In this document: positions 1 to 64,000 of the stretch, one piece after another
Layout: the number at the start of each line of letters is the position of its first letter
Numbering within the stretch: position 1 is the first letter of the stretch
Source of the DNA: Dehalococcoidia bacterium
GTDB taxonomy: Bacteria; Chloroflexota; Dehalococcoidia; Lucifugimonadales; VXLM01
DNA: 64,000 nt
Assembly (NCBI GenBank): GCA_009841605.1
Contig: VXLM01000139.1
Location: 4,257 to 68,256, forward strand
Direction of reading: 5' to 3'
The notes under the pieces: model-generated
What the model saw: the letters and a program-made list of their open reading frames with translations, nothing else
The model's database searches: none
What the model was told of the DNA's origin: nothing
Translations under genes and position numbers: made by a program

Positions 1-43
1 CTGTTGAGACCCAGATTGGAGCTCCGTCTTTAGAAGGGGTCGC

Positions 44-1594
44 ATGAGTAAGCATTACGACCACATTATCGTCGGTGCGGGCTCGGCAGGAGCCGTGCTC
101 GCGGCTCGTCTTTCCGAAGACCCTCACCGGTCGGTCTTGCTTCTCGAGGCAGGCGGAGACTACTCCTCGCCGGAGCGTATGCCTGAGCCATTGAGATACG
201 CCTACGGGACCGGAACGGCTATCTGGGACAGCGAACACATGTGGCGCTTTCGAGCGAGGGCCACGGACGAGGCCGACATCGACATCCCTCGCGGCAAGGT
301 CGCCGGCGGCTCCAGCGCCGTCAACGACGCTCAGTTCCTAAGAGGTATGCCGGACGATTTCGATAGGTGGGCGGAGTGGGGCAACAGCGAGTGGCGGTAC
401 GAAAAGCTCCTGCCATACATGCGAAAGCTGGAAGCGGATCGGGATTTTACAGGGAAATTTCATGGTTCTGACGGCCCCATAATCTGCCGCAGGCACCAAC
501 CCGATGAGTGGGGGCCTCAGCAGCACGCCTTCTATCAGGCGTGTCGAGACGCAGGGTTCACCGACTGCCCGGACCACAATCTACCGGGCTCCACCGGCGT
601 GGGGCCTCTGCCCTTCAACATCGACGGCCGCGTGCGAGTGAGCACGGCAATAGGCTACCTCGATCCCGCCCGAGACCGACCGGGACTGACTATCAGGCCC
701 CACACCCTTGTTCTTGAGATCATCTTCGAGGGACACAGGGCAATAGGGCTGCGCGTAGTCAGCGGTGAGGACGAGTTTTCCGTCTACGGCGACGAGGTCA
801 TCCTCTGCGCCGGCGCCATTGGATCGCCGCACATCCTCGCTCTGTCAGGTATCGGCCCCGCGGAACAACTGCGGCAGTTGGACATACCCGTAGTACACGA
901 CCTCCCCGGAGTTGGGCGCAATCTTCGAGACCACCCGGACGTGCCCATGGCATGGCGCACCCGCGAGGGTTTTCCTTTGAACACCGAGCAGGTCACGACC
1001 GGAACCGTCACGCTGCGGTTCACGGCCTCCGGCTCGCCCTTCAAGAACGACCTTGTCATCTACATGGGCAACTACTCTGCAGAGAGGCCCATGAGAGGGT
1101 CGGACCACGAAAGCCCGGTAGGCGTGGGGGTGAGCCTATGCCTGTACCTGGCCCTGAGCCAGGGCGAACTGCGAATCCAGTCCCGCGACCCCCGGCAGCC
1201 GCCGTATCTCGACTTCAATCTCCTGGACGACCCCTACGACAGAGAACGTCTCCGTGAAGGTCTCCGGGTCTGCGCCGACCTGCTCAGGCATGAGGCCTTC
1301 GATGAGATTATCGAGGAGCGGTTCGCGCCATCGGACGACGTATTAGACAGCGACGATGCCCTGGATGCGTGGATGAGGCGGGAGGTAGTCACCGCACACC
1401 ACGTGTCGAGCACCTGCAAGATGGGACCCTCGAGTGACCCGTTTGCCGTGGTGGACCAGTACGGACAGGTCTATGGCGTCGATGGGCTGCGAATCGTCGA
1501 CGCCTCGATAATGCCCGACACGGTCCGGGCGAATCTTAACCTCACGGTAATTGCCATGACGGAGCGGGCAGCCGACTTCATCAAGGCAAGCTGA
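44..1594 (+). CDS. GMC-family FAD-dependent oxidoreductase (choline/alcohol dehydrogenase-like)
   Basis: 516-aa ORF. N-terminal dinucleotide fold IIVGAGSAGAVLAARL, GKVAGGSSAVN block and C-terminal HHVSSTCKMG...DASIMP block typical of GMC enzymes. Purine-rich SD upstream of the ATG. Confidence 0.9.
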   Translation: MSKHYDHIIVGAGSAGAVLAARLSEDPHRSVLLLEAGGDYSSPERMPEPLRYAYGTGTAIWDSEHMWRFRARATDEADIDIPRGKVAGGSSAVNDAQFLRGMPDDFDRWAEWGNSEWRYEKLLPYMRKLEADRDFTGKFHGSDGPIICRRHQPDEWGPQQHAFYQACRDAGFTDCPDHNLPGSTGVGPLPFNIDGRVRVSTAIGYLDPARDRPGLTIRPHTLVLEIIFEGHRAIGLRVVSGEDEFSVYGDEVILCAGAIGSPHILALSGIGPAEQLRQLDIPVVHDLPGVGRNLRDHPDVPMAWRTREGFPLNTEQVTTGTVTLRFTASGSPFKNDLVIYMGNYSAERPMRGSDHESPVGVGVSLCLYLALSQGELRIQSRDPRQPPYLDFNLLDDPYDRERLREGLRVCADLLRHEAFDEIIEERFAPSDDVLDSDDALDAWMRREVVTAHHVSSTCKMGPSSDPFAVVDQYGQVYGVDGLRIVDASIMPDTVRANLNLTVIAMTERAADFIKAS

Positions 1595-1692
1595 CCCGGT
1601 CAACGTGTATCTGGCGCGTCTCAGTGCGTCCGGGTGTAGACAACCGGAGATCGTGCTAAGGCTCAGAATATAAGAACCCGGCAGTAAGCGAT

Positions 1693-1734
1693 TTATCCCC
1701 TCTCCCGTCGTGGGAGAGGGCTAGGGTGAGGGTG
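1693..1734 (+). repeat. Family A hairpin repeat (CCCTCTCCC-gtcgt-GGGAGAGGG + CTAGGGTGAGGGTG tail)
   Basis: 9-bp stem and conserved tail, read directly. Lies between the convergent genes ending at 1594 and 1774. Confidence 0.9.
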
Positions 1735-1773
1735 ATTTGTAATAGCAAAACTATGTTTTGACTATGTACTGGT

Positions 1774-3015
1774 TCACAATTCCGTCTTGGGACGCTCCTT
1801 GGTCGGGTCGACGAACGGCACCCGCACCACCTCGGCATCCACAACGCCGTCCTTGGGCAGCTGGACCTTCACCCTGGTCCCCCGTCGCCAGTGAGATCGG
1901 GGCATGACTGCCAGCGCTATGTTCGACTCCAGGGTCGGCGACCAGAAGGCGCTGGTCACGTATCCCACGTCGTCGCCGGAGTCGCTGTCCTTGACCAGAT
2001 AGAAATCTTCGTTGTACCAGACAATCGACTCTCCTCCCACCTTCAGGCCGACCAGACGCTGCTGGACTCCCTCTTCCTTGATCCTGGCGAGGGCCTGCTT
2101 CCCTATGAAGTCATCCTTGCTCAGGTCCACTTGCCAGCCAAGCCTGACCTCATAAGGATTGTTTTCTATGTCCATGTCCTGGCCGTAGGACAGAATGCCG
2201 GCCTCCAGTCGGCGGATGTGGCTGGGGGCGATGACGCCCAGATTGAACTCCTCCCCCTGCTCCAGGATGTAAGGCCAGACATCGTCCGCATTGAGCATGG
2301 CGTCGTGCAGGTAGATCTCGAACCCGACTTCGGCGGAGAAGCCCGTGCGGGAAATCGTAACGTCATGGCCGTTCAGCGTGTCGTGAATTATGTGGTAGTA
2401 AGGGATGTCCCTCACGTGGGGACCAAACATCTTTTCCATCAAGGATGCCGACTTGGGTCCCTGTATCTGTACCGGGGACACGTCGATCTCGTGGATGTCC
2501 ACGTTGAACGCGCCGGATGAGTTGACTCCCTGTGCCCACAGGAGGACATCGGAGTCGGAGATGCTGAACCAGAACTCATCGTCGGCCACTCGTAGCAGGA
2601 CAGGGTCGTTGATGACGCCGCCATACTGATTGCAGAGGATGACGTACCGGGCCTGCATCGTCGGCAGCAGGGTGTGCACGTCGCGGGTGATCAGCTTGTT
2701 TACGAAGTCGGCTGCGTCGGGACCCTTGATTCTGATCTGGCGCTCGACCGCCACGTCCCACATGCTGACATGCTCGGTCAGGAACTTATACTCCGCCATC
2801 AGCCCTCCATCCTCGGGCTTGATGTACGATCGTGGGTGATACATGTGGTTGTACGTTGTATAAGCCCGGCACCCGGCTGCCTTGGACATGTGCCACCACG
2901 GTGACTTTCGGACGCGGGTGGAGATCAGCATTCGGGCGTCGCTATTGCCGCTTTGCCGGAGGTTAATGGGCAGTTTCCGCCGTTTGAGATTCTCGATTAC
3001 AAGAGTCTGAGTCAT
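1774..3015 (-). CDS. aminomethyltransferase-family (GcvT/DmdA-like) folate-binding protein
   Basis: About 413 aa with GcvT-fold blocks (MWDVAVERQIRIKGPDAADFV, GFSAEVGFEIY, RLEAGILSYGQD). GGAGG SD precedes ATG 3015; TTG 3018 is an alternative start. Confidence 0.8.
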   Translation of the reverse strand: MTQTLVIENLKRRKLPINLRQSGNSDARMLISTRVRKSPWWHMSKAAGCRAYTTYNHMYHPRSYIKPEDGGLMAEYKFLTEHVSMWDVAVERQIRIKGPDAADFVNKLITRDVHTLLPTMQARYVILCNQYGGVINDPVLLRVADDEFWFSISDSDVLLWAQGVNSSGAFNVDIHEIDVSPVQIQGPKSASLMEKMFGPHVRDIPYYHIIHDTLNGHDVTISRTGFSAEVGFEIYLHDAMLNADDVWPYILEQGEEFNLGVIAPSHIRRLEAGILSYGQDMDIENNPYEVRLGWQVDLSKDDFIGKQALARIKEEGVQQRLVGLKVGGESIVWYNEDFYLVKDSDSGDDVGYVTSAFWSPTLESNIALAVMPRSHWRRGTRVKVQLPKDGVVDAEVVRVPFVDPTKERPKTEL

Positions 3016-3500
3016 CAATGAACCTCCGTCTCCAAGTGTTGCAAGCAGTTTACGCTTATCCTCATTCGTGAGACAACGCCAATCCGGGTAGCGCCTTAGT
3101 GTGCGGAAATCGCTAACCCGGCATGCTTCTGCATACTTTGGAAGCCGTCAAAATTGGGGTAACGAGCGTGAGAAACTGTCTGAACATGGCCTGCAATCTT
3201 AGCTAGGTTCGATTCCCCTGCAATCTTGTGACGGCCTACAACTGGTCCAAATCTCGCCAGACCACACAATCCTCTGAGCTGCGAATCGCCAGAACCGTCT
3301 GGCCTCACGCCTCCTGACCCTTTTCTGGCGCAGATCGTTGTAAACATGAAGTGGTACAGACGTCGTGGGCAGGTCATCGGCGATCGGCGTCAACACCTCT
3401 GACAACGTGCTATAACGAACGCCCTGACAGGCCAACAGTTTACGGAAGAACGACTACACGAGAGCGAAAGCGACCAGACCGTCAAGGAGGTGATCGCCCC

Positions 3501-3632
3501 ATGAGAGACAGACGTGATCCTCAGGCAAAGATCGTGGGTGTTCCTGTACATGGAGGAGCGAGTCCCGAAGAACAACCCACTCTGAACCGTCAATGCAGTG
3601 ACCGTCGAAGCGCTGGAACAACTTTCCCCTGA
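3501..3632 (+). CDS. candidate small ORF (43 aa), unknown function
   Basis: Near-perfect SD AAGGAGGTG ends 8 nt before ATG 3501. No recognisable domain. Lies in an otherwise unassigned 740-bp spacer. Confidence 0.2.
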   Translation: MRDRRDPQAKIVGVPVHGGASPEEQPTLNRQCSDRRSAGTTFP

Positions 3633-3758
3633 ATTCGGCGGGACATGCGCGACCCTGTGGTTCAATCTCAGATTCACAAATGGCGAGGCTGTCGGCGTCT
3701 TGAAGATGCAGTCACAACAGTTACCCCACCTCTCGGTGGAGACAAAGGAGGTCCCAAT

Positions 3759-4841
3759 ATGGAGTGGTCGATTACGGCCGATGATCTGGCTTCCCGCGAC
3801 GTGACCGGTGTCGAGAGTCTGATCACTCGGATGGAAAGAGAGCTTCGGGGGACAGGTCCTCCGATCGAAGGGTTCCGTTTCCTGAACTCTACTACACAGA
3901 TGTTGGAGTTCAGCCGGGAGATCGAAACCGAAGTGCAAGCTAATCCGACGGATGCGGATCTGTATGTGGGTTTTCAGAAGGCTGACAAGCTCCAGGGAGA
4001 ATTGAGGCGCTACCGTAGACTCCAACAGGCCGGGGTGCGGCTGGCCGCCTACGGAGAGGGCTCCCTGCCGGAGACGCTGACTGACTTTGAAGATTTGTGG
4101 ACGCCCTTGAGCCGGAACATTCATGCCCTTGAAAACCAATGGTTCCTCGTATCCTCGTCCCCGTCACCTATCGCCTTCGTTGGGTGGGAGATCTCCTCCA
4201 AATCAGTATTTGGAATCGGGGGGCTCTCGGCGCCGGGCAAGGAGTTCAAAGGCTTCGTGACCGACGACCGCAGAATCGTTCACCCCATCATCGCTCATCT
4301 GGAATCGGTCCGCGCCGGAACTGCCCCTGCTCCTGAACCACCGCACGCCGGACGGATCATGGCGGTAACCATTGTTGACGATTCCCCGGAGTATGCGGTC
4401 CTGCGGTCTCGAGCTGCCGACCTGGCGGAGGAAGGCGGTGGCGAAGTGGTGCTCTTCGAGTTGTCCGCCGCGTCTTATCTGGTTAGCCCCTACCCCGAGG
4501 AGAACCGTCGCAAGTGGGTTCGTGTGTTGGGGGAAAGAGAGATGCTGATTTTCGGGCGGGCTTCGCTGGCCCGGCAGCTCGAATGCCTACGGTCTCGTGG
4601 AGTGGGGGCCGGGATCATTCTTCCCACAGCCCACGGCTTCCGGCACTTGGCTGAGTGGGTCGAGCGCGAGAACATCAGCATGATTCTCATACCGGCATCT
4701 ATGGCCAATCCGAGCCTGCTAGACCGGTTGCGCGGATACCGTCTGGATGGGCTCCTTGAGCACACAGACCGTCCGGTAATGCTGGTGGAACCGGATGGCT
4801 CAATACGCCGTGCCCTTCGCTCCGCTCTTGACAATTACTAG
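3759..4841 (+). CDS. hypothetical protein, tentatively DICT-like N-terminal domain plus USP-like C-terminal domain
   Basis: Strong SD AAGGAGG 7 nt before ATG 3759; the ORF track start 3645 has no SD. The LYVGFQKADKL...RYRRLQQAGVRLAAYGEG...NQWFLV block resembles DICT. The C-terminal half has USP-like alternating beta/alpha blocks. Confidence 0.6.
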   Translation: MEWSITADDLASRDVTGVESLITRMERELRGTGPPIEGFRFLNSTTQMLEFSREIETEVQANPTDADLYVGFQKADKLQGELRRYRRLQQAGVRLAAYGEGSLPETLTDFEDLWTPLSRNIHALENQWFLVSSSPSPIAFVGWEISSKSVFGIGGLSAPGKEFKGFVTDDRRIVHPIIAHLESVRAGTAPAPEPPHAGRIMAVTIVDDSPEYAVLRSRAADLAEEGGGEVVLFELSAASYLVSPYPEENRRKWVRVLGEREMLIFGRASLARQLECLRSRGVGAGIILPTAHGFRHLAEWVERENISMILIPASMANPSLLDRLRGYRLDGLLEHTDRPVMLVEPDGSIRRALRSALDNY

Positions 4842-4994
4842 GACATCTTCAAGACTCTCTACTGATATCCTGTGTCACAAGCACGTCGGCAAGAGTTACG
4901 CAGAGCATGTCAACGAAAAACGCCATAACGTTTGGGGTGGTCTAAGTAGCAAGCCTGCCTTGCTCAACGGTGGATTTAGCCAAGAGGAGCTGAC

Positions 4995-6989
4995 ATGAAT
5001 ATGTACAAAGCCAAGCGATTTGCCGTCTCAGCCGTTGTATTGCTGCTGATGCTCCAACTGGGGTGCGTCGTAAGGGAGGTCGTCGTGACGCCCACTCCGG
5101 GGCCGGCGGACACCCCCGAACCCAGCGCTGCCGCAACTCCCGTGCCGCAAGAGTCGGTTGAAGAAACCACAAAACCTGCGGAAGCTAGTCCCACGCAGGA
5201 AGAACGAGTTTATCAGCTTGGAATTACCGCGGACTTGACCACCACCAATTTCTGGGCCTATCTCGGCCCGGATGGGACCACGTGGAACCAGTACGTCCTA
5301 TCGGGCACCCAGCCCTCTCTCTACGCTTACTCCGACCAGAGATTCGACTGGGTACCCTCCCTCGCTGCAGACTTTCCGTCGCCGCTCCAAGAGGAAACTG
5401 TGGGAGACCAGACCCTCTGGAGCACAGAGGTCGATCTGAAGCAGGGGGTGAAGTGGAGCGACGGCAACGATGTTACGGCAGATGACTTCGTCTTCACGGC
5501 TCACACCGCGACCGAATTGCAACTCACAGGGAACTGGCCTTCCATAGTAGACCCCGAATTCTTTGACCACGCGGAAGCGCTCGATCCCTACAAGCTGAAG
5601 ATATACTTCAAGAAGAAGCCCGGCTTGGCGCGCTGGCAATTCGGTCTGGCATTCATGTCCATATTCTCGAAAACGTATTGGGAGCCGGTGGTGGCCGAGG
5701 CGAAGAAGGGCGGAGACATCACAGAGCAGCAAAAGCTGCTGTATTCCCATGTTCCCGATAACGAGCCCTCCGCCGGCCCCTTCCTCTTCGACAAGTGGGA
5801 GCAGGGAGCCTTCGCGGAGAAGGACAGGAACGTCGACTTCTATTTCACGGGCAGCGAAGTCACTCAATACGCCAGCGGAGCCTATGCCGAATCCAAGCCG
5901 GGCGTGTATGAGTTCTCCGCCTACGGAGCGCCCGGTGAAGACAAGACGCTCGAATACACGGTAGGTCCGCACGCCGATAGCGCCATTTACTCAATCTATG
6001 GCAGTCAGGATGCGACCGTGCTCGCCCTCAAGAAGGGTGACATCGATTTCATGCTCAACCCGTTGGGGCTGTCCAAGGGGCTTCAGGAGCAACTGGAGGG
6101 GCAGGAAGGGCTGGCTACCATCGAGAACTCCTCTTCCGGAGTTCGCTACCTTGGCTTTAACTTCCGCAAGCCCCCCATGGACAATAAGGCCTTTCGGCAG
6201 GCGGTCGCTACGCTCATCGACAAGGAATTCCTGACGGAGACCGTTCTTCAGGGCGTGGCGATTCCCGTGTACACCATGGTGCCTGAAGGCAACAAGGTCT
6301 GGCACAACGGCGACGTGCCCATGATCGGTCGCGACATGACAAGGGGAGAACGAGTAGAGAGAGCTATAGAGCTTCTCAAGGGGGCAGGGTTCACCTGGGA
6401 CACCGAACCTCGCGTGAGCGAAGACGGTAGGTTCATCGAGCAGCAGGGAGAGGGACTGAAAATGCCGAACGGTGATCCCGTTCCATCCATGAGTCTCATT
6501 GCTCCCAGCGCGGGATACGATCCGCTGCGGTCCACCTTCGCCATTTGGATCGAAAGGTGGATGAGTGAAATGGGCATACCGCTGAGGGCCGATCTAACCG
6601 GTTTCAATCTGATTGTGGAAAAGGTCTTCAACCGGCAAGAATTCGACATGTGGATTCTGGGTTGGGGCCTCACACTCTTCCCCGACTATCTCGAGTCCTT
6701 CTTCCACAGCCGACACTCCGGCCTAGAGGGACACAATCCGGGTGGATACAATAACCCCGAATTCGACCGCCTTGCCGACGATCTCCTCGCGGAGACGGAG
6801 TTGGAAGCGGCTCGGCAGCAGGCCTTCCGAATGCAGGAATTCCTCGCAGACGATCTGCCCTACGTTGTGCTCTTTACCACACCGATAGTCGAGACATACC
6901 GGAGTGACCGGATCGAGTTCCCCTATACCGAAACTCTGGGGGGACTCCAAGAGGCTTTGGGTTTGCCGACTATCGTCAACTTCAAGTGA
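4995..6989 (+). CDS. ABC transporter substrate-binding protein, family 5 (peptide/nickel type)
   Basis: 664 aa. N-terminal hydrophobic anchor, Pro/Thr/Glu-rich tether, then SBP_bac_5-like blocks (VKWSDGNDVTADDFVF, VRYLGFN, MWILGW). First gene of a 5-gene ABC operon. Confidence 0.9.
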   Translation: MNMYKAKRFAVSAVVLLLMLQLGCVVREVVVTPTPGPADTPEPSAAATPVPQESVEETTKPAEASPTQEERVYQLGITADLTTTNFWAYLGPDGTTWNQYVLSGTQPSLYAYSDQRFDWVPSLAADFPSPLQEETVGDQTLWSTEVDLKQGVKWSDGNDVTADDFVFTAHTATELQLTGNWPSIVDPEFFDHAEALDPYKLKIYFKKKPGLARWQFGLAFMSIFSKTYWEPVVAEAKKGGDITEQQKLLYSHVPDNEPSAGPFLFDKWEQGAFAEKDRNVDFYFTGSEVTQYASGAYAESKPGVYEFSAYGAPGEDKTLEYTVGPHADSAIYSIYGSQDATVLALKKGDIDFMLNPLGLSKGLQEQLEGQEGLATIENSSSGVRYLGFNFRKPPMDNKAFRQAVATLIDKEFLTETVLQGVAIPVYTMVPEGNKVWHNGDVPMIGRDMTRGERVERAIELLKGAGFTWDTEPRVSEDGRFIEQQGEGLKMPNGDPVPSMSLIAPSAGYDPLRSTFAIWIERWMSEMGIPLRADLTGFNLIVEKVFNRQEFDMWILGWGLTLFPDYLESFFHSRHSGLEGHNPGGYNNPEFDRLADDLLAETELEAARQQAFRMQEFLADDLPYVVLFTTPIVETYRSDRIEFPYTETLGGLQEALGLPTIVNFK

Positions 6990-7039
6990 GCCATCGTAGG
7001 CCCACCTGGGACCCGCACTGAAATCGGGAGAGAGGCCAT

Positions 7040-8191
7040 ATGCTCGGCTATCTGTTTCGCCGCACATGGCAAATGGCCCTCACCCTATTTCTGATACTCA
7101 CTGTGACCTTCCTGCTGGTGCAGGCCCAGCCGGGTGACTACGCCTCCTTCTATGCCCTCAACCCCGATCTTCCTCCCGACATAAGAGAGCAGCTTAGAGC
7201 GACATTCGGTCTGGATAGGCCCCTTTGGCAACAGTACCTCATTCACATGAGGAACACGCTCACGGGAGACTTCGGCGTTTCCTTCGGTCATTTCCCACGC
7301 CCGGTCATGGAGGTCTTGGCGGAACGGCTGCCCCGGACCCTCGTGCTCTTCGTCACGGCAACCGCGGCCTCATTCTACATAGGCTTCCTGCTGGGAAAGG
7401 CCATCGCCTGGCGACGAGGGGGTTTCCTGGAGTATGCCGCCACGATTACGGGGACGACCTTGTTCACTGTATTCACCCCGGCATTCGCGCTCATGATGAT
7501 CTGGATCTTTGCCTTCAGGCTCGGATGGTTTCCGGTTGGCAAATTCCTGGACCCGCTGGTGTGGAGAAACTCCGACGTAACCGCCAACTCGGTATTCACT
7601 CTGATGCTGATTACCGCCGTTGCATTCATCGCCTTTGCTTTCTGGGTAATGTTCACCTTGAGAAGGTCTGACCGGATAGGAATGAGGCGACTGGCCGTCC
7701 CCATCATCATGGTGGGAGCGTTGGTCATCCCGCTGGTCTGGTCTCTGTCGGGCATCGGTTTTCTGGCATCGGACATCCTCAAGCACATGGTCTTGCCCAT
7801 TGCCACGCTCACCCTCATATCCTTCGCCGGCACGATGCTGTTGACGCGCAACAGCATGTTGGAGACCGTTCGAGAAGACTACGTGATGGCTGCTCGCGCC
7901 AAGGGACTGCCGGAAAAGCAGGTCCGCGACCGGCACGCCGCCCGAAATGCTCTTCTGCCGGTGGTCACGAGCCTCATCTACAGCCTCATCTTTGCCATAG
8001 ACGGCAGCGTGATCGTGGAGAGCGTCTTCTCCTGGCCCGGCACCGGCATGACTCTCCTCGAGGCGGTGCGGACGGAAGACCTCCCTCTAGTCATGGGTGC
8101 AATCGTCTTCATCGGCCTGCTGTCCCTGCTTGCCCACCTCATAGTGGACGTGCTCTACGTCTATCTCGATCCGAGGATACGGTACCGATGA
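7040..8191 (+). CDS. ABC transporter permease (DppB/OppB-like)
   Basis: 383 aa, multi-TM. Carries the EAA-type loop AARAKGLPEKQVRDRHAARNALLP typical of BPD-type permeases. SD gggagag upstream. Confidence 0.9.
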   Translation: MLGYLFRRTWQMALTLFLILTVTFLLVQAQPGDYASFYALNPDLPPDIREQLRATFGLDRPLWQQYLIHMRNTLTGDFGVSFGHFPRPVMEVLAERLPRTLVLFVTATAASFYIGFLLGKAIAWRRGGFLEYAATITGTTLFTVFTPAFALMMIWIFAFRLGWFPVGKFLDPLVWRNSDVTANSVFTLMLITAVAFIAFAFWVMFTLRRSDRIGMRRLAVPIIMVGALVIPLVWSLSGIGFLASDILKHMVLPIATLTLISFAGTMLLTRNSMLETVREDYVMAARAKGLPEKQVRDRHAARNALLPVVTSLIYSLIFAIDGSVIVESVFSWPGTGMTLLEAVRTEDLPLVMGAIVFIGLLSLLAHLIVDVLYVYLDPRIRYR

Positions 8192-9192
8192 ATCTGCCTA
8201 CCCCTGCCAGTCGCGCAGTGCCCGGCGCTTCCCCTGAACCGCCCCGGGTCGACTTGGGCCGCGGAAGATTCCGGCTGATGCAGGCCAGGACGCGGCTGGC
8301 GCTGCGTTCCTTCGAGAGCGGGTGGACCGTGTTCGTCGAGAGCCGCATCGGCCTCGTGTCGCTGATAACCATAGTTGTCTTCGCCCTGATGGCGCTCTCT
8401 CACCCCATACTCATGGCTACCGTCTGGGACGCCGAAACTTACGATCCGGTCACCGGGTACGCCTTCGACGAAACGGAGCAGCCTGCCCCGCCCAGTTGGA
8501 GACACCCATTGGGTACGGACCCCTTGGGGCGGGATGTTCTCAGCCAACTCCTTTCAAGCACAGGGTCGGAGTTCATCCTTGGGATAACCGCCGCGCTGGT
8601 GACGGTGATCATCGCAACGACCGTCGGTGCCGTTGCAGCCTATTACGGCGGCCTGATCGACGCGTTCTTCATGAGGCTCGCGGACCTCATCATCGCGCTA
8701 CCGAGCATCTCCCTGCTCATCGTCTTGAGCGCGCTCTTCGAGCTCAATCTCTTCTACCTTGCCCTCTTGATCGGCGTGCTCGGAGGCTTCGGCGGCACTG
8801 CGATAGTCTTGAAGTCCCAGGCGCTGAGCATCAAGGTCAAGCCCTATATCGAGGCGGCGCGGGTGGCCGGCGGCAGCCAGTTCCGAATCATTTTCGTACA
8901 CATCGTCCCGAACCTGCTGCCTCTCTCCCTGCTCTACATGATGTTCACTGTCACGAGCGCAATCTTTGCCGAGGCGGTCCTGTCGTTCCTCGGTCTGCTC
9001 GACCTGAGAATGAGTTGGGGAATCATGATCCACACCGCGAATGCCGGGGGATACCTGCTGGGCGGGACGAAGTACTGGTGGCTGGTTATTCCGGCCGGAG
9101 CTTCCATTTCGCTCCTTTGCAGCGCCTTCTACCTCGCGGGACGAGCCCTCGACGAAGTCGTAAATCCGCGATTGAGCCGTCGAGATGACTGA
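8188..9192 (+). CDS. ABC transporter permease (DppC/OppC-like)
   Basis: ATGA start/stop overlap with the upstream permease. HPLGTDPLGRDVLS motif and EAARVAGGSQFRIIFVHIVPN loop typical of OppC/DppC. Confidence 0.9.
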   Translation: MNLPTPASRAVPGASPEPPRVDLGRGRFRLMQARTRLALRSFESGWTVFVESRIGLVSLITIVVFALMALSHPILMATVWDAETYDPVTGYAFDETEQPAPPSWRHPLGTDPLGRDVLSQLLSSTGSEFILGITAALVTVIIATTVGAVAAYYGGLIDAFFMRLADLIIALPSISLLIVLSALFELNLFYLALLIGVLGGFGGTAIVLKSQALSIKVKPYIEAARVAGGSQFRIIFVHIVPNLLPLSLLYMMFTVTSAIFAEAVLSFLGLLDLRMSWGIMIHTANAGGYLLGGTKYWWLVIPAGASISLLCSAFYLAGRALDEVVNPRLSRRDD

Positions 9193-9210
9193 TCGCACCA
9201 GGTGGGTCGC

Positions 9211-10224
9211 ATGGCAGTAGATCAGACCGGTCCCGTCCTGAGGGTAGTCGACCTTGCGCTACGCTATTCGACGCGACAGGGCGAGGTCAAAGCGATCCAG
9301 GATGTGAGTTTCGATCTGGCGCGTGGGCAGTCGCTGGGACTGGTGGGCGAGTCCGGCTGCGGAAAGACGTCCCTCGCCAACTGCCTGATGAGGCTCCTGC
9401 CCGACAACGCCCGGCTGGTCGGGGGACAGGTCTTCCTTGACGGCCAGGACCTCTTGCCTCTGTCCGAAGAGGAGATCAGGAAGGTGCGGTGGCGTCGGAT
9501 ATCCATGGTGTTTCAGGCCGCGATGAACTCACTCGACCCCGTATACAAGGTCGGGCAGCAAGTCGTCGATGCCATTGAAACGCACGGTGTCGAGACGACG
9601 GTTGCCGATGCCCGGGAACGAGTTGCCCGCCTCTTTCGGATGGTTGGCCTCGACCCTCAGTTGATGGAGCGGTACCCCCACGAATTCAGCGGCGGAATGC
9701 GCCAGCGAGCGGTCATCGCCATGGCCCTGTCCTGCGATCCCGACATAATCATTGCCGACGAACCGACGACCGCTCTGGACGTGATTGTGCAGGACCGCAT
9801 CCTCAGGGAACTCAAGGGTATTCAGGAAGAACTCCGCATGAGCATCATCTACATCACCCACGACATAGCCGTGGTGGCGGAAGTGACCGACCGGATCGGG
9901 GTGATGTACGCGGGAAATCTCGTCGAGCTGGGAGACACGACCGACGTATTTCGCTCCCCCTTGCATCCCTACACAGAGTCCCTGATGTCGTCCTTCCCCA
10001 GCGTCAGCGGTGAAAAGCGTCCCCTTGCCTCCCTCTCCGGTGAACCGCCCAACCTGGCCAACTTGCCTTCCGGCTGTACATTCCACCCAAGGTGCGCCTA
10101 CGCCACTGACATATGCCGTCAGGAACGCCCGCCCCGCGTAGGTCGAGGCAACCAATGGGCCGCGTGTTGGCACCCCTTGGATGCAAGCCTGTCTCCCCCA
10201 ACCGAGAACGATGCCTCAAAATAG
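9211..10224 (+). CDS. ABC transporter ATP-binding protein (DppD/OppD-like)
   Basis: Walker A GESGCGKT, signature FSGGMRQR, Walker [13 protein letters not shown], and the C-terminal HPYT...C..RC oligopeptide-type extension. GTG 9202 is an alternative start. Confidence 0.9.
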   Translation: MAVDQTGPVLRVVDLALRYSTRQGEVKAIQDVSFDLARGQSLGLVGESGCGKTSLANCLMRLLPDNARLVGGQVFLDGQDLLPLSEEEIRKVRWRRISMVFQAAMNSLDPVYKVGQQVVDAIETHGVETTVADARERVARLFRMVGLDPQLMERYPHEFSGGMRQRAVIAMALSCDPDIIIADEPTTALDVIVQDRILRELKGIQEELRMSIIYITHDIAVVAEVTDRIGVMYAGNLVELGDTTDVFRSPLHPYTESLMSSFPSVSGEKRPLASLSGEPPNLANLPSGCTFHPRCAYATDICRQERPPRVGRGNQWAACWHPLDASLSPPTENDASK

Positions 10225-11251
10225 TCATGCCATAGGGAATTCCGACCTTCCCCTTGTCGAGGTGGACGGGCTGACCAAGCTCTTCCCCGTTGCCGGGAAT
10301 CTGTTCCGAAAGCCCACCGGCTTTGTCCACGCCGTGGACGGTGTGTCGTTCCAACTTGCACCGGGAGAAAGCCTGGGCCTCGTCGGCGAGTCGGGCTGCG
10401 GCAAGACAACCGTAGGGAAACTGCTCCTCAAGCTGCTCGACCCGACGGCCGGCGGCATATCCTTCAATTTCCCCGGCGACTCCGAGGACGGGGCGCTCCA
10501 GGGACGTGTTGATGCGGCCACTCTGACCAGACGGCAAATGCGAGACTTCCGTCGTCATGTCCAGCTGATCTTCCAGGATCCCTACGAATCGATGAATCCC
10601 CGGCGGACGATCTACGACACCATCGCAGAACCCCTGTCGGTCCAGAAAATCGGGAATGTGCTCGACCGGGTGGACCGGGTTGCCGAAATCCTCACTCTGG
10701 TTGGACTCACCCCGGCGACGACGTTTCTGTTCCGATACCCCCATGAGCTTTCGGGAGGGCAGCGCCAGCGGGTCGCCATCGCTCGCGCACTCATCGTCGG
10801 CCCCTCGTTGGTGGTTGCGGACGAACCGACCTCCATGCTGGACGTGTCCAGCCGCACAGGCATCATGTCATTGATGCAGGAGCTTGCCCAGGGCATGGGA
10901 GTCGCCTACCTCTACATCACCCACGATCTGGCAGTCGCCAGGTACATGTGCGATCGGATCGCCGTGATGTACATGGGGAAGATAGTGGAAATGGCAGATA
11001 CGGAGGAGCTGCTGAGCAACCCCCTGCATCCCTACACCAAGGCCCTTCTCTCCGCGGTGCCGGTTCCCGATCCTGAGCACCATCGTGCCCCTCCGGAAAT
11101 CAGCGGCGAGGTGCCCGTCCCGGTAGACCCGCTCCCCAGATGCCGCTTCTTCGACAGGTGTCCGGCGGCAACCGCATTCTGCGAAGGCAACCCGCATCCT
11201 GAAATGGAAGAAAAATCTCCAAGGCACTATGCAGCTTGTTACGAGGCGTGA
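10211..11251 (+). CDS. ABC transporter ATP-binding protein (DppF/OppF-like)
   Basis: Walker [10 protein letters not shown], signature LSGGQRQR, Walker [14 protein letters not shown]-terminal HPYTKALL motif. Start is ambiguous (10181 or 10211); either overlaps the upstream gene. Confidence 0.88.
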
Positions 11252-12011
11252 CTATACACAACCAAGCAGAATTTTACTCCGCCCAACGATGGCGGCCCTG
11301 ATAGCCATCGTCTCGCTGGCGGTAGTCTCCGCGTGCTCGACCGGAGCGACCGAAGTTCCGCCAACGCAGGCTCCCGACGACGAGTTCGTGGCCGCGCGCA
11401 ATGCGATGGTCGACGCCTACGGGAACACCGACGAAATATCCGACCCTCTCGTCCTGACGGCGATGAGGACCGTTCGCCGCCAGGAGTTCGTCCTCCCGCG
11501 AGACAGGGGGCGGGCGTACCGCGAGATGGCGCTGGCCATCAACGCCGGACAGACCATATCCCAGCCCTTCGTGGTGGCCCTCATGACCGATCTGCTCGAT
11601 CTGCAGCCGGGCGAGCGAGTGCTGGAGATCGGAACCGGATCAGGGTACCAGGGAGCCGTGCTGGCCGAGATCACCGATCACGTCTACAGCATCGAGATCA
11701 TACCGTCGCTGGCCGCTGAGGTAGCGGACCGGCTGAACAGGCTCGGATACGGCGACATTGAGCTCAGGCAGGCCGACGGCTACTTCGGCTGGGAGGAGCA
11801 AGCGCCATTCGATGGCATCATCGTCACCGCTGCTCCCGACCACGTGCCTCCGCCTCTGCTCAGACAGCTTGCCGACGGAGGCAAAATGGTCATCCCCGTC
11901 GGTCCGCCGGGTGCCGTACAGACGCTCTGGCTCATCGAGCGCAAAGGTGACGACTACATACGAATCAACCAGGGCGCGGTGAGGTTCGTCCCATTCACCA
12001 GGGAGCCCTGA
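11229..12011 (+). CDS. pcm: protein-L-isoaspartate O-methyltransferase with N-terminal lipoprotein-type signal
   Basis: PCMT blocks GQTISQPFVVALMTDLL, VLEIGTGSGYQGAVLAE and DGIIVTAA. N-terminus MAALIAIVSLAVVSAC looks like a lipobox. ATG 11289 is an alternative start. Confidence 0.85.
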   Translation: MQLVTRRDYTQPSRILLRPTMAALIAIVSLAVVSACSTGATEVPPTQAPDDEFVAARNAMVDAYGNTDEISDPLVLTAMRTVRRQEFVLPRDRGRAYREMALAINAGQTISQPFVVALMTDLLDLQPGERVLEIGTGSGYQGAVLAEITDHVYSIEIIPSLAAEVADRLNRLGYGDIELRQADGYFGWEEQAPFDGIIVTAAPDHVPPPLLRQLADGGKMVIPVGPPGAVQTLWLIERKGDDYIRINQGAVRFVPFTREP

Positions 12012-12039
12012 TTAGAGGGATTCCAAAAGTGGGATCCCG

Positions 12040-12225
12040 TTCACCCTGAGCAGCGTTACGCCCCGGCACACCCACCGTAGGGGCAATCCCTTGTGGTTGC
12101 CCGTCCTCTCGTCCCTCCATTCACCCTGAGCAGCCTTATACCCCGGCTAACCCTTCGTAGGGGCAATCCCTCGTGGTTGCCCGTCCTCGTCCCTCCATTC
12201 ACCCTGAGCCTGTCGAAGGCTGACC
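12040..12225 (+). repeat. tandem repeat, about 2.3 units of 78-80 bp (family E half-site plus family F hairpin per unit)
   Basis: Units 12040-12119 and 12120-12197, plus a partial unit from 12198. Each begins TTCACCCTGAGC and contains GTAGGGGCAATCCCTTGTGGTTGCCCG. Confidence 0.88.
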
Positions 12226-12231
12226 AACAAA

Positions 12232-12270
12232 CCCCCTCTCCCGTCGTGGGAGAGGGCTGGGGTGAGGGTG
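12232..12270 (+). repeat. Family A hairpin repeat
   Basis: ccctctcccgtcgtgggagagggctggggtgagggtg, with one substitution in the tail. Confidence 0.9.
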
Positions 12271-12435
12271 ATGCCTTCACGTAGGAGCGAGCAGTTACTT
12301 GAAAGCAGCGTTACGCCCCGCGCACGGGCCCAGCAAGTGGAAGTAACTGCCGCTAAAACGACTTCTTTCCCTACTCTGCGCTCTCTGTGTTCTCTGCGGT
12401 GAATCTTCTTCTTGTTTTGAGCAGTTACTTGAAAG

Positions 12436-12485
12436 CCTGTCGAAGGGTCGTTCATGGTTCGACAAGCTCACCACGAACGTTTCGG
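12436..12485 (-). repeat. Family E variant (CGTTCGTGGTGAGCTTGTCGAACCATGAACG), inverted copy
   Basis: The reverse complement matches the cores at 16893-16922 and 57378-57407. This is the only inverted copy of any family core seen in the window, other than the H element's own inverted second arm. Confidence 0.8.
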
Positions 12486-12504
12486 CTGACTTGTCGGACA
12501 CCCT

Positions 12505-15087
12505 CTATGAGACCGCCTCGCGGTTTCCTGCCGCCCTTCGCTGCCATACGTGGGCGGCGAATGCGGCCAAGAGATACGCCACGGCTCCGCCCAGAATCAC
12601 CCAGGTGAAACCGAACGACAGCGCGAGAATCGTTGCGAGGATCGCGCTCACCACGGACGTCGACCCGTTGACCGCCCATGCCCACGGGACGAGCGCGGGG
12701 GCCTGCTCTCCCAGCACACGGACGGCACGGGGGAAGGGCACGCCCATTGCAGCGCCGAGCGGCCCCAGCAGCGCGACGCTGAGGGCGAGTCTGCCGGCGA
12801 GCGGCAGTCCCAGCGTCGCGTCGAAGACCGACGGCAGCCCGTAGGCGTAGAGCACCGACAGCGCCGCCACGACCGAGACCGCCACGGCCATGGGAACTCG
12901 CAGCCTGTCGGACGCCAGGCTGCCCACCCCCGACCATACCAGCACGCCGAAGAGCACCGTCGCAAAGGCGTACGCCGGTTGGTCCAAGTACAGGATGAAC
13001 CTCTGCAGCAAGGGAATCTCCACCCAGAGGAACCCCAGTCCTAGGCTGGCGAAGTAGACGAAGGGCCAGAGTCTCCCGATCGCGCCTGCCTGCGACCCGC
13101 CGCCGTTCGATGCATCCCTGCGGAAAAGGAGGGGAAGGAGGATGAATGCCCCGGCCGCAGCCACGGCCACCACTAGGCTGCCGAGCACAATGAGAAACCC
13201 TGCCCCGCCGAAGGGCTGAAAAGTCCTGCCAAGGCTCCTCAGTATCTCCGCCGTCTGGGACCACCTGAACAGGTGGTAGTAGAAGGGCCGATCGTCGCTG
13301 ACCGGAGAGATATCGTGGCTGTAGCCGGCATACAGCGCCTCCCTCGTCCGGGGATCCAGGATGGCCTTGACCGTGTCGTGGTATGCCGGAGTCGGGTGCA
13401 CGCTGAACCTGTTCACGTCCGAAGCCTCGATGCCGGGAAGGTGGACGAGGTCGTACTGGAGTCCTTCGGCGAACCCGCGCACGGCATCGATATCCGTGTC
13501 GTTGAGTGGAGAGTGCTTCACCACCAGCGTTATCGTCTGCAGGCTGCGAATGACGGCCATGTGCTCTGCCGGCTCGACTCCCAGACCCTCCAGTGCCTCG
13601 ACGGCGACGGAAACGACCCTGACCCCCTCGCTTGGCGGTGTCTGTGCCCACCGCGTCACGGACAGAAAACCGTCCGGGGCCAGGCGGCTGTAGTAGCTCT
13701 CGAACGCCTCCACCGTGTACAGGTAGTTCTCCGACACACCGTATGCCCCCGCAAGCACCGGTCTGAACGAGTCGGCGAGACTCACCTGGATGACATCGAA
13801 ACGCTCGTCGGTGCGATGCAGATAGCTCCTCGCTCCCTCATCGACGACGGTCACGCCCGACCTGCCGAGAATACCCGCCGCATGGTGCGCGAACCTCTCT
13901 CCCACGGCCTCGACCACCAACGGGTTCGAGATGACCGCCGTCACGGACTTCGCATCATTCCGCAGCGCGGTAAGCACGTCGAGCCCCCCGCCGGGCTCGA
14001 TCACGAGCGCCGTGGGGTGGTCCGCCAGCCGGTAGACCAGCGAGGTCGGCAGGTATTCGGTGAAGTCCGCGCCCTCCGGTGGGACCGCGCTCATCGGGCT
14101 CAGGTTGTCACCGTCGACAGCGAGCGCCGTCTGTGGCGGCAGCTCGCCTTGGTAGACGAAGCTGAGTCCTGGCGCCGCATGGATGCTGTCGCTCTCGATC
14201 ACTTCCACTAATGAGAATGCATTCCACCGGCTCCATGCCTTGGAGGCCCCTTCGTGCCTGAGCGCCTGGCTGACAGCCTTGTACGGCGACAACTTGAGAT
14301 CGGTGACGCCCAACACTATCGCGACCGCCACCACCCCCACGGCAAGAATGCCGGGAACCAGCCACGCGGGACGTATCAACTCCCTTCCGGCCATCGCCCC
14401 AGCTCCCATCAGTGCAATGACACCGGCGACGACGACCGATCCCGCAGCGCCGACGAAGAGCGGAAATACGACGGACAGGAGACATCCGATCCCCGCTCCG
14501 ACGAGGTTTGTCCCGTAGAGCACTCCCGCTTTGGTCGGGTGCTTCGCGAGACTGGCCCCGACTATCGAGCCCGCGAAGAAGAACGGCACTGCAAGCGCTA
14601 GGTAGTAGAGGGCCAAGTACGCGAGTTGGCTGGGCTCCCAAAGCAGAGTGTACGCGTCGAAGGGCAGAACGTTGGTCAGGTACAAGCCACCGGTGGACGT
14701 CACGGCGAATAGCAGCCCCGCTCCTGCCATCAGGGGCCTGATGTCCCGCGATGCCAGGGCCGGAACTATCGCCAGCGCGGTGCCGCTCGCCCCAAACCCC
14801 AACAGGGCGAGGCTGATTGCCAGAAAGGCGAAATGGTAGCCCTGGGTCACCGCGAAGATGCGCGTGAGGGCGATCTCGAAGAGCAGCGTCGCAGCGGAGA
14901 CCAGCAGCACGCAGGCATATAGCCCCGCGGTTGGGGCTGCGTTTTTCCGGGCCTCATGAGAGTACAATGTGGACAAGAAGCGACCCGCCCAATGAAACGG
15001 AGATGCTCTATGCCATACTACATACTCACGCTGATCCTTACACCCGAAGGCCGAGAGAACCTGCTGGCGGATTCTGAGAGCCTCCAC
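12505..15087 (-). CDS. polytopic membrane protein fused to a spermidine/spermine synthase-like domain
   Basis: Up to 860 aa. About 7 N-terminal TM helices, a central aminopropyltransferase-like block (ALVIEPGGGLDV...DVIQVSLADS) and about 6 C-terminal TM helices. The true start is probably TTG near 14967-14976. Confidence 0.75.
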   Translation of the reverse strand: MEALRIRQQVLSAFGCKDQREYVVWHRASPFHWAGRFLSTLYSHEARKNAAPTAGLYACVLLVSAATLLFEIALTRIFAVTQGYHFAFLAISLALLGFGASGTALAIVPALASRDIRPLMAGAGLLFAVTSTGGLYLTNVLPFDAYTLLWEPSQLAYLALYYLALAVPFFFAGSIVGASLAKHPTKAGVLYGTNLVGAGIGCLLSVVFPLFVGAAGSVVVAGVIALMGAGAMAGRELIRPAWLVPGILAVGVVAVAIVLGVTDLKLSPYKAVSQALRHEGASKAWSRWNAFSLVEVIESDSIHAAPGLSFVYQGELPPQTALAVDGDNLSPMSAVPPEGADFTEYLPTSLVYRLADHPTALVIEPGGGLDVLTALRNDAKSVTAVISNPLVVEAVGERFAHHAAGILGRSGVTVVDEGARSYLHRTDERFDVIQVSLADSFRPVLAGAYGVSENYLYTVEAFESYYSRLAPDGFLSVTRWAQTPPSEGVRVVSVAVEALEGLGVEPAEHMAVIRSLQTITLVVKHSPLNDTDIDAVRGFAEGLQYDLVHLPGIEASDVNRFSVHPTPAYHDTVKAILDPRTREALYAGYSHDISPVSDDRPFYYHLFRWSQTAEILRSLGRTFQPFGGAGFLIVLGSLVVAVAAAGAFILLPLLFRRDASNGGGSQAGAIGRLWPFVYFASLGLGFLWVEIPLLQRFILYLDQPAYAFATVLFGVLVWSGVGSLASDRLRVPMAVAVSVVAALSVLYAYGLPSVFDATLGLPLAGRLALSVALLGPLGAAMGVPFPRAVRVLGEQAPALVPWAWAVNGSTSVVSAILATILALSFGFTWVILGGAVAYLLAAFAAHVWQRRAAGNREAVS

Positions 15088-15369
15088 GGGATCACGTCAG
15101 AGGTGGAGACGGAGGACACAAAGGTGCTCGGCATGTACGCCGTCCTCGGTGAGTACGACTTCGTATGTATAGTCCAGTCTCCGAACAACGACGACGCGGC
15201 TCGTTTCTCACTCGAACTTGGCGTGAAGGCAGGTGCACATATACGCACCATGCCTGCAATCCCCATAGGAAGGCTCAGACCGGCGCAGCGGGACAGCAGC
15301 CCCTCAGACTTGGAGAGCGAAGTTACGCCGTCCAAAGGCAACGGCCCTGTGCACGAAAACAGCCCTTGA
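15010..15369 (+). CDS. GYD-domain protein
   Basis: MPYYILTLILTPEGRENL...GEYDFVCIV fits the GYD family pattern. GGAGA SD lies 8 nt before ATG 15010. Confidence 0.7.
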   Translation: MPYYILTLILTPEGRENLLADSESLHGITSEVETEDTKVLGMYAVLGEYDFVCIVQSPNNDDAARFSLELGVKAGAHIRTMPAIPIGRLRPAQRDSSPSDLESEVTPSKGNGPVHENSP

Positions 15370-15442
15370 AGACGGGCCGATACCGACGCATGTAGCGGAT
15401 CAACCGCATCGGCACCTGATTGCGCCGCTTCCCATTTGGCTT

Positions 15443-15555
15443 GTAACTATTCAGACTTCGTGGGAGTGTGCAAAGCGCACAGCCACCGTCATACCCGCGA
15501 AAGCGGGTATCCATAGGGGTGAGGGGTGTATGTCTCATTAACTCTGAACAGTTAC
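15443..15555 (+). mobile_element. Family C MITE-like element, uninterrupted (TIR GTAACTnTTCAGA... / ...TCTGAACAGTTAC, central ATACCCGC-GAAA-GCGGGTAT hairpin)
   Basis: 113 bp. Terminal inverted repeats and an 8-bp stem with a GAAA loop at 15491-15510, read directly. Confidence 0.8.
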
Positions 15556-15579
15556 TTCGGCTCCCCTATTCAGGCCCGC

Positions 15580-16785
15580 TCAGTGACGAACGACACCCAT
15601 CTCGTCGTGCATGATCGGAGCGGCGAGGAAGGCTTCCGTGTCGACGTTCCCGAACCGTGCCGGGCTGTATAGCTCGGAATTGATCCTCGTTCCGCCATCC
15701 ACCACGTGTTCGGCCAGAAGCAGCCCGGACACGGGATTGTAGGCGAATCCGCCTGAGTGAAAGTGGGCTCCCACGTACAGGCCGTCGACGCCGGGCACCG
15801 GGCCGATCACCGGTTTCACGTCGTACGCCAGGCTGATAAGCCCAACGGTGTGGTAGTCCCACCCCGCACCCTCGAGCATCGGCGCGCGTCTAACCAGGTT
15901 TTCCTTGAGGAAAGGCAGCGCTTCCGGGTGTGGGTCGAGTTCCGACACGTCGAAATCCGGCCCGTGCATCTCGTACGAGCCCAGGTTGTCGACGGACGTG
16001 CCCAGCAGTAGCCGGTTGTCGTCCGTGGGCCGCACGTAGCCGTTGAGAATGTGATCGTTGACGGCCGGCAGCCTGGGTGGCTCCGGGAACGGTTGAGTAA
16101 CGAACCTCTCGTGGACGAAGTTCTTGTACGGCGTGCGAAACCCGGCGAGCGAGAGCACGTGGTTCGTCCAGGCGTTGACTGCGCAGACCGCTGAGTCCGT
16201 CTCGATGGCGCCGCTGTCCGTCACCACGCCTTTCACGCGACCGTTGTGCAGATCAAAACCCACTACGGCCTCACGCTCCCTGATCTCGACGCCCATGTCC
16301 TCCAGTTTGTTCCTCAGGGCGGGGATGTACCTGTGCGGCTCTGAGTAACCTGACCTCAGGTCCAGCACGCCGATATCGCTCTCGTAGGCTGCAAGGTCAG
16401 GGAACCGCTCGCTGATCTCGCCGCCACGCAGCACCTCGAACCGGCCTCCGAGCCGCCGCCACATGTCCCGCAAGGGCGCGGCTCCGGCGAAAATTTTCTC
16501 CGTTGCGAGGTTCAGGCACCCGACTTGGTGGAAATGATACCCATCGAGGATTCGGCTGAACCGCTCGAAGAGGTCGAGGCTTATCGACCGGGCGCGCACC
16601 TCCGTCTCCGTGGGCATCAGCATGGTGATGATGCCACCCGCCTGGAGGCTGGAGCCGCCGCCAACGCTCCCCTTGTCCACTACTACGACACGCTCAACGC
16701 CCTTCTCGACAAGGTGGAACGCGGTGCTCAGGCCGGTTACCCCGGCCCCGATCACGACGACGGATTGCGGTCTGGAATGTGGCAC
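15580..16785 (-). CDS. FAD-dependent oxidoreductase (DAO / sarcosine-oxidase-beta-like family)
   Basis: 401 aa with N-terminal VVVIGAGVTGLSTAFHL dinucleotide fold and DAO-family length and layout. Confidence 0.88.
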   Translation of the reverse strand: MPHSRPQSVVVIGAGVTGLSTAFHLVEKGVERVVVVDKGSVGGGSSLQAGGIITMLMPTETEVRARSISLDLFERFSRILDGYHFHQVGCLNLATEKIFAGAAPLRDMWRRLGGRFEVLRGGEISERFPDLAAYESDIGVLDLRSGYSEPHRYIPALRNKLEDMGVEIREREAVVGFDLHNGRVKGVVTDSGAIETDSAVCAVNAWTNHVLSLAGFRTPYKNFVHERFVTQPFPEPPRLPAVNDHILNGYVRPTDDNRLLLGTSVDNLGSYEMHGPDFDVSELDPHPEALPFLKENLVRRAPMLEGAGWDYHTVGLISLAYDVKPVIGPVPGVDGLYVGAHFHSGGFAYNPVSGLLLAEHVVDGGTRINSELYSPARFGNVDTEAFLAAPIMHDEMGVVRH

Positions 16786-16861
16786 AGCGGGGTCATTCTA
16801 TGGCGCGGATACCCGCAGGCACAAGACCTTTCGTTAGGTTGTTTTCAGATATCCCACAAGG

Positions 16862-16975
16862 TTAAGGGAGTGTTTGCACAGTCTGCGTAAATCGTTCGTG
16901 GTGAGCTTGTCGAACCATGAACCGCCATTCGACAGGCTCAGGACGGATGTGAGTACCTCCGCAAACACCCTTTAA
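16862..16975 (+). mobile_element. Family X element (TIR TTAAGGGAGTGTTTGC / GCAAACACCCTTTAA) enclosing a family E palindrome
   Basis: 114 bp. The inner inverted pair is GTGAGCTTGTCGAA / TTCGACAGGCTCAG. Confidence 0.75.
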
Positions 16976-17029
16976 TCAAGATTCTCCTTTGATTCTTCGG
17001 AGTCAGCACTACCCTTTCGCGGGGTAGCA

Positions 17030-17141
17030 GTAACTGTCCCGTCTTCGTGAGCGTGCTCGACACACATAACCACCGTCATACCCGCGAAAGCGGGTATCCA
17101 CACGGGACAGAGTGTTCAGCTCATCAACTCTGAACACTTAC
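17030..17141 (+). mobile_element. Family C MITE-like element, uninterrupted
   Basis: 112 bp. gtaactgtcccgtcttcgtgagcg...ccaccgtcatacccgcgaaagcgggtatcc...aactctgaacacttac. Confidence 0.8.
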
Positions 17142-17157
17142 GGACGACTGCATCACC

Positions 17158-17186
17158 TTGACACTCCGTGGGGGTATTTGCATAAT
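17158..17186 (+). promoter_or_regulatory. candidate sigma-70-type promoter TTGACA-N17-CATAAT upstream of the antiporter gene
   Basis: Hexamers at 17158-17163 and 17181-17186, about 170 nt upstream of the start, just after a family C repeat. Called by sequence match only. Confidence 0.4.
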
Positions 17187-17357
17187 GGCGCGGACGCCTC
17201 GGCGATGCTCCCGCCGCTGTCAGTGGCGGTTCCATTGCAACCAGCACCCGAGAACCCCACGATAATATTTTGAGGATCACAAACGGCTGTCTGTTTGTTG
17301 CCTCTCCATTTGGCAGCGCTCCTAAACAACGCAGCCTGCTAGGGAGGACATTGCGGA

Positions 17358-19004
17358 TTGGAACTCCATGAAGCCCTTTTCGCGGTGGGTCTGCTCATCG
17401 TTGTCGCCAAGCTGCTGGAGGGCATATTCAAGCGGTTCGGCCTGAACTCGATCATCGCCTACGCAACTACAGGGGTTATCCTCGGCCCCGTGACCGGACT
17501 GGTGGAGTCGAGCTCCCAGGTCGAGACTATCCTCAGCATCGGCATCTTCATATTCTTCTTCCTCATCGGCTTGGAGGAACTGGATATTAGGGGCTTCTTG
17601 GCAGCGATGCGAGGCCGCCTCTTCCTGGCTGCCGTTTTGTCCGTGACCATATCGCTCTTGGTGTCCCTCGCGGTCACCACCGATACATTCTTCGACTTGC
17701 AGTTGGACCTCGACTTCACCCAAGCCTTGGGATTGGCCGGAGTGCTGTCGCTTTCCAGTCTGGGCGTAGTCGCCAAGGTGCTGATCGACGAAGGACGCCT
17801 GAAGGAGCCCGTGGGCGTTGAGATCTTCACTGCCGTAGTCATCGCCGAGCTGATTGCGCTGTTTGTAGTGGGATTCGCTCTCAGCGAACACTTTTACGCG
17901 GGGAGTCTCGGCCACGCTTTAGACCTGCTCAGCGTGTTGACCGTCATCGGACAAATCGTAGGCTTCACCATACTGACCTGGATATTTTCCACCAAAATAC
18001 TTCCCAAGATAATTGTCGTGCTGCATCACTTTCTGCAGGTGCCGCAGCTTTCATTCGGGTTGCTGCTGGGAGGACTCTTCCTGGTGGTTGTTGGAGCCGA
18101 ACAGGCAGGGCTTCACGGCTCTCTCGGAGCCCTGCTCTTTGGCGCCGCTCTGTCAATGCTGCCCTATCAGGTGAGACGGGACATTATGCCGGGAATGAAA
18201 GGTGCCGCCGAAGGGTTCTTTGTTCCCCTGTTCTTCGCCTCCGCAGGTTTGCATCTGAGCTTTGAATTCCTGAAATTGCCGCCGGAGACCATTCTGGCCC
18301 TCACCCTCGTGCCTCTGGCCGGAAAATTTGCCGGGTCGTTTATTAGCGCATACATCACCCGCCTCGACGCTCCCTTCGCCATAGCCACCGGTCTGATGGC
18401 CAAGGGGGTGGCGGAAATTGCGCTCCTTCTCTTACTCCTCCACACCGAGGCCATCGACAAGGGAGTTTTCTCCTTGTTGGTGCTCATAATGATCGGTTAC
18501 ATCCTGCTGACGCCTATGGGTATCAGTCTCGCGCTCAAAAGGCTCAAACACACCGATGCCGTTACTCCGCAGGGGCGCGTCCCGCCGTCACTTGTCCGCT
18601 TTGCCTTGGAAGATATCAGGGTGCAGGACATCTTGGACCGTTCGCGGAGCTACCCGGAACAGTCCCTGACAGTCAGGGCCTTCACGGAAACATGGCTCCT
18701 GCCGGAGCAGCACGACTACGTGGTTGTTGACCAGGGTAAGCTCGCTGGAATAGTGTCACTGAGTATGCTGCGCTACCTCCCACGCAGCGAGTGGGAACAC
18801 ACTCCCCTTGGCAGGGTGTTGCGCCACAACACGCCGTTTGCTTACGCCAACGAAATGGTCGAGGATGCCCTGCAGCGAATGACGGAAAATTCACTCACCG
18901 TCCTGCCCGTGGCGGACAAAGAAACCGGAGAGTTGATCGGGTCGGTTTCCAGTCATGAAATCCTGGAAATGGTCGTACTAACTGCCCAAGGGCACGAGAT
19001 CTGA
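17358..19004 (+). CDS. cation:proton antiporter (CPA family) with C-terminal CBS pair
   Basis: About 12 TM helices followed by two CBS-like modules (VRVQDILD... and ...LTVLPVADKETGELIGSVSSHEILEM). TTG start preceded by GGGAGG. Confidence 0.88.
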   Translation: MELHEALFAVGLLIVVAKLLEGIFKRFGLNSIIAYATTGVILGPVTGLVESSSQVETILSIGIFIFFFLIGLEELDIRGFLAAMRGRLFLAAVLSVTISLLVSLAVTTDTFFDLQLDLDFTQALGLAGVLSLSSLGVVAKVLIDEGRLKEPVGVEIFTAVVIAELIALFVVGFALSEHFYAGSLGHALDLLSVLTVIGQIVGFTILTWIFSTKILPKIIVVLHHFLQVPQLSFGLLLGGLFLVVVGAEQAGLHGSLGALLFGAALSMLPYQVRRDIMPGMKGAAEGFFVPLFFASAGLHLSFEFLKLPPETILALTLVPLAGKFAGSFISAYITRLDAPFAIATGLMAKGVAEIALLLLLLHTEAIDKGVFSLLVLIMIGYILLTPMGISLALKRLKHTDAVTPQGRVPPSLVRFALEDIRVQDILDRSRSYPEQSLTVRAFTETWLLPEQHDYVVVDQGKLAGIVSLSMLRYLPRSEWEHTPLGRVLRHNTPFAYANEMVEDALQRMTENSLTVLPVADKETGELIGSVSSHEILEMVVLTAQGHEI

Positions 19005-19041
19005 ATCACCGCATTTTCGGGGCCACCGCCATCAAATCCCC

Positions 19042-20016
19042 CTACGGCACTCCCCCCTGCAATATCTTCACCAGCTTGCTGCCGTCGATGTTCCCGCCTG
19101 ACACGATGCACGCCACTTTGCCCGTTCCCGCCTTGCCCGCCAGCGCTCCGGCCACGGACGCCGCGCCCGCTCCCTCCGCAATGACGTGGTTCCCATCCGC
19201 GATCAGCCGCACCGCCCCCGCAATCTCCTCCGGCGTCGATACCAGCGACCCGTCCAGCAGGCTCGACGCAAGCTCGAACATCTCATTGAAGACACGAGGA
19301 GCGCCAATGCCGTCCACGAAGGTCGGCTCATAGTCGATAACGACGGGACTCCCGTTCGCCAAGGATGCCGCAAACGGCGCGCCGGTCGAGACTTCAGCCG
19401 CGTACAGCTTGACTTCGGGCCTCAGCGCGCGAATCACCGAGGCGATGCCGCATGAGAGTCCTCCGCCCGCATAGGCAATGACCACGGCGTCCACGTCCGG
19501 CAGGTCTTCGAGGATCTCAAGGCCGATGGTCGCGTTCCCCGCCATAACCTCAGGGTCGCTGAACGGATGCACCATCATGCCCGACATCTCCGGGTGGCTC
19601 CGCGTCTCGAACGTCTCAACGAACTCCGAGAACGGCACCTTGTGATAGCGCGCGCCAAGCCGGCGAATCGCGTTCAGCTTGGCATCCGGCGCCACATCCG
19701 GTACCACGACCGCGCACGGCGCCCCCATCCTCCTCGCGTTCCAAGCCACGCCCTGCGCCATGTTCCCCGCGCTGCACGTCCACACCCCGTCCGACAGTTC
19801 CTCGGGAGCGATCTGCGCCATCTTGTTGGCCGCCCCCCGGAGCTTGAACGACCCAATGGGCTGGAGGTTCTCCAGCTTCAGATAGATTTCAGCCGGGGCA
19901 TCATGAACGTTCAGTCGAACGAGCGGTGTCCGAACCACCGCGCCCTTGATGCGCTCCACCGCCTCGCGGACCTTCTCAACGGGGATGGGTTCATATCTGA
20001 GTTCGGTAGGCGACAT
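19042..20016 (-). CDS. PLP-dependent threonine/serine dehydratase family enzyme
   Basis: 324 aa. PLP-lysine motif PIGSFKLRGA and glycine loop GGGLSCG, the fold-type II (beta family) layout. Confidence 0.88.
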   Translation of the reverse strand: MSPTELRYEPIPVEKVREAVERIKGAVVRTPLVRLNVHDAPAEIYLKLENLQPIGSFKLRGAANKMAQIAPEELSDGVWTCSAGNMAQGVAWNARRMGAPCAVVVPDVAPDAKLNAIRRLGARYHKVPFSEFVETFETRSHPEMSGMMVHPFSDPEVMAGNATIGLEILEDLPDVDAVVIAYAGGGLSCGIASVIRALRPEVKLYAAEVSTGAPFAASLANGSPVVIDYEPTFVDGIGAPRVFNEMFELASSLLDGSLVSTPEEIAGAVRLIADGNHVIAEGAGAASVAGALAGKAGTGKVACIVSGGNIDGSKLVKILQGGVP

Positions 20017-20169
20017 GGCTCATGCAGGACTCCAAGTTAGGGTGGCGCGTACCATAGCCTCGCGGCCCCGCACGGTCAAGGTTGCCGTATCACCCACCCG
20101 GTGCCAACGGTAGGGTAAACAACGTACGGAGCCCAGTTAGGCTCCCTCACCGATTATAAGGTTCAATGT

Positions 20170-20203
20170 CCGTTCACCCTGGAGCCTGTCGAAGGGTGAA
20201 CAA
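20170..20203 (+). repeat. Family E hairpin (GTTCACCCT-ggagcctgtcga-AGGGTGAAC)
   Basis: 9-bp inverted arms around the conserved GAGCCTGTCGAAGGG core. Confidence 0.85.
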
Positions 20204-20265
20204 CTCATTAGGCTTCGACGAGCCCATGACCAACGATCTCGGCTGGCTGATCTGGCGTCCCCCTC

Positions 20266-20529
20266 TCAGAAGAGTACCTCGATCTCCTTAACGGTATCTC
20301 CTTCAACCAGCTGCAGCCGGGAATTCCGTGCTCGCTGATCGAGAAACCAGTCATACAGCCGCAGCGCGTTGCGAACCACCTCCGCATTGGTGGCTGCCTC
20401 CGAACGCTCGCGTATCCGCATCAGCCGTTCGTGCGCCTCCGGCGAAAAGTCGATCTGCAGGCGGTGACGTTTGCCCGCCACCTCCTCTGTGGTTGTTCCG
20501 TTGCCCTGTAGTTCGGTCGTCATATCCAA
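20266..20529 (-). CDS. hypothetical protein, ribbon-helix-helix-like
   Basis: 87 aa. RLQIDFSPEAHERLMRIRERSEAATNAEVVRNALRLY resembles the strand-helix-helix of CopG/RHH proteins. Function unknown. Confidence 0.5.
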   Translation of the reverse strand: MDMTTELQGNGTTTEEVAGKRHRLQIDFSPEAHERLMRIRERSEAATNAEVVRNALRLYDWFLDQRARNSRLQLVEGDTVKEIEVLF

Positions 20530-20603
20530 AAACCTCCTTTCTCAGAATTCTCTTTCAGGGCGTCGTGGAACGAAGTTGAACGTTTCTCAAGCGCCCGTGT
20601 TTA

Positions 20604-20813
20604 TCAAATTACCTCGTCGTCGATCTTGTCTGCCTCTTCTTCGCTGTCCTCAGGCGTCAGGTCGACGCGCTCTATGGTTGCCGGTTCAGTGGTCACTGGC
20701 CTTGGTTCTACCCTCACGATCCGCGTCCGCAGCGGCTCCAAGTCGGTGACGATTCCACGTTCGACCACCTCGGCAAGAAATCGGTCTATTGTTGTCTCTA
20801 TGTTTGAGTGCAT
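20604..20813 (-). CDS. hypothetical small protein with acidic tail
   Basis: 69 aa counted from ATG 20813, which has an AGGAGA SD 8 nt upstream. C-terminus PEDSEEEADKIDDEVI. The ORF track extends to 20888 without an SD. Confidence 0.4.
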   Translation of the reverse strand: MHSNIETTIDRFLAEVVERGIVTDLEPLRTRIVRVEPRPVTTEPATIERVDLTPEDSEEEADKIDDEVI

Positions 20814-20997
20814 GTACAGTCGTCTCCTACGGGTATGGGGATCTTCCGGCGGTCGCCTCCAAGCTTGCCTGCGGTACGATGCCCACACGAAAAGGACGGA
20901 TTGATGATGTGCCTAATGTCCATTGAACTCCTCCTAAGGAAAGATTATGGGGTTATTATGGATTTCACCCGCCTGAGAGTCAAGGACATTCGCCAAT

Positions 20998-21026
20998 TTG
21001 ACCCATATCGACGACGAACATAGAAT
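20998..21026 (+). promoter_or_regulatory. candidate promoter TTGACC-N17-TAGAAT upstream of the Zn-ADH gene
   Basis: Hexamers at 20998-21003 and 21021-21026. The ATG is 19 nt downstream of the -10 element, with SD gagaggtga in between. Confidence 0.45.
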
Positions 21027-21044
21027 TGGCCGAGAGGTGAAACC

Positions 21045-22061
21045 ATGCGAGCAGCCGTCTACACAGGCAATAGCAAGCTGGATGTCCGCGACGTCCCGGT
21101 CCCAGAGATCGGGCCGAACGAGGTGCTCGTCGAGGTAGCCTGCTGCGCCATCTGCGGCACCGATGTCCATGCCGTCATGTACGATGTCGCGCCGCCGGGC
21201 ACCGTCCTCGGCCACGAATACAGCGGCAAGGTCGTGAAAGTCGGGAGTGACATAACCGGATGGCAGGTGGGTGACCGCGTCGTCGGAGGCGGCGGCAACC
21301 CCCCACCCGGCAAGGGTAAAGGATGGGACCTCGACCCACGCTACAACTACCGGTTGCACGGCTTCGATCCCGACAGGATGCGCGCCTATGCCGAATACGT
21401 CATCATGGAGGAGTGGGAGCCCATTCCCATCCCCGATGGCGTGTCCTATGAATCCGCCGCCCTGTGCGAACCAGCCGCGGTGGCCGTTCACGCCGTGAGG
21501 CTGTCGCAGCTGCGGCTGGGCGATACGGTAACCGTGATCGGCGCAGGCCCCATCGGTTTATTCACCATCCAAGCCGCCCGCGCCGCAGGCGCAACGAGCA
21601 TCCTCGTCTCGGAACCCTCAGCCACGAGGCGCGCCGCCGCCGAGGCCCTGGACGCGGACATCGTCATCGACCCCACGCAAGAAGACCCCGTCAAGGCTGC
21701 CGAGGACATGACCGGCGGCGCGGGAGTCCACGTCGTTTTCGACTGCGCAGGCATCAAGGGCACTCTCGATCAGGCCGCGAACATGGTGCGTCCGAGGGGC
21801 CAGGTTGTCCTGATAGCCGTGCCCTGGGAGCCTCTGCCCCTCGAACCGGCCGACTGGATGGCCCGTCACATCAACATCCAGACCATCTTCGGCCACGAGC
21901 CCGCGGACTGGCATACCGTTCTCAAGCTCATGCAGACCCGCAAGATCCTCGTCGAGCCGATGCTCCGGGAATCTGACTTCGTGCCGCTGGAAGACATCCA
22001 GTCGGCCTTCGAGTCCCTCTACACCCCCGGTGACCAGCTTCAGTTGGTCGTCAGGCCGTGA
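21045..22061 (+). CDS. zinc-dependent alcohol dehydrogenase (MDR superfamily, sorbitol/threonine-DH-like)
   Basis: 338 aa. Catalytic-Zn motif GHEYSGKVVKVG, CAICGTDVH, and NAD fold VIGAGPIGL. Confidence 0.9.
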   Translation: MRAAVYTGNSKLDVRDVPVPEIGPNEVLVEVACCAICGTDVHAVMYDVAPPGTVLGHEYSGKVVKVGSDITGWQVGDRVVGGGGNPPPGKGKGWDLDPRYNYRLHGFDPDRMRAYAEYVIMEEWEPIPIPDGVSYESAALCEPAAVAVHAVRLSQLRLGDTVTVIGAGPIGLFTIQAARAAGATSILVSEPSATRRAAAEALDADIVIDPTQEDPVKAAEDMTGGAGVHVVFDCAGIKGTLDQAANMVRPRGQVVLIAVPWEPLPLEPADWMARHINIQTIFGHEPADWHTVLKLMQTRKILVEPMLRESDFVPLEDIQSAFESLYTPGDQLQLVVRP

Positions 22062-22126
22062 AAGGAGCCGTTAGGTATAATGAAGACGGCCTGTGGATAT
22101 GACACCACAGTGACCGGGAGTCACGC

Positions 22127-22684
22127 ATGGTAACGGTCATCAAGAAACCTGCGACAGTGGCCGACCTCTACAAAGTCGCCAACGGTGGTAAGGCCGAGCT
22201 TGTCAGAGGAGAACTACGGCTTATGGCCCCAACGGGAGGCGATCCCAGTCTGTCTGGCGGGAACATTTTTGTCAGCTTACGACAATATGTGCTGGACGGG
22301 CGCCCCGGAATAGCCGTGCCAGACAACGCCGGGTTTATCGTCGACCTGCCAGACCGCCAGTCCTTCAGCCCCGATGTAGCGTACTTCACCGGGGAACGCC
22401 CGGGAATGAAATTCTTTCAAGGCGCACCGGTCTTCGCCGTAGAAATCCGAAGCGAGAACGACTACGGCCCCCCCGCCGAACGCGAGATGGCCGCCAAGCG
22501 CGCCGACTACTTTGCCGCTGGGACGCTCGTAGTTTGGGACGTCGACCTTCTCAGCAATGACACCGTCAAGGTCTTTCGCTCGTCCGACCCCAACACGCCA
22601 ACGATCTACCGACGCGGCGAAACTGCCGAAGCTGAGCCCGCCGTCCCTGAGTGGACAATGCCCGTGGACGAACTCTTCGCGTGA
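22127..22684 (+). CDS. Uma2-family (DUF820) putative endonuclease
   Basis: 185 aa. AELVRGELRLMAPTGG...PDVAYF...FAVEIRSEND matches the restriction-endonuclease-like Uma2 pattern. Confidence 0.8.
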   Translation: MVTVIKKPATVADLYKVANGGKAELVRGELRLMAPTGGDPSLSGGNIFVSLRQYVLDGRPGIAVPDNAGFIVDLPDRQSFSPDVAYFTGERPGMKFFQGAPVFAVEIRSENDYGPPAEREMAAKRADYFAAGTLVVWDVDLLSNDTVKVFRSSDPNTPTIYRRGETAEAEPAVPEWTMPVDELFA

Positions 22685-22702
22685 AACGGGTCTATTGGAA
22701 GA

Positions 22703-22730
22703 CCGTTCACCCTGAGCCTGTCGAAGGGTC
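22703..22730 (+). repeat. Family E repeat
   Basis: ccgttcaccctgagcctgtcgaagggtcg, between the convergent Uma2 and ALDH genes. Confidence 0.85.
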
Positions 22731-22780
22731 GCTCTAGGCACCCTATAGCAAGCTGCCGTGAGCCGTCTATTGCCCCTTCA

Positions 22781-24193
22781 CTACGGATGGAAGATGACCA
22801 TCTTCGTTTCCGTCATCTCCTCCACCGCGTACTTCGGCCCCTCCTTGCCCATGCCACTGTCCTTCAGCCCGCCGTAGGGCATGAGGTCCGCTCGCCACTG
22901 AGGGCCTGCATTGATCTGGATGTTCCCCGAATGCACCTGCTTGGCGTACTGCATCGCCCAATCCACGTTCTGCGTGAAGATTGCCGCGCTCAGTCCGTAG
23001 ATCGTGTCGTTGGCCGAAGCGATGGCCTCGTCGATGTCGTCGAATGACGAGACCGCAACCGCGGGCCCGAATATCTCGTCGCGCGATATCCGCATGTCGG
23101 GCTTCACGTCCACGACCACCGTCGGCTCGTGAAGCGCTCCCTCATACTCACCGCCCGTCGTCGTCCGTGCCCCCGCGCCGACCGCCTCCTGGATCCATGA
23201 GTTGACCCGCACAGCGTCCTCGCTCCGCACCATGGGCCCCATCTTGATCGACGCGTCGAGCTGGTCTCCGGTCGTCAGCCCCTGCACTCCCTCGGTGAGC
23301 GCGTCTACGAAGTCGCCGTAGATGTCGCTGCTCGCCATCACCCGCTGTGCCGAGATGCAGACCTGTCCGGCATTCGAGAATCCGCTGGATACGGTGCCCG
23401 CGATGACCTTGTCCATGTCCGCGTCGCTCATCACGATCAGCGGTGAGTTGGAGCCGAGCTCCATCGTCACCTTCTTCAGTCCCGCCGTCTTGCAGATGCG
23501 CTCGCCCACGTCGCGGCTGCCGGTAAACGTGACCTTCCGCACGCGCGGATCGGCCACAAGTGGGTCACCGATCCTGCTGCCTGAACCCGTTATGCACTGT
23601 ATCGACTCTGCCGGAGCGCCCGCCTCAAGGAGAATCTCTGTGAGCTTCAACGCCGAAAGAGGCGTGTCGGTCGCGGGCTTGATGATGACCGAGTTCCCCG
23701 CCGCCAGCGCAGGGCCGACCTTGTGCGCCACGAGGTTCAGCGGGAAGTTGAACGGGCTGATCGCCGCGACGACCCCCACGGGAACCCGCATCGTGAAGCC
23801 GTATTGACCAGTCCAGTTCGTCGCCCCGTCCAGAGGAATCGTCTCGCCATAGAGACGTTTGGCCTCCTCGCCCGAAAGCTCTATCGTCTGCTTCGCGCGC
23901 TCCGCCTCGGCGACGCCCTCGCCGATGATCTTCCCCTCTTCCATAGAGATCGTCCGACCAAGCTCATCCTGACGCTCCGTCATGATGTCCGCCGCGCGCC
24001 GCAGGATCTCGAAACGCCGGTAACCCGGCATGTTTCGCATCACCTCCGCCCCACGCACGGCGCTCGCCACAGCCGTTTCCAGATCATCAAAACTCCCGCT
24101 CGGCACCGTGTCGATCACCGAGCCGTTGTAAGGGTTAATCACATCGATCTTGCTGTCCCGGTCTACCCACTCTCCAGCTATATACATCTTCAT
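22781..24193 (-). CDS. NAD(P)-dependent aldehyde dehydrogenase
   Basis: 470 aa. ALDH motifs FTGSRDVG, catalytic-Glu block MELGSNSP, catalytic-Cys block FSNAGQVCIS. Confidence 0.92.
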   Translation of the reverse strand: MKMYIAGEWVDRDSKIDVINPYNGSVIDTVPSGSFDDLETAVASAVRGAEVMRNMPGYRRFEILRRAADIMTERQDELGRTISMEEGKIIGEGVAEAERAKQTIELSGEEAKRLYGETIPLDGATNWTGQYGFTMRVPVGVVAAISPFNFPLNLVAHKVGPALAAGNSVIIKPATDTPLSALKLTEILLEAGAPAESIQCITGSGSRIGDPLVADPRVRKVTFTGSRDVGERICKTAGLKKVTMELGSNSPLIVMSDADMDKVIAGTVSSGFSNAGQVCISAQRVMASSDIYGDFVDALTEGVQGLTTGDQLDASIKMGPMVRSEDAVRVNSWIQEAVGAGARTTTGGEYEGALHEPTVVVDVKPDMRISRDEIFGPAVAVSSFDDIDEAIASANDTIYGLSAAIFTQNVDWAMQYAKQVHSGNIQINAGPQWRADLMPYGGLKDSGMGKEGPKYAVEEMTETKMVIFHP

Positions 24194-24444
24194 GGACTCA
24201 TACCTCCTCGTTGCTGCTATATCCCTTTCAAGTTGGACAGATGCGTTCGTCTATCCGCCCCGTCTTCGTTGTCCGGTATCTCCCTTATGTGGAGCGGTAG
24301 TGTAGCACAATGACGTTCAAGCGCCGCGTCCTCAGTCTCAAACTCCATGGGAACTGGGCCGGTCGTCCCTCAATCCACTGTCCCGACAGCCGCATCATAG
24401 CACTGGCGAACCACGATTTCACCGCTTCATGCCCTGTAGGCAAA

Positions 24445-24474
24445 TTGACCCCTCTCAATTCCCGGTGCTACAAT
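24445..24474 (+). promoter_or_regulatory. candidate promoter TTGACC-N18-TACAAT upstream of the Kelch lipoprotein gene
   Basis: Hexamers at 24445-24450 and 24469-24474. Implies a leader of about 145 nt. Confidence 0.4.
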
Positions 24475-24625
24475 TTCGGCTGTCGGAAAACACGCTTCCC
24501 ACGACTCTTCCTAACCTATTCCCGCCGCTCCGCGTTGTGATACTACAGACACAGCCTGGATTCGCGAGCCTCGTCCGAGCTATGGAACCGAAGGGGCAAG
24601 CCCCGAACCGAGACACTGCCGAACC

Positions 24626-26887
24626 ATGACGACTACGCCTCCACTTTCAAAGTTTCTTGCCCTGCTCCTGGTGCTCGCGGCCGCAGCCGTATGGGCTTCT
24701 TGCGGGAGCGACACTACCTCCACTGAACCCACCGCGACGCCTCGCGTTGCGCCGTCATCCGGTCAGCCGGGAACAGCCTCGACCGCAAGGCAGACCACGA
24801 GCCGTCCTGCCTCCCTCGCGAAGACCAACCAGCGCAACATGAACGACCCACGCCAGGCATTCGGCGTGGTCAAGCTGGACAATGGCAAGGTACTCGTCAT
24901 CGGCGGCATCGGGCCCTACGGCTCCTTCCCCCTCGTGGAAGAATACGACCCCGCAACCGACACGTGGACGACCAAGGCGCGAATGCTGACCTCAAGGGCG
25001 TTCAGCCCGGCCATAGTGATGCAGGACGGTCGGATTCTGGTGATGGGCGGTTCGGGAGAGACGGAAAACCTCGACTCGGCCGAGTTATACGACCCCGATA
25101 CCGATACGTGGATTCAGGTCCGACGGATGATCGACAACCGTGGTCTCCACGACGCAATCCTCCTGGACGACGGCAAAGTGCTGGTGACCGGCGGGACGGG
25201 TCTAAGGGGCGGCGCCCTGAACACGGTCGAAGTCTACGACCCCGAAAAAGAGGACTGGTTCGAGCTTGCAAGCCTCCAGTTCCATCGCGGCTCCCACGGG
25301 TCCGTCCGGCTGCATGACGGGCGCATTCTCATCGCCGGAGGCGGAGACGGCGCAGGCACTCCTGTAGAGCAGGCGGAGATTTACGATCCCGCGACAGGTG
25401 AGTGGTCGTCGGGCGGCGTCATGACCACCGGGCGTGTCGCCCTCTCGCTGACCCTCCTCAACGATGGACGAGTTCTAGCATATGGAGGCGAGGAGTTCAG
25501 CAGCGCCGAGATATACGACCCCGAAACGAACACGTGGGCAGAACTGCCCGAACCCGGAGTGCCTCGCCAGGACCACACGGCCACCCTCCTGAACGACGGA
25601 CGAGTGTTGTTTGCCGGAGGAGGCCTCAAGCAAGGGACTACCGAAGACACCGCCGAGATTTTCGACCCCGAGACCGACCGGTTCGAGCCCGCCGGCAATA
25701 TGGACGCCGCGAGAGTTTCCCATCGCTCCGTCCTGCTCAACGACGGGCGAGTCATGGTCATCGGAGGCGCGCAGAGAACCGGCCCGTACGACACCGTCGA
25801 GTTCTACAATCCCGCGACGGAAACATGGGTCTCCGACCCGTTCCTCGGCTCATGGGAGAAGGCAGCCCCACTCGTGCAGCCGCGCGCCGGTCACACCACG
25901 ACGATTCTAGATGACGGCGCCCTGCTGATAGCGGGCGGAAGGGCGAGGCTCGACGAATCGGACATCCAGACACTCGTGGACTTCATCCCGGCCACCGAAA
26001 TATACAACCCGTCCACAGGCGAGTCCCGTGCCGTCGCAGATATGAACGACCCACGCGGCGGCCATATAGCGGCGGGGCTCCCGGGCGGGCGTGTGCTCGT
26101 CGCCGGCGGTAGGCAGTTGGTGATAGACGAAGAGGAAAGTAGAAAGATCACTTTCATCGGCACCGCTGAGATATACGACCCCGCCGACGATACGTGGACG
26201 CAGGTAGCCGACATGACCGTCGCCAGGTGGGCACACACCGGAATAGCGCTCGCGGATGGGACGGTCATGGTAGTCGGCGGCGAAAACGATGACGGCAAAG
26301 TCGCCACCGCCGAGGTCTATGATCCCGCCACGGACACTTGGACCGAGGTCTCTCGGATGGCCGACGGGCGCTCCGGCCACTCCATGGAACTTCTGCCGGA
26401 CGGTCGGCTCATGGTCGCTGGCGGCTCCGGTCCGACCGTCGAAGTGTACGACTTCGCCACGAGAACATGGTCGCTGCTGCCGAACTTGGACCAGCGCCTT
26501 CGTGATGCGGCCGTGGGTGTCCTGCAAGACGGCACCATCTTGGTCGCAGGCGGCTTCGGCTCACAGGGGCCGTCCAACTCGGCCCTGGTGCACGTATTGG
26601 GTACGACCCAGTGGGAGTACGTCGACCGCCTCCCGGAGGCCCGCGTAGGCTCGACTATGACACTGCTCGACAATGGTGGAATCCTCATGCTGGGCGGTAC
26701 GGGAACCACTAAGGCGTGGATATTCGACGGCACTGTCGGAGGATGGCTCTACGGCGGCAAGATGTTCGATTCTCGCAGAGACCACACCGCCACCCTGCTG
26801 CCGGACGGCAGGGTGATCACCATAGGCGGCGAGGCCAGAAACCGGGCCATCAACGACTCCGTCGAGATATACACGCCACCCCAGTAG
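24626..26887 (+). CDS. Kelch-repeat lipoprotein
   Basis: 753 aa. Signal plus lipobox (VWASCGS), Thr/Pro-rich tether, then about 14 repeats of the DGRVLV.GG...AEIYDP.T.TW type. Confidence 0.85.
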   Translation: MTTTPPLSKFLALLLVLAAAAVWASCGSDTTSTEPTATPRVAPSSGQPGTASTARQTTSRPASLAKTNQRNMNDPRQAFGVVKLDNGKVLVIGGIGPYGSFPLVEEYDPATDTWTTKARMLTSRAFSPAIVMQDGRILVMGGSGETENLDSAELYDPDTDTWIQVRRMIDNRGLHDAILLDDGKVLVTGGTGLRGGALNTVEVYDPEKEDWFELASLQFHRGSHGSVRLHDGRILIAGGGDGAGTPVEQAEIYDPATGEWSSGGVMTTGRVALSLTLLNDGRVLAYGGEEFSSAEIYDPETNTWAELPEPGVPRQDHTATLLNDGRVLFAGGGLKQGTTEDTAEIFDPETDRFEPAGNMDAARVSHRSVLLNDGRVMVIGGAQRTGPYDTVEFYNPATETWVSDPFLGSWEKAAPLVQPRAGHTTTILDDGALLIAGGRARLDESDIQTLVDFIPATEIYNPSTGESRAVADMNDPRGGHIAAGLPGGRVLVAGGRQLVIDEEESRKITFIGTAEIYDPADDTWTQVADMTVARWAHTGIALADGTVMVVGGENDDGKVATAEVYDPATDTWTEVSRMADGRSGHSMELLPDGRLMVAGGSGPTVEVYDFATRTWSLLPNLDQRLRDAAVGVLQDGTILVAGGFGSQGPSNSALVHVLGTTQWEYVDRLPEARVGSTMTLLDNGGILMLGGTGTTKAWIFDGTVGGWLYGGKMFDSRRDHTATLLPDGRVITIGGEARNRAINDSVEIYTPPQ

Positions 26888-26926
26888 CTCCACCTGAAGC
26901 GGACTCCACCCCGGGACGATTCCGTT

Positions 26927-26950
26927 GTAACTGTTCAGAGTCCGTGAGAA
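26927..26950 (+). repeat. solo left terminus of family C (gtaactgttcagagtccgtgagaa)
   Basis: Matches the left TIR of the family C elements. No right end or central hairpin follows. Confidence 0.6.
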
Positions 26951-27032
26951 CCCCTACAATTCCCCTCCCTCAATAGCACGACCATCAGCCCGTCGCGTAT
27001 AATGAAGGGGAAACTCGACCCGGTGGCCCTGC

Positions 27033-27911
27033 GTGCAAATCGGAGTAGTATTTCCTCAACTCGAAATCGGCAACGACCCGGTCGCAATCCGCGACTATGC
27101 TCAAGCCGCAGAGTCGCTCGGCTACGACCACCTCCTCGTCTACGACCACGTCCTGGGAGCCAATCGCGAGACCCACGAGTGGCTCCGAGGCCCCTATAGA
27201 CACCCGGACGCCTTCCACGAACCCTTCGTGCTGTTCGGCTACCTTGCCGGACTGACGCAGAAGATCGAGCTCGTAACCGGCATCCTCATCCTTCCCCAGC
27301 GTCAGACTGCCCTCGTCGCCAAGCAGGCCGCCGAGGTCGATGTTCTTTCCAAAGGCCGCCTCCGTCTCGGCATTGGCATAGGCTGGAACAGCGTGGAGTA
27401 CGAGGCGCTGAACGAAGACTTCTCGAACAGGGGCCGCCGCTCCGAAGAGCAGATCGAAGTGATGAGAGCGCTGTGGACGAACGACCTCGTCACCTTCAAG
27501 GGCCGCTGGCACGCCATCACCGACGCGGGCATCAACCCCCTGCCCGTCCAGAGGCCCATTCCGATATGGTTCGGCGGTTACGACGACCGCGTCCTCCGCC
27601 GTATCGGCAGGATCGGCGACGGCTGGATCATTGCGGGCGGAGGCAACACGCCCACGCAGAAGACCACCTCGGCGGTCGAGCGAGTCAAGGGATATACGCA
27701 AGACGCGGGTCGCGACCCTTCGGCAATGGGGTTCGAAAAAGTCATCGGCTACGGAGATGCAACCCTCGGCAAAGGTATCGAGACCGTCCGCGAATGGGAA
27801 GACGCTGGCGTGACACACCTGTCCCTGAACACAATGAACTCCGGCCTTGCCACCCCTTCCGATCACATAACCGCAATCCGACGATTCAGAGAAGCCTTGG
27901 TAGAGGAGTAG
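27033..27911 (+). CDS. LLM-class (luciferase-like) F420-dependent oxidoreductase
   Basis: 292 aa with a GTG start. GVVFPQ...RDYAQAAESLGYDHLLVYDHV...GRLRLGIGIGW matches the Rv2161c-like LLM family pattern. Confidence 0.85.
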   Translation: MQIGVVFPQLEIGNDPVAIRDYAQAAESLGYDHLLVYDHVLGANRETHEWLRGPYRHPDAFHEPFVLFGYLAGLTQKIELVTGILILPQRQTALVAKQAAEVDVLSKGRLRLGIGIGWNSVEYEALNEDFSNRGRRSEEQIEVMRALWTNDLVTFKGRWHAITDAGINPLPVQRPIPIWFGGYDDRVLRRIGRIGDGWIIAGGGNTPTQKTTSAVERVKGYTQDAGRDPSAMGFEKVIGYGDATLGKGIETVREWEDAGVTHLSLNTMNSGLATPSDHITAIRRFREALVEE

Positions 27912-27913
27912 CC

Positions 27914-29005
27914 TTGTCCGAACTGCTGACAACTCCGCTTCACCGCACACACGTCTCGATGGGCGCGCGCATGGTCCCCTTTTCCGGCTGGGACATGCCC
28001 GTCCAGTACGCCACCATTCTGGAAGAGGTGGATGCCGTCCGCGAGCGCGTGGGTATCTTCGACGTATCTCACATGGGCCGGCTCTTCATCAGCGGTCCGG
28101 GCGCCGGGGCGTTCGTGAGCCGGGTATTCAGCACCGACGTAACCAAGCTCCGGCGGGGACGCGCCAAGTACGGCGTGACATGCAACGAAGAGGGCGGAAT
28201 CATCGACGACAACATCGTCTACCGCCTCGGTGAGGAACGCTACCTGTACATCCCAAACGCGGGTAACCGTGACGCCGTCTCGGCCTGGCTCCACAGGTGG
28301 GCCCCGACCGACGGCTCCGTCGATATCGATGACGCCGCCGACCGCCTCGCCATGATCGCCATTCAAGGCCCTGCGGCAAAGTCCACCTTCTCCAAAATAG
28401 CCGGGGCCGCTCTCGACAAGATCCGCCCCTTCCGAATCGCGCCCGTCGACATAGACGGTGAGTCCGTCCTGGTCGCGCGGACCGGATACACCGGAGAGGA
28501 CGGCTACGAGATCATGCCCTCGTCCGACTCAGTCGTCTCCGTCTGGAATGCGCTTATCAATGCCAAGGCTATACCGTGCGGCCTCGCCTCCCGCGACCTG
28601 CTCAGACTCGAAGCGGCCTTTCTCCTGCACGGAAACGACATGGACACCTCGATCAATCCCTACGAAGCGGGACTCGACCGCTTCGTCGACCCCGACCGTG
28701 ATGACTACATCCCCGGCGAGGCCCTCAGGCGAATCCGCGACGAGGGTACGAGCCGAAAGCTGGTTGGCTTCGAGATGGTCGGAAGAGGCATCGCCAGGCA
28801 CGGATACGACATCACCCACGGCGAAAACAAGATCGGCGAGGTGTCCAGCGGCAGCGTCTCCTTCACGCTTGACAAGAATATCGGCTTCGGCTATGTTCCT
28901 ACGGATTTTTCGGCGCTTGGAACGCAGCTTTGGATACAAATCAGGCGTCGCAGCGTCGAGGCAGTCGTCAGACCCCTGCCCTTCTATTCGCGGAGAGCTT
29001 CATGA
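27914..29005 (+). CDS. gcvT: glycine cleavage system T protein (aminomethyltransferase)
   Basis: TTG 27914, 2 nt after the LLM stop, gives N-terminus (M)SELLTTPLHRTHVSMGARMVPFSGWDMPVQY, collinear with known GcvT N-termini. The upstream part of ORF 27473 is a shadow of the LLM gene. Confidence 0.9.
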   Translation: MSELLTTPLHRTHVSMGARMVPFSGWDMPVQYATILEEVDAVRERVGIFDVSHMGRLFISGPGAGAFVSRVFSTDVTKLRRGRAKYGVTCNEEGGIIDDNIVYRLGEERYLYIPNAGNRDAVSAWLHRWAPTDGSVDIDDAADRLAMIAIQGPAAKSTFSKIAGAALDKIRPFRIAPVDIDGESVLVARTGYTGEDGYEIMPSSDSVVSVWNALINAKAIPCGLASRDLLRLEAAFLLHGNDMDTSINPYEAGLDRFVDPDRDDYIPGEALRRIRDEGTSRKLVGFEMVGRGIARHGYDITHGENKIGEVSSGSVSFTLDKNIGFGYVPTDFSALGTQLWIQIRRRSVEAVVRPLPFYSRRAS

Positions 29006-29388
29006 ACTACCCGGACGACCTCAAGTACACCAAAGAGCACGAGTGGCTTCGTGTCGAGTCGGAAACCACCGTCGTGGTAGGCATCACCGAGTATGCCGCC
29101 GACGAGCTTGGCGACGTGGTATTCGTCGAGTTGCCGGACGTAGGGGCAGACGTTACGTCGATGGGCGTGTTTGGCGAGATCGAGTCGGTCAAGGCCGTGA
29201 GCGAACTCTACTCTCCGGTGAGCGGTACGGTCGTCGAGCGCAACGAGGAGCTTGACGATACCCCCGAACTGGTCAACGACTCAGCATACAGTGACGGCTG
29301 GATGATCAAGATCGAGCTGAGCGACCCGTCCCAGTTGGACGGCCTCATGTCCGCCGCCGACTACGAGCAGTTCCTGGCAACCCAATAG
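29002..29388 (+). CDS. gcvH: glycine cleavage system H protein
   Basis: MNYPDDLKYTKEHEWLRVE and lipoyl-lysine motif GEIESVKAVSELYSPVSG. The ATG overlaps the gcvT stop. Confidence 0.93.
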   Translation: MNYPDDLKYTKEHEWLRVESETTVVVGITEYAADELGDVVFVELPDVGADVTSMGVFGEIESVKAVSELYSPVSGTVVERNEELDDTPELVNDSAYSDGWMIKIELSDPSQLDGLMSAADYEQFLATQ

Positions 29389-29447
29389 CGGTGGTCCTAT
29401 AACCCCGCCGCACCATATTTACGCAAGGCTCCCACACGCACCAAGAT

Positions 29448-30791
29448 ATGCACGACCCGACCGTCACCTCCCACTATTCGCCGAATACCGATACGGACAG
29501 GGAGGCGATGCTGGCGGCGATAGGCGTGGAGTCCGCCGCCGAACTGTTCGACGACATTCCTGAAGATTTCCGGTTCCCCCCGCTGGATATACCGACCCCG
29601 CTCTCGGAATTCGAGTTGCGGCAGGAGCTCGGCGATCTCGCCGCTCAGAACGCGACTCCCGGCGACTTCGCCTGCTTCCTCGGCGCGGGATCATACCGCC
29701 ACCACGTCCCCGCAATCGTTCGCGCGCTGGCATTCCGCGGCGAGTTCCTCACCTCCTACACCCCCTACCAGCCCGAGGTCTCGCAGGGAACGCTTCAGGC
29801 GCACTACGAGTTCCAGACGCTCATCTGCCAGTTGACCGGCATGGACGTCGCCAACGCCGGCATGTACGACGGCGCTACCTCCCTTGCCGAGGCAGCCATG
29901 ATGGCCGCCCGCATCACCAAGCGCAATCGCATCGTCCTGGCCGAGACCGTCTCCCCCGGCTACCAGTCGGTCGTCCGCACCTACACGCAGGGCCACGACA
30001 ATCTCCAGGTCGACGTGATCGCCGCCAACGGCTCCGACATACCCGATGACGCCGCATGCGTTGTCGTCCAGCAGCCCGACTTCTTCGGCTCCCTCCACGA
30101 CCTCGAAGCGTTGGCCTCCCGCGTCCACGAGCTTGGCGCGCTTCTGATCGTCTCCGTGGACCTCGCATCGCTGGGAATGTTCAATCCTCCGGGCAGCTAC
30201 GACGCCGACATAGTAGTCGCCGAGGCCCAGACGCTCGGCGTGTCCCCGTCCTACGGCGGGCCATACGTCGGAGTCCTCGCCTGCAAGGGCGGCAGGGACT
30301 TCCTCCGCCAGCTCCCCGGTCGCATCGTCGGCCAGACCGTCGACACCGAGGGGCGCACCGGTTACGTCCTCACCCTCCAGACCCGCGAGCAGCACATACG
30401 CCGCGAGCGCGCAACCTCGAATATCTGCACCTCCGTCGGCCTGATAGCCCTCATGTCCGCCGTCTACATGGCCGCACAGGGCAAGCAGGGCCTCAAGCAC
30501 ACCGCCGAGCTCTGCTATCACAAAGCCCACTACCTCGCGTCACTCATCGAGGACATACCCGGCTACTCCCTGCCATTGCAGGGCACGTTCTTCCGCGAGT
30601 TCGTCGTCCAATGTCCTCTGCCGCCGTCCGAGGTCAACCGCAGACTTCTCGACCACAAGATAATCGGCGGCCTCGACGTGAGCGACCGCATCGAAAACGG
30701 GATGCTCCTCTGCTGCACGGACGTGAACACTCGCGAGGAGATCGAGGCATTGGCCTCCGCCCTGGCCGAGATCGGAGCCGACAACGTATGA
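29448..30791 (+). CDS. gcvPA: glycine dehydrogenase (decarboxylating) subunit 1
   Basis: 447 aa. TSYTPYQPEVSQGTLQ and ATSNICT blocks characteristic of P-protein subunit 1. Confidence 0.93.
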   Translation: MHDPTVTSHYSPNTDTDREAMLAAIGVESAAELFDDIPEDFRFPPLDIPTPLSEFELRQELGDLAAQNATPGDFACFLGAGSYRHHVPAIVRALAFRGEFLTSYTPYQPEVSQGTLQAHYEFQTLICQLTGMDVANAGMYDGATSLAEAAMMAARITKRNRIVLAETVSPGYQSVVRTYTQGHDNLQVDVIAANGSDIPDDAACVVVQQPDFFGSLHDLEALASRVHELGALLIVSVDLASLGMFNPPGSYDADIVVAEAQTLGVSPSYGGPYVGVLACKGGRDFLRQLPGRIVGQTVDTEGRTGYVLTLQTREQHIRRERATSNICTSVGLIALMSAVYMAAQGKQGLKHTAELCYHKAHYLASLIEDIPGYSLPLQGTFFREFVVQCPLPPSEVNRRLLDHKIIGGLDVSDRIENGMLLCCTDVNTREEIEALASALAEIGADNV

Positions 30792-32278
30792 CCGTCCCAG
30801 AGCGCTGGCTGGAAAAGCACAACCGCAAGCTCCTCATGGACCGCAGCGCGCCGGGACGCATAGGCGCGAGCCATGCCAAGCTGGACGTCCCGGAGTCGGA
30901 ACTGCCCGACGCCGCCATGCTCCGCGACAACCTCGACATGCCGGAGGTCTCAGAAAGCGAGATCGTCCGCTACTTCTCGCAGCTCAGCCACTACAACTTC
31001 TCCATCGACCACAACTTCTATCCTCTCGGCAGCTGTACGATGAAGTACAACCCGAAGATCAACGATGAGATGGCCGCGCTGCCCGGCCTGTCCGAGATAC
31101 ACCCCTTCCAGCCCGAGGAAACGGTGCAGGGCGCACTCAAGCTCGTCTGGCACCTGCAGGAGATCCTCGCCGAGGTCATGGGCATGGCCGGTACCAGCGT
31201 CTCCCCCAAGGCCGGAGCCGAGAGTGAGTTCGCCGGGATGCTCATGGCGCGCGCCTATCACCTCTCGCGCGGCGACGACAAACGCAAAAAGGTACTCATA
31301 CCCGACAGCGCGCACGGCACCAATCCTGCCTCTGCCGTCGTTGCCGGGTTCCACGTCGTTTCCCTCCCGACCAACGAGGAGGGCAACACCGACCTCGCCG
31401 CCCTCGAGGCCGCAGTCGGCGACGACCTCGCGGGCTTCATGCTCACCCAGCCGAGCACCCTCGGCATCTTTGACACCAACCTGTCGGACGTAATACGGAT
31501 AGTCCGCGACGCCGGCGGCATCATGTACGGCGACGGCGCGAACCTCAACGCCCTGCTCGGCAAGGTCAAGCTGGGCGAGCTTGGCTTCGATGTCGTTCAC
31601 TCCAACCTGCACAAGACCTTCACCCAGCCGCACGGCGGTGGCGGCCCCGGAGCCGGCTCCGTCATGGTCAGCGAGCGACTGCTTCCCTTCCTCCCAGAAC
31701 CTCACGTCACGCGGACTGAGGACGAGGACGGAGAGCGTTTCTCCCTCTCGACGCCCCCGCAGTCAATCGGCAAGCTCGGCCCTTTCCAGGGCAACTTCGG
31801 CGCTCTCGTCCGCGCCTATGCCTACATCCGCACGCTAGGCGACGTTGGCGTCTCCCAGATTAGCGAGGACGCCGTAATCAACGCCAACTACATCCTCAGC
31901 CAGCTGCGAGGCACCTTCGATCTTCCGCAGGACCGCCACTGCAAGCACGAGGTGGTCTTCTCCGCCAAGAACCTTAAGGACGAGTTTGGAGTCTCAGGCA
32001 AGGACGTGTGCAAGAGGCTCATCGACTACGGCATCCACCCGCCGACGATGTACTTCCCTCTCCCCGACGTGGTCGAGGAGTCGCTCCTCATCGAGCCGAC
32101 CGAGACGGAGAGTAAAGAGACCCTCGACCAGTTCATCGAGGTGATGAAGCTCATCGCGAAAGAGGCCGAAGAAGATCCCGATCTTCTCCTCAACGCCCCG
32201 CACAACACGCCCAACACCCGCCTCGACGAGGCCCTCGCGGCACGCAGGCCGGTGCTGCGTTGGCGCAGAGACGACTAG
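30788..32278 (+). CDS. gcvPB: glycine dehydrogenase (decarboxylating) subunit 2
   Basis: ATGA overlap with gcvPA. PLGSCTMKYNP and the PLP-lysine block NLHKTF. The upstream part of ORF 30056 is out-of-frame overlap with gcvPA. Confidence 0.93.
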   Translation: MTVPERWLEKHNRKLLMDRSAPGRIGASHAKLDVPESELPDAAMLRDNLDMPEVSESEIVRYFSQLSHYNFSIDHNFYPLGSCTMKYNPKINDEMAALPGLSEIHPFQPEETVQGALKLVWHLQEILAEVMGMAGTSVSPKAGAESEFAGMLMARAYHLSRGDDKRKKVLIPDSAHGTNPASAVVAGFHVVSLPTNEEGNTDLAALEAAVGDDLAGFMLTQPSTLGIFDTNLSDVIRIVRDAGGIMYGDGANLNALLGKVKLGELGFDVVHSNLHKTFTQPHGGGGPGAGSVMVSERLLPFLPEPHVTRTEDEDGERFSLSTPPQSIGKLGPFQGNFGALVRAYAYIRTLGDVGVSQISEDAVINANYILSQLRGTFDLPQDRHCKHEVVFSAKNLKDEFGVSGKDVCKRLIDYGIHPPTMYFPLPDVVEESLLIEPTETESKETLDQFIEVMKLIAKEAEEDPDLLLNAPHNTPNTRLDEALAARRPVLRWRRDD

Positions 32279-32291
32279 CGCCGTTTCAGAC

Positions 32292-32333
32292 TTATCCCCT
32301 CTCCCGTTTGCGGGAGAGGGCTAGGGTGAGGGT
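32292..32333 (+). repeat. Family A hairpin repeat (10-bp stem, loop tttg)
   Basis: ttatcccctctcccgtttgcgggagagggctagggtgagggt. Its tail overlaps the last codons and the stop of fabL on the opposite strand. Confidence 0.9.
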
Positions 32334-33091
32334 TGAGCCCCCAGCGTCGCCCCGCCGTCGACCAGCAATATCTGCCCTCGGATCATCTCGGCCTCCGGCG
32401 AACACAGGAACCCCACGGCGTTGGCGATATCCTCGACCGTGACCATCCTGCCCGTCACGGTCTTCTCCCCGTCCGCTAGCATCTGGTCCCTGTCCCTGAA
32501 GGCGCTGAGCGCGTCCGTATCGACGTAGCCACCCGACACGGCGTTCACCGAGATATTCTTCGATGCCAACTCGACGGCTAGATACCTTGTGATCGCCTCT
32601 AAAGCCGCCTTGGACGTCCCGACCGCGAAGTAGTTGGGCAGAACGTTGCGAGAACCCTCGCTCGTGATGTTGACGATGTGCCCGCCGTCGGCCATCAGTC
32701 GCGATGCCTCGATGGAGCACAGCCACGCCGCCTTGGCGTTGATGTCCATCGTCCAGTTCCAGTGCTTCTCGCCAAGCTCCGAGGCAGCTACGTTCACCCC
32801 AGACGCCGCGTTGTTGATCAGGACGTCGAGCCTGCCGTATTCCGTCTCCACCGTCTCGAACAGGCCGCGTATCTTCTCCGCGTCTCCCAGATGCGCCCGC
32901 GCCTTTACGCACCGCACGCCCAACGCCTCAACTTCTTGCTGCGCCTCATTCGCCGAGGTGTGGCTGCGGAGGTAGTTGAAGGCAATGTCAGCGCCCCGCC
33001 GTGCGAAGTGGAGCGCGATGGCCTTCCCAATTCCGCGCGACCCACCCGTGACCAGGACGACCTTCCCCGCAAACTCCTTGCCAGCACCCAT
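32321..33091 (-). CDS. fabL: SDR-family enoyl-ACP reductase, FabL-like
   Basis: Collinear with my recollection of B. subtilis FabL: TGGSRGIGKA, NNAASGV, HWNWTMDINAKA, SKAALEAITRYLAVEL, VNAVSGGYVDTDAL, MIRGQILLVDGG. Lies next to fabG and plsX. Confidence 0.72.
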   Translation of the reverse strand: MGAGKEFAGKVVLVTGGSRGIGKAIALHFARRGADIAFNYLRSHTSANEAQQEVEALGVRCVKARAHLGDAEKIRGLFETVETEYGRLDVLINNAASGVNVAASELGEKHWNWTMDINAKAAWLCSIEASRLMADGGHIVNITSEGSRNVLPNYFAVGTSKAALEAITRYLAVELASKNISVNAVSGGYVDTDALSAFRDRDQMLADGEKTVTGRMVTVEDIANAVGFLCSPEAEMIRGQILLVDGGATLGAQPSP

Positions 33092-33098
33092 GACGCCC

Positions 33099-33851
33099 CT
33101 AGACGGCCAGCCCGCCGTCCACCGAGATCACCTGCCCTGTTATGTACTTCGAGCTTGGAAGAGCAAGGAACGCTGCCACGTGCGCCACGTCATCGAGGTC
33201 TCCGAACCGGCCCATGGGCGTCCGCTCCTTCCAGTAGTCCTTCATCTCCTCTGTGAGAACGGATGTCGTCTCGGTCTCGAAGTACCCGGGCGTCACGACG
33301 TTGGCGGTGACGTTGCGGCTCGCAACTTCCTTGGCCAGCGCCTTGGTGAAGCCGATCACCGCCGCCTTGGATGCGGTGTAGTTCGTCTGCGTAGGATTCC
33401 CTCGCAGCCCAACGATAGACCCGATATTAATGACCCTGCCCCATCGCTTGGACATCATCTTCCGAATAGCCGCGCGGGTGCAGTAGAACGTCCCGTTCAG
33501 GTTTACGTCGATGACCCTGTGCCATGAGTCGTCGGACATCCGGATCAGATGACGGTCGTCGATGATCCCCGCGTTGTTCACTAGGATATCGACATTCCCC
33601 CATCGTCCTTCCACTTCCTTGAACATCGCCTTGACCTGATCGATGTCGGAAACGTCGGCCTGCACCGCGAACGCCTCAGCGCCGCTGTCGGTGAGCGTCT
33701 CCACCACCTCGCTCGCGGCGTCCGGCGAGGAGTTGTAGTTGACTGCTATCCTCGCGCCCTTCTCGGCCAGCCGGATGGCGATCTGCCGTCCTATCCCCTT
33801 CGACGCGCCGGTCACGAGGGCGCTCTTCCCTTCCAGTTCGTTTGTCTTCAC
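33099..33851 (-). CDS. fabG: 3-oxoacyl-ACP reductase
   Basis: GTG 33851 is preceded by GGAGG. TGASKGIGR, NNAGI, INIGSIVGLRGNPTQTNYTASKAAVIGFTKALAKE, ITGQVISVDGG. The ORF track N-terminal extension has no support. Confidence 0.85.
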   Translation of the reverse strand: MKTNELEGKSALVTGASKGIGRQIAIRLAEKGARIAVNYNSSPDAASEVVETLTDSGAEAFAVQADVSDIDQVKAMFKEVEGRWGNVDILVNNAGIIDDRHLIRMSDDSWHRVIDVNLNGTFYCTRAAIRKMMSKRWGRVINIGSIVGLRGNPTQTNYTASKAAVIGFTKALAKEVASRNVTANVVTPGYFETETTSVLTEEMKDYWKERTPMGRFGDLDDVAHVAAFLALPSSKYITGQVISVDGGLAV

Positions 33852-33876
33852 TTGGCCTCCGTTACGTACGATCCCG

Positions 33877-34902
33877 CTACTCTTCCACTCCGGCCCTGCT
33901 GCGCACTTCCGTAAGCGCCTCGCCGAGCTTGTCAATGACGCCGAGCCGGTGCCAGTTCTTCGCCTGTTCGATTGCCCGCTTGACCTCCTCACGCTTGCCG
34001 CGACCGTGTCCGATTACGCTCACGCCCTTGACGCCGAGCAGCGGACCTCCTCCGTGCGTACTCACGACGTTCGTCTTCTCGTAGAGTTCCCCGGTTATGG
34101 CCTCGATCTCGTCTTCCGACAGCTTGCCCGCCAAACGCCCCCGAACGAGGTCAACGGACGCCTGCCCGATGCCCTCTGTGAGCTTCATCACCACGTTCCC
34201 GACGAACCCGTCCGCGACTACCACGTCGACTTCTCCATGGACCATCTCGTTTGGCTCGACGTTCCCAACGAAGTTCAGACCGCTCTTGGCGAGCAGTTCC
34301 GATGTTTCCCGCACCTGCCTGTTCCCCTTGCCGAACTCCGCCCCAACGCTCAGGAGACCGATACTCGGATTCTCCACGTTCCAAAAGATACGCGCCCACA
34401 TATCACCGATGACCGCGAAGCTCAAGAGCTGCGACGGTCGACAATCGACATTGGTGCCGGCGTCGATGATGGAAGTCTTTGGAGCAAACCCTATAATCGG
34501 TCCTCCGAGGGCCGGACGTGAAATCCCCTCCATCATGCCCAGCACGACCGCCGCCGTTGCCATCGCCGCCCCGGTCGAACCCATCGTCACCGCCCCGTCG
34601 GCCATGCCCTTCTTAACAAGCCCCGTAGCGACGACAATCGACGCCTTGGGTTTCTGGCGGAGCGCCAGCGCGGGCTGCTCTCCCTCTCCGATAACTCCAT
34701 CCGACGGCACCGGCATAATCGGCAGCCTACTCGTATCGTACTTCGCCAGTTCCGCCTGCAGGACCTGTGGGTTCCCCACGAGACCGATCTGCACGTCGCC
34801 CTGCTTGGCCGCCTCTATCGCCCCGGCAACGACCTCCGTCGGCGCATAGTCGCCGCCCATTGCGTCCACGGCTATTCGTACCATCCCATTAGCTTGCGTC
34901 AA
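33877..34902 (-). CDS. plsX: phosphate acyltransferase PlsX
   Basis: 341 aa. RIAVDAMGGDYAP at the N-terminus and the GNVEPNE...DVVVADGFVGNV block. Confidence 0.92.
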   Translation of the reverse strand: MTQANGMVRIAVDAMGGDYAPTEVVAGAIEAAKQGDVQIGLVGNPQVLQAELAKYDTSRLPIMPVPSDGVIGEGEQPALALRQKPKASIVVATGLVKKGMADGAVTMGSTGAAMATAAVVLGMMEGISRPALGGPIIGFAPKTSIIDAGTNVDCRPSQLLSFAVIGDMWARIFWNVENPSIGLLSVGAEFGKGNRQVRETSELLAKSGLNFVGNVEPNEMVHGEVDVVVADGFVGNVVMKLTEGIGQASVDLVRGRLAGKLSEDEIEAITGELYEKTNVVSTHGGGPLLGVKGVSVIGHGRGKREEVKRAIEQAKNWHRLGVIDKLGEALTEVRSRAGVEE

Positions 34903-34925
34903 TGCCTGCCTCGATTCCTCAATCT

Positions 34926-35330
34926 CTAGGTTGATACCACGACCGTAGCGTTGCCGGTAATGGCATCATCCCCCTTGTCTGTACGTACGCCGACCGAGCA
35001 CGTGAGTCTGACTCCCTCTTCCACCTCGCGGGCGCGCGACACCTCGCAGTGCGCCGTCACCGTGTCACCCGGCTTCACCGGAGAACGAAAGCGTATCTTG
35101 AGCTGCCCTGTCTCCACCCAATCGTCGGCGAACTCAGCGGCCATCAGCTCCGAGAGCATCGCCGCTATCATCATGCCATGCGCTATCGTCCCCCCGAACC
35201 GCGTCGCCCGCGCGAACTCCTCGTCGATATGTATCGGATTGAAGTCCCCCGACGCCTCCGCATACGCAGAGATATTCGCCTGCTCGACCATGCGTGTGAT
35301 CGACCGTAGCTCTGTGCCAACCTCCATCAT
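34926..35330 (-). CDS. MaoC-like (R)-specific hot-dog hydratase/dehydratase, catalytic subunit
   Basis: 134 aa. Hydratase-2 core SGDFNPIHIDEEFA plus IAHGM. ATGA overlap with the upstream hot-dog gene. Confidence 0.8.
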   Translation of the reverse strand: MMEVGTELRSITRMVEQANISAYAEASGDFNPIHIDEEFARATRFGGTIAHGMMIAAMLSELMAAEFADDWVETGQLKIRFRSPVKPGDTVTAHCEVSRAREVEEGVRLTCSVGVRTDKGDDAITGNATVVVST

Positions 35331-35731
35331 GCCGGCACCAGTATCGTACTCTTGCCGGTCATCACCTGCCTGTCTTGCCCATCGTGTACTTCCATGCCGA
35401 CGGCAAGGAGCCGGTAACCCGTTCTCACCGCGTTCTGCGATATCACCGCCTTGCAGCTCAACTCCTCGCCCGTCACCACCGCGCCGAGAAACGCCATCTC
35501 CTGCCCCACGTGAAGCGTCCCCTCCGGTATCCCGAGGTCGTTCAGCACTCCCCGAAGGGCAAACGTCGCCACCGCCATCGGAGGGACCGTCGGCGATTCT
35601 TCAGTAGGGTCGAACACGCCCGATTCGTCCCGCACCGCCGCCGCGTACTTCCCCACTCCGTCGAGACCGAGCGGAAACGTCCGGTCGGATATCACATCCC
35701 CCACAGCCAAGGCCGCGTAGTCACGAGCCAT
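35327..35731 (-). CDS. MaoC-N/FAS1-dehydratase-like hot-dog protein lacking the hydratase motif
   Basis: 134 aa counted from ATG 35731 (SD ggtgaggg). No D/H hydratase motif. The ORF track extension to 36088 reads through an intergenic repeat (NHKGCPYNG). Confidence 0.6.
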   Translation of the reverse strand: MARDYAALAVGDVISDRTFPLGLDGVGKYAAAVRDESGVFDPTEESPTVPPMAVATFALRGVLNDLGIPEGTLHVGQEMAFLGAVVTGEELSCKAVISQNAVRTGYRLLAVGMEVHDGQDRQVMTGKSTILVPA

Positions 35732-35901
35732 GAATCCCTCACCGCCCAATTCAAGTCGGACGATTATAGAACGCAGCCGCCGTCCGCGCAATTCAGCGAT
35801 AGGACTCGTTGCTGTACCCACTTGGTGGAAAGTCCACCCCCACAGAAGGTTTGCAGTCGCCCCATTTTCATTCCTCTGAAAACAAACCCCGACAAACCCG
35901 T

Positions 35902-35927
35902 TGTAGGGGCAACCCTTGTGGTTGCCC
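35902..35927 (+). repeat. Family F hairpin (GTAGGGGCAACC-cttgt-GGTTGCCCG)
   Basis: 8-bp stem. The same unit occurs at 12077, 12157 and 56592. Confidence 0.85.
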
Positions 35928-36102
35928 GCCTCCGGTCCGCTCCCTCTTTCATTCCAGGTGGTGAGGATGGCAATCCTCATGAAATACAGAGTCTGACTTG
36001 GCGCGAAGGTACATACGCCCATTTGAACCAGTCTCGACTTACAACCGACAAGCTCGAAAGCTTCCCCTTGCGTGGGATAAAATGTCACTGGGAGGAACCA
36101 CC

Positions 36103-37089
36103 ATGACCAGAAATTCTATCGTTGACCGGCTTGGAAATGGCGACATGCTCCTGATGGACGGAGGAACCGGCTCTGAGCTGCAGCGTCGAGGGGCAGATGT
36201 GCTCAAGGACGCGGAGGACCGGCTCAAGGCATGGTCGGCAACGGCGAATATCGAGTACGCCGAGGTGGTGCAGCAGGTGCACTCCGACTATCTGCGTGTC
36301 GGGGCCGATATCATCATCAGCAACAACTTCTGGACGACCCCCACTCGCCTCGAAAGGATCGGCGAGCAGGACAACTGGCGCACGTACGCTACCGCGGCGA
36401 TCCGCAACGCCGTTCAGGCGCGCGATGCCATGAACCCCGACGCATACGTTGCTGGAGGCATAGCCGCGCCAAGCCTACAGGGTGGCCTCCCTCCCGTCCA
36501 CAACCCGGCCTCCGATACGCAGCAGATGGGAGTCGAGGCATACCGGAAGGAGTGGTCCGACCACGCCAAGCTCCTTGCCGACGAGGGAGCCGACGTGATG
36601 CTGCCGGAATACGTGGGCTTCATCGAGGACTGCGTTGTCGCCGTGGACGGTTGCGCGGAGGCGGAACTGCCGGTGTTTCTGGGTGTACGGCATATCATGG
36701 ATGACGGCACGATGAACTATGGCGAGAACCTGACCGACCTTGCCGGCGCGCTCGAAGGCCACCCCGTCGACGCCGTCCTGATCATGTGCAGCAACCCGGA
36801 GAATATTTCTAAAGGGCTTCCAATCCTGCGGGAGGCGTTCGCGGGGCCCGTCGGGGCTTATCCGAACATCGGCTACAACCCGACCGGCCCCATCGTGAAC
36901 GCGCCCATGCTCACGAACCAGAAGCCGAGCGCGGGCGAGGACATCCTGCAGAACGCCGATTACTACCCCTCGCGTCTCGCGGAGTTCGTCACTGAATGGA
37001 AGGGCATGGGCGCGCAGATCATCGGCGGATGCTGCGCCGCGGGCCCGGAGCACATCCAGGCCATGCGTCCTGTCGTGAAGGAGTGCTAG
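36103..37089 (+). CDS. homocysteine S-methyltransferase family protein
   Basis: GGAGGAACCACC then ATG 36103. MDGGTGSELQRRG, IISNNFWTTP, and the C-terminal Zn-site block IIGGCCAAGPEHI. Confidence 0.85.
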   Translation: MTRNSIVDRLGNGDMLLMDGGTGSELQRRGADVLKDAEDRLKAWSATANIEYAEVVQQVHSDYLRVGADIIISNNFWTTPTRLERIGEQDNWRTYATAAIRNAVQARDAMNPDAYVAGGIAAPSLQGGLPPVHNPASDTQQMGVEAYRKEWSDHAKLLADEGADVMLPEYVGFIEDCVVAVDGCAEAELPVFLGVRHIMDDGTMNYGENLTDLAGALEGHPVDAVLIMCSNPENISKGLPILREAFAGPVGAYPNIGYNPTGPIVNAPMLTNQKPSAGEDILQNADYYPSRLAEFVTEWKGMGAQIIGGCCAAGPEHIQAMRPVVKEC

Positions 37090-37164
37090 GCAAGGTTCTA
37101 TTGACGCTTCCGCGCGGCGTTGCTACCCTACATCGACACTTGAGCGTTGCAACCTAGTGAGACT

Positions 37165-38184
37165 ATGGCGAAACTTCTCGAAGTCAACAATCTGACGACT
37201 CACTTCTACACCGACAACGGCGTCGTGGAGGCCGTCGACGGCATCTCATACTCGGTGGACGAGGGAGAGATCGTCGGCATCGTCGGAGAGAGCGGCTGCG
37301 GCAAGAGCGTCAGCGCCCTCTCCATCATGGGCCTGATACCCGACCCGCCCGGCAAGATCGTGGACGGCGAGGTCATCTTCGACGGGCAGGACCTCCTGCA
37401 ACTCTCCAACGCGCAGATGCGCAAGGTGCGCGGCAACGACATCGGTATGGTCTTCCAGGAGCCGATGACGTCGCTCAACCCGGTGCTCACCATCGGCAGG
37501 CAGCTCACTGAGACCCTCGAACTCCACCTGAACATGTCGGCAAGTGCGGCGAGCCAGCGCGCGGCGGAGCTTTTGAGTCTCGTCGGCATTCCCGACGCCG
37601 AGCGGCGACTGAAGGACTACCCCCACCAGATGAGCGGCGGAATGCGCCAGCGCGTGATGATCGCCATGGCCGTTAGCTGCAACCCGAAGCTCATCATCGC
37701 GGACGAGCCCACCACGGCGCTGGACATGACGATTCAGGCTCAGATTCTCGAGCTCATGCAGCGCCTCTCGAACGAGTTGGGGACAGCGATGATACTCATC
37801 ACCCACAACCTCGGCGTTGTCGCGCGGTACGCCAGTCGCGTCATCGTTATGTACGCCGGCTCCATCATCGAGGAGGGCACCGCTAAGCAGATCTACTACA
37901 ACCCCAGGCATCCGTACACGCTCGGACTGCTGCGCTCGGTCCCGAGGCTCGACGGAGAGGAGGGCGTCAAGCTCGAACCGATCGAGGGCCTCCCGCCAAA
38001 CCTCATCGGTCTCGGCGGCAGCTGCAACTTCGCGCCGAGATGTCGCTACGCGATTGATCAGTGCCTCACCGAAACTCCGATGCTCCAAGCTATCAGAGAA
38101 GAAACCCCGCCGCACCACGCGGCGTGCTGGCGGTCCGAGGACCTTCCCAACTTGGTCGGCTCGCCCGCGGCGGCAGGAGGATAG
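37165..38184 (+). CDS. ABC ATP-binding protein, OppD/DppD-like (no adjacent permease)
   Basis: Walker A GESGCGKS, signature MSGGMRQR, Walker [13 protein letters not shown]-terminal HPYTLGLL...C.F..RC. Confidence 0.9.
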
Positions 38185-38186
38185 AT

Positions 38187-39206
38187 TTGGTCGAGTCGAA
38201 CGGTTCAAGGCCCCTGATCGAGGTCAGGGACGTCAGGATGTACTTCCCCGTCACGTCGGGGATCGTTTTTCAGCGCAAGGTCGCGGAGGTCAAGGCGGTC
38301 GACGACGTCTCCATCACCATCAACAAGGGTGAGGTGCTCGGCCTCGTCGGCGAGAGCGGAAGCGGCAAGACCACGCTCGGCCGGGTGATCCTCCAGCTTC
38401 AACGCCAGACATCGGGCGACGTGTTCTACGACGGGGAGCGCCTCAACACCCTCAGCAACAAGGAGTTGAGGCCCATCCGCCGCAAGATGCAGGTCATCTT
38501 CCAGGACCCCTACGGCTCCCTCAACCCTCGCATGACGTGTGGCGACATCGTGGGCGAGCCGCTCTCGGTGCACAAGCTGACCGCCAGCAAGGGCGAATAC
38601 CAGGACCGCGTCGCGGAGCTCCTCCAGACCGTGGGTCTCAACCCGTTCATGGCCGACCGGTACCCGCACGAGTTCTCCGGCGGACAGCGTCAGAGAATCG
38701 GCATCGCGCGGGCGCTGGCGGTGAACCCCGACTTCATCGTCTGCGACGAGCCGGTCTCCGCGCTCGACGTGTCGATTCAGGCCCAGATCATCAACCTGCT
38801 TGAAGAGCTCAAGGAAAAGCTCCAGCTTACCTACCTCTTCATCGCCCACGACCTCTCCGTCGTGCGGCACATCAGCGACCGCGTGGCCGTCATGTATCTC
38901 GGCCACATTGTCGAGGTCGCCAGCCGCCAGGAGCTCTACGACAACCCCCTCCACCCGTACACGAGGGCGCTCCTCTCGGCCATTCCGATCCCCGACCCCG
39001 ACATGGAGGAGCAGCGCGAGCGCATCATCCTCCACGGCGAGCTGCCCAGCCCCATGTCCCCGCCCGAAGGCTGCGTCTTCCACACTCGTTGCCCCGTCAT
39101 GGTCGAGGAGTGCAAAGACGAGATGCCCCAGCTCCGCGAGGTTAGCCCCAACCACTGGGTCGCCTGCATCCGCGCCGACGGCTACGAGACCGCCCTGACG
39201 GCGTAA
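38187..39206 (+). CDS. ABC ATP-binding protein, OppF/DppF-like (no adjacent permease)
   Basis: TTG 38187 lies 2 nt after the upstream stop. Walker [10 protein letters not shown], signature FSGGQRQR, Walker [20 protein letters not shown]. Confidence 0.88.
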
Positions 39207-39290
39207 GGGTCTTCTTTTCTGCCCTAGCTCGGACATCTGCTCTTCACTTGTGTTTTCCCGTTCCTACCTCAGAGGGGTGCCCAACCTCAA

Positions 39291-39324
39291 GTCCGTTCGA
39301 CCTGAGCCTGTCGAAGGGCAATTC
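39291..39324 (+). repeat. Family E repeat
   Basis: gtccgttcgacctgagcctgtcgaagggcaattc. Confidence 0.85.
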
Positions 39325-39390
39325 ATGATTCGGAATGACATACTAACGGGTCCCACGCTAATCTGGCACAGGTCTTGGCCCGGGAATTCG

Positions 39391-39419
39391 TTGACGACCC
39401 CACGCATTAGTCATATCAT
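39391..39419 (+). promoter_or_regulatory. candidate promoter TTGACG-N17-TATCAT of the phd-vapC operon, with direct repeats
   Basis: Hexamers at 39391-39396 and 39414-39419. CATTAG occurs twice, within the spacer and overlapping the -10 element, and GCTAATCTG occurs at 39358 and 39422. Confidence 0.4.
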
Positions 39420-39448
39420 TAGCTAATCTGATCCCAAAGGAGCGGGCA

Positions 39449-39682
39449 ATGGTAACGGTGAACGTCCACGAAGCGAAGACCCACCTGTCACGTCTGCTGG
39501 CGCAGGTCGAGGCGGGAGAGGAGGTCATCATCGCCCGAAACGGCAAGCCCGTCGCCCAGCTCGTGCGCTGCAAAAAGCGCGGCAAGCGGCAATTCGGCTC
39601 GATGAAGGGCCTGATAAGCATCGACGACCGCTTTTTTGAGCCGCTGTCGGAAGAAGAGTTGGCCGCCTGGGAGGGCGGCTGA
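39449..39682 (+). CDS. type II antitoxin, Phd/YefM family
   Basis: 77 aa. VNVHEAKTHLSRLLAQVEAGEEVIIARNGKPVAQLV is the classical Phd/YefM N-terminal fold pattern. Sits 3 nt upstream of a PIN gene. Confidence 0.85.
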   Translation: MVTVNVHEAKTHLSRLLAQVEAGEEVIIARNGKPVAQLVRCKKRGKRQFGSMKGLISIDDRFFEPLSEEELAAWEGG

Positions 39683-39685
39683 TCG

Positions 39686-40072
39686 TTGCGGCTGCTACTA
39701 GACACCCACGCATTCATTTGGTGGTTTGCCGGAAGCGAGCAGTTGCCCCAATCCGCCCGGCGGTTGATAGAAGCTGACGACAACGACGTGCTGATAAGCG
39801 CGGCGTCGGCATGGGAGATCGCAACCAAGCACCGAAAGGGCAAACTCCCGGAAGCGGATCCCCTGGTCCGCGACATGACCGGCGCCATAGCCGACCAGGA
39901 CTTCGAGGAGTTGTCCGTCACCGTGGACGACGCCGCGCGCGCCGGAGCGCTTCCCGGACCTCTCCGCGATCCCTTCGACCGAATGCTCATAGCGCAGGCG
40001 CTGTCGCGCAACCTCGTTCTCATTTCGAACGAGTCCCTCTTCGACCGCTACGACGTCCGTCGCTTGTGGTGA
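39686..40072 (+). CDS. vapC: type II toxin, PIN-domain ribonuclease VapC
   Basis: 128 aa with a TTG start. LLLDTHAFIWW, SAASAWEIA and RDPFDRMLIAQA supply the acidic PIN residues. Confidence 0.85.
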   Translation: MRLLLDTHAFIWWFAGSEQLPQSARRLIEADDNDVLISAASAWEIATKHRKGKLPEADPLVRDMTGAIADQDFEELSVTVDDAARAGALPGPLRDPFDRMLIAQALSRNLVLISNESLFDRYDVRRLW

Positions 40073-40080
40073 CACGCGGT

Positions 40081-40191
40081 CACCCTCACCCCTCCGGCAA
40101 GTAGGGGCGATTCGCGAATCGCCCCTTATCCCCTCTCCCGTCGTGGGAGAGGGCTAGAGCCTGCCCCGTACTTGATACGGGGGTGAGGGTG
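40081..40191 (+). repeat. composite: family G 24-nt perfect palindrome, plus family A hairpin interrupted by a family I hairpin, bounded by CACCCTCACCCC / GGGGTGAGGGTG
   Basis: AGGGGCGATTCGCGAATCGCCCCT at 40103-40126. The A hairpin starts at 40126 and its tail is split by CCCCGTA-cttga-TACGGGG (40164-40182). The outer 12-nt inverted arms are at 40081-40092 and 40180-40191. Confidence 0.85.
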
Positions 40192-40210
40192 TAAGGAACC
40201 TACCTATCAC

Positions 40211-43200
40211 CTACCCCAACTCCCCGATGCGGAGGATACGCGCGAGCGAGAGCCGCCGGATGAGCATGATCAGGGCCAGCGTGATGACGGCGAAGATCAC
40301 GAGCATCACCGCGTAGGTGATGGCCAGCGCGCCCCAGTCTATGACCATCACGAACGGCGGAACGACCTTACCCCCAAAGTCGTCGTGGCCGAGGAACGGC
40401 ATGATCGTCGCGCCGAGCCTGCTCCCCATCCACGTGCCGAGGGCGAGTCCCACGGCTATGATCACCGTCTGTTCCAGCCACATCAGCATCATAAGCTGAC
40501 GCCCGGACAGCCCGGTCGTGCGCATGATGGCGAACTGCACCTGTCTGCTGCGGAACGACGAGTAGGCGTGTACGAGGAAGCCGAGGCAGCTCAGCAGCAG
40601 CACGGCGGAGAAGGCGATGAAGAGCAGCGCCCTCCAGCCCGCCTCCACGAGAGGATCGACGCTGGCGTCCTTCGCCCGGAACCGCTCTTCCCGGTCGAGC
40701 ACGGTGACCGAGCCGAATCCCTCGAGGGAACCGACGGTCTCCAACAGGCTCTCTCTCGGAGCGCCCGTGGTCGACGAAGCGATCCACAGGTCCTCCGGCA
40801 GGAAGGGCTGGTCGGCGACCCCGCTCGTAGCGAACGCGTTGAGGGCCGAGATGTCGGCGATCAAATAGGGTTTCAGATCGCTCGAAATGGTGGGGAACAG
40901 CTCCACCGACCCGACGATGGATATCGGAATCCGGGCGCGGTCGACCGATACCTCGAACTCGTCTCCGACACGGTGGTTCTCCCTGTTCAGGAACGCCTCG
41001 CTGGCCAGCACCTTGATCGGTGGCGGATCATCGCCGGCGAAGATGCCCCGAGGCGTCAGTGGCTCGCCCTTCGCCCACGTGAACACCGCCGCGCCGGGCA
41101 CGTTCTCGAAGACTTCCGAGGACGACTTTAGCTCGTCGCTGATGGAGTTTTCCGTGGTCTTGAGGAGCGACCAGTTGTCGATGGAATCGAACCCGTCGAG
41201 CAGCACCTGCAGTCCGTCGCTCATGGTCACGTGAACGTCGTCGAACAGCACCGTCCCGGGCTTGAGCGATACGCTGAGATTGGACTGCTCGACGTAGACC
41301 GCGCTCAGCTTGATCGGTCCGTTGGCAAGAAAGTCCTCTCGACCCTGCTCCGCCAGCGGTACATCGAGGCTGGTCCAGTCGCTCGAACTCACGAATCCCA
41401 GCTTGTAGGCCGCCTGCTGGTCGATTGCGTTCGTAAGGCGGGCTACTACCTGAAGCGTGGGCTGAATCCTGTCCGACTTGATTCTCGCGCCGATGGACAC
41501 GGCGTCGGGCGGCAACTCGATCCCGCCGCCCTTATAGACGGATTCGTCCGGGCGTATCCGTGCCAGCAACTCCTCGATCGGCTCGTCGGTGAAGTCGTCG
41601 CGGAACCACGCCACGTTATCGAAGTTGGAGCTGTTCAGACCGATCAGCTCGAACGAGCCGCCCTGCTGTCGTGTCAGGTCGCGCCCTGCCCGCTTGAGAA
41701 CCGCGCTGGCAGTATCCACGCCGGGTATGCGCTCATAGGCGATCTCTTCGGCGAACCGATTGCCTGTCATAAGCGCCTCATCGTCGGACGTTGACGTTCG
41801 GTTGACGCCGACGATCCGCACGTCGCTGCCGGAGACGTGAAGGATGCGCTCCTCGAAGCTGCGCTGGAGGGTCGTGCCGAAGCTCGACGCGAAGATGCCC
41901 AGCCCTGCCGTGAGGATCAGCAGGAGCGAGAGTCGGGAGTAGTGCGTCGGCTGGCGGGACATCTGCCACACGGTCATGGCGGCCGCCACCGGCAACACCT
42001 TGGCGAAGAGCTTGCTGATGAGGTTCATCGCCAACGGGAAGAGCCTGAGCAGCACCATCGCCGATGCCACGAGCACCAGTCCCGGCACTGCCAGCAGAAG
42101 CTCATCGGCCACCGCCGCCCCGAACACGTCGCGGGCCACCACCGATCCCTGCTCCGTGAGCTGGCGGAAGAGGAAGATCGCGATCAGAAGCAGCAGAACG
42201 TCAAGATAGTACCGCTGGAAGACGGGCAGTGCGTTTGGTCGGGACGACTGTTGCCGTTGCTGGGTGATTCCGAAGCGAGAAGCCTGAATCGCGGGAATCA
42301 GGAGCGCCACGAATCCCAGCACGCCGCCGAGTACACTCAGTGCATAGGCGGATGGCGATATCTCGACCGACAGCAGCCCACCGCCCGTCAGTCCGAAGAA
42401 AGCGGGCGTCAGGCCCAGCAGGCTGATGGTGAACGCCGCGATGATGGGCGCGACGATTGCCGCGAGGACGGCTATGGTCGCTCCTTCCAGGATGAACACC
42501 ATGAGTATCTGCGACGTGTCGGAGCCCCGGCTGCGGAACTGCGCCACCTCCGACCGCTGGTTCTCCACCAGCAACGACGACATGGTCGCCACGTAGTACA
42601 GGATCACGAAGGCGATGAGTATGAGCACGATGAACATGGGCAGCCTGCTGAAGAACAACCGCTGGTCGTACTCGATAAGGGCGTCGTCGAGGCCCGTCGT
42701 CTGGGACACCGTCTGCAGGGAGGCCACGGAGCGGCTGGCCATCACCTGGATGTTGGCGACGGTCAATTGCGCGTTATCGGCGTTTATCAGGCTCGGATCG
42801 GTCTTGAGATACCAGTAGTAGCCCGCGGACATGCTCCCTATGGACGGGCCGAGAGCCTCCAGGAACGCCTGCCGCGAGATGAAGAACGGCATCAGGCGAA
42901 GGTCGGTCGTCATCGTCTGGGTCTGGAGGGATTTCTCCGTGAAGTGAACCAGCTCGGCGTCATTGGTGTCTTCCCAGTCGAATGCGCCGGAGATCGTCAC
43001 GTACACGTGTGGGATGTCCGAGGAGATGGTCGGCACCGCGGCGAACCGGTCTCCCACCTGGGCCCCAAGCTCCTGCATCGCCTCGAGAGGAACAAGCGCC
43101 TCCAACTCCAGCGGCTGACCGCGCCCGACTGCCGTGCCGACGCTGGGCTGAGCGCCTTCAATCAGGGGTATGCGCTCTTCAAGGTCGTCGATGTATGCGA

Positions 43201-43630
43201 AGAACGTGCGGTCATCGCCGTCTGAGGCGGACTCCTCGCTTCCGGGGCTGCCAAGGTAGAAGGTGGGAGTGCGTGCGGCGTGGACGGAGTCCCGCAGCAT
43301 CCACGAGACGTGCCGGTTCACGAGCGGCACGATGACATTACTGACCTTGCCGTACTCCTCGTTATTGGTCGGGCCCCTGCTGGCGCGGACGGTGATGTTG
43401 AGCTGTTCCTGCGTGCGCCTTTCGAGAGAGTTCTTGAGGGCCAGCTCGCGGAGAGCCTCGAAGTAGATAACCGTGCCAGAAAGGATGGCCGACGCCAGCA
43501 CCACGCCGATCACGACGTACGAGAGCAGCCGCCAATGAGCAAGCGCGCGCTTGGCGACAAGCTGCCACGTCGCGATTATCCCGTAGGCGATCGCGTTCAG
43601 CCGCTCGTTTATGGTCTTCTTGTTCGTCAT
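40211..43630 (-). CDS. giant double-FtsX-domain membrane protein (YbbP/MacB-type permease architecture)
   Basis: 1139 aa. TM1 at about residues 35-57, ECD1 about 58-330, FtsX module about 331-450, central TM bundle, ECD2 about 590-998, second FtsX module about 999-1125. Confidence 0.8.
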   Translation of the reverse strand: MTNKKTINERLNAIAYGIIATWQLVAKRALAHWRLLSYVVIGVVLASAILSGTVIYFEALRELALKNSLERRTQEQLNITVRASRGPTNNEEYGKVSNVIVPLVNRHVSWMLRDSVHAARTPTFYLGSPGSEESASDGDDRTFFAYIDDLEERIPLIEGAQPSVGTAVGRGQPLELEALVPLEAMQELGAQVGDRFAAVPTISSDIPHVYVTISGAFDWEDTNDAELVHFTEKSLQTQTMTTDLRLMPFFISRQAFLEALGPSIGSMSAGYYWYLKTDPSLINADNAQLTVANIQVMASRSVASLQTVSQTTGLDDALIEYDQRLFFSRLPMFIVLILIAFVILYYVATMSSLLVENQRSEVAQFRSRGSDTSQILMVFILEGATIAVLAAIVAPIIAAFTISLLGLTPAFFGLTGGGLLSVEISPSAYALSVLGGVLGFVALLIPAIQASRFGITQQRQQSSRPNALPVFQRYYLDVLLLLIAIFLFRQLTEQGSVVARDVFGAAVADELLLAVPGLVLVASAMVLLRLFPLAMNLISKLFAKVLPVAAAMTVWQMSRQPTHYSRLSLLLILTAGLGIFASSFGTTLQRSFEERILHVSGSDVRIVGVNRTSTSDDEALMTGNRFAEEIAYERIPGVDTASAVLKRAGRDLTRQQGGSFELIGLNSSNFDNVAWFRDDFTDEPIEELLARIRPDESVYKGGGIELPPDAVSIGARIKSDRIQPTLQVVARLTNAIDQQAAYKLGFVSSSDWTSLDVPLAEQGREDFLANGPIKLSAVYVEQSNLSVSLKPGTVLFDDVHVTMSDGLQVLLDGFDSIDNWSLLKTTENSISDELKSSSEVFENVPGAAVFTWAKGEPLTPRGIFAGDDPPPIKVLASEAFLNRENHRVGDEFEVSVDRARIPISIVGSVELFPTISSDLKPYLIADISALNAFATSGVADQPFLPEDLWIASSTTGAPRESLLETVGSLEGFGSVTVLDREERFRAKDASVDPLVEAGWRALLFIAFSAVLLLSCLGFLVHAYSSFRSRQVQFAIMRTTGLSGRQLMMLMWLEQTVIIAVGLALGTWMGSRLGATIMPFLGHDDFGGKVVPPFVMVIDWGALAITYAVMLVIFAVITLALIMLIRRLSLARILRIGELG

Positions 43631-43655
43631 CGGTTGATCGGATTATAGCAATTCA

Positions 43656-44645
43656 CTATTTTGATTCCGGCAGTCGGATGGCGTACAGGGATCCGTCCGT
43701 CGACCCCACGTACACGACTCCGTCGGCCACCGTGGGTGACGAAGAAACGGGGCCCTCCGTCGCGTATTGCCAGAGCAGTTCCCCCGTCTCTGCGGATGCC
43801 GCGTAGAGATTGTGGTCGAACGATCCGAAGTACACCACGCCCTCGGCTATGGCCGGAGACGACTCGACCCGGCCGCCGGTAGGGAGTCGCCATCGAAGCG
43901 ACCCAACTTCCGCGTCCAACGCATAGAGATGACCGTCCCTCGATCCCACGTACACGACTCCTTCCGCTACCGCCGGTGATGAGACCACCCAGTCATTGGT
44001 GCGATATCGCCATCTCTCCACGCCGGTGTTTGCGTCAACGGCGTAAACATGACCGTCCCAAGAGCCGAAGTACACGTACCCGTTCCCGACAGCGGGTGAG
44101 GAAAACACAACGTTGTCCGCCTTCGCGCGCCACATGATGGTCCCCGTCCCGGCGTCCAGTGCGTACAGGTGCCCATCATTCGATCCGACGTACACCACGC
44201 CGTCGACAACGCGAGGTGATGACATAATCCAGTCTTCCGTGCCCGAGCGCCAGACGATTTCGCCCGTCGCGGCCTCCAGCGCGTAGACGTGATGATCGGT
44301 GGAGCCGACGTACACTATCCCATTGACGACCGCCGGGGACGAAAATACGCCCTCCCCAAGCCGGCTGCGCCAGACCACTTCGCCCGACGATGCGGCAAGT
44401 GCATACACATACCCGTTCCACGAGCCGACGTACACAACTCCCTCGGTCACACGCGGCGATGAATAGACCTTGTCGCCTGAGTCGAACGACCAGCGCTGCT
44501 CTCCGAGCTCGGCGTCCAGCGCCAGCAGACTGCCGTCCTCCGAGCCGACGAATACCACCCCATCAGCTACGGTAGGGCTGGACGATACGGCGTCTCCGGT
44601 CTTGTGCCGCCGGATGAGATGTGCTTCTTTCAACGTCTGTTGCAT
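43656..44645 (-). CDS. eight-bladed PQQ-like beta-propeller repeat protein without signal peptide
   Basis: 329 aa made of 8 units of about 40 aa, SSP.V.DGVVYVGS.DG.LYALDA.TGE..W. Starts 5 nt after the upstream FtsX gene stop. N-terminus MQQTLKEAHLIRRHKTGD is not hydrophobic. Confidence 0.85.
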   Translation of the reverse strand: MQQTLKEAHLIRRHKTGDAVSSSPTVADGVVFVGSEDGSLLALDAELGEQRWSFDSGDKVYSSPRVTEGVVYVGSWNGYVYALAASSGEVVWRSRLGEGVFSSPAVVNGIVYVGSTDHHVYALEAATGEIVWRSGTEDWIMSSPRVVDGVVYVGSNDGHLYALDAGTGTIMWRAKADNVVFSSPAVGNGYVYFGSWDGHVYAVDANTGVERWRYRTNDWVVSSPAVAEGVVYVGSRDGHLYALDAEVGSLRWRLPTGGRVESSPAIAEGVVYFGSFDHNLYAASAETGELLWQYATEGPVSSSPTVADGVVYVGSTDGSLYAIRLPESK

Positions 44646-44650
44646 ACGAA

Positions 44651-47600
44651 CTACTCGCCGAAACGTGATATTGCCCGCAGGTCAAGCTGGCCCACTCCCC
44701 TGTTGAGCAGAACGAGTGCGGCGACGAACAGGAGACCCAGCGCGACGTAGGTGGTCCCCATGATGAGCCAGTCGGTCGAAAGGATGAAGGGCGGCGTGAC
44801 CGGAAGTCCGGTCTCGGTAATCGCTAATGGCGAGACCGTGAGACGGCTCATCTGGAATCCGGCCCAAGTACCGAGACCGAGACCGATCGCGGCCACCGCC
44901 AGATGCTCGAAGCCCAGGAGCCTGAGCAGTTGGCCTCTGGTGAGACCCAGGGTCCGCAACGAACCGATCTCGACTGCGCTCTTCTTGGCGAAGAGCAGGA
45001 GATACGTGACATACCCGACAGCGGCGGCAAAGACCGCTATTGCCGGAGAGAGTATCGTCATCGGCTGCCAACCTGCCGCGACGAAGGGATTGATCTGCAG
45101 ACTTTCGAGACGGCCCTGCCCGTCGCGGACGGACCCACCCTGCGGGCCGAGTATCTCAACCACGGCCTCCCCGACTCGCTCGTGCGAGCCCGGCTTGAGA
45201 TCGTAGTACAGGTCCAGTGCTCGTATTCGATGGTGATTGAGAAGCACGTTGGCGCGGTCCAGCAGGCTGTTCAAATCGGTCAGAATCAGCCCGCCCTGGC
45301 TCGGATCGTGTGTCGGGAAGAAGTCGACCACTTCCACCACCCTCATGCGGAGCCAGCGCAGGCCCACCAAGGCGATGAAGGTGCTCCCCTCCTGCCGGTC
45401 GGGACGAACGAGAGACGAGTCTATCACCACGGGCAGAGGACCCGGAACGGATGTCGGGTAGAAACCTCGCAGCCCCTGCGTGGTCTGCCCGCTGAAAGTG
45501 TAGGCTATTGCCTTCGAGCCGTTTCGCACCTCGTTCGCGGAGAACTCGACCACCTCTGTAGATGCCGCCGACGTCAGGATCGCCTCCCACTTGAGATCGG
45601 CTCCCTCGAAGTCGTCGAGCACCAGCTCTTCGTTCTCAAAGCCCACCGTGGCGATGATGTCGTCGATGTAGAGCGTGCCCGGCGTCACGGGGGAGGCATC
45701 AAGACCTGCGTTAGGATCGCCCCCCGGCTCGAACATGTGGATCGAGACAAGCGAGAACGGAGGTTTGACGTGGTCGGGAATATTGCCGATCACGAACTGC
45801 CAGTCTTCCGTGCGAAGCGTGTTGAAGATGACGGTCTGTAGCTCACCCCGCTCGTTTTCGATTTGCGCGTACAGGTCGAGTCCTGGAATGAACGGATCGG
45901 GCTTTACCCACAGGCCGATGCCGTTCGTGTCGTCGGGCAGAGGTATCCTTCCCGTCGGCGCATTGGGATTGAGCCGGTCCATCAGTTGTGGCAGCGTGCT
46001 GTCCGAAAAGTCGTCGCGATACCACGCGACATCGGCGAAGCCCGACGTGTCCACGGCGAGTACCTCCGCGGTGGAACCGCCGGCCGTACCGCGCTCTCGG
46101 AGCCCTCGTACCACGTTCTCGACATCCTCAAGCTCCTGGGACTTGCGATGAACTTCCTGCACGCCTCCTTGGGCGAGCAGAGAGGCGGTGACCCGCAGAT
46201 CGGCCCCTTCCTCGAAGAGGACGCGCTCGATCTGGCTGCGTTCCAGCGTGCCGCCGACCGTTGTCGCCAGGATGCCGAGACCGGTCGCGAGGACGAGCAG
46301 CAGGATGAGCCACGTGTATTGGAGCGGGTTGCGCGACATGTGGAGCAGACCGATCTCCAGCCACACCGGCGTCACGCGGCTGAGACCGGTGAATAAGACG
46401 AACAGCAGCTGCGCCGGTACCACGGCAATGAGCCCCCATGTCGGGACGGTCAGCAGATCGCCGGACACCGGAGGCCGCAGGACGACGAATCCAGCGACGA
46501 GCAGCGCCTGTACGACGAGCCCGGCGTATCTGCGCTTTCGGTCGTGCCAGTAGCGTTTCGTCGCCCAGAAGGCGATGAGGACCGCCAACGCCAACGCTCC
46601 CGGCAGCAGCCAGTCAAGCGTCTCATTCCCACGTTCGCGCCAGTAGACCCCAACGACGGATGCGACGACCGACGCCGCCACCAGCAGGTCCACGATGCGG
46701 CTCGACTCGCCGCTGATGTACCGGACGATCATCGGGAAGAACCGCATGAACACCAGCGTCACGACGATCAGGAAGAGAACGGGCGCGACGAGGAGCACCT
46801 CGTTGACCTCGGTCTCCTCGAAGTAGCCGCTGTAAACGAACTGTCCGCGCTTCTGGAGCTCCCAGTAGATCAGGCCCCCGAAGACGAGGATGCCGATGTC
46901 TAGATTGAATCTCTGGAGGAAGGGGAGTCCAAGCGGACGTGATGTCTGAAGCCGGCGTAGGAGCACGCCTCCCTGCGCGCTGAGCACGTTGGGCACAACG
47001 AAAATCGCAAGGCAGAGCAAGCCGACCCCCAGTGAGATGATGAAGGGAGTGGCGGCTAGGCGTATCGGCATGAGATTGCCCTGGTTCATCTCCTCGAAGA
47101 AGGGCAGCACTCCCGAAACGGCGACCATTCCGTAGGCCAGGAACGGGGTCACGATCACGGCTGTCGCGACCATCACGAGACCTTCGGTCATGTATATCCG
47201 GGTCAGCTGCGAGAGAGTCGCCCCGAGGGTCTTGAGGAGCGACGCGTCGCCTTCCCTGCTCTGCGTCAGGTACGAAACGAGAATGCCGAGGAAGAACAGC
47301 ACGGTCAGCAAAATCACCGTGAGCAACAGCAGCATCGGTATCTTGGCGTAGAAGTTGCGTAGCTGTCCCGACTCCGTCAGGTTCTCCACGAACTCCGTGG
47401 TAGCGTCGGCGTCGGGAAGCTCGGAGGTAATGGCGTCGGAGAAGGCGCTGAATCGCTCCCTGGCCTCTGCCGCCGACCACTCTTTGAGTCGCTCCGGGTC
47501 GATCTTGACCACCCATTGAGGGCTTACCACTGCGCCGGGGTAGGTCTCCGAGAGAAGCTGCGCCATAACCTCCGGCGCGACGATGATCGGAATGTTTGAG

Positions 47601-48910
47601 AGGGAATTGTCCGACAGGACGAGGAACGGCGTGTCCTGCCGTTGAGGATCGAGGCTCAGCAGCGCGCCGGTGGAGCGCCAGTACGGCGAGTTCTTGTCGT
47701 CCTCTTCGTAATAGCCCACTACCCGCACCGTGATGATTTCACGCTCACCAAGTTCCGGTGAGAAGTAAAATTCGTCCCCGATCTCGGTCTGCGTCCGCAG
47801 GGATACGCCGCGATGCACGATAGCTTCGATCATGGGGCCGCGCGGGCCTTGTGTGATTTCCGTGCTCGCCGTTCCGCCCTGCTCGAACACGATGTTGTCC
47901 TCGAAATTCGAGAGCGACACGAGGAATCCCAGGCGCGCGATGATGCCCTGACCTGTACTTACCGGAAGATTATTGTTCGGCGTGCTGACCAGCATAGGCA
48001 CGCCCTTGACGTACGTCTCCTGTCCGAGGAAGGTCGTCTCCGCGACGAGGTCCTGCAGGGCGACACGCATGGCCGTCTCGTCGGCGAAGAGGGTTAGAGG
48101 AGTTTCCCCGGGTCTCTGAACCGTCAAGTACGGCGCGGGAGTTTCGATGACGGGCGGACTGAGCGCCTCGCCGTTCGAACCCCACACACGGGCTTCCGGG
48201 TCCAGCGGCTCGAAGATGCCGGTGATGACGATGCCGATGCCCGGTGGCCCGACCGGTATCGGAGCCGGCGTCGAATCGAGAAGCTCCGCGAGTTCGTCAT
48301 CGTCCTCACCCTCGTCCGTAGCCGTCGATACCGCTCTCTGAGCCAGGAGATCGGCGGCGAGAATGACCTCGTCGTCGACTTCGAGCTCGAAGCGCTCAGC
48401 CATTTCCGACGAAACCACGGCCTCGATAACCGCTCCGAACGTGCCGCTGTCGATCGTGCCGGAAGCCATCTCCCCCTTGACGAACCTCACGTGCGACGGC
48501 AGGTTCGAGAGGTGCTGGAGATAGCCCCGCGAGACGTAGATGCCCTCTCCTGTCCCCTCAGGCAAGGGTAAGTCCGGCGTTCCTATGATGGCGACACGGC
48601 TCTTGATGAATTGTTCATGCCCGTCGTACACGTCCGCAATGTGCTCTTCGATGGCGTCCGTGACGACCTGATCGGCGTGCCTGAGCGATTTCTCGGTCGC
48701 CACCACTTCCGCGCCGAAGACATCGATCTTCGGCTCGTCGATCCGGTCAAGCGCGGCGTTGAACGAAAGCTGGTCGAGGGATTCGAGGTATATCGGCGTG
48801 CCCGCGCCGATGGTCGTGGCAATCAGTATGCCGATGAACACCGTCAGCAGAAGCTTCCAGTCGTCGGCGATGCGCCGAACGATTACCCTTGTTAGCGAGA
48901 GATTCTTCAT
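44651..48910 (-). CDS. giant double-FtsX-domain membrane protein (paralog of 40211-43630)
   Basis: 1419 aa. TM1 at about residues 19-42, ECD1 about 43-523, FtsX module about 524-645, about 6-7 central TMs, ECD2 about 890-1283, FtsX module about 1284-1405. Shares VAW(Y/F)RDDF(S/T)D and other collinear motifs with the paralog. Confidence 0.8.
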   Translation of the reverse strand: MKNLSLTRVIVRRIADDWKLLLTVFIGILIATTIGAGTPIYLESLDQLSFNAALDRIDEPKIDVFGAEVVATEKSLRHADQVVTDAIEEHIADVYDGHEQFIKSRVAIIGTPDLPLPEGTGEGIYVSRGYLQHLSNLPSHVRFVKGEMASGTIDSGTFGAVIEAVVSSEMAERFELEVDDEVILAADLLAQRAVSTATDEGEDDDELAELLDSTPAPIPVGPPGIGIVITGIFEPLDPEARVWGSNGEALSPPVIETPAPYLTVQRPGETPLTLFADETAMRVALQDLVAETTFLGQETYVKGVPMLVSTPNNNLPVSTGQGIIARLGFLVSLSNFEDNIVFEQGGTASTEITQGPRGPMIEAIVHRGVSLRTQTEIGDEFYFSPELGEREIITVRVVGYYEEDDKNSPYWRSTGALLSLDPQRQDTPFLVLSDNSLSNIPIIVAPEVMAQLLSETYPGAVVSPQWVVKIDPERLKEWSAAEARERFSAFSDAITSELPDADATTEFVENLTESGQLRNFYAKIPMLLLLTVILLTVLFFLGILVSYLTQSREGDASLLKTLGATLSQLTRIYMTEGLVMVATAVIVTPFLAYGMVAVSGVLPFFEEMNQGNLMPIRLAATPFIISLGVGLLCLAIFVVPNVLSAQGGVLLRRLQTSRPLGLPFLQRFNLDIGILVFGGLIYWELQKRGQFVYSGYFEETEVNEVLLVAPVLFLIVVTLVFMRFFPMIVRYISGESSRIVDLLVAASVVASVVGVYWRERGNETLDWLLPGALALAVLIAFWATKRYWHDRKRRYAGLVVQALLVAGFVVLRPPVSGDLLTVPTWGLIAVVPAQLLFVLFTGLSRVTPVWLEIGLLHMSRNPLQYTWLILLLVLATGLGILATTVGGTLERSQIERVLFEEGADLRVTASLLAQGGVQEVHRKSQELEDVENVVRGLRERGTAGGSTAEVLAVDTSGFADVAWYRDDFSDSTLPQLMDRLNPNAPTGRIPLPDDTNGIGLWVKPDPFIPGLDLYAQIENERGELQTVIFNTLRTEDWQFVIGNIPDHVKPPFSLVSIHMFEPGGDPNAGLDASPVTPGTLYIDDIIATVGFENEELVLDDFEGADLKWEAILTSAASTEVVEFSANEVRNGSKAIAYTFSGQTTQGLRGFYPTSVPGPLPVVIDSSLVRPDRQEGSTFIALVGLRWLRMRVVEVVDFFPTHDPSQGGLILTDLNSLLDRANVLLNHHRIRALDLYYDLKPGSHERVGEAVVEILGPQGGSVRDGQGRLESLQINPFVAAGWQPMTILSPAIAVFAAAVGYVTYLLLFAKKSAVEIGSLRTLGLTRGQLLRLLGFEHLAVAAIGLGLGTWAGFQMSRLTVSPLAITETGLPVTPPFILSTDWLIMGTTYVALGLLFVAALVLLNRGVGQLDLRAISRFGE

Positions 48911-49046
48911 GTCACGAAAACATGCAGGAGATCGTCGGCTGCTTGATGAGACCCACTTTCGTTAGCCCTAATCCCAAATGAAGGACAACGCCCCCGATAG
49001 TCTTAAACGTCGTTCACGCATGGGTGTTAGCCGTCCCACGTGAACA

Positions 49047-49177
49047 CTAAGGAACTATCTCAAAATACGCTTCGACACGTTTTCTCCACACGCGGGCTCA
49101 GAGAACAATACGTTCGCCCTGAGCTTGTCGAAGGGCAATTCTTGGCCAACAAACATAGTTTTAAGATAGTTTCCAAG
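49047..49177 (+). mobile_element. Family Y element (degenerate TIR CTAAGGAACTATCTC / GATAGTTTCC) with a family E core
   Basis: About 131 bp, collinear with 53830-53956. Confidence 0.7.
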
Positions 49178-49259
49178 CCTAGCTGCACCTCTTGGAAATC
49201 TAATGATAGTCCCGTCCAGTTCGCGTATCAACCGCTTGGGCTCGTCGAAGTTCCGCCGT

Positions 49260-49523
49260 GTAGCTGCTCAGAGACCGTGAGCGCGCTCGACACACACAGC
49301 CACCGTCATACCCGCGAAGAGCTTCCCCCGTACCCCGATACGGGAGAGACCTTTGCATAACCCCTGATGGGAGCCTGGAAATCCCTTCCCCCTTGATGGG
49401 GGAAGGTTAGGATGAGGGTGAAATTCGCGCCACTAAGGCAATACCTGGAGGTTATGCAAATGTCACCGAAAGCCCGGAATCCGCAGGGGCGAGGCATTCC
49501 CCTCGCCAACTCTGAACACTTAC
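49260..49523 (+). mobile_element. Family C element with nested insertions (family I hairpin plus 112-bp family Z unit carrying an A-variant hairpin)
   Basis: Outer ends gtagctgctcagagaccgtgagcg / aactctgaacacttac. The C hairpin is split after catacccgcgaag. Z unit at 49350-49461. Confidence 0.8.
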
Positions 49524-49539
49524 CGAGCCGTCAGCCCGG

Positions 49540-49568
49540 TTGACGCCTCGCCCCCTGACGACTATCCT
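49540..49568 (+). promoter_or_regulatory. candidate promoter TTGACG-N17-TATCCT positioned for a leaderless ygfZ mRNA
   Basis: The -10 element ends 6 nt before ATG 49575 and no SD is present. Confidence 0.3.
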
Positions 49569-49574
49569 CGAAAT

Positions 49575-50582
49575 ATGGGACCTGTAGCAAATCTCCATGC
49601 CGAAGTTCTCCTCGATGGATCCTTGACCGCAGAGGAGCAATACCGCGCCCTGACTTCGGGCGTCGCGGTGCTGGACCGTTCCGACGCTGGGCGACTAGCC
49701 CTCACGGGCGATGACGCGCTCGACCTCCTGAACCGCCTTTCCACCAACGAGCTCGCGACCCTCGAAGTCGGCGCAGGTGCTGCCACCGTCCTGACGACGA
49801 ACAAGGGACGTATCGTTGACTTGCTTCACGTCCACCGGAGCGAAGACCGGTTGGTGGTATTCACCTCCCCGGAGAATCAGCAGCGCGTGGCCGAGTGGAT
49901 TGACTTCTATACCTTTGTTGAGGATGTGGAGATCGAAGACGTAACTAGCGAGACGGCTATGCTCTCGCTCACCGGCCTCGATTCGACGAAATTCTTGGAC
50001 GAGCTCACGGACGGCCAGGCATCGTTGTTAGCGACCTATGAACGATTGAGCACACAGATTTCCGATGTCACTGCCGAGGTGTACCGCAGCGACTTCCTGG
50101 GGCCGCCTTCATTCGACATCGTCTTCGACGCCGAACACAGGGATAACCTCTTCGGAGTACTCACAGACAATGGCGCGACACCCGCTGGCCCGGACGTGAT
50201 CGAGGCCCTTCGAGTCCAGCGCGGCATCCCCGCGTTCGGCAAGGAGTTGACCGAGGACTACAACCCGCATGAGGCCAACCTCGTCCACCACGTGAGCTTC
50301 TCGAAGGGATGCTACATCGGGCAAGAGGTAATCGCCCGGCTCCAGACCTACAAGAAAGTCAGTAAGTACCTCGTCGGCCTTCGGTGGGACGGCGACGGCC
50401 CTGCACCGGGCTCCTTCCTGACGCACGACGGCAAGCGGATGGGCATAGTCACGTCCGTGGCCCGCCTGCCCCATACCGGAGCAAACGTCGGTCTTGCCTA
50501 CGTCCGCAAGCAGTTCGTCGACGACGGCACGACGGTTGTCGACGAGACCGGAATCGAGATCACGATCAAGGTCCTCATCTAG
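49575..50582 (+). CDS. ygfZ: YgfZ/GcvT-like folate-binding protein
   Basis: 335 aa. GcvT-fold N-terminal half and the family signature KGCYIGQE. Confidence 0.8.
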   Translation: MGPVANLHAEVLLDGSLTAEEQYRALTSGVAVLDRSDAGRLALTGDDALDLLNRLSTNELATLEVGAGAATVLTTNKGRIVDLLHVHRSEDRLVVFTSPENQQRVAEWIDFYTFVEDVEIEDVTSETAMLSLTGLDSTKFLDELTDGQASLLATYERLSTQISDVTAEVYRSDFLGPPSFDIVFDAEHRDNLFGVLTDNGATPAGPDVIEALRVQRGIPAFGKELTEDYNPHEANLVHHVSFSKGCYIGQEVIARLQTYKKVSKYLVGLRWDGDGPAPGSFLTHDGKRMGIVTSVARLPHTGANVGLAYVRKQFVDDGTTVVDETGIEITIKVLI

Positions 50583-51454
50583 CCCGCCATCTCGTCGAAC
50601 ACAATGCGCGATATCCGCGCCAGCTTCGGATCGAGGTCGGTGCTGTCTGTTATCCGCTTCGCCATGATCGCCACGGCGTACGGCCCGCTCGGTCCCCACA
50701 CGATTCCCACGTCGCAGCGGACGCTGTAGACGCCTCCCGTCTTGTGGGCCGCGATGACGTCCGGGGGCAGGTAGTACGGGATGATGCTCCTGAGCTTCTG
50801 GCGCTTGAGAATATGGAGCATTCCGTCCCGTGACCCCTCCGACAGGAAATCGCCGTTGTGGACGATCTCCAGCAGGCGCACCATGTCGGCAGGCGACGAG
50901 ACGTCGGACTTCTCCTCGTTCAGCGCGTCGCAGTCGGGCGACAGCCCACGGTATCCCTGCTCCACCCGGTCGGATACCTCCCAGAAATCGTCCAGCGACT
51001 CGCTGACCGTGAGTCCCGCCAGGCTGAAGAGAAGATCGCGGCACGACATCGGCAGCTTGGTCTTGTTGAGGCCGAGATCCCCCATCGTGCGATTCAGGTC
51101 GTCCTTCCCCACGGTGTGATACAGGATGTCGGTGGCGAGGTTGTCGCTCACGATGATCATCAGCATCGCGAGATCGTGCAGATTCGGAGCCAGGCCATTC
51201 CCAAGCTCTCTCAAGACCCCTGAGCCCGGCACTCGGAGGATGTCGGTCAGCTCGACACGCTGCGAGAGATCGAGCGTGCCCGCATCGACCTGGCGATAGA
51301 GCTCCGCCAGTATGGGCACCTTGAAGGTGCTCGCGGTGAAGAACACCTCATCGGCGTTGTGCTCGATCGTCTTCCCCGTCTCGAGGTGTCGCGCGGCCAC
51401 GCCCACCACGCCGGGAACTTCGGAGACGGCCTCTGAAATTGTCGTCATGTTCAA
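50579..51454 (-). CDS. class-A beta-lactamase-like serine hydrolase, no signal peptide
   Basis: 291 aa. S-x-x-K (STFK), S-D-N (VSDNLATD) and K-T-G (HKTGG) motifs in class-A order. The N-terminus lacks a hydrophobic leader. Confidence 0.8.
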   Translation of the reverse strand: MNMTTISEAVSEVPGVVGVAARHLETGKTIEHNADEVFFTASTFKVPILAELYRQVDAGTLDLSQRVELTDILRVPGSGVLRELGNGLAPNLHDLAMLMIIVSDNLATDILYHTVGKDDLNRTMGDLGLNKTKLPMSCRDLLFSLAGLTVSESLDDFWEVSDRVEQGYRGLSPDCDALNEEKSDVSSPADMVRLLEIVHNGDFLSEGSRDGMLHILKRQKLRSIIPYYLPPDVIAAHKTGGVYSVRCDVGIVWGPSGPYAVAIMAKRITDSTDLDPKLARISRIVFDEMAG

Positions 51455-51505
51455 TACCTAATCTCTGGAGTTGGACAGGATTATACGGCTGTCCCTTCGT
51501 GTTAA

Positions 51506-51649
51506 CTAGTGTCCTGTGTCAGAGATTCAACGAACAAAACAGCGGGTGATTTATCCTCTCTCCCTTGATGGGAGAGGGCTAGGGTGAGGGTGACTCCCCG
51601 GAACGCACCTATCTGATTTATACAACGAACTTCAAATGCAGGACACTAG
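51506..51649 (+). mobile_element. Family W element (11-bp TIR CTAGTGTCCTG / CAGGACACTAG) carrying a family A hairpin
   Basis: TIRs at 51506-51516 and 51639-51649. The A copy at 51551-51592 has loop ttgat. Confidence 0.7.
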
Positions 51650-51699
51650 GGGGTTCAGATTTCTAGGAGTGTACAGTGACGAGACATTGACCTCGTAGA

Positions 51700-51718
51700 G
51701 GCGGGTTTGAAACCCGCC
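51700..51718 (-). terminator. candidate stem-loop terminator downstream of the ADP-ribosylglycohydrolase gene
   Basis: GGCGGGTTT-g-AAACCCGCC near-perfect palindrome about 60 nt after the stop. There is no U-tract, so intrinsic termination is uncertain. Confidence 0.3.
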
Positions 51719-51780
51719 CTGTCGTGCCTACAACGAGACGCGCCGCCGCTGATTTCGGTCTTCTTTACCTCTCCTAGCCT

Positions 51781-52806
51781 TCACTCCGCCGACTCCAACA
51801 ACCCGTCCGCCACACCTTCAATCCGATCCCGCTCTGGTACCACATCCAGCCACCGCCCCGGAATCGCCGATCCCCCGTATCGCGCGCCAAGAACTGCCCC
51901 TGCCACAGCCCCGTTCGTGTCGGTATCTCCCCCGGCCTCCACCACCTGACGCAACGCCTCCGCAAACCCCAGCGGCGTAACCGCCGCCCACAATCCCGCC
52001 TGCAGTGCAATCAACGTATGCCCGATAAGCCTCTGGTCCCTCCGCAGCCAGGAACAGTCCTCCGCCACGGGAACCCCACTCGCAATGCTCTCCAACACCT
52101 CCGACGGGATCCCGTCCCCCATCGCCGCCCCAAGCATATCGGGACATCCGTCCGCTGATGCTGCTGCCATCAGCGCCGACAGGTCCGTCTCAATCCCCTC
52201 CAGCAGTAATGCGATCACGGCGTTGATGACGATGCACGACCACTGCGAAGTGGGCGCATAGTGAGTCACGACACACGTCGCGGCGCTGTCCCTGACCAAC
52301 CTCTCCGGCTCCCGAAAACGCGCTAGGGCGACCGGTGCGCAGCGCATCACGCCCCCGTTCGGAGCAATGGGATGTCCTTCATACACGGTCCGCGCCGCGT
52401 CCGGCGGTCGATGCCCGCCCTCCAACACGCCGATGACACGGTCTGTCGTAATCCCAATTCCTCGCCCGTTCTCTCGCCTCCAGGCAACCAGCCGTCTGCC
52501 GAATTCTCCGACATAGTCTCCTCCCCCCAACAACACCTCTCCCAGGTCCACAGCCTGCGCCAAGTCGTCGTCCATCGGACGGTGCGCCTCACTCGCGTCG
52601 ATATCGCGCACCCCATCGGGATACCACCGATCAATCTCGCGATAAGACCAACCCTCCATCGGCAGTCCCAGCAGATTCCCAACCGCCAACCCCAACATCA
52701 CCCCGCGAGCGCGGTCCCGCAGACCCTCCTCACATCTCACGGTGCCTTCCAGCAAAGCAGAGACGTTCGGCGCTACTACAACAACGTTGAGATCGTTCAT
52801 CTCCAC
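51781..52806 (-). CDS. ADP-ribosylglycohydrolase family protein
   Basis: 341 aa. N-terminal RGVMLGLAVGNLLGLPMEG and C-terminal GGDTDTNGAVAGAVLGARYG metal-site blocks. Confidence 0.85.
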   Translation of the reverse strand: MEMNDLNVVVVAPNVSALLEGTVRCEEGLRDRARGVMLGLAVGNLLGLPMEGWSYREIDRWYPDGVRDIDASEAHRPMDDDLAQAVDLGEVLLGGGDYVGEFGRRLVAWRRENGRGIGITTDRVIGVLEGGHRPPDAARTVYEGHPIAPNGGVMRCAPVALARFREPERLVRDSAATCVVTHYAPTSQWSCIVINAVIALLLEGIETDLSALMAAASADGCPDMLGAAMGDGIPSEVLESIASGVPVAEDCSWLRRDQRLIGHTLIALQAGLWAAVTPLGFAEALRQVVEAGGDTDTNGAVAGAVLGARYGGSAIPGRWLDVVPERDRIEGVADGLLESAE

Positions 52807-52824
52807 CTCCCGGCACCTAATCTG

Positions 52825-52852
52825 CGTAGGGGCGATTCGCGAATCGCCCCTA
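52825..52852. repeat. Family G 28-nt perfect palindrome GTAGGGGCGATTCGCGAATCGCCCCTAC
   Basis: Read directly. The same palindrome occurs at 40101-40126 and, degenerate, at 60759-60786. Confidence 0.9.
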
Positions 52853-52860
52853 CTTCCATA

Positions 52861-53086
52861 GTATCTGTTCAGACTTCGTGAGAGCCCTCAGCATACACAG
52901 CCACCGTCATACCACCTTTGCACAATCCCTGATGGGAGCCTGGAAATCCCTTCCCCCTTGATGGGGGAAGGTTAGGATGGGGGTGAAATTCGCGACGCTA
53001 AGGCATAACTGGAGGTTACGCAAAGGTCTCCGAAAGCGGGTATCCACAGGGGGAGGGTGTTCCTCTCATCAACTCTGAACAGTTAC
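52861..53086 (+). mobile_element. Family C element with a nested 112-bp family Z unit (four structural layers)
   Basis: Outer TIRs. The C hairpin is split into 52901-52913 and 53032-53045. Z unit at 52915-53026 with ends cctttgcacaa / ttacgcaaagg. Inner hairpin ccttccccc-ttgat-gggggaagg. Confidence 0.85.
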
Positions 53087-53239
53087 CTTTCATGTTTCGC
53101 GGTGAGGGCAAAACCCTCCTGAGATTCTCTGAAAAAGTTGCGTCCCGACAGATTAGCCCACTCCCTCCGACTGGACGAAGGTAGGCGTAAACCAGAAACG
53201 CGCGCCTCCTCAACCCAACATAACCCTACGCCAGTAAGA

Positions 53240-53797
53240 TCAATCGGAAGCTACGGACTCAGCCAGTTCGCTCAACACCTGCCGGAGCATCTCCAACGTC
53301 GCCCCGTCGTTGATATTGCCCTCGGAGTCGACCAGCCCAGCAGCCTCCTTGACCGGATGCGTGCCCCCCAAAACCCGCGCCCTTGCGCTCTTCAACACCG
53401 TGATGGTGGTCTCCTGAGACAACTGAGCCCCAAACCTCGACGGACTGGCCCCGACCACCGAAACCGGCTTGTCGGTAAACGAAGACTGGCCGTACGGGCG
53501 GGATGCCCAGTCGATCAGGTTCTTCAGCACGCCGGTGATGCTGTTGTTGTACTCCGGAGCGGCGATCAGCACCGCGTCGGCTGAACGAATCCTCTCCCGC
53601 AACTCCAGGACAACCTGTGGGGTCAAGTCCCCCTCCGAATCCTGGTTGAACAACGGTATCTTGATTCCGTCTTCATAGATTTCGACCTCAATAGCCTCAG
53701 GCGCTTCACGCTTCGCCGCCTCAAGCAGCGCCCTGTTGTACGAGGCCTTCCTCAGACTGCCGGGTATCGCCAAAATACGTATATGTCGTTCTTTCAA
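53240..53797 (-). CDS. NADPH-dependent FMN reductase family protein
   Basis: 185 aa. ILAIPGSLRKASYN and LIAAPEYNNSITGVLKNLIDW blocks. Confidence 0.88.
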   Translation of the reverse strand: MKERHIRILAIPGSLRKASYNRALLEAAKREAPEAIEVEIYEDGIKIPLFNQDSEGDLTPQVVLELRERIRSADAVLIAAPEYNNSITGVLKNLIDWASRPYGQSSFTDKPVSVVGASPSRFGAQLSQETTITVLKSARARVLGGTHPVKEAAGLVDSEGNINDGATLEMLRQVLSELAESVASD

Positions 53798-53829
53798 TCT
53801 GGACTCTTCCTAGATGGGCTGGGAAAGCT

Positions 53830-53956
53830 TGGAAGCTGTCTCAAAACACACTCCGACGAATCTTTCCCACACACACGCTCAGAAAATCACGTTCGCCCTG
53901 AGCCTGTCGAAGGGCAATCCTCCGCCAGCGCACATAAAATGGAGATAGTTCCTTAG
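53830..53956 (+). mobile_element. Family Y element, second copy
   Basis: ggaagctgtctcaaaaca...cgttcgccctgagcctgtcgaagggcaat...ggagatagttccttagg, collinear with 49047-49177. Confidence 0.7.
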
Positions 53957-54097
53957 GCGTACTTAAACGGCATTTACTGGATCAGGAGTCTTAATTCTTC
54001 GAGCACGTGTCAATTGGGTCGTGACAGGATAGGCGTCTCCCGCAAGTCGGTCAACCATCCGGTTCCCCACTCCCCCTACTCACTACGGGCCCACGCA

Positions 54098-54169
54098 CTT
54101 CTCCCTTCTTTCTCCTTCCCTCTTTCTTCCTTTCCTCCCCCCTCTTTCTTCTTTCCTCTTTCTTCCCCC
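54098..54169 (+). repeat. 72-nt purine-free (C/T only) tract
   Basis: No A or G between 54098 and 54169. Ends 44 nt before the ATG of the DSD1-like gene. Related in sequence to 58204-58290. Confidence 0.9.
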
Positions 54170-54213
54170 ATATGCTATTCTCCCCAATGCTTACGACCTA
54201 CAAGGAGCCCCGA

Positions 54214-55323
54214 ATGGAACGACCGATCTTCAAACCCATCGGAACCCCGACCGAACAGCTCGACACCCCATCCCTCATCGTCGACGTGGACGCCCTCGAA
54301 CACAACATCTCCACCGTGGCCGAATTCTTCGAGAGCAACGCCGCCAAGCTCCGACCGCACGTCGAGTCGCACAGGACGCCCGCCATCGCGCACAAGCAGT
54401 TGGCAGGTGGCGGTCACGTCGGCGGAATCGCCGTATCAAGCATCGGCCAGGCCGAGGTCTTCGTTCCCAACGGCTTCACCGACGTATTCGTGGCGAACCT
54501 CGTCGTGACGCCGCAGAAGATCACTCGCCTCTGCGCCCTCGCCCGGCAGGCCAAAATCGGCGTCGCCGTCGACAGCCCAGCAAACGTAGCCGACCTATCC
54601 GACGCCGCAGTCGCCAACGGCGTCTGCCTCGAAGTGGTCGTCTATGTCAACACTCGCCTCGGACTCTACGGCGTGGAACCCGGCCGACCCGCCATCGACC
54701 TAGCGGAGGCCGTCGTTGACGCTCCCGGTCTCGATTTCGCCGGGATAATGACCCAGGAAGGCAGCATCCTCTCCGACGACCCCGACGATGCCGCCACCGA
54801 GTCACGTTCGGCCATTCAACCGCTCCTCGACACGCGCCAGGACCTCGAGTCCGCCGGAATCGCCGTCCGAGTCGTGAGCGCCGGAAATACATCGAACTAC
54901 CAAGTCGTCGGAGCCATCGACGGCGTGACGGAGGTCCCCGCCGGTACCTACGCCCTGCTCGATGCCCAGCACGCGCCACATCTGCCCCACCTCAAGACCG
55001 CCGGCCGTGTCATGTCAACCGTCACCAGCAGGCCGGAGCCGGGCTACATGATTACCGACGGCGGCCAGAAGGCCATCGGGGCCGACACCGGTTTCCCATC
55101 GGTCGACAACCTGCCGAACCCCTCGGTCAAGGGCCTCAGCGCTGAGCACGGCAGCATCTACTTCGACGCTTCCGATGGCGCCGACCCTCAACTCGGCGAA
55201 AAGATCTGGTGTACCCCCTGGGACGCCGCCACCTGCGCCAACCTCCACGACTACATATTCGCCGTCCGAAACGATTCCCTCGAAGCCGTTTGGGAAGTCT
55301 CCGCCAGGGGACGATACCGTTAG
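54214..55323 (+). CDS. D-threonine aldolase / DSD1-like (alanine-racemase-fold) paralog lacking the PLP lysine
   Basis: AGGAG SD then ATG 54214. DTPSLIVDVDALEHNI...LRPHVESHRTPAIAHKQL aligns with the family motif RPH.KTHK, but Glu (54364-54366) replaces the Schiff-base Lys. Confidence 0.8.
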   Translation: MERPIFKPIGTPTEQLDTPSLIVDVDALEHNISTVAEFFESNAAKLRPHVESHRTPAIAHKQLAGGGHVGGIAVSSIGQAEVFVPNGFTDVFVANLVVTPQKITRLCALARQAKIGVAVDSPANVADLSDAAVANGVCLEVVVYVNTRLGLYGVEPGRPAIDLAEAVVDAPGLDFAGIMTQEGSILSDDPDDAATESRSAIQPLLDTRQDLESAGIAVRVVSAGNTSNYQVVGAIDGVTEVPAGTYALLDAQHAPHLPHLKTAGRVMSTVTSRPEPGYMITDGGQKAIGADTGFPSVDNLPNPSVKGLSAEHGSIYFDASDGADPQLGEKIWCTPWDAATCANLHDYIFAVRNDSLEAVWEVSARGRYR

Positions 55324-55408
55324 CACAGAGACCGCAAGTTCGGATCACATACGCCAAAGGAAACGCGCGCCGGAACGCTCGCTGAGCGTGAACCGGTCGG
55401 AGGAAAAC

Positions 55409-56509
55409 ATGGACAACACCCCCCGCGAACGCGGCACCCCCCTCGGAGACCTGGAAACCCCATGCTTCATCGTTGAGGTGGACGCCCTCGAAAGCAACTA
55501 CCGTGTCGTCTCGGACACCTACCGCGACACCGTCTGCAAGATGCGCCAGCACACCAAGAACATCAAGAGCCCCTTCCTTGCCAAGATGCAGATGGACATC
55601 GGAGGCTCCAACGGCGGCGTCTGCACCGCCAAGGTCGCCGAGGCCGAGATCATGGTGGAGGGCGGCATCACCGACATACTCATCCCCAACCAGGTCGTCA
55701 CCGATGACAAGCTCGACCGTGTATGCGCCCTCGCACGACACGGCGACATCAAGCTGTGCGTCGACAGCGTTGAAAACGTTCGTGCCATCTCCGATGTCGC
55801 CTCCCGGAACGGTGTCGAGGTCGGTGTCCTCATCGAGGTCGATACGTCCATGGCTCGAGCGGGAGTCCGCAGCCCCGAACAAGGCGTGGAGATCGCCAGG
55901 GCCGCTGTAAGCCTCCCCGGCGTCGCCTTCCGGGGCGTCATGAGCCACCAGAACGTCGGCGAGGCGTTCAGCAAGGAAGACCGCTACCTTCGCGGCAAAG
56001 AGACCATCGACATCTGCCTACAGGTCAAGGACGCCGTCGAGGACGCGGGCATCCCGGTCGAGATTGTCTCCAGCGGCGAGACCTTCTGCTACGACGTCGC
56101 GGCGACAATTCCCGGCGTCACCGAGGTCGAAGGCGGCTCGTACGCCCTCATGTCGACCGGATACGGTTACATGACGGAGTTCCAAATAGCCGGCAAGGTG
56201 CTCGGCACCGTCGTCAGCACCCCCCGCCCGGGAGTAGCCATCGGCGACGTTGGAATGCACTCCATAGCCGCCCCGGGTGGCGTCCTCCCGACCGTCGACG
56301 ATATCCCCGGCGTCGAAGTCGAGTCCCTCCACGACGACCATATCGTCCTCACCGGCGACGGTTCAATGCCCCTGAGCGTCGGCGACAAGTTCAAGCTCCT
56401 GCCCGCCCACCAGGACATGCTCGTCAACCGCTGGGACCAGTACGTGGCCATCCGTGACGGGGTCGTCGAAGACATATGGGATATCCCCGGACGCGGCTGC
56501 TATCACTAG
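55409..56509 (+). CDS. D-threonine aldolase / DSD1-like (alanine-racemase-fold) PLP enzyme
   Basis: ATG 55409. ETPCFIVEVDALESNY...MRQHTKNIKSPFLAKMQM retains the motif Lys (55556-55558). Same length and layout as the upstream paralog. Confidence 0.8.
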   Translation: MDNTPRERGTPLGDLETPCFIVEVDALESNYRVVSDTYRDTVCKMRQHTKNIKSPFLAKMQMDIGGSNGGVCTAKVAEAEIMVEGGITDILIPNQVVTDDKLDRVCALARHGDIKLCVDSVENVRAISDVASRNGVEVGVLIEVDTSMARAGVRSPEQGVEIARAAVSLPGVAFRGVMSHQNVGEAFSKEDRYLRGKETIDICLQVKDAVEDAGIPVEIVSSGETFCYDVAATIPGVTEVEGGSYALMSTGYGYMTEFQIAGKVLGTVVSTPRPGVAIGDVGMHSIAAPGGVLPTVDDIPGVEVESLHDDHIVLTGDGSMPLSVGDKFKLLPAHQDMLVNRWDQYVAIRDGVVEDIWDIPGRGCYH

Positions 56510-56591
56510 GTATTTTGAAACTCCCGGCAATCTCAACGTCAACTCGGACAAAACCGTCATCGCCATGAAAATGGGCCACGCCAAATCCGTC

Positions 56592-56617
56592 GTAGGGGCA
56601 ACCCTTGTGGTTGCCCG
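56592..56617 (+). repeat. Family F hairpin
   Basis: gtaggggcaacccttgtggttgcccg. Confidence 0.85.
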
Positions 56618-56697
56618 TTCGCGGCGGCAATGCACTTTCATCCCCTTCTGTGTCCTGTGCAGGTCCGGAGTGGTGTCCGCTAATGGTGGCCCATGAA

Positions 56698-56737
56698 TAT
56701 CCCCTCTCCCGTCATGGGAGAGGGCTAGGGTGAGGGT
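56698..56737 (+). repeat. Family A hairpin repeat (loop gtcat)
   Basis: tatcccctctcccgtcatgggagagggctagggtgagggt. Confidence 0.9.
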
Positions 56738-56799
56738 ATCTTGAGGAAGCTGCCAAAATCATATGGAACCGGTACGAGATATTGTTGGTGGACAAGGCT

Positions 56800-57351
56800 A
56801 TGAGTCGGTTGTCACTCCTTCTGGGCGCCCTTACCCTCCTCCTCGCAGCCTGTGGCACCGGCGAAGACCCTACCCTGCTCCCTGAGCAGACAGGACCGGC
56901 TCCGTCGCTGGAAGCCCTTCGCAGCAGGGCAACCGACGCGACCCTGGCCTTGAACGAAGACCGATGGCTCGACTTTTACGAGTTCAAGAGCCCCCGCTCT
57001 GTCAGACCTCGCCTCCCATACGGGCTGCCGGCCGTGCAGCTCTGCACCCAGGAGCAGTTCATCTTCGACACTGGAACGAGGCTCGCAAAGATAAGGGCCC
57101 TTGCCGGACTCTACCGTGATGAGAAGCTAACGTGGGAAATCGTCGACGTGACCACAAAGGAAGACCGTGACCGCATCGGCGTCGTCCGGCTCGATATCTT
57201 CCACCAAGGCGAGCTCGTCACGAACGAGTTCCACGACTACCGCGGCGAAGTGGAAGAGGGCGAGCGGTGGGTCTACATCGACGGCGAATGGTGGATAGAG
57301 CCGGAAAACTGGGACGAGGGTTGCCACGAAAACACCTTATTCGGCCTCTAA
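56800..57351 (+). CDS. hypothetical lipoprotein
   Basis: MSRLSLLLGALTLLLAACGTG is a signal peptide with a lipobox. No recognisable domain. Confidence 0.6.
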   Translation: MSRLSLLLGALTLLLAACGTGEDPTLLPEQTGPAPSLEALRSRATDATLALNEDRWLDFYEFKSPRSVRPRLPYGLPAVQLCTQEQFIFDTGTRLAKIRALAGLYRDEKLTWEIVDVTTKEDRDRIGVVRLDIFHQGELVTNEFHDYRGEVEEGERWVYIDGEWWIEPENWDEGCHENTLFGL

Positions 57352-57375
57352 GTTGGTGTCGAAAACTCGCCGAAA

Positions 57376-57440
57376 CCGTTCGTGGTGAGCTTGTCGAACC
57401 ATGAACGGCGCACCGACCTTTCGAAAGGCTCAGCGTCTCC
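57376..57440 (+). repeat. Family E variant / X-core repeat
   Basis: ccgttcgtggtgagcttgtcgaaccatgaacgg followed by cctttcgaaaggctcag, collinear with the interior of 16862-16975. Confidence 0.8.
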
Positions 57441-57485
57441 CGCGTACTTGGTGCGGAGGTGCGCGGAATTCCTTTAACGCACGCT

Positions 57486-58118
57486 CTAGTTGGACGTTGA
57501 GCTGCCCATCCTCTCCCGCAGCCGCTCCTTCAACTCCGCCGACTCCTCGTTCAGCAACCTCAGCGCAAGCCGGAGCGCGTTCGAGACATCGTCCGCCTCT
57601 AGGATGCCCTGCTTCCCAATGACCTCCCCCTGAAGCTGCGAACCCACCACGTACCATAGCTGCACAGGGTCCGTCGGCATAACGGGCTGCTCAATCCACT
57701 CGCCCCGCAGAGCCATGAACATCTGTACATGCTGCTTCGCGGCCTGTCTCACCTCCGCAACCAGACCCTCGTCCACAGCTGGAGAATCATCGTCCTCCAG
57801 TGGAAGCACTTCTGCTGTGATATACGGCAGCTGCTCGACGATCTCCACAATCCGAAAACGCCGCTCCCCTTTGACACCGATCAGCATCCGCCCGTCATCG
57901 AGCGTCCTCACCTCGTCGATCACCGCAATCGTCCCGACCGTCTCCGGCACCGCCGGATCGCCCACATCCGACCCTGAACTGATGAGCACCACTCCGAAAC
58001 GCCTGTCGCCTTCAAGGCAATGCCGCATCATCAGCCGGTACCGCTCCTCAAAAATGTGCAGCGGCAAATACCCACCCGGAAACAACACGACATTCAACGG
58101 AAACAACGGCAAACGCAT
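57486..58118 (-). CDS. LON N-terminal (substrate-binding) domain protein
   Basis: MRLPLFPLNVVLFPGGYLPLHIFEERYR is the canonical LON_N start. About 210 aa with no AAA or protease domain. Confidence 0.8.
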   Translation of the reverse strand: MRLPLFPLNVVLFPGGYLPLHIFEERYRLMMRHCLEGDRRFGVVLISSGSDVGDPAVPETVGTIAVIDEVRTLDDGRMLIGVKGERRFRIVEIVEQLPYITAEVLPLEDDDSPAVDEGLVAEVRQAAKQHVQMFMALRGEWIEQPVMPTDPVQLWYVVGSQLQGEVIGKQGILEADDVSNALRLALRLLNEESAELKERLRERMGSSTSN

Positions 58119-58203
58119 GAACCTGACAACCACCTCGTTATATGTAATTCTCCAAAAGGATAAAACGTCCCGCATTTACCGTAAAGCCAACCTCTTTGCT
58201 TGT

Positions 58204-58290
58204 CCTCTCCCTTCTTTCCTCTTTCTACTTTCTCCGCCCTTCTTTCTTCTTCCCTCTTTCTCCCTTCTTCCCCAATCCTCTCCCATCCTG
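58204..58290 (+). repeat. 87-nt polypyrimidine tract (5 purines)
   Basis: Shares ctcccttctttc, ccctctttct and cttcttcccc blocks with 54098-54169. Ends 46 nt before ATG 58336 of infC. Confidence 0.85.
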
Positions 58291-58335
58291 CCGACAATTG
58301 TCATTGTCTTGCACCTTAGGCGTGTGCTATATTCG

Positions 58336-58971
58336 ATGGTGCCGTCCAATTCGGACGGACTGTTTATTTGGAGAGGTGTCGGCATACCACGAGACTATCG
58401 TGTCAATGACCGGATTCGCATAGCGGAAGTCCGGTTGATCGACGAAGCGGGCAAGCAGCTTGGCGTAATGCCCACGCGCCAGGCTCTGATATTTGCGCAG
58501 GAACGAGGTCTCGACCTCGTCGAGGTCGCGCCGGGCAGCAGGCCGCCCGTCTGCCGCCTGATGGACTACGGCAAATTCAGGTATGAGGCCACGCGCAGAG
58601 AGCGGGAGGCTCGAAAAGCCCAGCGAAGCAAGACAACCAACGAGTTGCGCGAAGTCCGGCTCGAAGGACGTATCGGCGATCACGATCTCGAAACGAAAAT
58701 CCGTCAGGTGAAGCGCCTTCTTGGAGAGGGATCGAAAGTACGGGTGTCGGTCCGCTTCCGCGGTAGGGAGATAACCCACCCGGAGATCGGAATGGCCCTC
58801 CTTAGACGAGTCGCCGAGAGCCTCGTCGAGGACGCGGGAATGGAAAAGGCCCCCTCGTTCGAGGGCCGGTTCCTCGCCATGATCCTGGCCCCCATAAGCA
58901 CCGGCGGCAAGAGTTCCAAACCGAAAGACGAACCAGCACAGCAGACCGAAAAGGAGAAGACGCGTGCCTAA
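58336..58971 (+). CDS. infC: translation initiation factor IF-3
   Basis: RVNDRIRIAEVRLIDEAGKQLGV...PPVCRLMDYGKFRYE...RFRGREITHPEIG is collinear with E. coli IF3. The start is uncertain: ATG 58336, or the atypical ATT 58366 often used by infC. Confidence 0.9.
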   Translation: MVPSNSDGLFIWRGVGIPRDYRVNDRIRIAEVRLIDEAGKQLGVMPTRQALIFAQERGLDLVEVAPGSRPPVCRLMDYGKFRYEATRREREARKAQRSKTTNELREVRLEGRIGDHDLETKIRQVKRLLGEGSKVRVSVRFRGREITHPEIGMALLRRVAESLVEDAGMEKAPSFEGRFLAMILAPISTGGKSSKPKDEPAQQTEKEKTRA

Positions 58972-59170
58972 GCTCAAGACCCACAAGGGAGCAGCCGCGC
59001 GGTTCAAGTTCACCAAGACCGGCAAACTTCTTCGCATGAAGGGACGGCAGGGACACTTTCGCCGTCGGAAGCCCAAGCGAGTAAAGCGCCAGATGCGGCA
59101 GACTATGGCCGGCAGCGCCTCCGACGCCAAGAACGTCCGCGCCGTACTCCCCTACGGCTCCACCAAGTAA
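58964..59170 (+). CDS. rpmI: 50S ribosomal protein L35
   Basis: (M)PKLKTHKGAAARFKFTKTGKLLR. GTG start overlapping the infC stop. Confidence 0.95.
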   Translation: MPKLKTHKGAAARFKFTKTGKLLRMKGRQGHFRRRKPKRVKRQMRQTMAGSASDAKNVRAVLPYGSTK

Positions 59171-59185
59171 CACGAGGATCATCAA

Positions 59186-59554
59186 GTGACACGAGTCAAA
59201 CGAGGATACATAAGGCGTCGACGCCACAAGAAGATCGTCAAGATGGCCTCCGGCCACCAGAGCGGACGCTCCCGCGTCTTCAAGCAGGCCAACGAGTCCG
59301 TCATGCACGCGCTCAGGTACGCCTACTTCCACCGGCGCGAGAAGAAGGGCGACATGCGCCGCCTATGGAACATCCGCATCAACGCCGCCGCCCGCGCCAA
59401 CGGCCTCTCCTACAGCAAGCTCATCCACGGCCTCAAGCTCGCAGGCGTAGACGTCAACCGCAAGATGCTCGCCGAGCTAGGCGCCACCGACCCCGAGGCC
59501 TTCTCCGCCATCGCCGAAACCGCCAAGGCGCAGCTGGCCTCCGAAGCGGCTTAA
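59186..59554 (+). CDS. rplT: 50S ribosomal protein L20
   Basis: (M)TRVKRGYIRRRRHKKIVKMASG...RRLWNIRINAAAR. GTG start. Confidence 0.95.
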   Translation: MTRVKRGYIRRRRHKKIVKMASGHQSGRSRVFKQANESVMHALRYAYFHRREKKGDMRRLWNIRINAAARANGLSYSKLIHGLKLAGVDVNRKMLAELGATDPEAFSAIAETAKAQLASEAA

Positions 59555-59625
59555 CCCCCTCACCTTTGAAGGGTTGACAGGGGTATGTAAAACGGTTTTC
59601 AGCTACGATCCGGCCCCGCCGCACT

Positions 59626-59799
59626 GTCATTCCGAGCGCAGCGAGAAATCTAAAGTCCTTCACCGCAAGACCGGATAGTCAGTGCCGCGCTTCTATCGTG
59701 ACGAAGAGTGAAAACCGCGGAAGAATTTTCCATATCAGCCTTACGTTGTGACAGACACTTTTAGATTCTTCGACTCCGCTGCGCTTCGCTCAGAATGAC
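59626..59799. repeat. Family H inverted-repeat pair (GTCATTCCGAGCGCAGCGAG..AATCTAAAG) flanking about 100 bp
   Basis: Left arm 59626-59655. Right arm 59758-59799 is its imperfect reverse complement with a short internal insertion. Confidence 0.75.
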
Positions 59800-59822
59800 G
59801 GTGCGGAGCTACTTCCTCGTCA

Positions 59823-60107
59823 ATGGAGCCCCTGACAGACTTGCGCATCCTCGCCTCGCAGCGCTTCTGGACAACTGTGAAGTTGCTGGAAGTTCCCCAC
59901 CTGAAAGCGCGGGAGATGGTTGTGGACGTACACGATCCCGCACGCGGAGACTACTGGATAATCGGATGCCCGATAAAGGATGAGGGTAACGACGTTGAGG
60001 TTCGACCGCCGCCCCTGCTCGACTAGGATTCGGAAGAGGTGCTTACCGATCTGCTGGGAATGAGCCGCGAGGAGATCGAAGCGTTGCCGGACGCAGGAGT
60101 AGTCTGA
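59823..60107 (+). pseudogene. remnant of a family III (CaiB/BaiF) CoA-transferase gene
   Basis: Only about 94 codons. PLTDLRIL resembles the family N-terminus and HLKAREMVVDVHDP...IGCPIK...RPPPLLD*DSEEVLTDLLGMSREEIEALPDAGVV resembles the C-terminus. In-frame TAG at 60024-60026. The roughly 300-aa core is absent. Confidence 0.55.
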
Positions 60108-60571
60108 TGAAAAAAGAAGAGGTCATCACCCGCGTAAAGACCGAGCGCAGTCGCTGGAGCGACATCATCGCCCAGATGGACGACGATATGATGCTGAAAC
60201 CCGGAGTCGAGGGGCACTGGTCCGTCAAGGATGTCCTCGCCCACGTAGTCTGGTACGAGCGAGAGATAGTCGGAGTGCTCAGAGCACGCGCCTTCGTCGG
60301 CTCCGATCTCTGGGCGTTGCCGCTGGACGAACGCAACGCCGGAGTCTATGAGGAGACCAGGAACATGACTCTGGAGGAAGTCCGCGCCGAGTCCGCGAGA
60401 GTGTTCCCCCAGCTTTTGGAACAACTCGAAGCTCTCCCCGAAGACGCCTACGGCAACGCCGCCTGCTTCCCAGGAATGCCCGCTGAATGGGAGCCGTGGT
60501 TCATAATCGCCGGCAACACCTTCAACCACTACCCGGCTCACACCCAGTCCCTCAAACAGTTGCTGGAGTAG
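60107..60571 (+). CDS. DinB-superfamily / ClbS-like four-helix-bundle protein
   Basis: 154 aa. HWSVKDVLAHVVWYERE and a C-terminal NHYPAH histidine-rich pattern typical of DinB-like folds. Family assignment is tentative. Confidence 0.65.
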   Translation: MKKEEVITRVKTERSRWSDIIAQMDDDMMLKPGVEGHWSVKDVLAHVVWYEREIVGVLRARAFVGSDLWALPLDERNAGVYEETRNMTLEEVRAESARVFPQLLEQLEALPEDAYGNAACFPGMPAEWEPWFIIAGNTFNHYPAHTQSLKQLLE

Positions 60572-60686
60572 CTGGGGCTGGGATGCGTCATCATCCCCTC
60601 ATTCTGGCGCCTCCCTAAACCTTACACCTGACCCCTTTGCCCTCGATAACGGGCAATTCCCTTTTGACTTTAGGCCACCCCCACGC

Positions 60687-60735
60687 CGTCATTCCGGCGA
60701 AGGAACGTCACCCCGCACCACGATACGGGGCGGAA
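60687..60735 (+). repeat. C-like hairpin (gtcattccggcgaagg...cggaaatcc) interrupted by a family I hairpin
   Basis: The intact version is gtcattcccgcgaaggcgggaatcc at 61904-61928. Here ccccgcaccacgatacgggg is inserted right after the loop. Confidence 0.7.
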
Positions 60736-60758
60736 ATCCATGCCCCGGCCAACCTCCC

Positions 60759-60786
60759 GTAGGTGTGATTCACGAATCGCCCCCTA
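60759..60786. repeat. Family G palindrome, degenerate copy
   Basis: gtaggtgtgattcacgaatcgcccctac. Its right arm contains the stop codon of the SCO1 gene (opposite strand). Confidence 0.75.
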
Positions 60787-61512
60787 CCCATCCTCCCCCA
60801 ACAACGCCCGCACATCCCCCACCACGTCCTCAGGCTCGATCGGCAGCGTGTGGAGCACCCGCACCCTCCCCTGCCTATCAATCAGATACACCGGTGCCTG
60901 GTGCGCCACCGTATACCGTGACGCGATGTCGCGACTCAACGCATCGACCCCTCGCACCCTGTCGACCTTCCACTCCTCCGGCACGTCTGCGACTCGTCCC
61001 TCCTCGTCCACTGCCGCGACCACGTAGTACGCCTCCCAGACCGGGCTGAGGTCCTCCTCGCTTCCAACGAGATACCTCCAGTTCTCGGCCATCCCCCACG
61101 CCTCCGAGTACTCCAGCGCCCGCTCGACCGTGTCCCGCTCCGGGTCCACGCTCACGACCACGATGGATACCTCCGCCGCATCATCCCCCAGCCTCTCGGA
61201 CATCGCCTTCACATGGTGCGCCACGATGGGACAGATATCGGGACAGTACGTGTACAGAAAAGTGAGGACGACGACCCTGTCCTCATTCAACTGACCGAGC
61301 GAGACCGGTCGCCCGAACTGGTCCGTCAGCCGGAAGTCCTGCGTCTCTCGTCGGTCCTCGATGACCGTTCCCGAAAACTCCGCGTCCCCACCGCCCGTCG
61401 AGCATCCAGCGAGAATAAGGGGAAAAAGAATGACCGCCGCCTGCCATGTCGCGAGGATTACCAGACCCGTTCGTGCTGAGCCTGTCGAAGCGCGATGCGT
61501 CAAATCACTCAA
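60784..61512 (-). CDS. SCO1/SenC-family copper chaperone (thioredoxin fold), lipoprotein-type leader
   Basis: CxxxC motif in VVLTFLYTYCPDICP plus a downstream His. Leader ...ILFPLILAGCS. Next to cytochrome oxidase genes. Confidence 0.88.
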   Translation of the reverse strand: MSDLTHRASTGSARTGLVILATWQAAVILFPLILAGCSTGGGDAEFSGTVIEDRRETQDFRLTDQFGRPVSLGQLNEDRVVVLTFLYTYCPDICPIVAHHVKAMSERLGDDAAEVSIVVVSVDPERDTVERALEYSEAWGMAENWRYLVGSEEDLSPVWEAYYVVAAVDEEGRVADVPEEWKVDRVRGVDALSRDIASRYTVAHQAPVYLIDRQGRVRVLHTLPIEPEDVVGDVRALLGEDG

Positions 61513-61574
61513 AGACTTGAAATGCCGACTAGCACTGTTCCCGTTTGGATGTAACAGCTAAGCCGAGAGCCGAT

Positions 61575-61615
61575 TTATCCCCTCTCCCGTCGTGGGAGAG
61601 GGCTAGGGTGAGGGT
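61575..61615 (+). repeat. Family A hairpin repeat
   Basis: ttatcccctctcccgtcgtgggagagggctagggtgagggt. Confidence 0.9.
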
Positions 61616-61653
61616 ATTCTTCGAACAATCAGCCAAAATAAATGGACCCGCGA

Positions 61654-61869
61654 TTAGCCTTCCATCTTCCGTTCGAGATAGGCGGCGACGGCCGGGACTC
61701 CGACTACGAGCAAAATACCTAAAATGATAACCCCCCACTGCTTCCACTCGGTGTTCACGTAGAGGGTCGTGAATACCACACCCAGTCCAATTGCGAAGAG
61801 GCCAACGCAGAACACCGAGGCAGCCGGTATCCAAATCGCGTCCCATAATCGACGTTTTTCTCTGTCCAT
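61654..61869 (-). CDS. small two-TM membrane protein, unknown function
   Basis: 71 aa with two clear hydrophobic helices. Lies between ctaG and the SCO1 gene on the same strand. Confidence 0.45.
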   Translation of the reverse strand: MDREKRRLWDAIWIPAASVFCVGLFAIGLGVVFTTLYVNTEWKQWGVIILGILLVVGVPAVAAYLERKMEG

Positions 61870-61892
61870 ACTGCTGTCCTCTCTGCTATGAA

Positions 61893-61956
61893 TTTACATA
61901 ACCGTCATTCCCGCGAAGGCGGGAATCCAATCGCCTCGTCTCCTGAGTTATGTAAA
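61893..61956 (+). mobile_element. Z-like shell (TTTACATAAC / GTTATGTAAA) carrying a C-like hairpin ATTCCCGC-gaag-GCGGGAAT
   Basis: The 10-bp TIRs differ by one base from the Z ends (tttgcataac / gttatgcaaa), but the cargo is a different hairpin family. Confidence 0.7.
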
Positions 61957-61962
61957 AGTCTC

Positions 61963-62829
61963 CTATGCGGTGCTCAAAAGATTGTCTTCGTCCGGGGAAA
62001 AGCGGTGGGGACTCAACCGCCGCTTCTCGTCCTGTGTGCGCCGCTCTTCGTCGTTGTACCACTTGAAGAAGGCGATCACGATGAGCGTCAGGAACAGTAG
62101 GCTCCCGCCGACCTTCATGATGATGCCCCCGATCTGCTGGTCCACTAGGGGGGAAAGTGTCCAGATCTGCGGGGCCTTCTCGTACCATTCATACAGCGGC
62201 TGCTTCGAGAACGTCACGAACGCAAACACGAATATCTGCGTTATCGAAAGCGCGAACAGGTAGACCATCTGCAGCGAGTATGACAGACGAGGCAGCTCCG
62301 GCATCGAGCTCGTCAGAGGCCACCACATCAGCATCGCCGCCCCGATGAACATCAGGTGCTCGGTGACGTGTACGGCGTGCACCGTAACCGACAGGTTGTA
62401 CAGGTCCGGCACGTGCCACAGCGCGAACACTAGATTGAATACCACCACCGCGACCACCGGACGCGTCGCGAAGCGCCACACGTAGAAGCTCAGGTTGGGC
62501 CGGAGCAGCGGACGTATCAGCCAGTCCGGCGTGCCCAGTATCAGCAGCGGCGGCGCCACCAGCGTCAGCAGCACGTGCTGCGTCATGTGAGCGCTGAACA
62601 GGTAGTGGTCGCCCAGGATGTGGAGCGGCGAGAGCAGCGAGAAGAATATCACCAGCACGCCTGCCGTGAACGTCGCGATCTTCTTCGGATCGATGTCGTC
62701 CGCGAGGTTCCACCGCTCGCGCAGGGGACCTACGCCGAACAGGTACGCGCCTTCCAGCAACGCAAGGCCGACTACCACTTCGACGTGGCCGTGCCAGTGT
62801 GTCCAAATGGGGCGAATGGACTCTTCCAC
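61963..62829 (-). CDS. ctaG: cytochrome c oxidase assembly factor CtaG (caa3-type)
   Basis: 288 aa polytopic protein. HMTQHVLLTLVAPPLLILG matches the Caa3_CtaG signature. Confidence 0.8.
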   Translation of the reverse strand: MEESIRPIWTHWHGHVEVVVGLALLEGAYLFGVGPLRERWNLADDIDPKKIATFTAGVLVIFFSLLSPLHILGDHYLFSAHMTQHVLLTLVAPPLLILGTPDWLIRPLLRPNLSFYVWRFATRPVVAVVVFNLVFALWHVPDLYNLSVTVHAVHVTEHLMFIGAAMLMWWPLTSSMPELPRLSYSLQMVYLFALSITQIFVFAFVTFSKQPLYEWYEKAPQIWTLSPLVDQQIGGIIMKVGGSLLFLTLIVIAFFKWYNDEERRTQDEKRRLSPHRFSPDEDNLLSTA

Positions 62830-62862
62830 GTCCTGGACCCGTCTCCTTCCGTCCCGCGCGTC

Positions 62863-63192
62863 CTATACGAAGAACTTGAACAGCGCCAGCAGGGATATGC
62901 CTACCCCGAAGGCCAGCACCAGCCCGCCGACGAAAAGCGCCGAAAAGAGCTTGGCGTCATACCGCAGGTGCATGTAGAACATCGCCACGAGAGCGAACTT
63001 CGCGCCCGACAGGATCACCAATACGGGAATGATGCCGTGCTTCAACCCCTCCAGGTAGAAGACGCCGACCTCGATCGCCGTGATCACCGACAGGATCATC
63101 GCCACCGTAAAGTAGGTGCGCGCCGTCGGGTGACCCGTATCTACGTTTGAATGAGTGTTATCGTCGCTTGGTCCGTGTGCCATTTCCCGCAC
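62863..63192 (-). CDS. ctaF: cytochrome c oxidase subunit IV (bacterial COX4_pro type)
   Basis: About 106-109 aa with three TM helices. HP..RTYFTVAMILSVITAIEV pattern. Immediately downstream of subunit III. ATG 63183 is an alternative start. Confidence 0.75.
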   Translation of the reverse strand: MREMAHGPSDDNTHSNVDTGHPTARTYFTVAMILSVITAIEVGVFYLEGLKHGIIPVLVILSGAKFALVAMFYMHLRYDAKLFSALFVGGLVLAFGVGISLLALFKFFV

Positions 63193-63207
63193 CTTGCCTT
63201 AATCCCG

Positions 63208-63942
63208 CTAGTCGAACCCTGGGAACACGCCGAACAGATACACCACCGTGAAGATGATAATCCACACTATATCGACGAAGTGCCAGTACAGTGCCGCCAG
63301 GTCGATCTCCTCGTGCTTCGCCGGTGTGATCCCGCCCTTCCTCAACGAGAAGAAGAATATCGACAGCAGCCATATCACCCCGATCGTCACGTGCCCCCCG
63401 TGGAAGCCCGTTAACGTGAAGAACGTCGTCCCGAACAGGTTCGTCCTCGGTGTCAGTCCCGCGTCCACCGACACGTAATCTTTCGTGCCGTCGCACCGGT
63501 CGACGAACGTCGCCTCGAAGTCCGTCAACTCTTCGACGTTCAGATTCTTGCAGTCGAGCTCGAAGTGGTAGTTCACGAACTCATTGAACTCGAACACCTG
63601 GAACGCCAGGAACGTCGCTCCCATGATGCACGTCGAGAGCAGCCATATCCGAAAGCCCTTCATGTTCCCGCGAGTCAGCGCGCTGTACGCCAGCACCATG
63701 CTCATGCTGCTCATCAGAAGCACGAACGTGCTCGTCGACGTCGTCAGAATGTCGAACACGTCCTCCGGGAACGGCCCGACCTGGCTCCGGTTCTTATATA
63801 CCAGGTACGTCGCGATGAACGTCCCGAAGAACATGCAGTCCGAGCCCAGGAAGGCCCACATGAGCAACTTCTTGTGGCTCAGACCCGTCGTCGTATCGTG
63901 TTCTTCGTGCCCGCCCGTATGGGCGACTTCTGCGTTTGCCAC
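63208..63942 (-). CDS. ctaE: cytochrome c oxidase subunit III
   Basis: 244 aa with a GTG start after GGAGA. FHGGHVTIGVIWL and ALYWHFVDIVWI signatures. Confidence 0.9.
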   Translation of the reverse strand: MANAEVAHTGGHEEHDTTTGLSHKKLLMWAFLGSDCMFFGTFIATYLVYKNRSQVGPFPEDVFDILTTSTSTFVLLMSSMSMVLAYSALTRGNMKGFRIWLLSTCIMGATFLAFQVFEFNEFVNYHFELDCKNLNVEELTDFEATFVDRCDGTKDYVSVDAGLTPRTNLFGTTFFTLTGFHGGHVTIGVIWLLSIFFFSLRKGGITPAKHEEIDLAALYWHFVDIVWIIIFTVVYLFGVFPGFD

Positions 63943-63954
63943 GTACTTCTCCGT

Positions 63955-64000
63955 TTAGACTCTATCCTTCAGAATACGTTCGTCATGAGCAGCCCTACGC
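63955..64000 (-). CDS. 3' end of an upstream ORF truncated by the window edge (possibly cytochrome oxidase subunit I)
   Basis: The frame ending ...RRAAHDERILKDRV-TAA stops 12 nt before ctaE. The call rests on operon logic only and the fragment is too short to verify. Confidence 0.2.
   Translation of the reverse strand, partial: RRAAHDERILKDRV

Follow-up and report, generated by a model that had tools for sequence, protein, structure and literature searches.

A probable nest of non-autonomous transposable elements, built by serial insertion, in a Dehalococcoidia chromosome

How does a short intergenic stretch of a bacterial chromosome come to hold several repeats, one inside another? The question is raised by positions 52861-53086 (226 bp) of a 64,000-nucleotide stretch of DNA, hereafter the window, from an uncultured soil Dehalococcoidia (Chloroflexota). 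The window has a G+C content of ~61% and carries ordinary chromosomal genes, including GcvT paralogues, a peptide ABC transporter, IF3 and cytochrome oxidase assembly genes. A sequence-only reading had described the locus as four concentric layers (outer inverted ends, a split hairpin, a 112-bp unit with inverted ends of its own and a further hairpin within that unit) and, from filled and empty versions in the same window, had proposed serial insertion into the hairpin loops of older repeats. We conclude that the locus is very probably a nest of non-autonomous transposable elements, built by serial insertion.

The layers lie where that reading had placed them. The outer ends occupy 52861-52884 and 53071-53086, the halves of the split hairpin 52901-52913 and 53032-53045, and the inner hairpin, CCTTCCCCC-TTGAT-GGGGGAAGG, at 52949-52971, is indeed a variant of an abundant repeat, here called AB. 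The intact 30-nt hairpin, CCACCGTCATACCCGC-GAAA-GCGGGTATCC, occurs exactly twice (15483-15512 and 17070-17099), with 0.00 occurrences expected from dinucleotide-preserving shuffles, and the remaining layers (inner hairpin, outer ends and left end of the inner unit) are likewise far above chance. In a three-way alignment, the flanks of the insert are collinear on both sides with the intact elements at 15443-15555 and 17030-17141. The 112-bp unit also occurs outside the outer element, in the loop of another hairpin (L002:500-680; L numbers denote sampled related loci) and at two places free of the outer element; its location at 52915-53026 was given correctly, but the true inner element is ~123 bp long and is 5'-truncated here. 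A second filled copy, at 49260-49523, had escaped the earlier reading; its inner unit is 94-95% identical. Serial insertion at the composite is supported for two steps, that of the outer element (OUT) into the chromosome and that of the inner element (INN) into the OUT loop. The central hairpin (layer 2) and the G-rich hairpin (layer 4) are present in every copy of OUT and INN seen, respectively, so that a separate insertion of these layers can only be conjectured; since every OUT copy has the central hairpin, the first two layers behave as one element. The features are listed in Table 1.

Table 1. Elements of the nest and related copies, in window coordinates
Feature	Position	Strand	Remark
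Composite: OUT with INN in its hairpin loop	52861..53086	+	
Left target-site duplication of composite, CTTCCATA	52853..52860	.	6/8 match to 53087-53094
Right target-site duplication of composite, CTTTCATG	53087..53094	.	
OUT left arm: IS66/ISBst12-like end GTATCTGTTCAGAC, CGTC tag, truncated left stem CGTCATACC	52861..52913	+	
INN, 5'-truncated, ACCTTTGCACAAT ... GGTTACGCAAAGGTCTCC	52914..53031	+	INN consensus positions 5-123, 96% identity
INN module: hairpin CCTTCCCCC-TTGAT-GGGGGAAGG and G-rich tail, AB-repeat variant	52944..52989	+	Loop is the target of a ~270-bp MITE in relatives
OUT right arm: loop GAAA, right stem GCGGGTAT, CCA tail, right end TCTGAACAGTTAC	53032..53086	+	GAAA loop is the retained target-duplication copy
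Second filled composite: OUT, SH (49319-49345) and full-length INN (49346-49467)	49260..49523	+	
Flanks of the 49260..49523 composite, TCCGCCGT and CGAGCCGT		+	Orthologous empty site in L015
Unfilled OUT	15443..15555	+	Flanks TTTGGCTT and TTCGGCTC, 6/8 match
Unfilled OUT	17030..17141	+	
Isolated degenerate OUT-type left end GTAACTGTTCAGAGTCCGTGAGAA, unrelated interior	26927..26949	+	Variant left end also in L019
SH mini-hairpin AGCCTGCCCCGTACTTGATACGGG, after CTAG in AB-repeat tail	40158..40182	+	
M240 (~270-bp MITE), window copy, ends TTGACAGGGG...CCCCTGACAG	59574..59838	+	

In a genome-collection scan, a 20-mer of the inner unit matched two Dehalococcoidia metagenome-assembled genomes, and one contig (L006) is 95% identical to window positions 44323-50960. 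The flanking ADP-ribosylglycohydrolase, used as a protein query, retrieved many orthologues (66-96% identity, nearly all in ENA assemblies), whose syntenic loci are L008-L016 and L018-L020. A viral collection scanned with OUT and INN patterns gave 0 hits, as did both metagenome scans, the latter pointing to absence of the lineage from that collection, and BLAST of the composite against plasmids returned a single marginal 36-nt match. No promoter or terminator sites were found between 52600 and 53400. All copies of the elements lie in spacers among ordinary metabolic genes, in variable orientation relative to their neighbours. The periodic direct repeats at 43693-44582 and 24943-26349 (periods of 120 nt and ~144-147 nt) lie inside protein-coding genes, encode beta-propeller blades (PQQ-like, Kelch) and are unrelated to the nested elements.

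OUT is a non-coding element of ~113 bp, found at five sites in the window and at more in relatives, with the inverted ends GTAACTGTTCAGA and TCTGAACAGTTAC in 13 copies. Its 8-bp flanking repeats are perfect (8/8) at L014:3539-3775 (CGAGACAC) and around a tandem pair in L001 (GTGGAAAC), and match at 7/8 positions in L008 (TCCGCCGT and TGCGCCGT) and at L018:5998-6111 (AAGAGTA); the copies at window 17030 (3/8) and L014:9339 (1/8) have no recognisable duplication. The spacer between GcvT and FtsX is uninterrupted in L015 (...GCTTCCGCCGT/CACCCCGGTTGACGCC, also read ...CCGCCGT/CACCCCGG..., the slash marking the junction here and below), and OUT occupies exactly this point in the window, L006, L008, L010 and L013. 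OUT ends read GTAACT(A/G)TTCAGAC, and GTAACTRTTCAG resembles the ends of insertion sequences of the IS66 family (ISBst12 group). The window copy at 15443 begins GTAACTATTCAGAC, its first 12/12 nucleotides being identical to the right end of an IS of G. kaustophilus pHTA426; this IS has the ends GTATCTATTCAGCCC and GTAACTATTCAGCCC and a perfect 8-bp duplication, GACGAGTT, and its 485-aa product matches DDE_Tnp_IS66 (PF03050) with an E value of 1.9e-64, plus zf-IS66. ISDge4 of Deinococcus geothermalis, a member of the ISBst12 group, has the ends GTAACTGCTCAGCA and an 8-bp direct repeat (PMC12898284), and inverted repeats starting with GTAA and 8-bp direct repeats characterise IS66 elements (PMC11946415). 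When 12 OUT copies are aligned, their common fold is a rod running through the inverted ends, with a covariation term of ~0 and one pair changed on both sides; such a fold without covariation fits a MITE rather than a selected RNA. Judged by these sequence features, OUT is a mobile MITE.

The centre of OUT, in full at 15487-15514 and 17074-17101, reads CGTC-ATACCCGC-GAAA-GCGGGTAT-CCA. This hairpin agrees on every point with the definition of the CGTC-1 REP, namely a CGTC tag, an 8-bp stem beginning with AT, a 4-nt loop and a CCA tail (Di Nocera, De Gregorio and Rocco 2013, PMC3733652). The same survey noted that REPs may be enclosed in longer palindromes and that loops may comprise up to 27 complementary bases, and CGTC repeats were not reported in it from Chloroflexi (PMC3733652). 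In all the DNA sampled here, neither a free-standing CGTC repeat nor a head-to-head dimer was found, the hairpin being always inside OUT or another larger frame.

INN, also non-coding, measures ~123 bp in its full form (~120-123) and ends in GGAGACCTTTGCRTAAC ... GTTAYGCAAAGGTCTCC, inverted over 17-21 bp. Its cleanest junction, in L014, is CGCGAAAG/GAGAC...GGTTTCC/CAAAGCGGG, an insertion into the tetraloop with a ~4-bp duplication; the ~4-bp target duplications of INN are GAAA/CAAA and GTAG/TTAG. The insert in the 52861 copy is ~118 bp long in the three-way alignment and replaces CGC of the left stem. This copy has lost the first 4 nt of INN together with host CGCGAAA, 11 bp in all at the left (junction CATACC/ACCTTTG), and its right junction, GGTCTCC/GAAAGCGGG, is as in the clean copy of L014. 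At L002:500-680, INN occupies the loop of a different CGTC-type hairpin (CCGTCATTCCCGCGTAG/GGAGAC...GGTCTCC/TTAGGCGGGAATCC, also written CGCGTAG/GGAGAC...GGTCTCC/TTAGGCGGG), whose intact sister repeat lies at L002:4957-5032. It also occurs without OUT at L007:694-1092, after the half-hairpin CGTCATTCTCGC-TTTCA, and at L002:5287-end. Because INN is found in a different hairpin repeat and outside OUT, it moves independently, and it is a second MITE.

The identical truncated junction recurs at two unrelated loci, window 52861 and L001 (orthologue L002:3374-3626), and an untruncated composite in L014 is flanked by a perfect 8/8 duplication, features showing that the OUT+INN composite also moves as a unit. 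Every INN copy hosted by OUT could therefore go back to one INN-into-OUT event, and the independent INN insertions would then be few, 2-3 at hairpins of 4. INN cores are 91-96% identical versus 74-89% for OUT arms. We dropped the argument that INN is younger than its hosts as proof of separate insertions, since the contrast is equally present among copies with a common truncated junction. The spacer orthologous to that of 52861, between FMN reductase and ADP-ribosylglycohydrolase, has neither OUT nor INN in L008, L010 and L013 and contains an AB repeat with or without the MITE M240. Rather than a clean empty site, it is a hot spot of repeat turnover, and the basis for insertion at 52861 is the 6/8 duplication together with the presence of the composite at other loci.

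Further layers and intermediate states are found in the relatives. M240, a MITE of ~270 bp with ends CTGACAGGGGTAGGCA, lies in the hairpin loop of INN in L007, with a perfect 10-bp duplication (CCCTTGATGG), and at the same INN-loop position in L001 in the opposite orientation; the opposite orientations mark these as independent events. SH is a 24-27-nt hairpin (...CCCGTAC-N-GATACGGG) without inverted ends or a clear duplication, and comes in two subtypes. Subtype 1 follows CTAG or TTAG in the tail of an AB repeat or the INN variant (window 40158-40182, L002, L007, L008, L013 and L018), and subtype 2 lies at the 3' loop edge of three different CGTC hairpins (L014 OUT, L018:18189 and L013:3812) as well as between loop and INN in the composite of the 49260 type. 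At the GcvT/FtsX site, the elements are absent in L015; OUT+SH, with a hybrid left flank, is present in L014, OUT+SH+INN in the window, L006, L008 and L010, and INN ends enclosing further repeats in L013 and L019. At the orthologous loci L001 and L002, the composite common to both has acquired SH in one genome, and in the other M240 together with a further OUT. These genomes thus offer a natural record of how intergenic repeat nests are built, with intermediate states kept in relatives.

Two OUT loci have an unusual arrangement. At L001:3638-4252 (minus strand), a filled and an empty OUT stand head to tail with CCAC between them, and the perfect 8-bp duplication flanks the pair and not its single members; the orthologue in L002 has the filled copy alone. 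The pair resembles the product of abutted ends, as in an IS dimer or circle junction. The OUT copy at the GcvT spacer of L014 (5920-6120) has an orthologous right flank and a non-orthologous left flank, Trypsin_2 replacing FtsX, an arrangement consistent with recombination between two OUT copies.

These observations, namely inverted ends, duplications of 8, ~4 and 10 bp, filled and empty states and the repeated use of loop positions, can be arranged into the following scheme. OUT inserted into intergenic DNA, generating 8-bp target duplications, and INN entered the GAAA tetraloop of the central CGTC-type hairpin of OUT, duplicating ~4 bp of the loop. The composite was then copied to new sites as a unit by means of OUT's own ends, with the 52861 copy representing a sub-lineage that lost the 11 bp at its left junction. 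SH and M240, the latter with its 10-bp duplication, inserted at the edge of, or inside, the hairpin loops of earlier elements, as seen in the relatives. The palindrome apex may be a preferred target, either because symmetric, easily distorted DNA is favoured or because the palindrome is extruded as a hairpin, and each insertion would supply a new palindrome as the next target. In target capture by DDE enzymes generally, the complex of transposase and target has two-fold symmetry and prefers DNA that is easily distorted or extruded.

The window and the ~250 kb of related loci yielded a single transposase, that of an unrelated IS5-like element, and Pfam scans of 39 window ORFs and of 9 ORFs adjacent to the elements (in L001, L002 and L007) revealed none. 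The IS5-like element, at L013:1211-2559 (DDE_Tnp_1), was rejected as a partner, its ends, TAACAGGCTGCGGAA, being unrelated to the elements. Since the sampled DNA contains no matching transposase, we infer the mobilising enzymes only from end sequences and duplication lengths. OUT would be served by an IS66-type DDE transposase encoded elsewhere in the genome, for which a PF03050 (IS66) gene with GTAACTGTTCAG ends would be the candidate. DDE transposases encoded elsewhere are also the presumed mobilisers of INN (candidates: IS5-, IS701- or IS3-like genes flanked by GGAGACCTTTGCGTAAC) and of M240 (candidate: an IS4-like gene flanked by CTGACAGGGGTAGGCA). SH, having neither inverted ends nor a clear duplication, may move by another route.

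The window holds many other dispersed repeats, and nearly all the small repeats share one orientation. On the + strand are 5/5 OUT, 7/7 AB, 3/3 copies of the GTAG-type repeat REP2 and 7/8 copies of the CTGAGCCTGTCGAAGG repeat. The + strand has a negative GC skew (it is C-rich) in + genes, - genes and intergenic DNA alike, and orientation is related to skew in the same way at the independent loci L001, L002 and L007. Across the window, L001, L002, L007, L008-L016 and L019, the OUT, INN, AB, SH and REP2 repeats, a second CGTC-hairpin frame and CTGAGCCTGTCGAAGG are nearly all co-oriented relative to local GC skew. Exceptions are OUT at L018:5998-6111 and AB+SH at L018:7442-7497, and M240 occurs in both orientations. 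Strand-specific selection on hairpin or G-rich motifs and replication-coupled insertion are possible causes of the co-orientation.

The AB repeat, TTATCCCCTCTCCC-GTCG-TGGGAGAGGG-CTAGGGTGAGGGTGA, lies at 1693-1735, 12229-12271, 32291-32333, 40126-40190, 51551-51593, 56697-56739 and 61575-61617. The 3' part of AB, GGGAGAGGGCTAGGGTGAGGG, has the canonical quadruplex pattern G3N3G3N3G3N3G3. Since its first two G-runs double as the hairpin stem, a switch between hairpin and quadruplex is possible. In some copies (window 56697, L018:7380-7550 and L013), AB forms the middle of a larger frame, whose ends resemble CTAGTACCG.... Classical GTAG-tagged REP hairpins are of two kinds, REP1 (GTAGGGGCGATTCGCGAATCGCCCCTAC; 40101-40126, 52826-52853 and 60759-60784) and REP2 (GTAGGGGCAACCCTTGTGGTTGCCC; 12077-12102, 35903-35927 and 56592-56616), and one of them stands 8 bp from the 52861 composite. 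Such GTAG-tagged REPs would be natural substrates of a RAYT, none of which was found for them in the sampled DNA. A frame beginning TCATYCCTCTGAAAAYA (window 35868-35928 and 56557-56617; L002:4957-5032; L019:11780-11850) is centred on a GTAG-type hairpin (REP2) in some copies and on one of CGTC type in others, which suggests that central hairpin modules are interchangeable within MITE-like frames. Another dispersed repeat, CGTTCRCCCTGAGCCTGTCGAAGGGC, is present in ~8 copies (12196-12229, 22704-22737, 39294-39327, 49111-49144, 53890-53923, 61468-61501 and others), and in a 70-nt version at 49102-49171, ~120 bp upstream of the 49260 composite, and at 53881-53950, ~800 bp downstream of the 52861 composite.

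The shared orientation is one observation that speaks against insertion by DDE transposases, since a plain DDE model does not predict a bias relative to GC skew. It enters into the suggestion of the earlier reading that a RAYT or IS200/IS605-type enzyme is a candidate mobiliser, on which view all layers would be REP-like hairpins moved as single-stranded DNA by an HUH tyrosine transposase. Replication-coupled single-strand transposition is expected to leave repeats co-oriented with respect to GC skew, the hairpins bear CGTC tags or, nearby, the GTAG tags typical of REPs (PMC3733652), and SH has no inverted ends and no clear duplication. OUT and INN, however, do not fit, for their terminal inverted repeats are long and their target duplications of fixed length, and the OUT ends match a DDE IS family; moreover, L018 holds oppositely oriented copies, and no Y1 transposase was detected in the window or sampled loci. 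As an account of all layers, we therefore consider this proposal very unlikely, though it may hold for SH as well as for free AB and GTAG repeats. Still less credible is a family of structured non-coding RNA genes with a variable apical domain, which would not be mobile DNA at all. The region does fold better than shuffled controls (z = -2.6 on the + strand and -4.5 on the - strand), with a few G-U-compatible changes in the stems. Yet Rfam gave no match at the gathering threshold over the whole window and nothing but noise (E > 6) for the region, the RNAalifold covariation term is ~0 with 1/34 pairs changed on both sides, and the orientation relative to flanking genes is inconsistent; nor would an RNA gene explain the target duplications, the empty site and the IS-type ends.

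A different objection leaves mobility intact and replaces targeting by selection: insertions might occur anywhere, with survivors only inside pre-existing repeats, the safe havens of a compact genome. Coding density is high, and intergenic spacers are hot spots of repeat turnover, that between FMN reductase and ADP-ribosylglycohydrolase holding different repeats in each genome. Selection alone would nevertheless permit insertion anywhere within a repeat, whereas independent events hit the same nucleotides: M240 entered the INN loop twice, in both orientations, SH lies at the same loop edge in 3-4 different hairpins, and INN occupies the loops of two hairpin families. We accordingly hold survival bias to be an improbable explanation. 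Serial insertion of non-autonomous elements remains our preferred reading, and it can be extended to a bolder one, in which hairpin loops, as cruciforms or as single strands at the replication fork, are a structure-specific integration target for at least three unrelated mini-elements. This extension is speculative and, on present evidence, unlikely. If true, it would describe a self-perpetuating 'Russian doll' system in which each insert (25-nt hairpin, 123-bp MITE, ~270-bp MITE) supplies the next hairpin; replication-coupled insertion or strand-specific selection would account for the near-uniform orientation relative to GC skew, and the 25-nt SH would rank among the smallest mobile DNAs known.

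Our data suggest that the apex of a palindrome is a general hot spot of insertion, used by elements that differ considerably in duplication length, a possibility that bears on target choice by transposases. In metagenome-assembled genomes, repeat nests of this kind also give rise to spurious ORFs, break assemblies and offer substrates for recombination. The MITE families described here are new; the phenomenon of nested mini-transposons is already known. With them, a MITE of IS66/ISBst12 type and CGTC-type hairpins are documented in Chloroflexota.

OUT shares with IS66/ISBst12 elements, such as ISDge4 and the single-ORF IS66-like element of pHTA426, inverted repeats beginning GTAACT(A/G)(T/C)TCAG and an 8-bp target duplication. 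Unlike these elements, it is 113 bp long, has no transposase gene and contains a CGTC-type hairpin as its interior; the PF03050 transposase is present in the Geobacillus comparator, and none was found in the sampled DNA of this lineage. The central hairpin has the tag, stem, loop and tail of a CGTC-1 REP, which is a free-standing repeat, whereas here it is the core of a MITE that has inverted ends and makes target duplications. REPIN/RAYT systems and IS200/IS605 elements have neither terminal inverted repeats nor target duplications, and their Y1 HUH gene is flanked by the repeats; OUT and INN have both the inverted ends and the duplications, and no Y1 gene came to light in the window or the sampled loci. 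For bacterial MITEs, of which Nezha and Chunjie are examples, filled and empty orthologous sites have been documented (PMC3184786; PMC3733652). Like bacterial MITEs, E. coli BIMEs and the mosaic regions of Neisseria, the elements studied here are short intergenic repeats combined in mosaics, but BIMEs and Neisseria mosaics are mostly side-by-side arrays, whereas here the nesting is concentric, at hairpin apexes. Mobile elements that insert specifically into palindromic repeats are also known from the REP-targeting insertion sequences IS1397, ISKpn1, IS621, ISPpu9/10 and ISPa11, and span the five families IS3, IS110, IS4, IS256 and IS5 (Tobes and Pareja 2006, PMC1525189). The inserts of the present nests differ from these in being tiny and non-autonomous and in bringing a new palindrome with them, with the result that they stack up to five layers deep.
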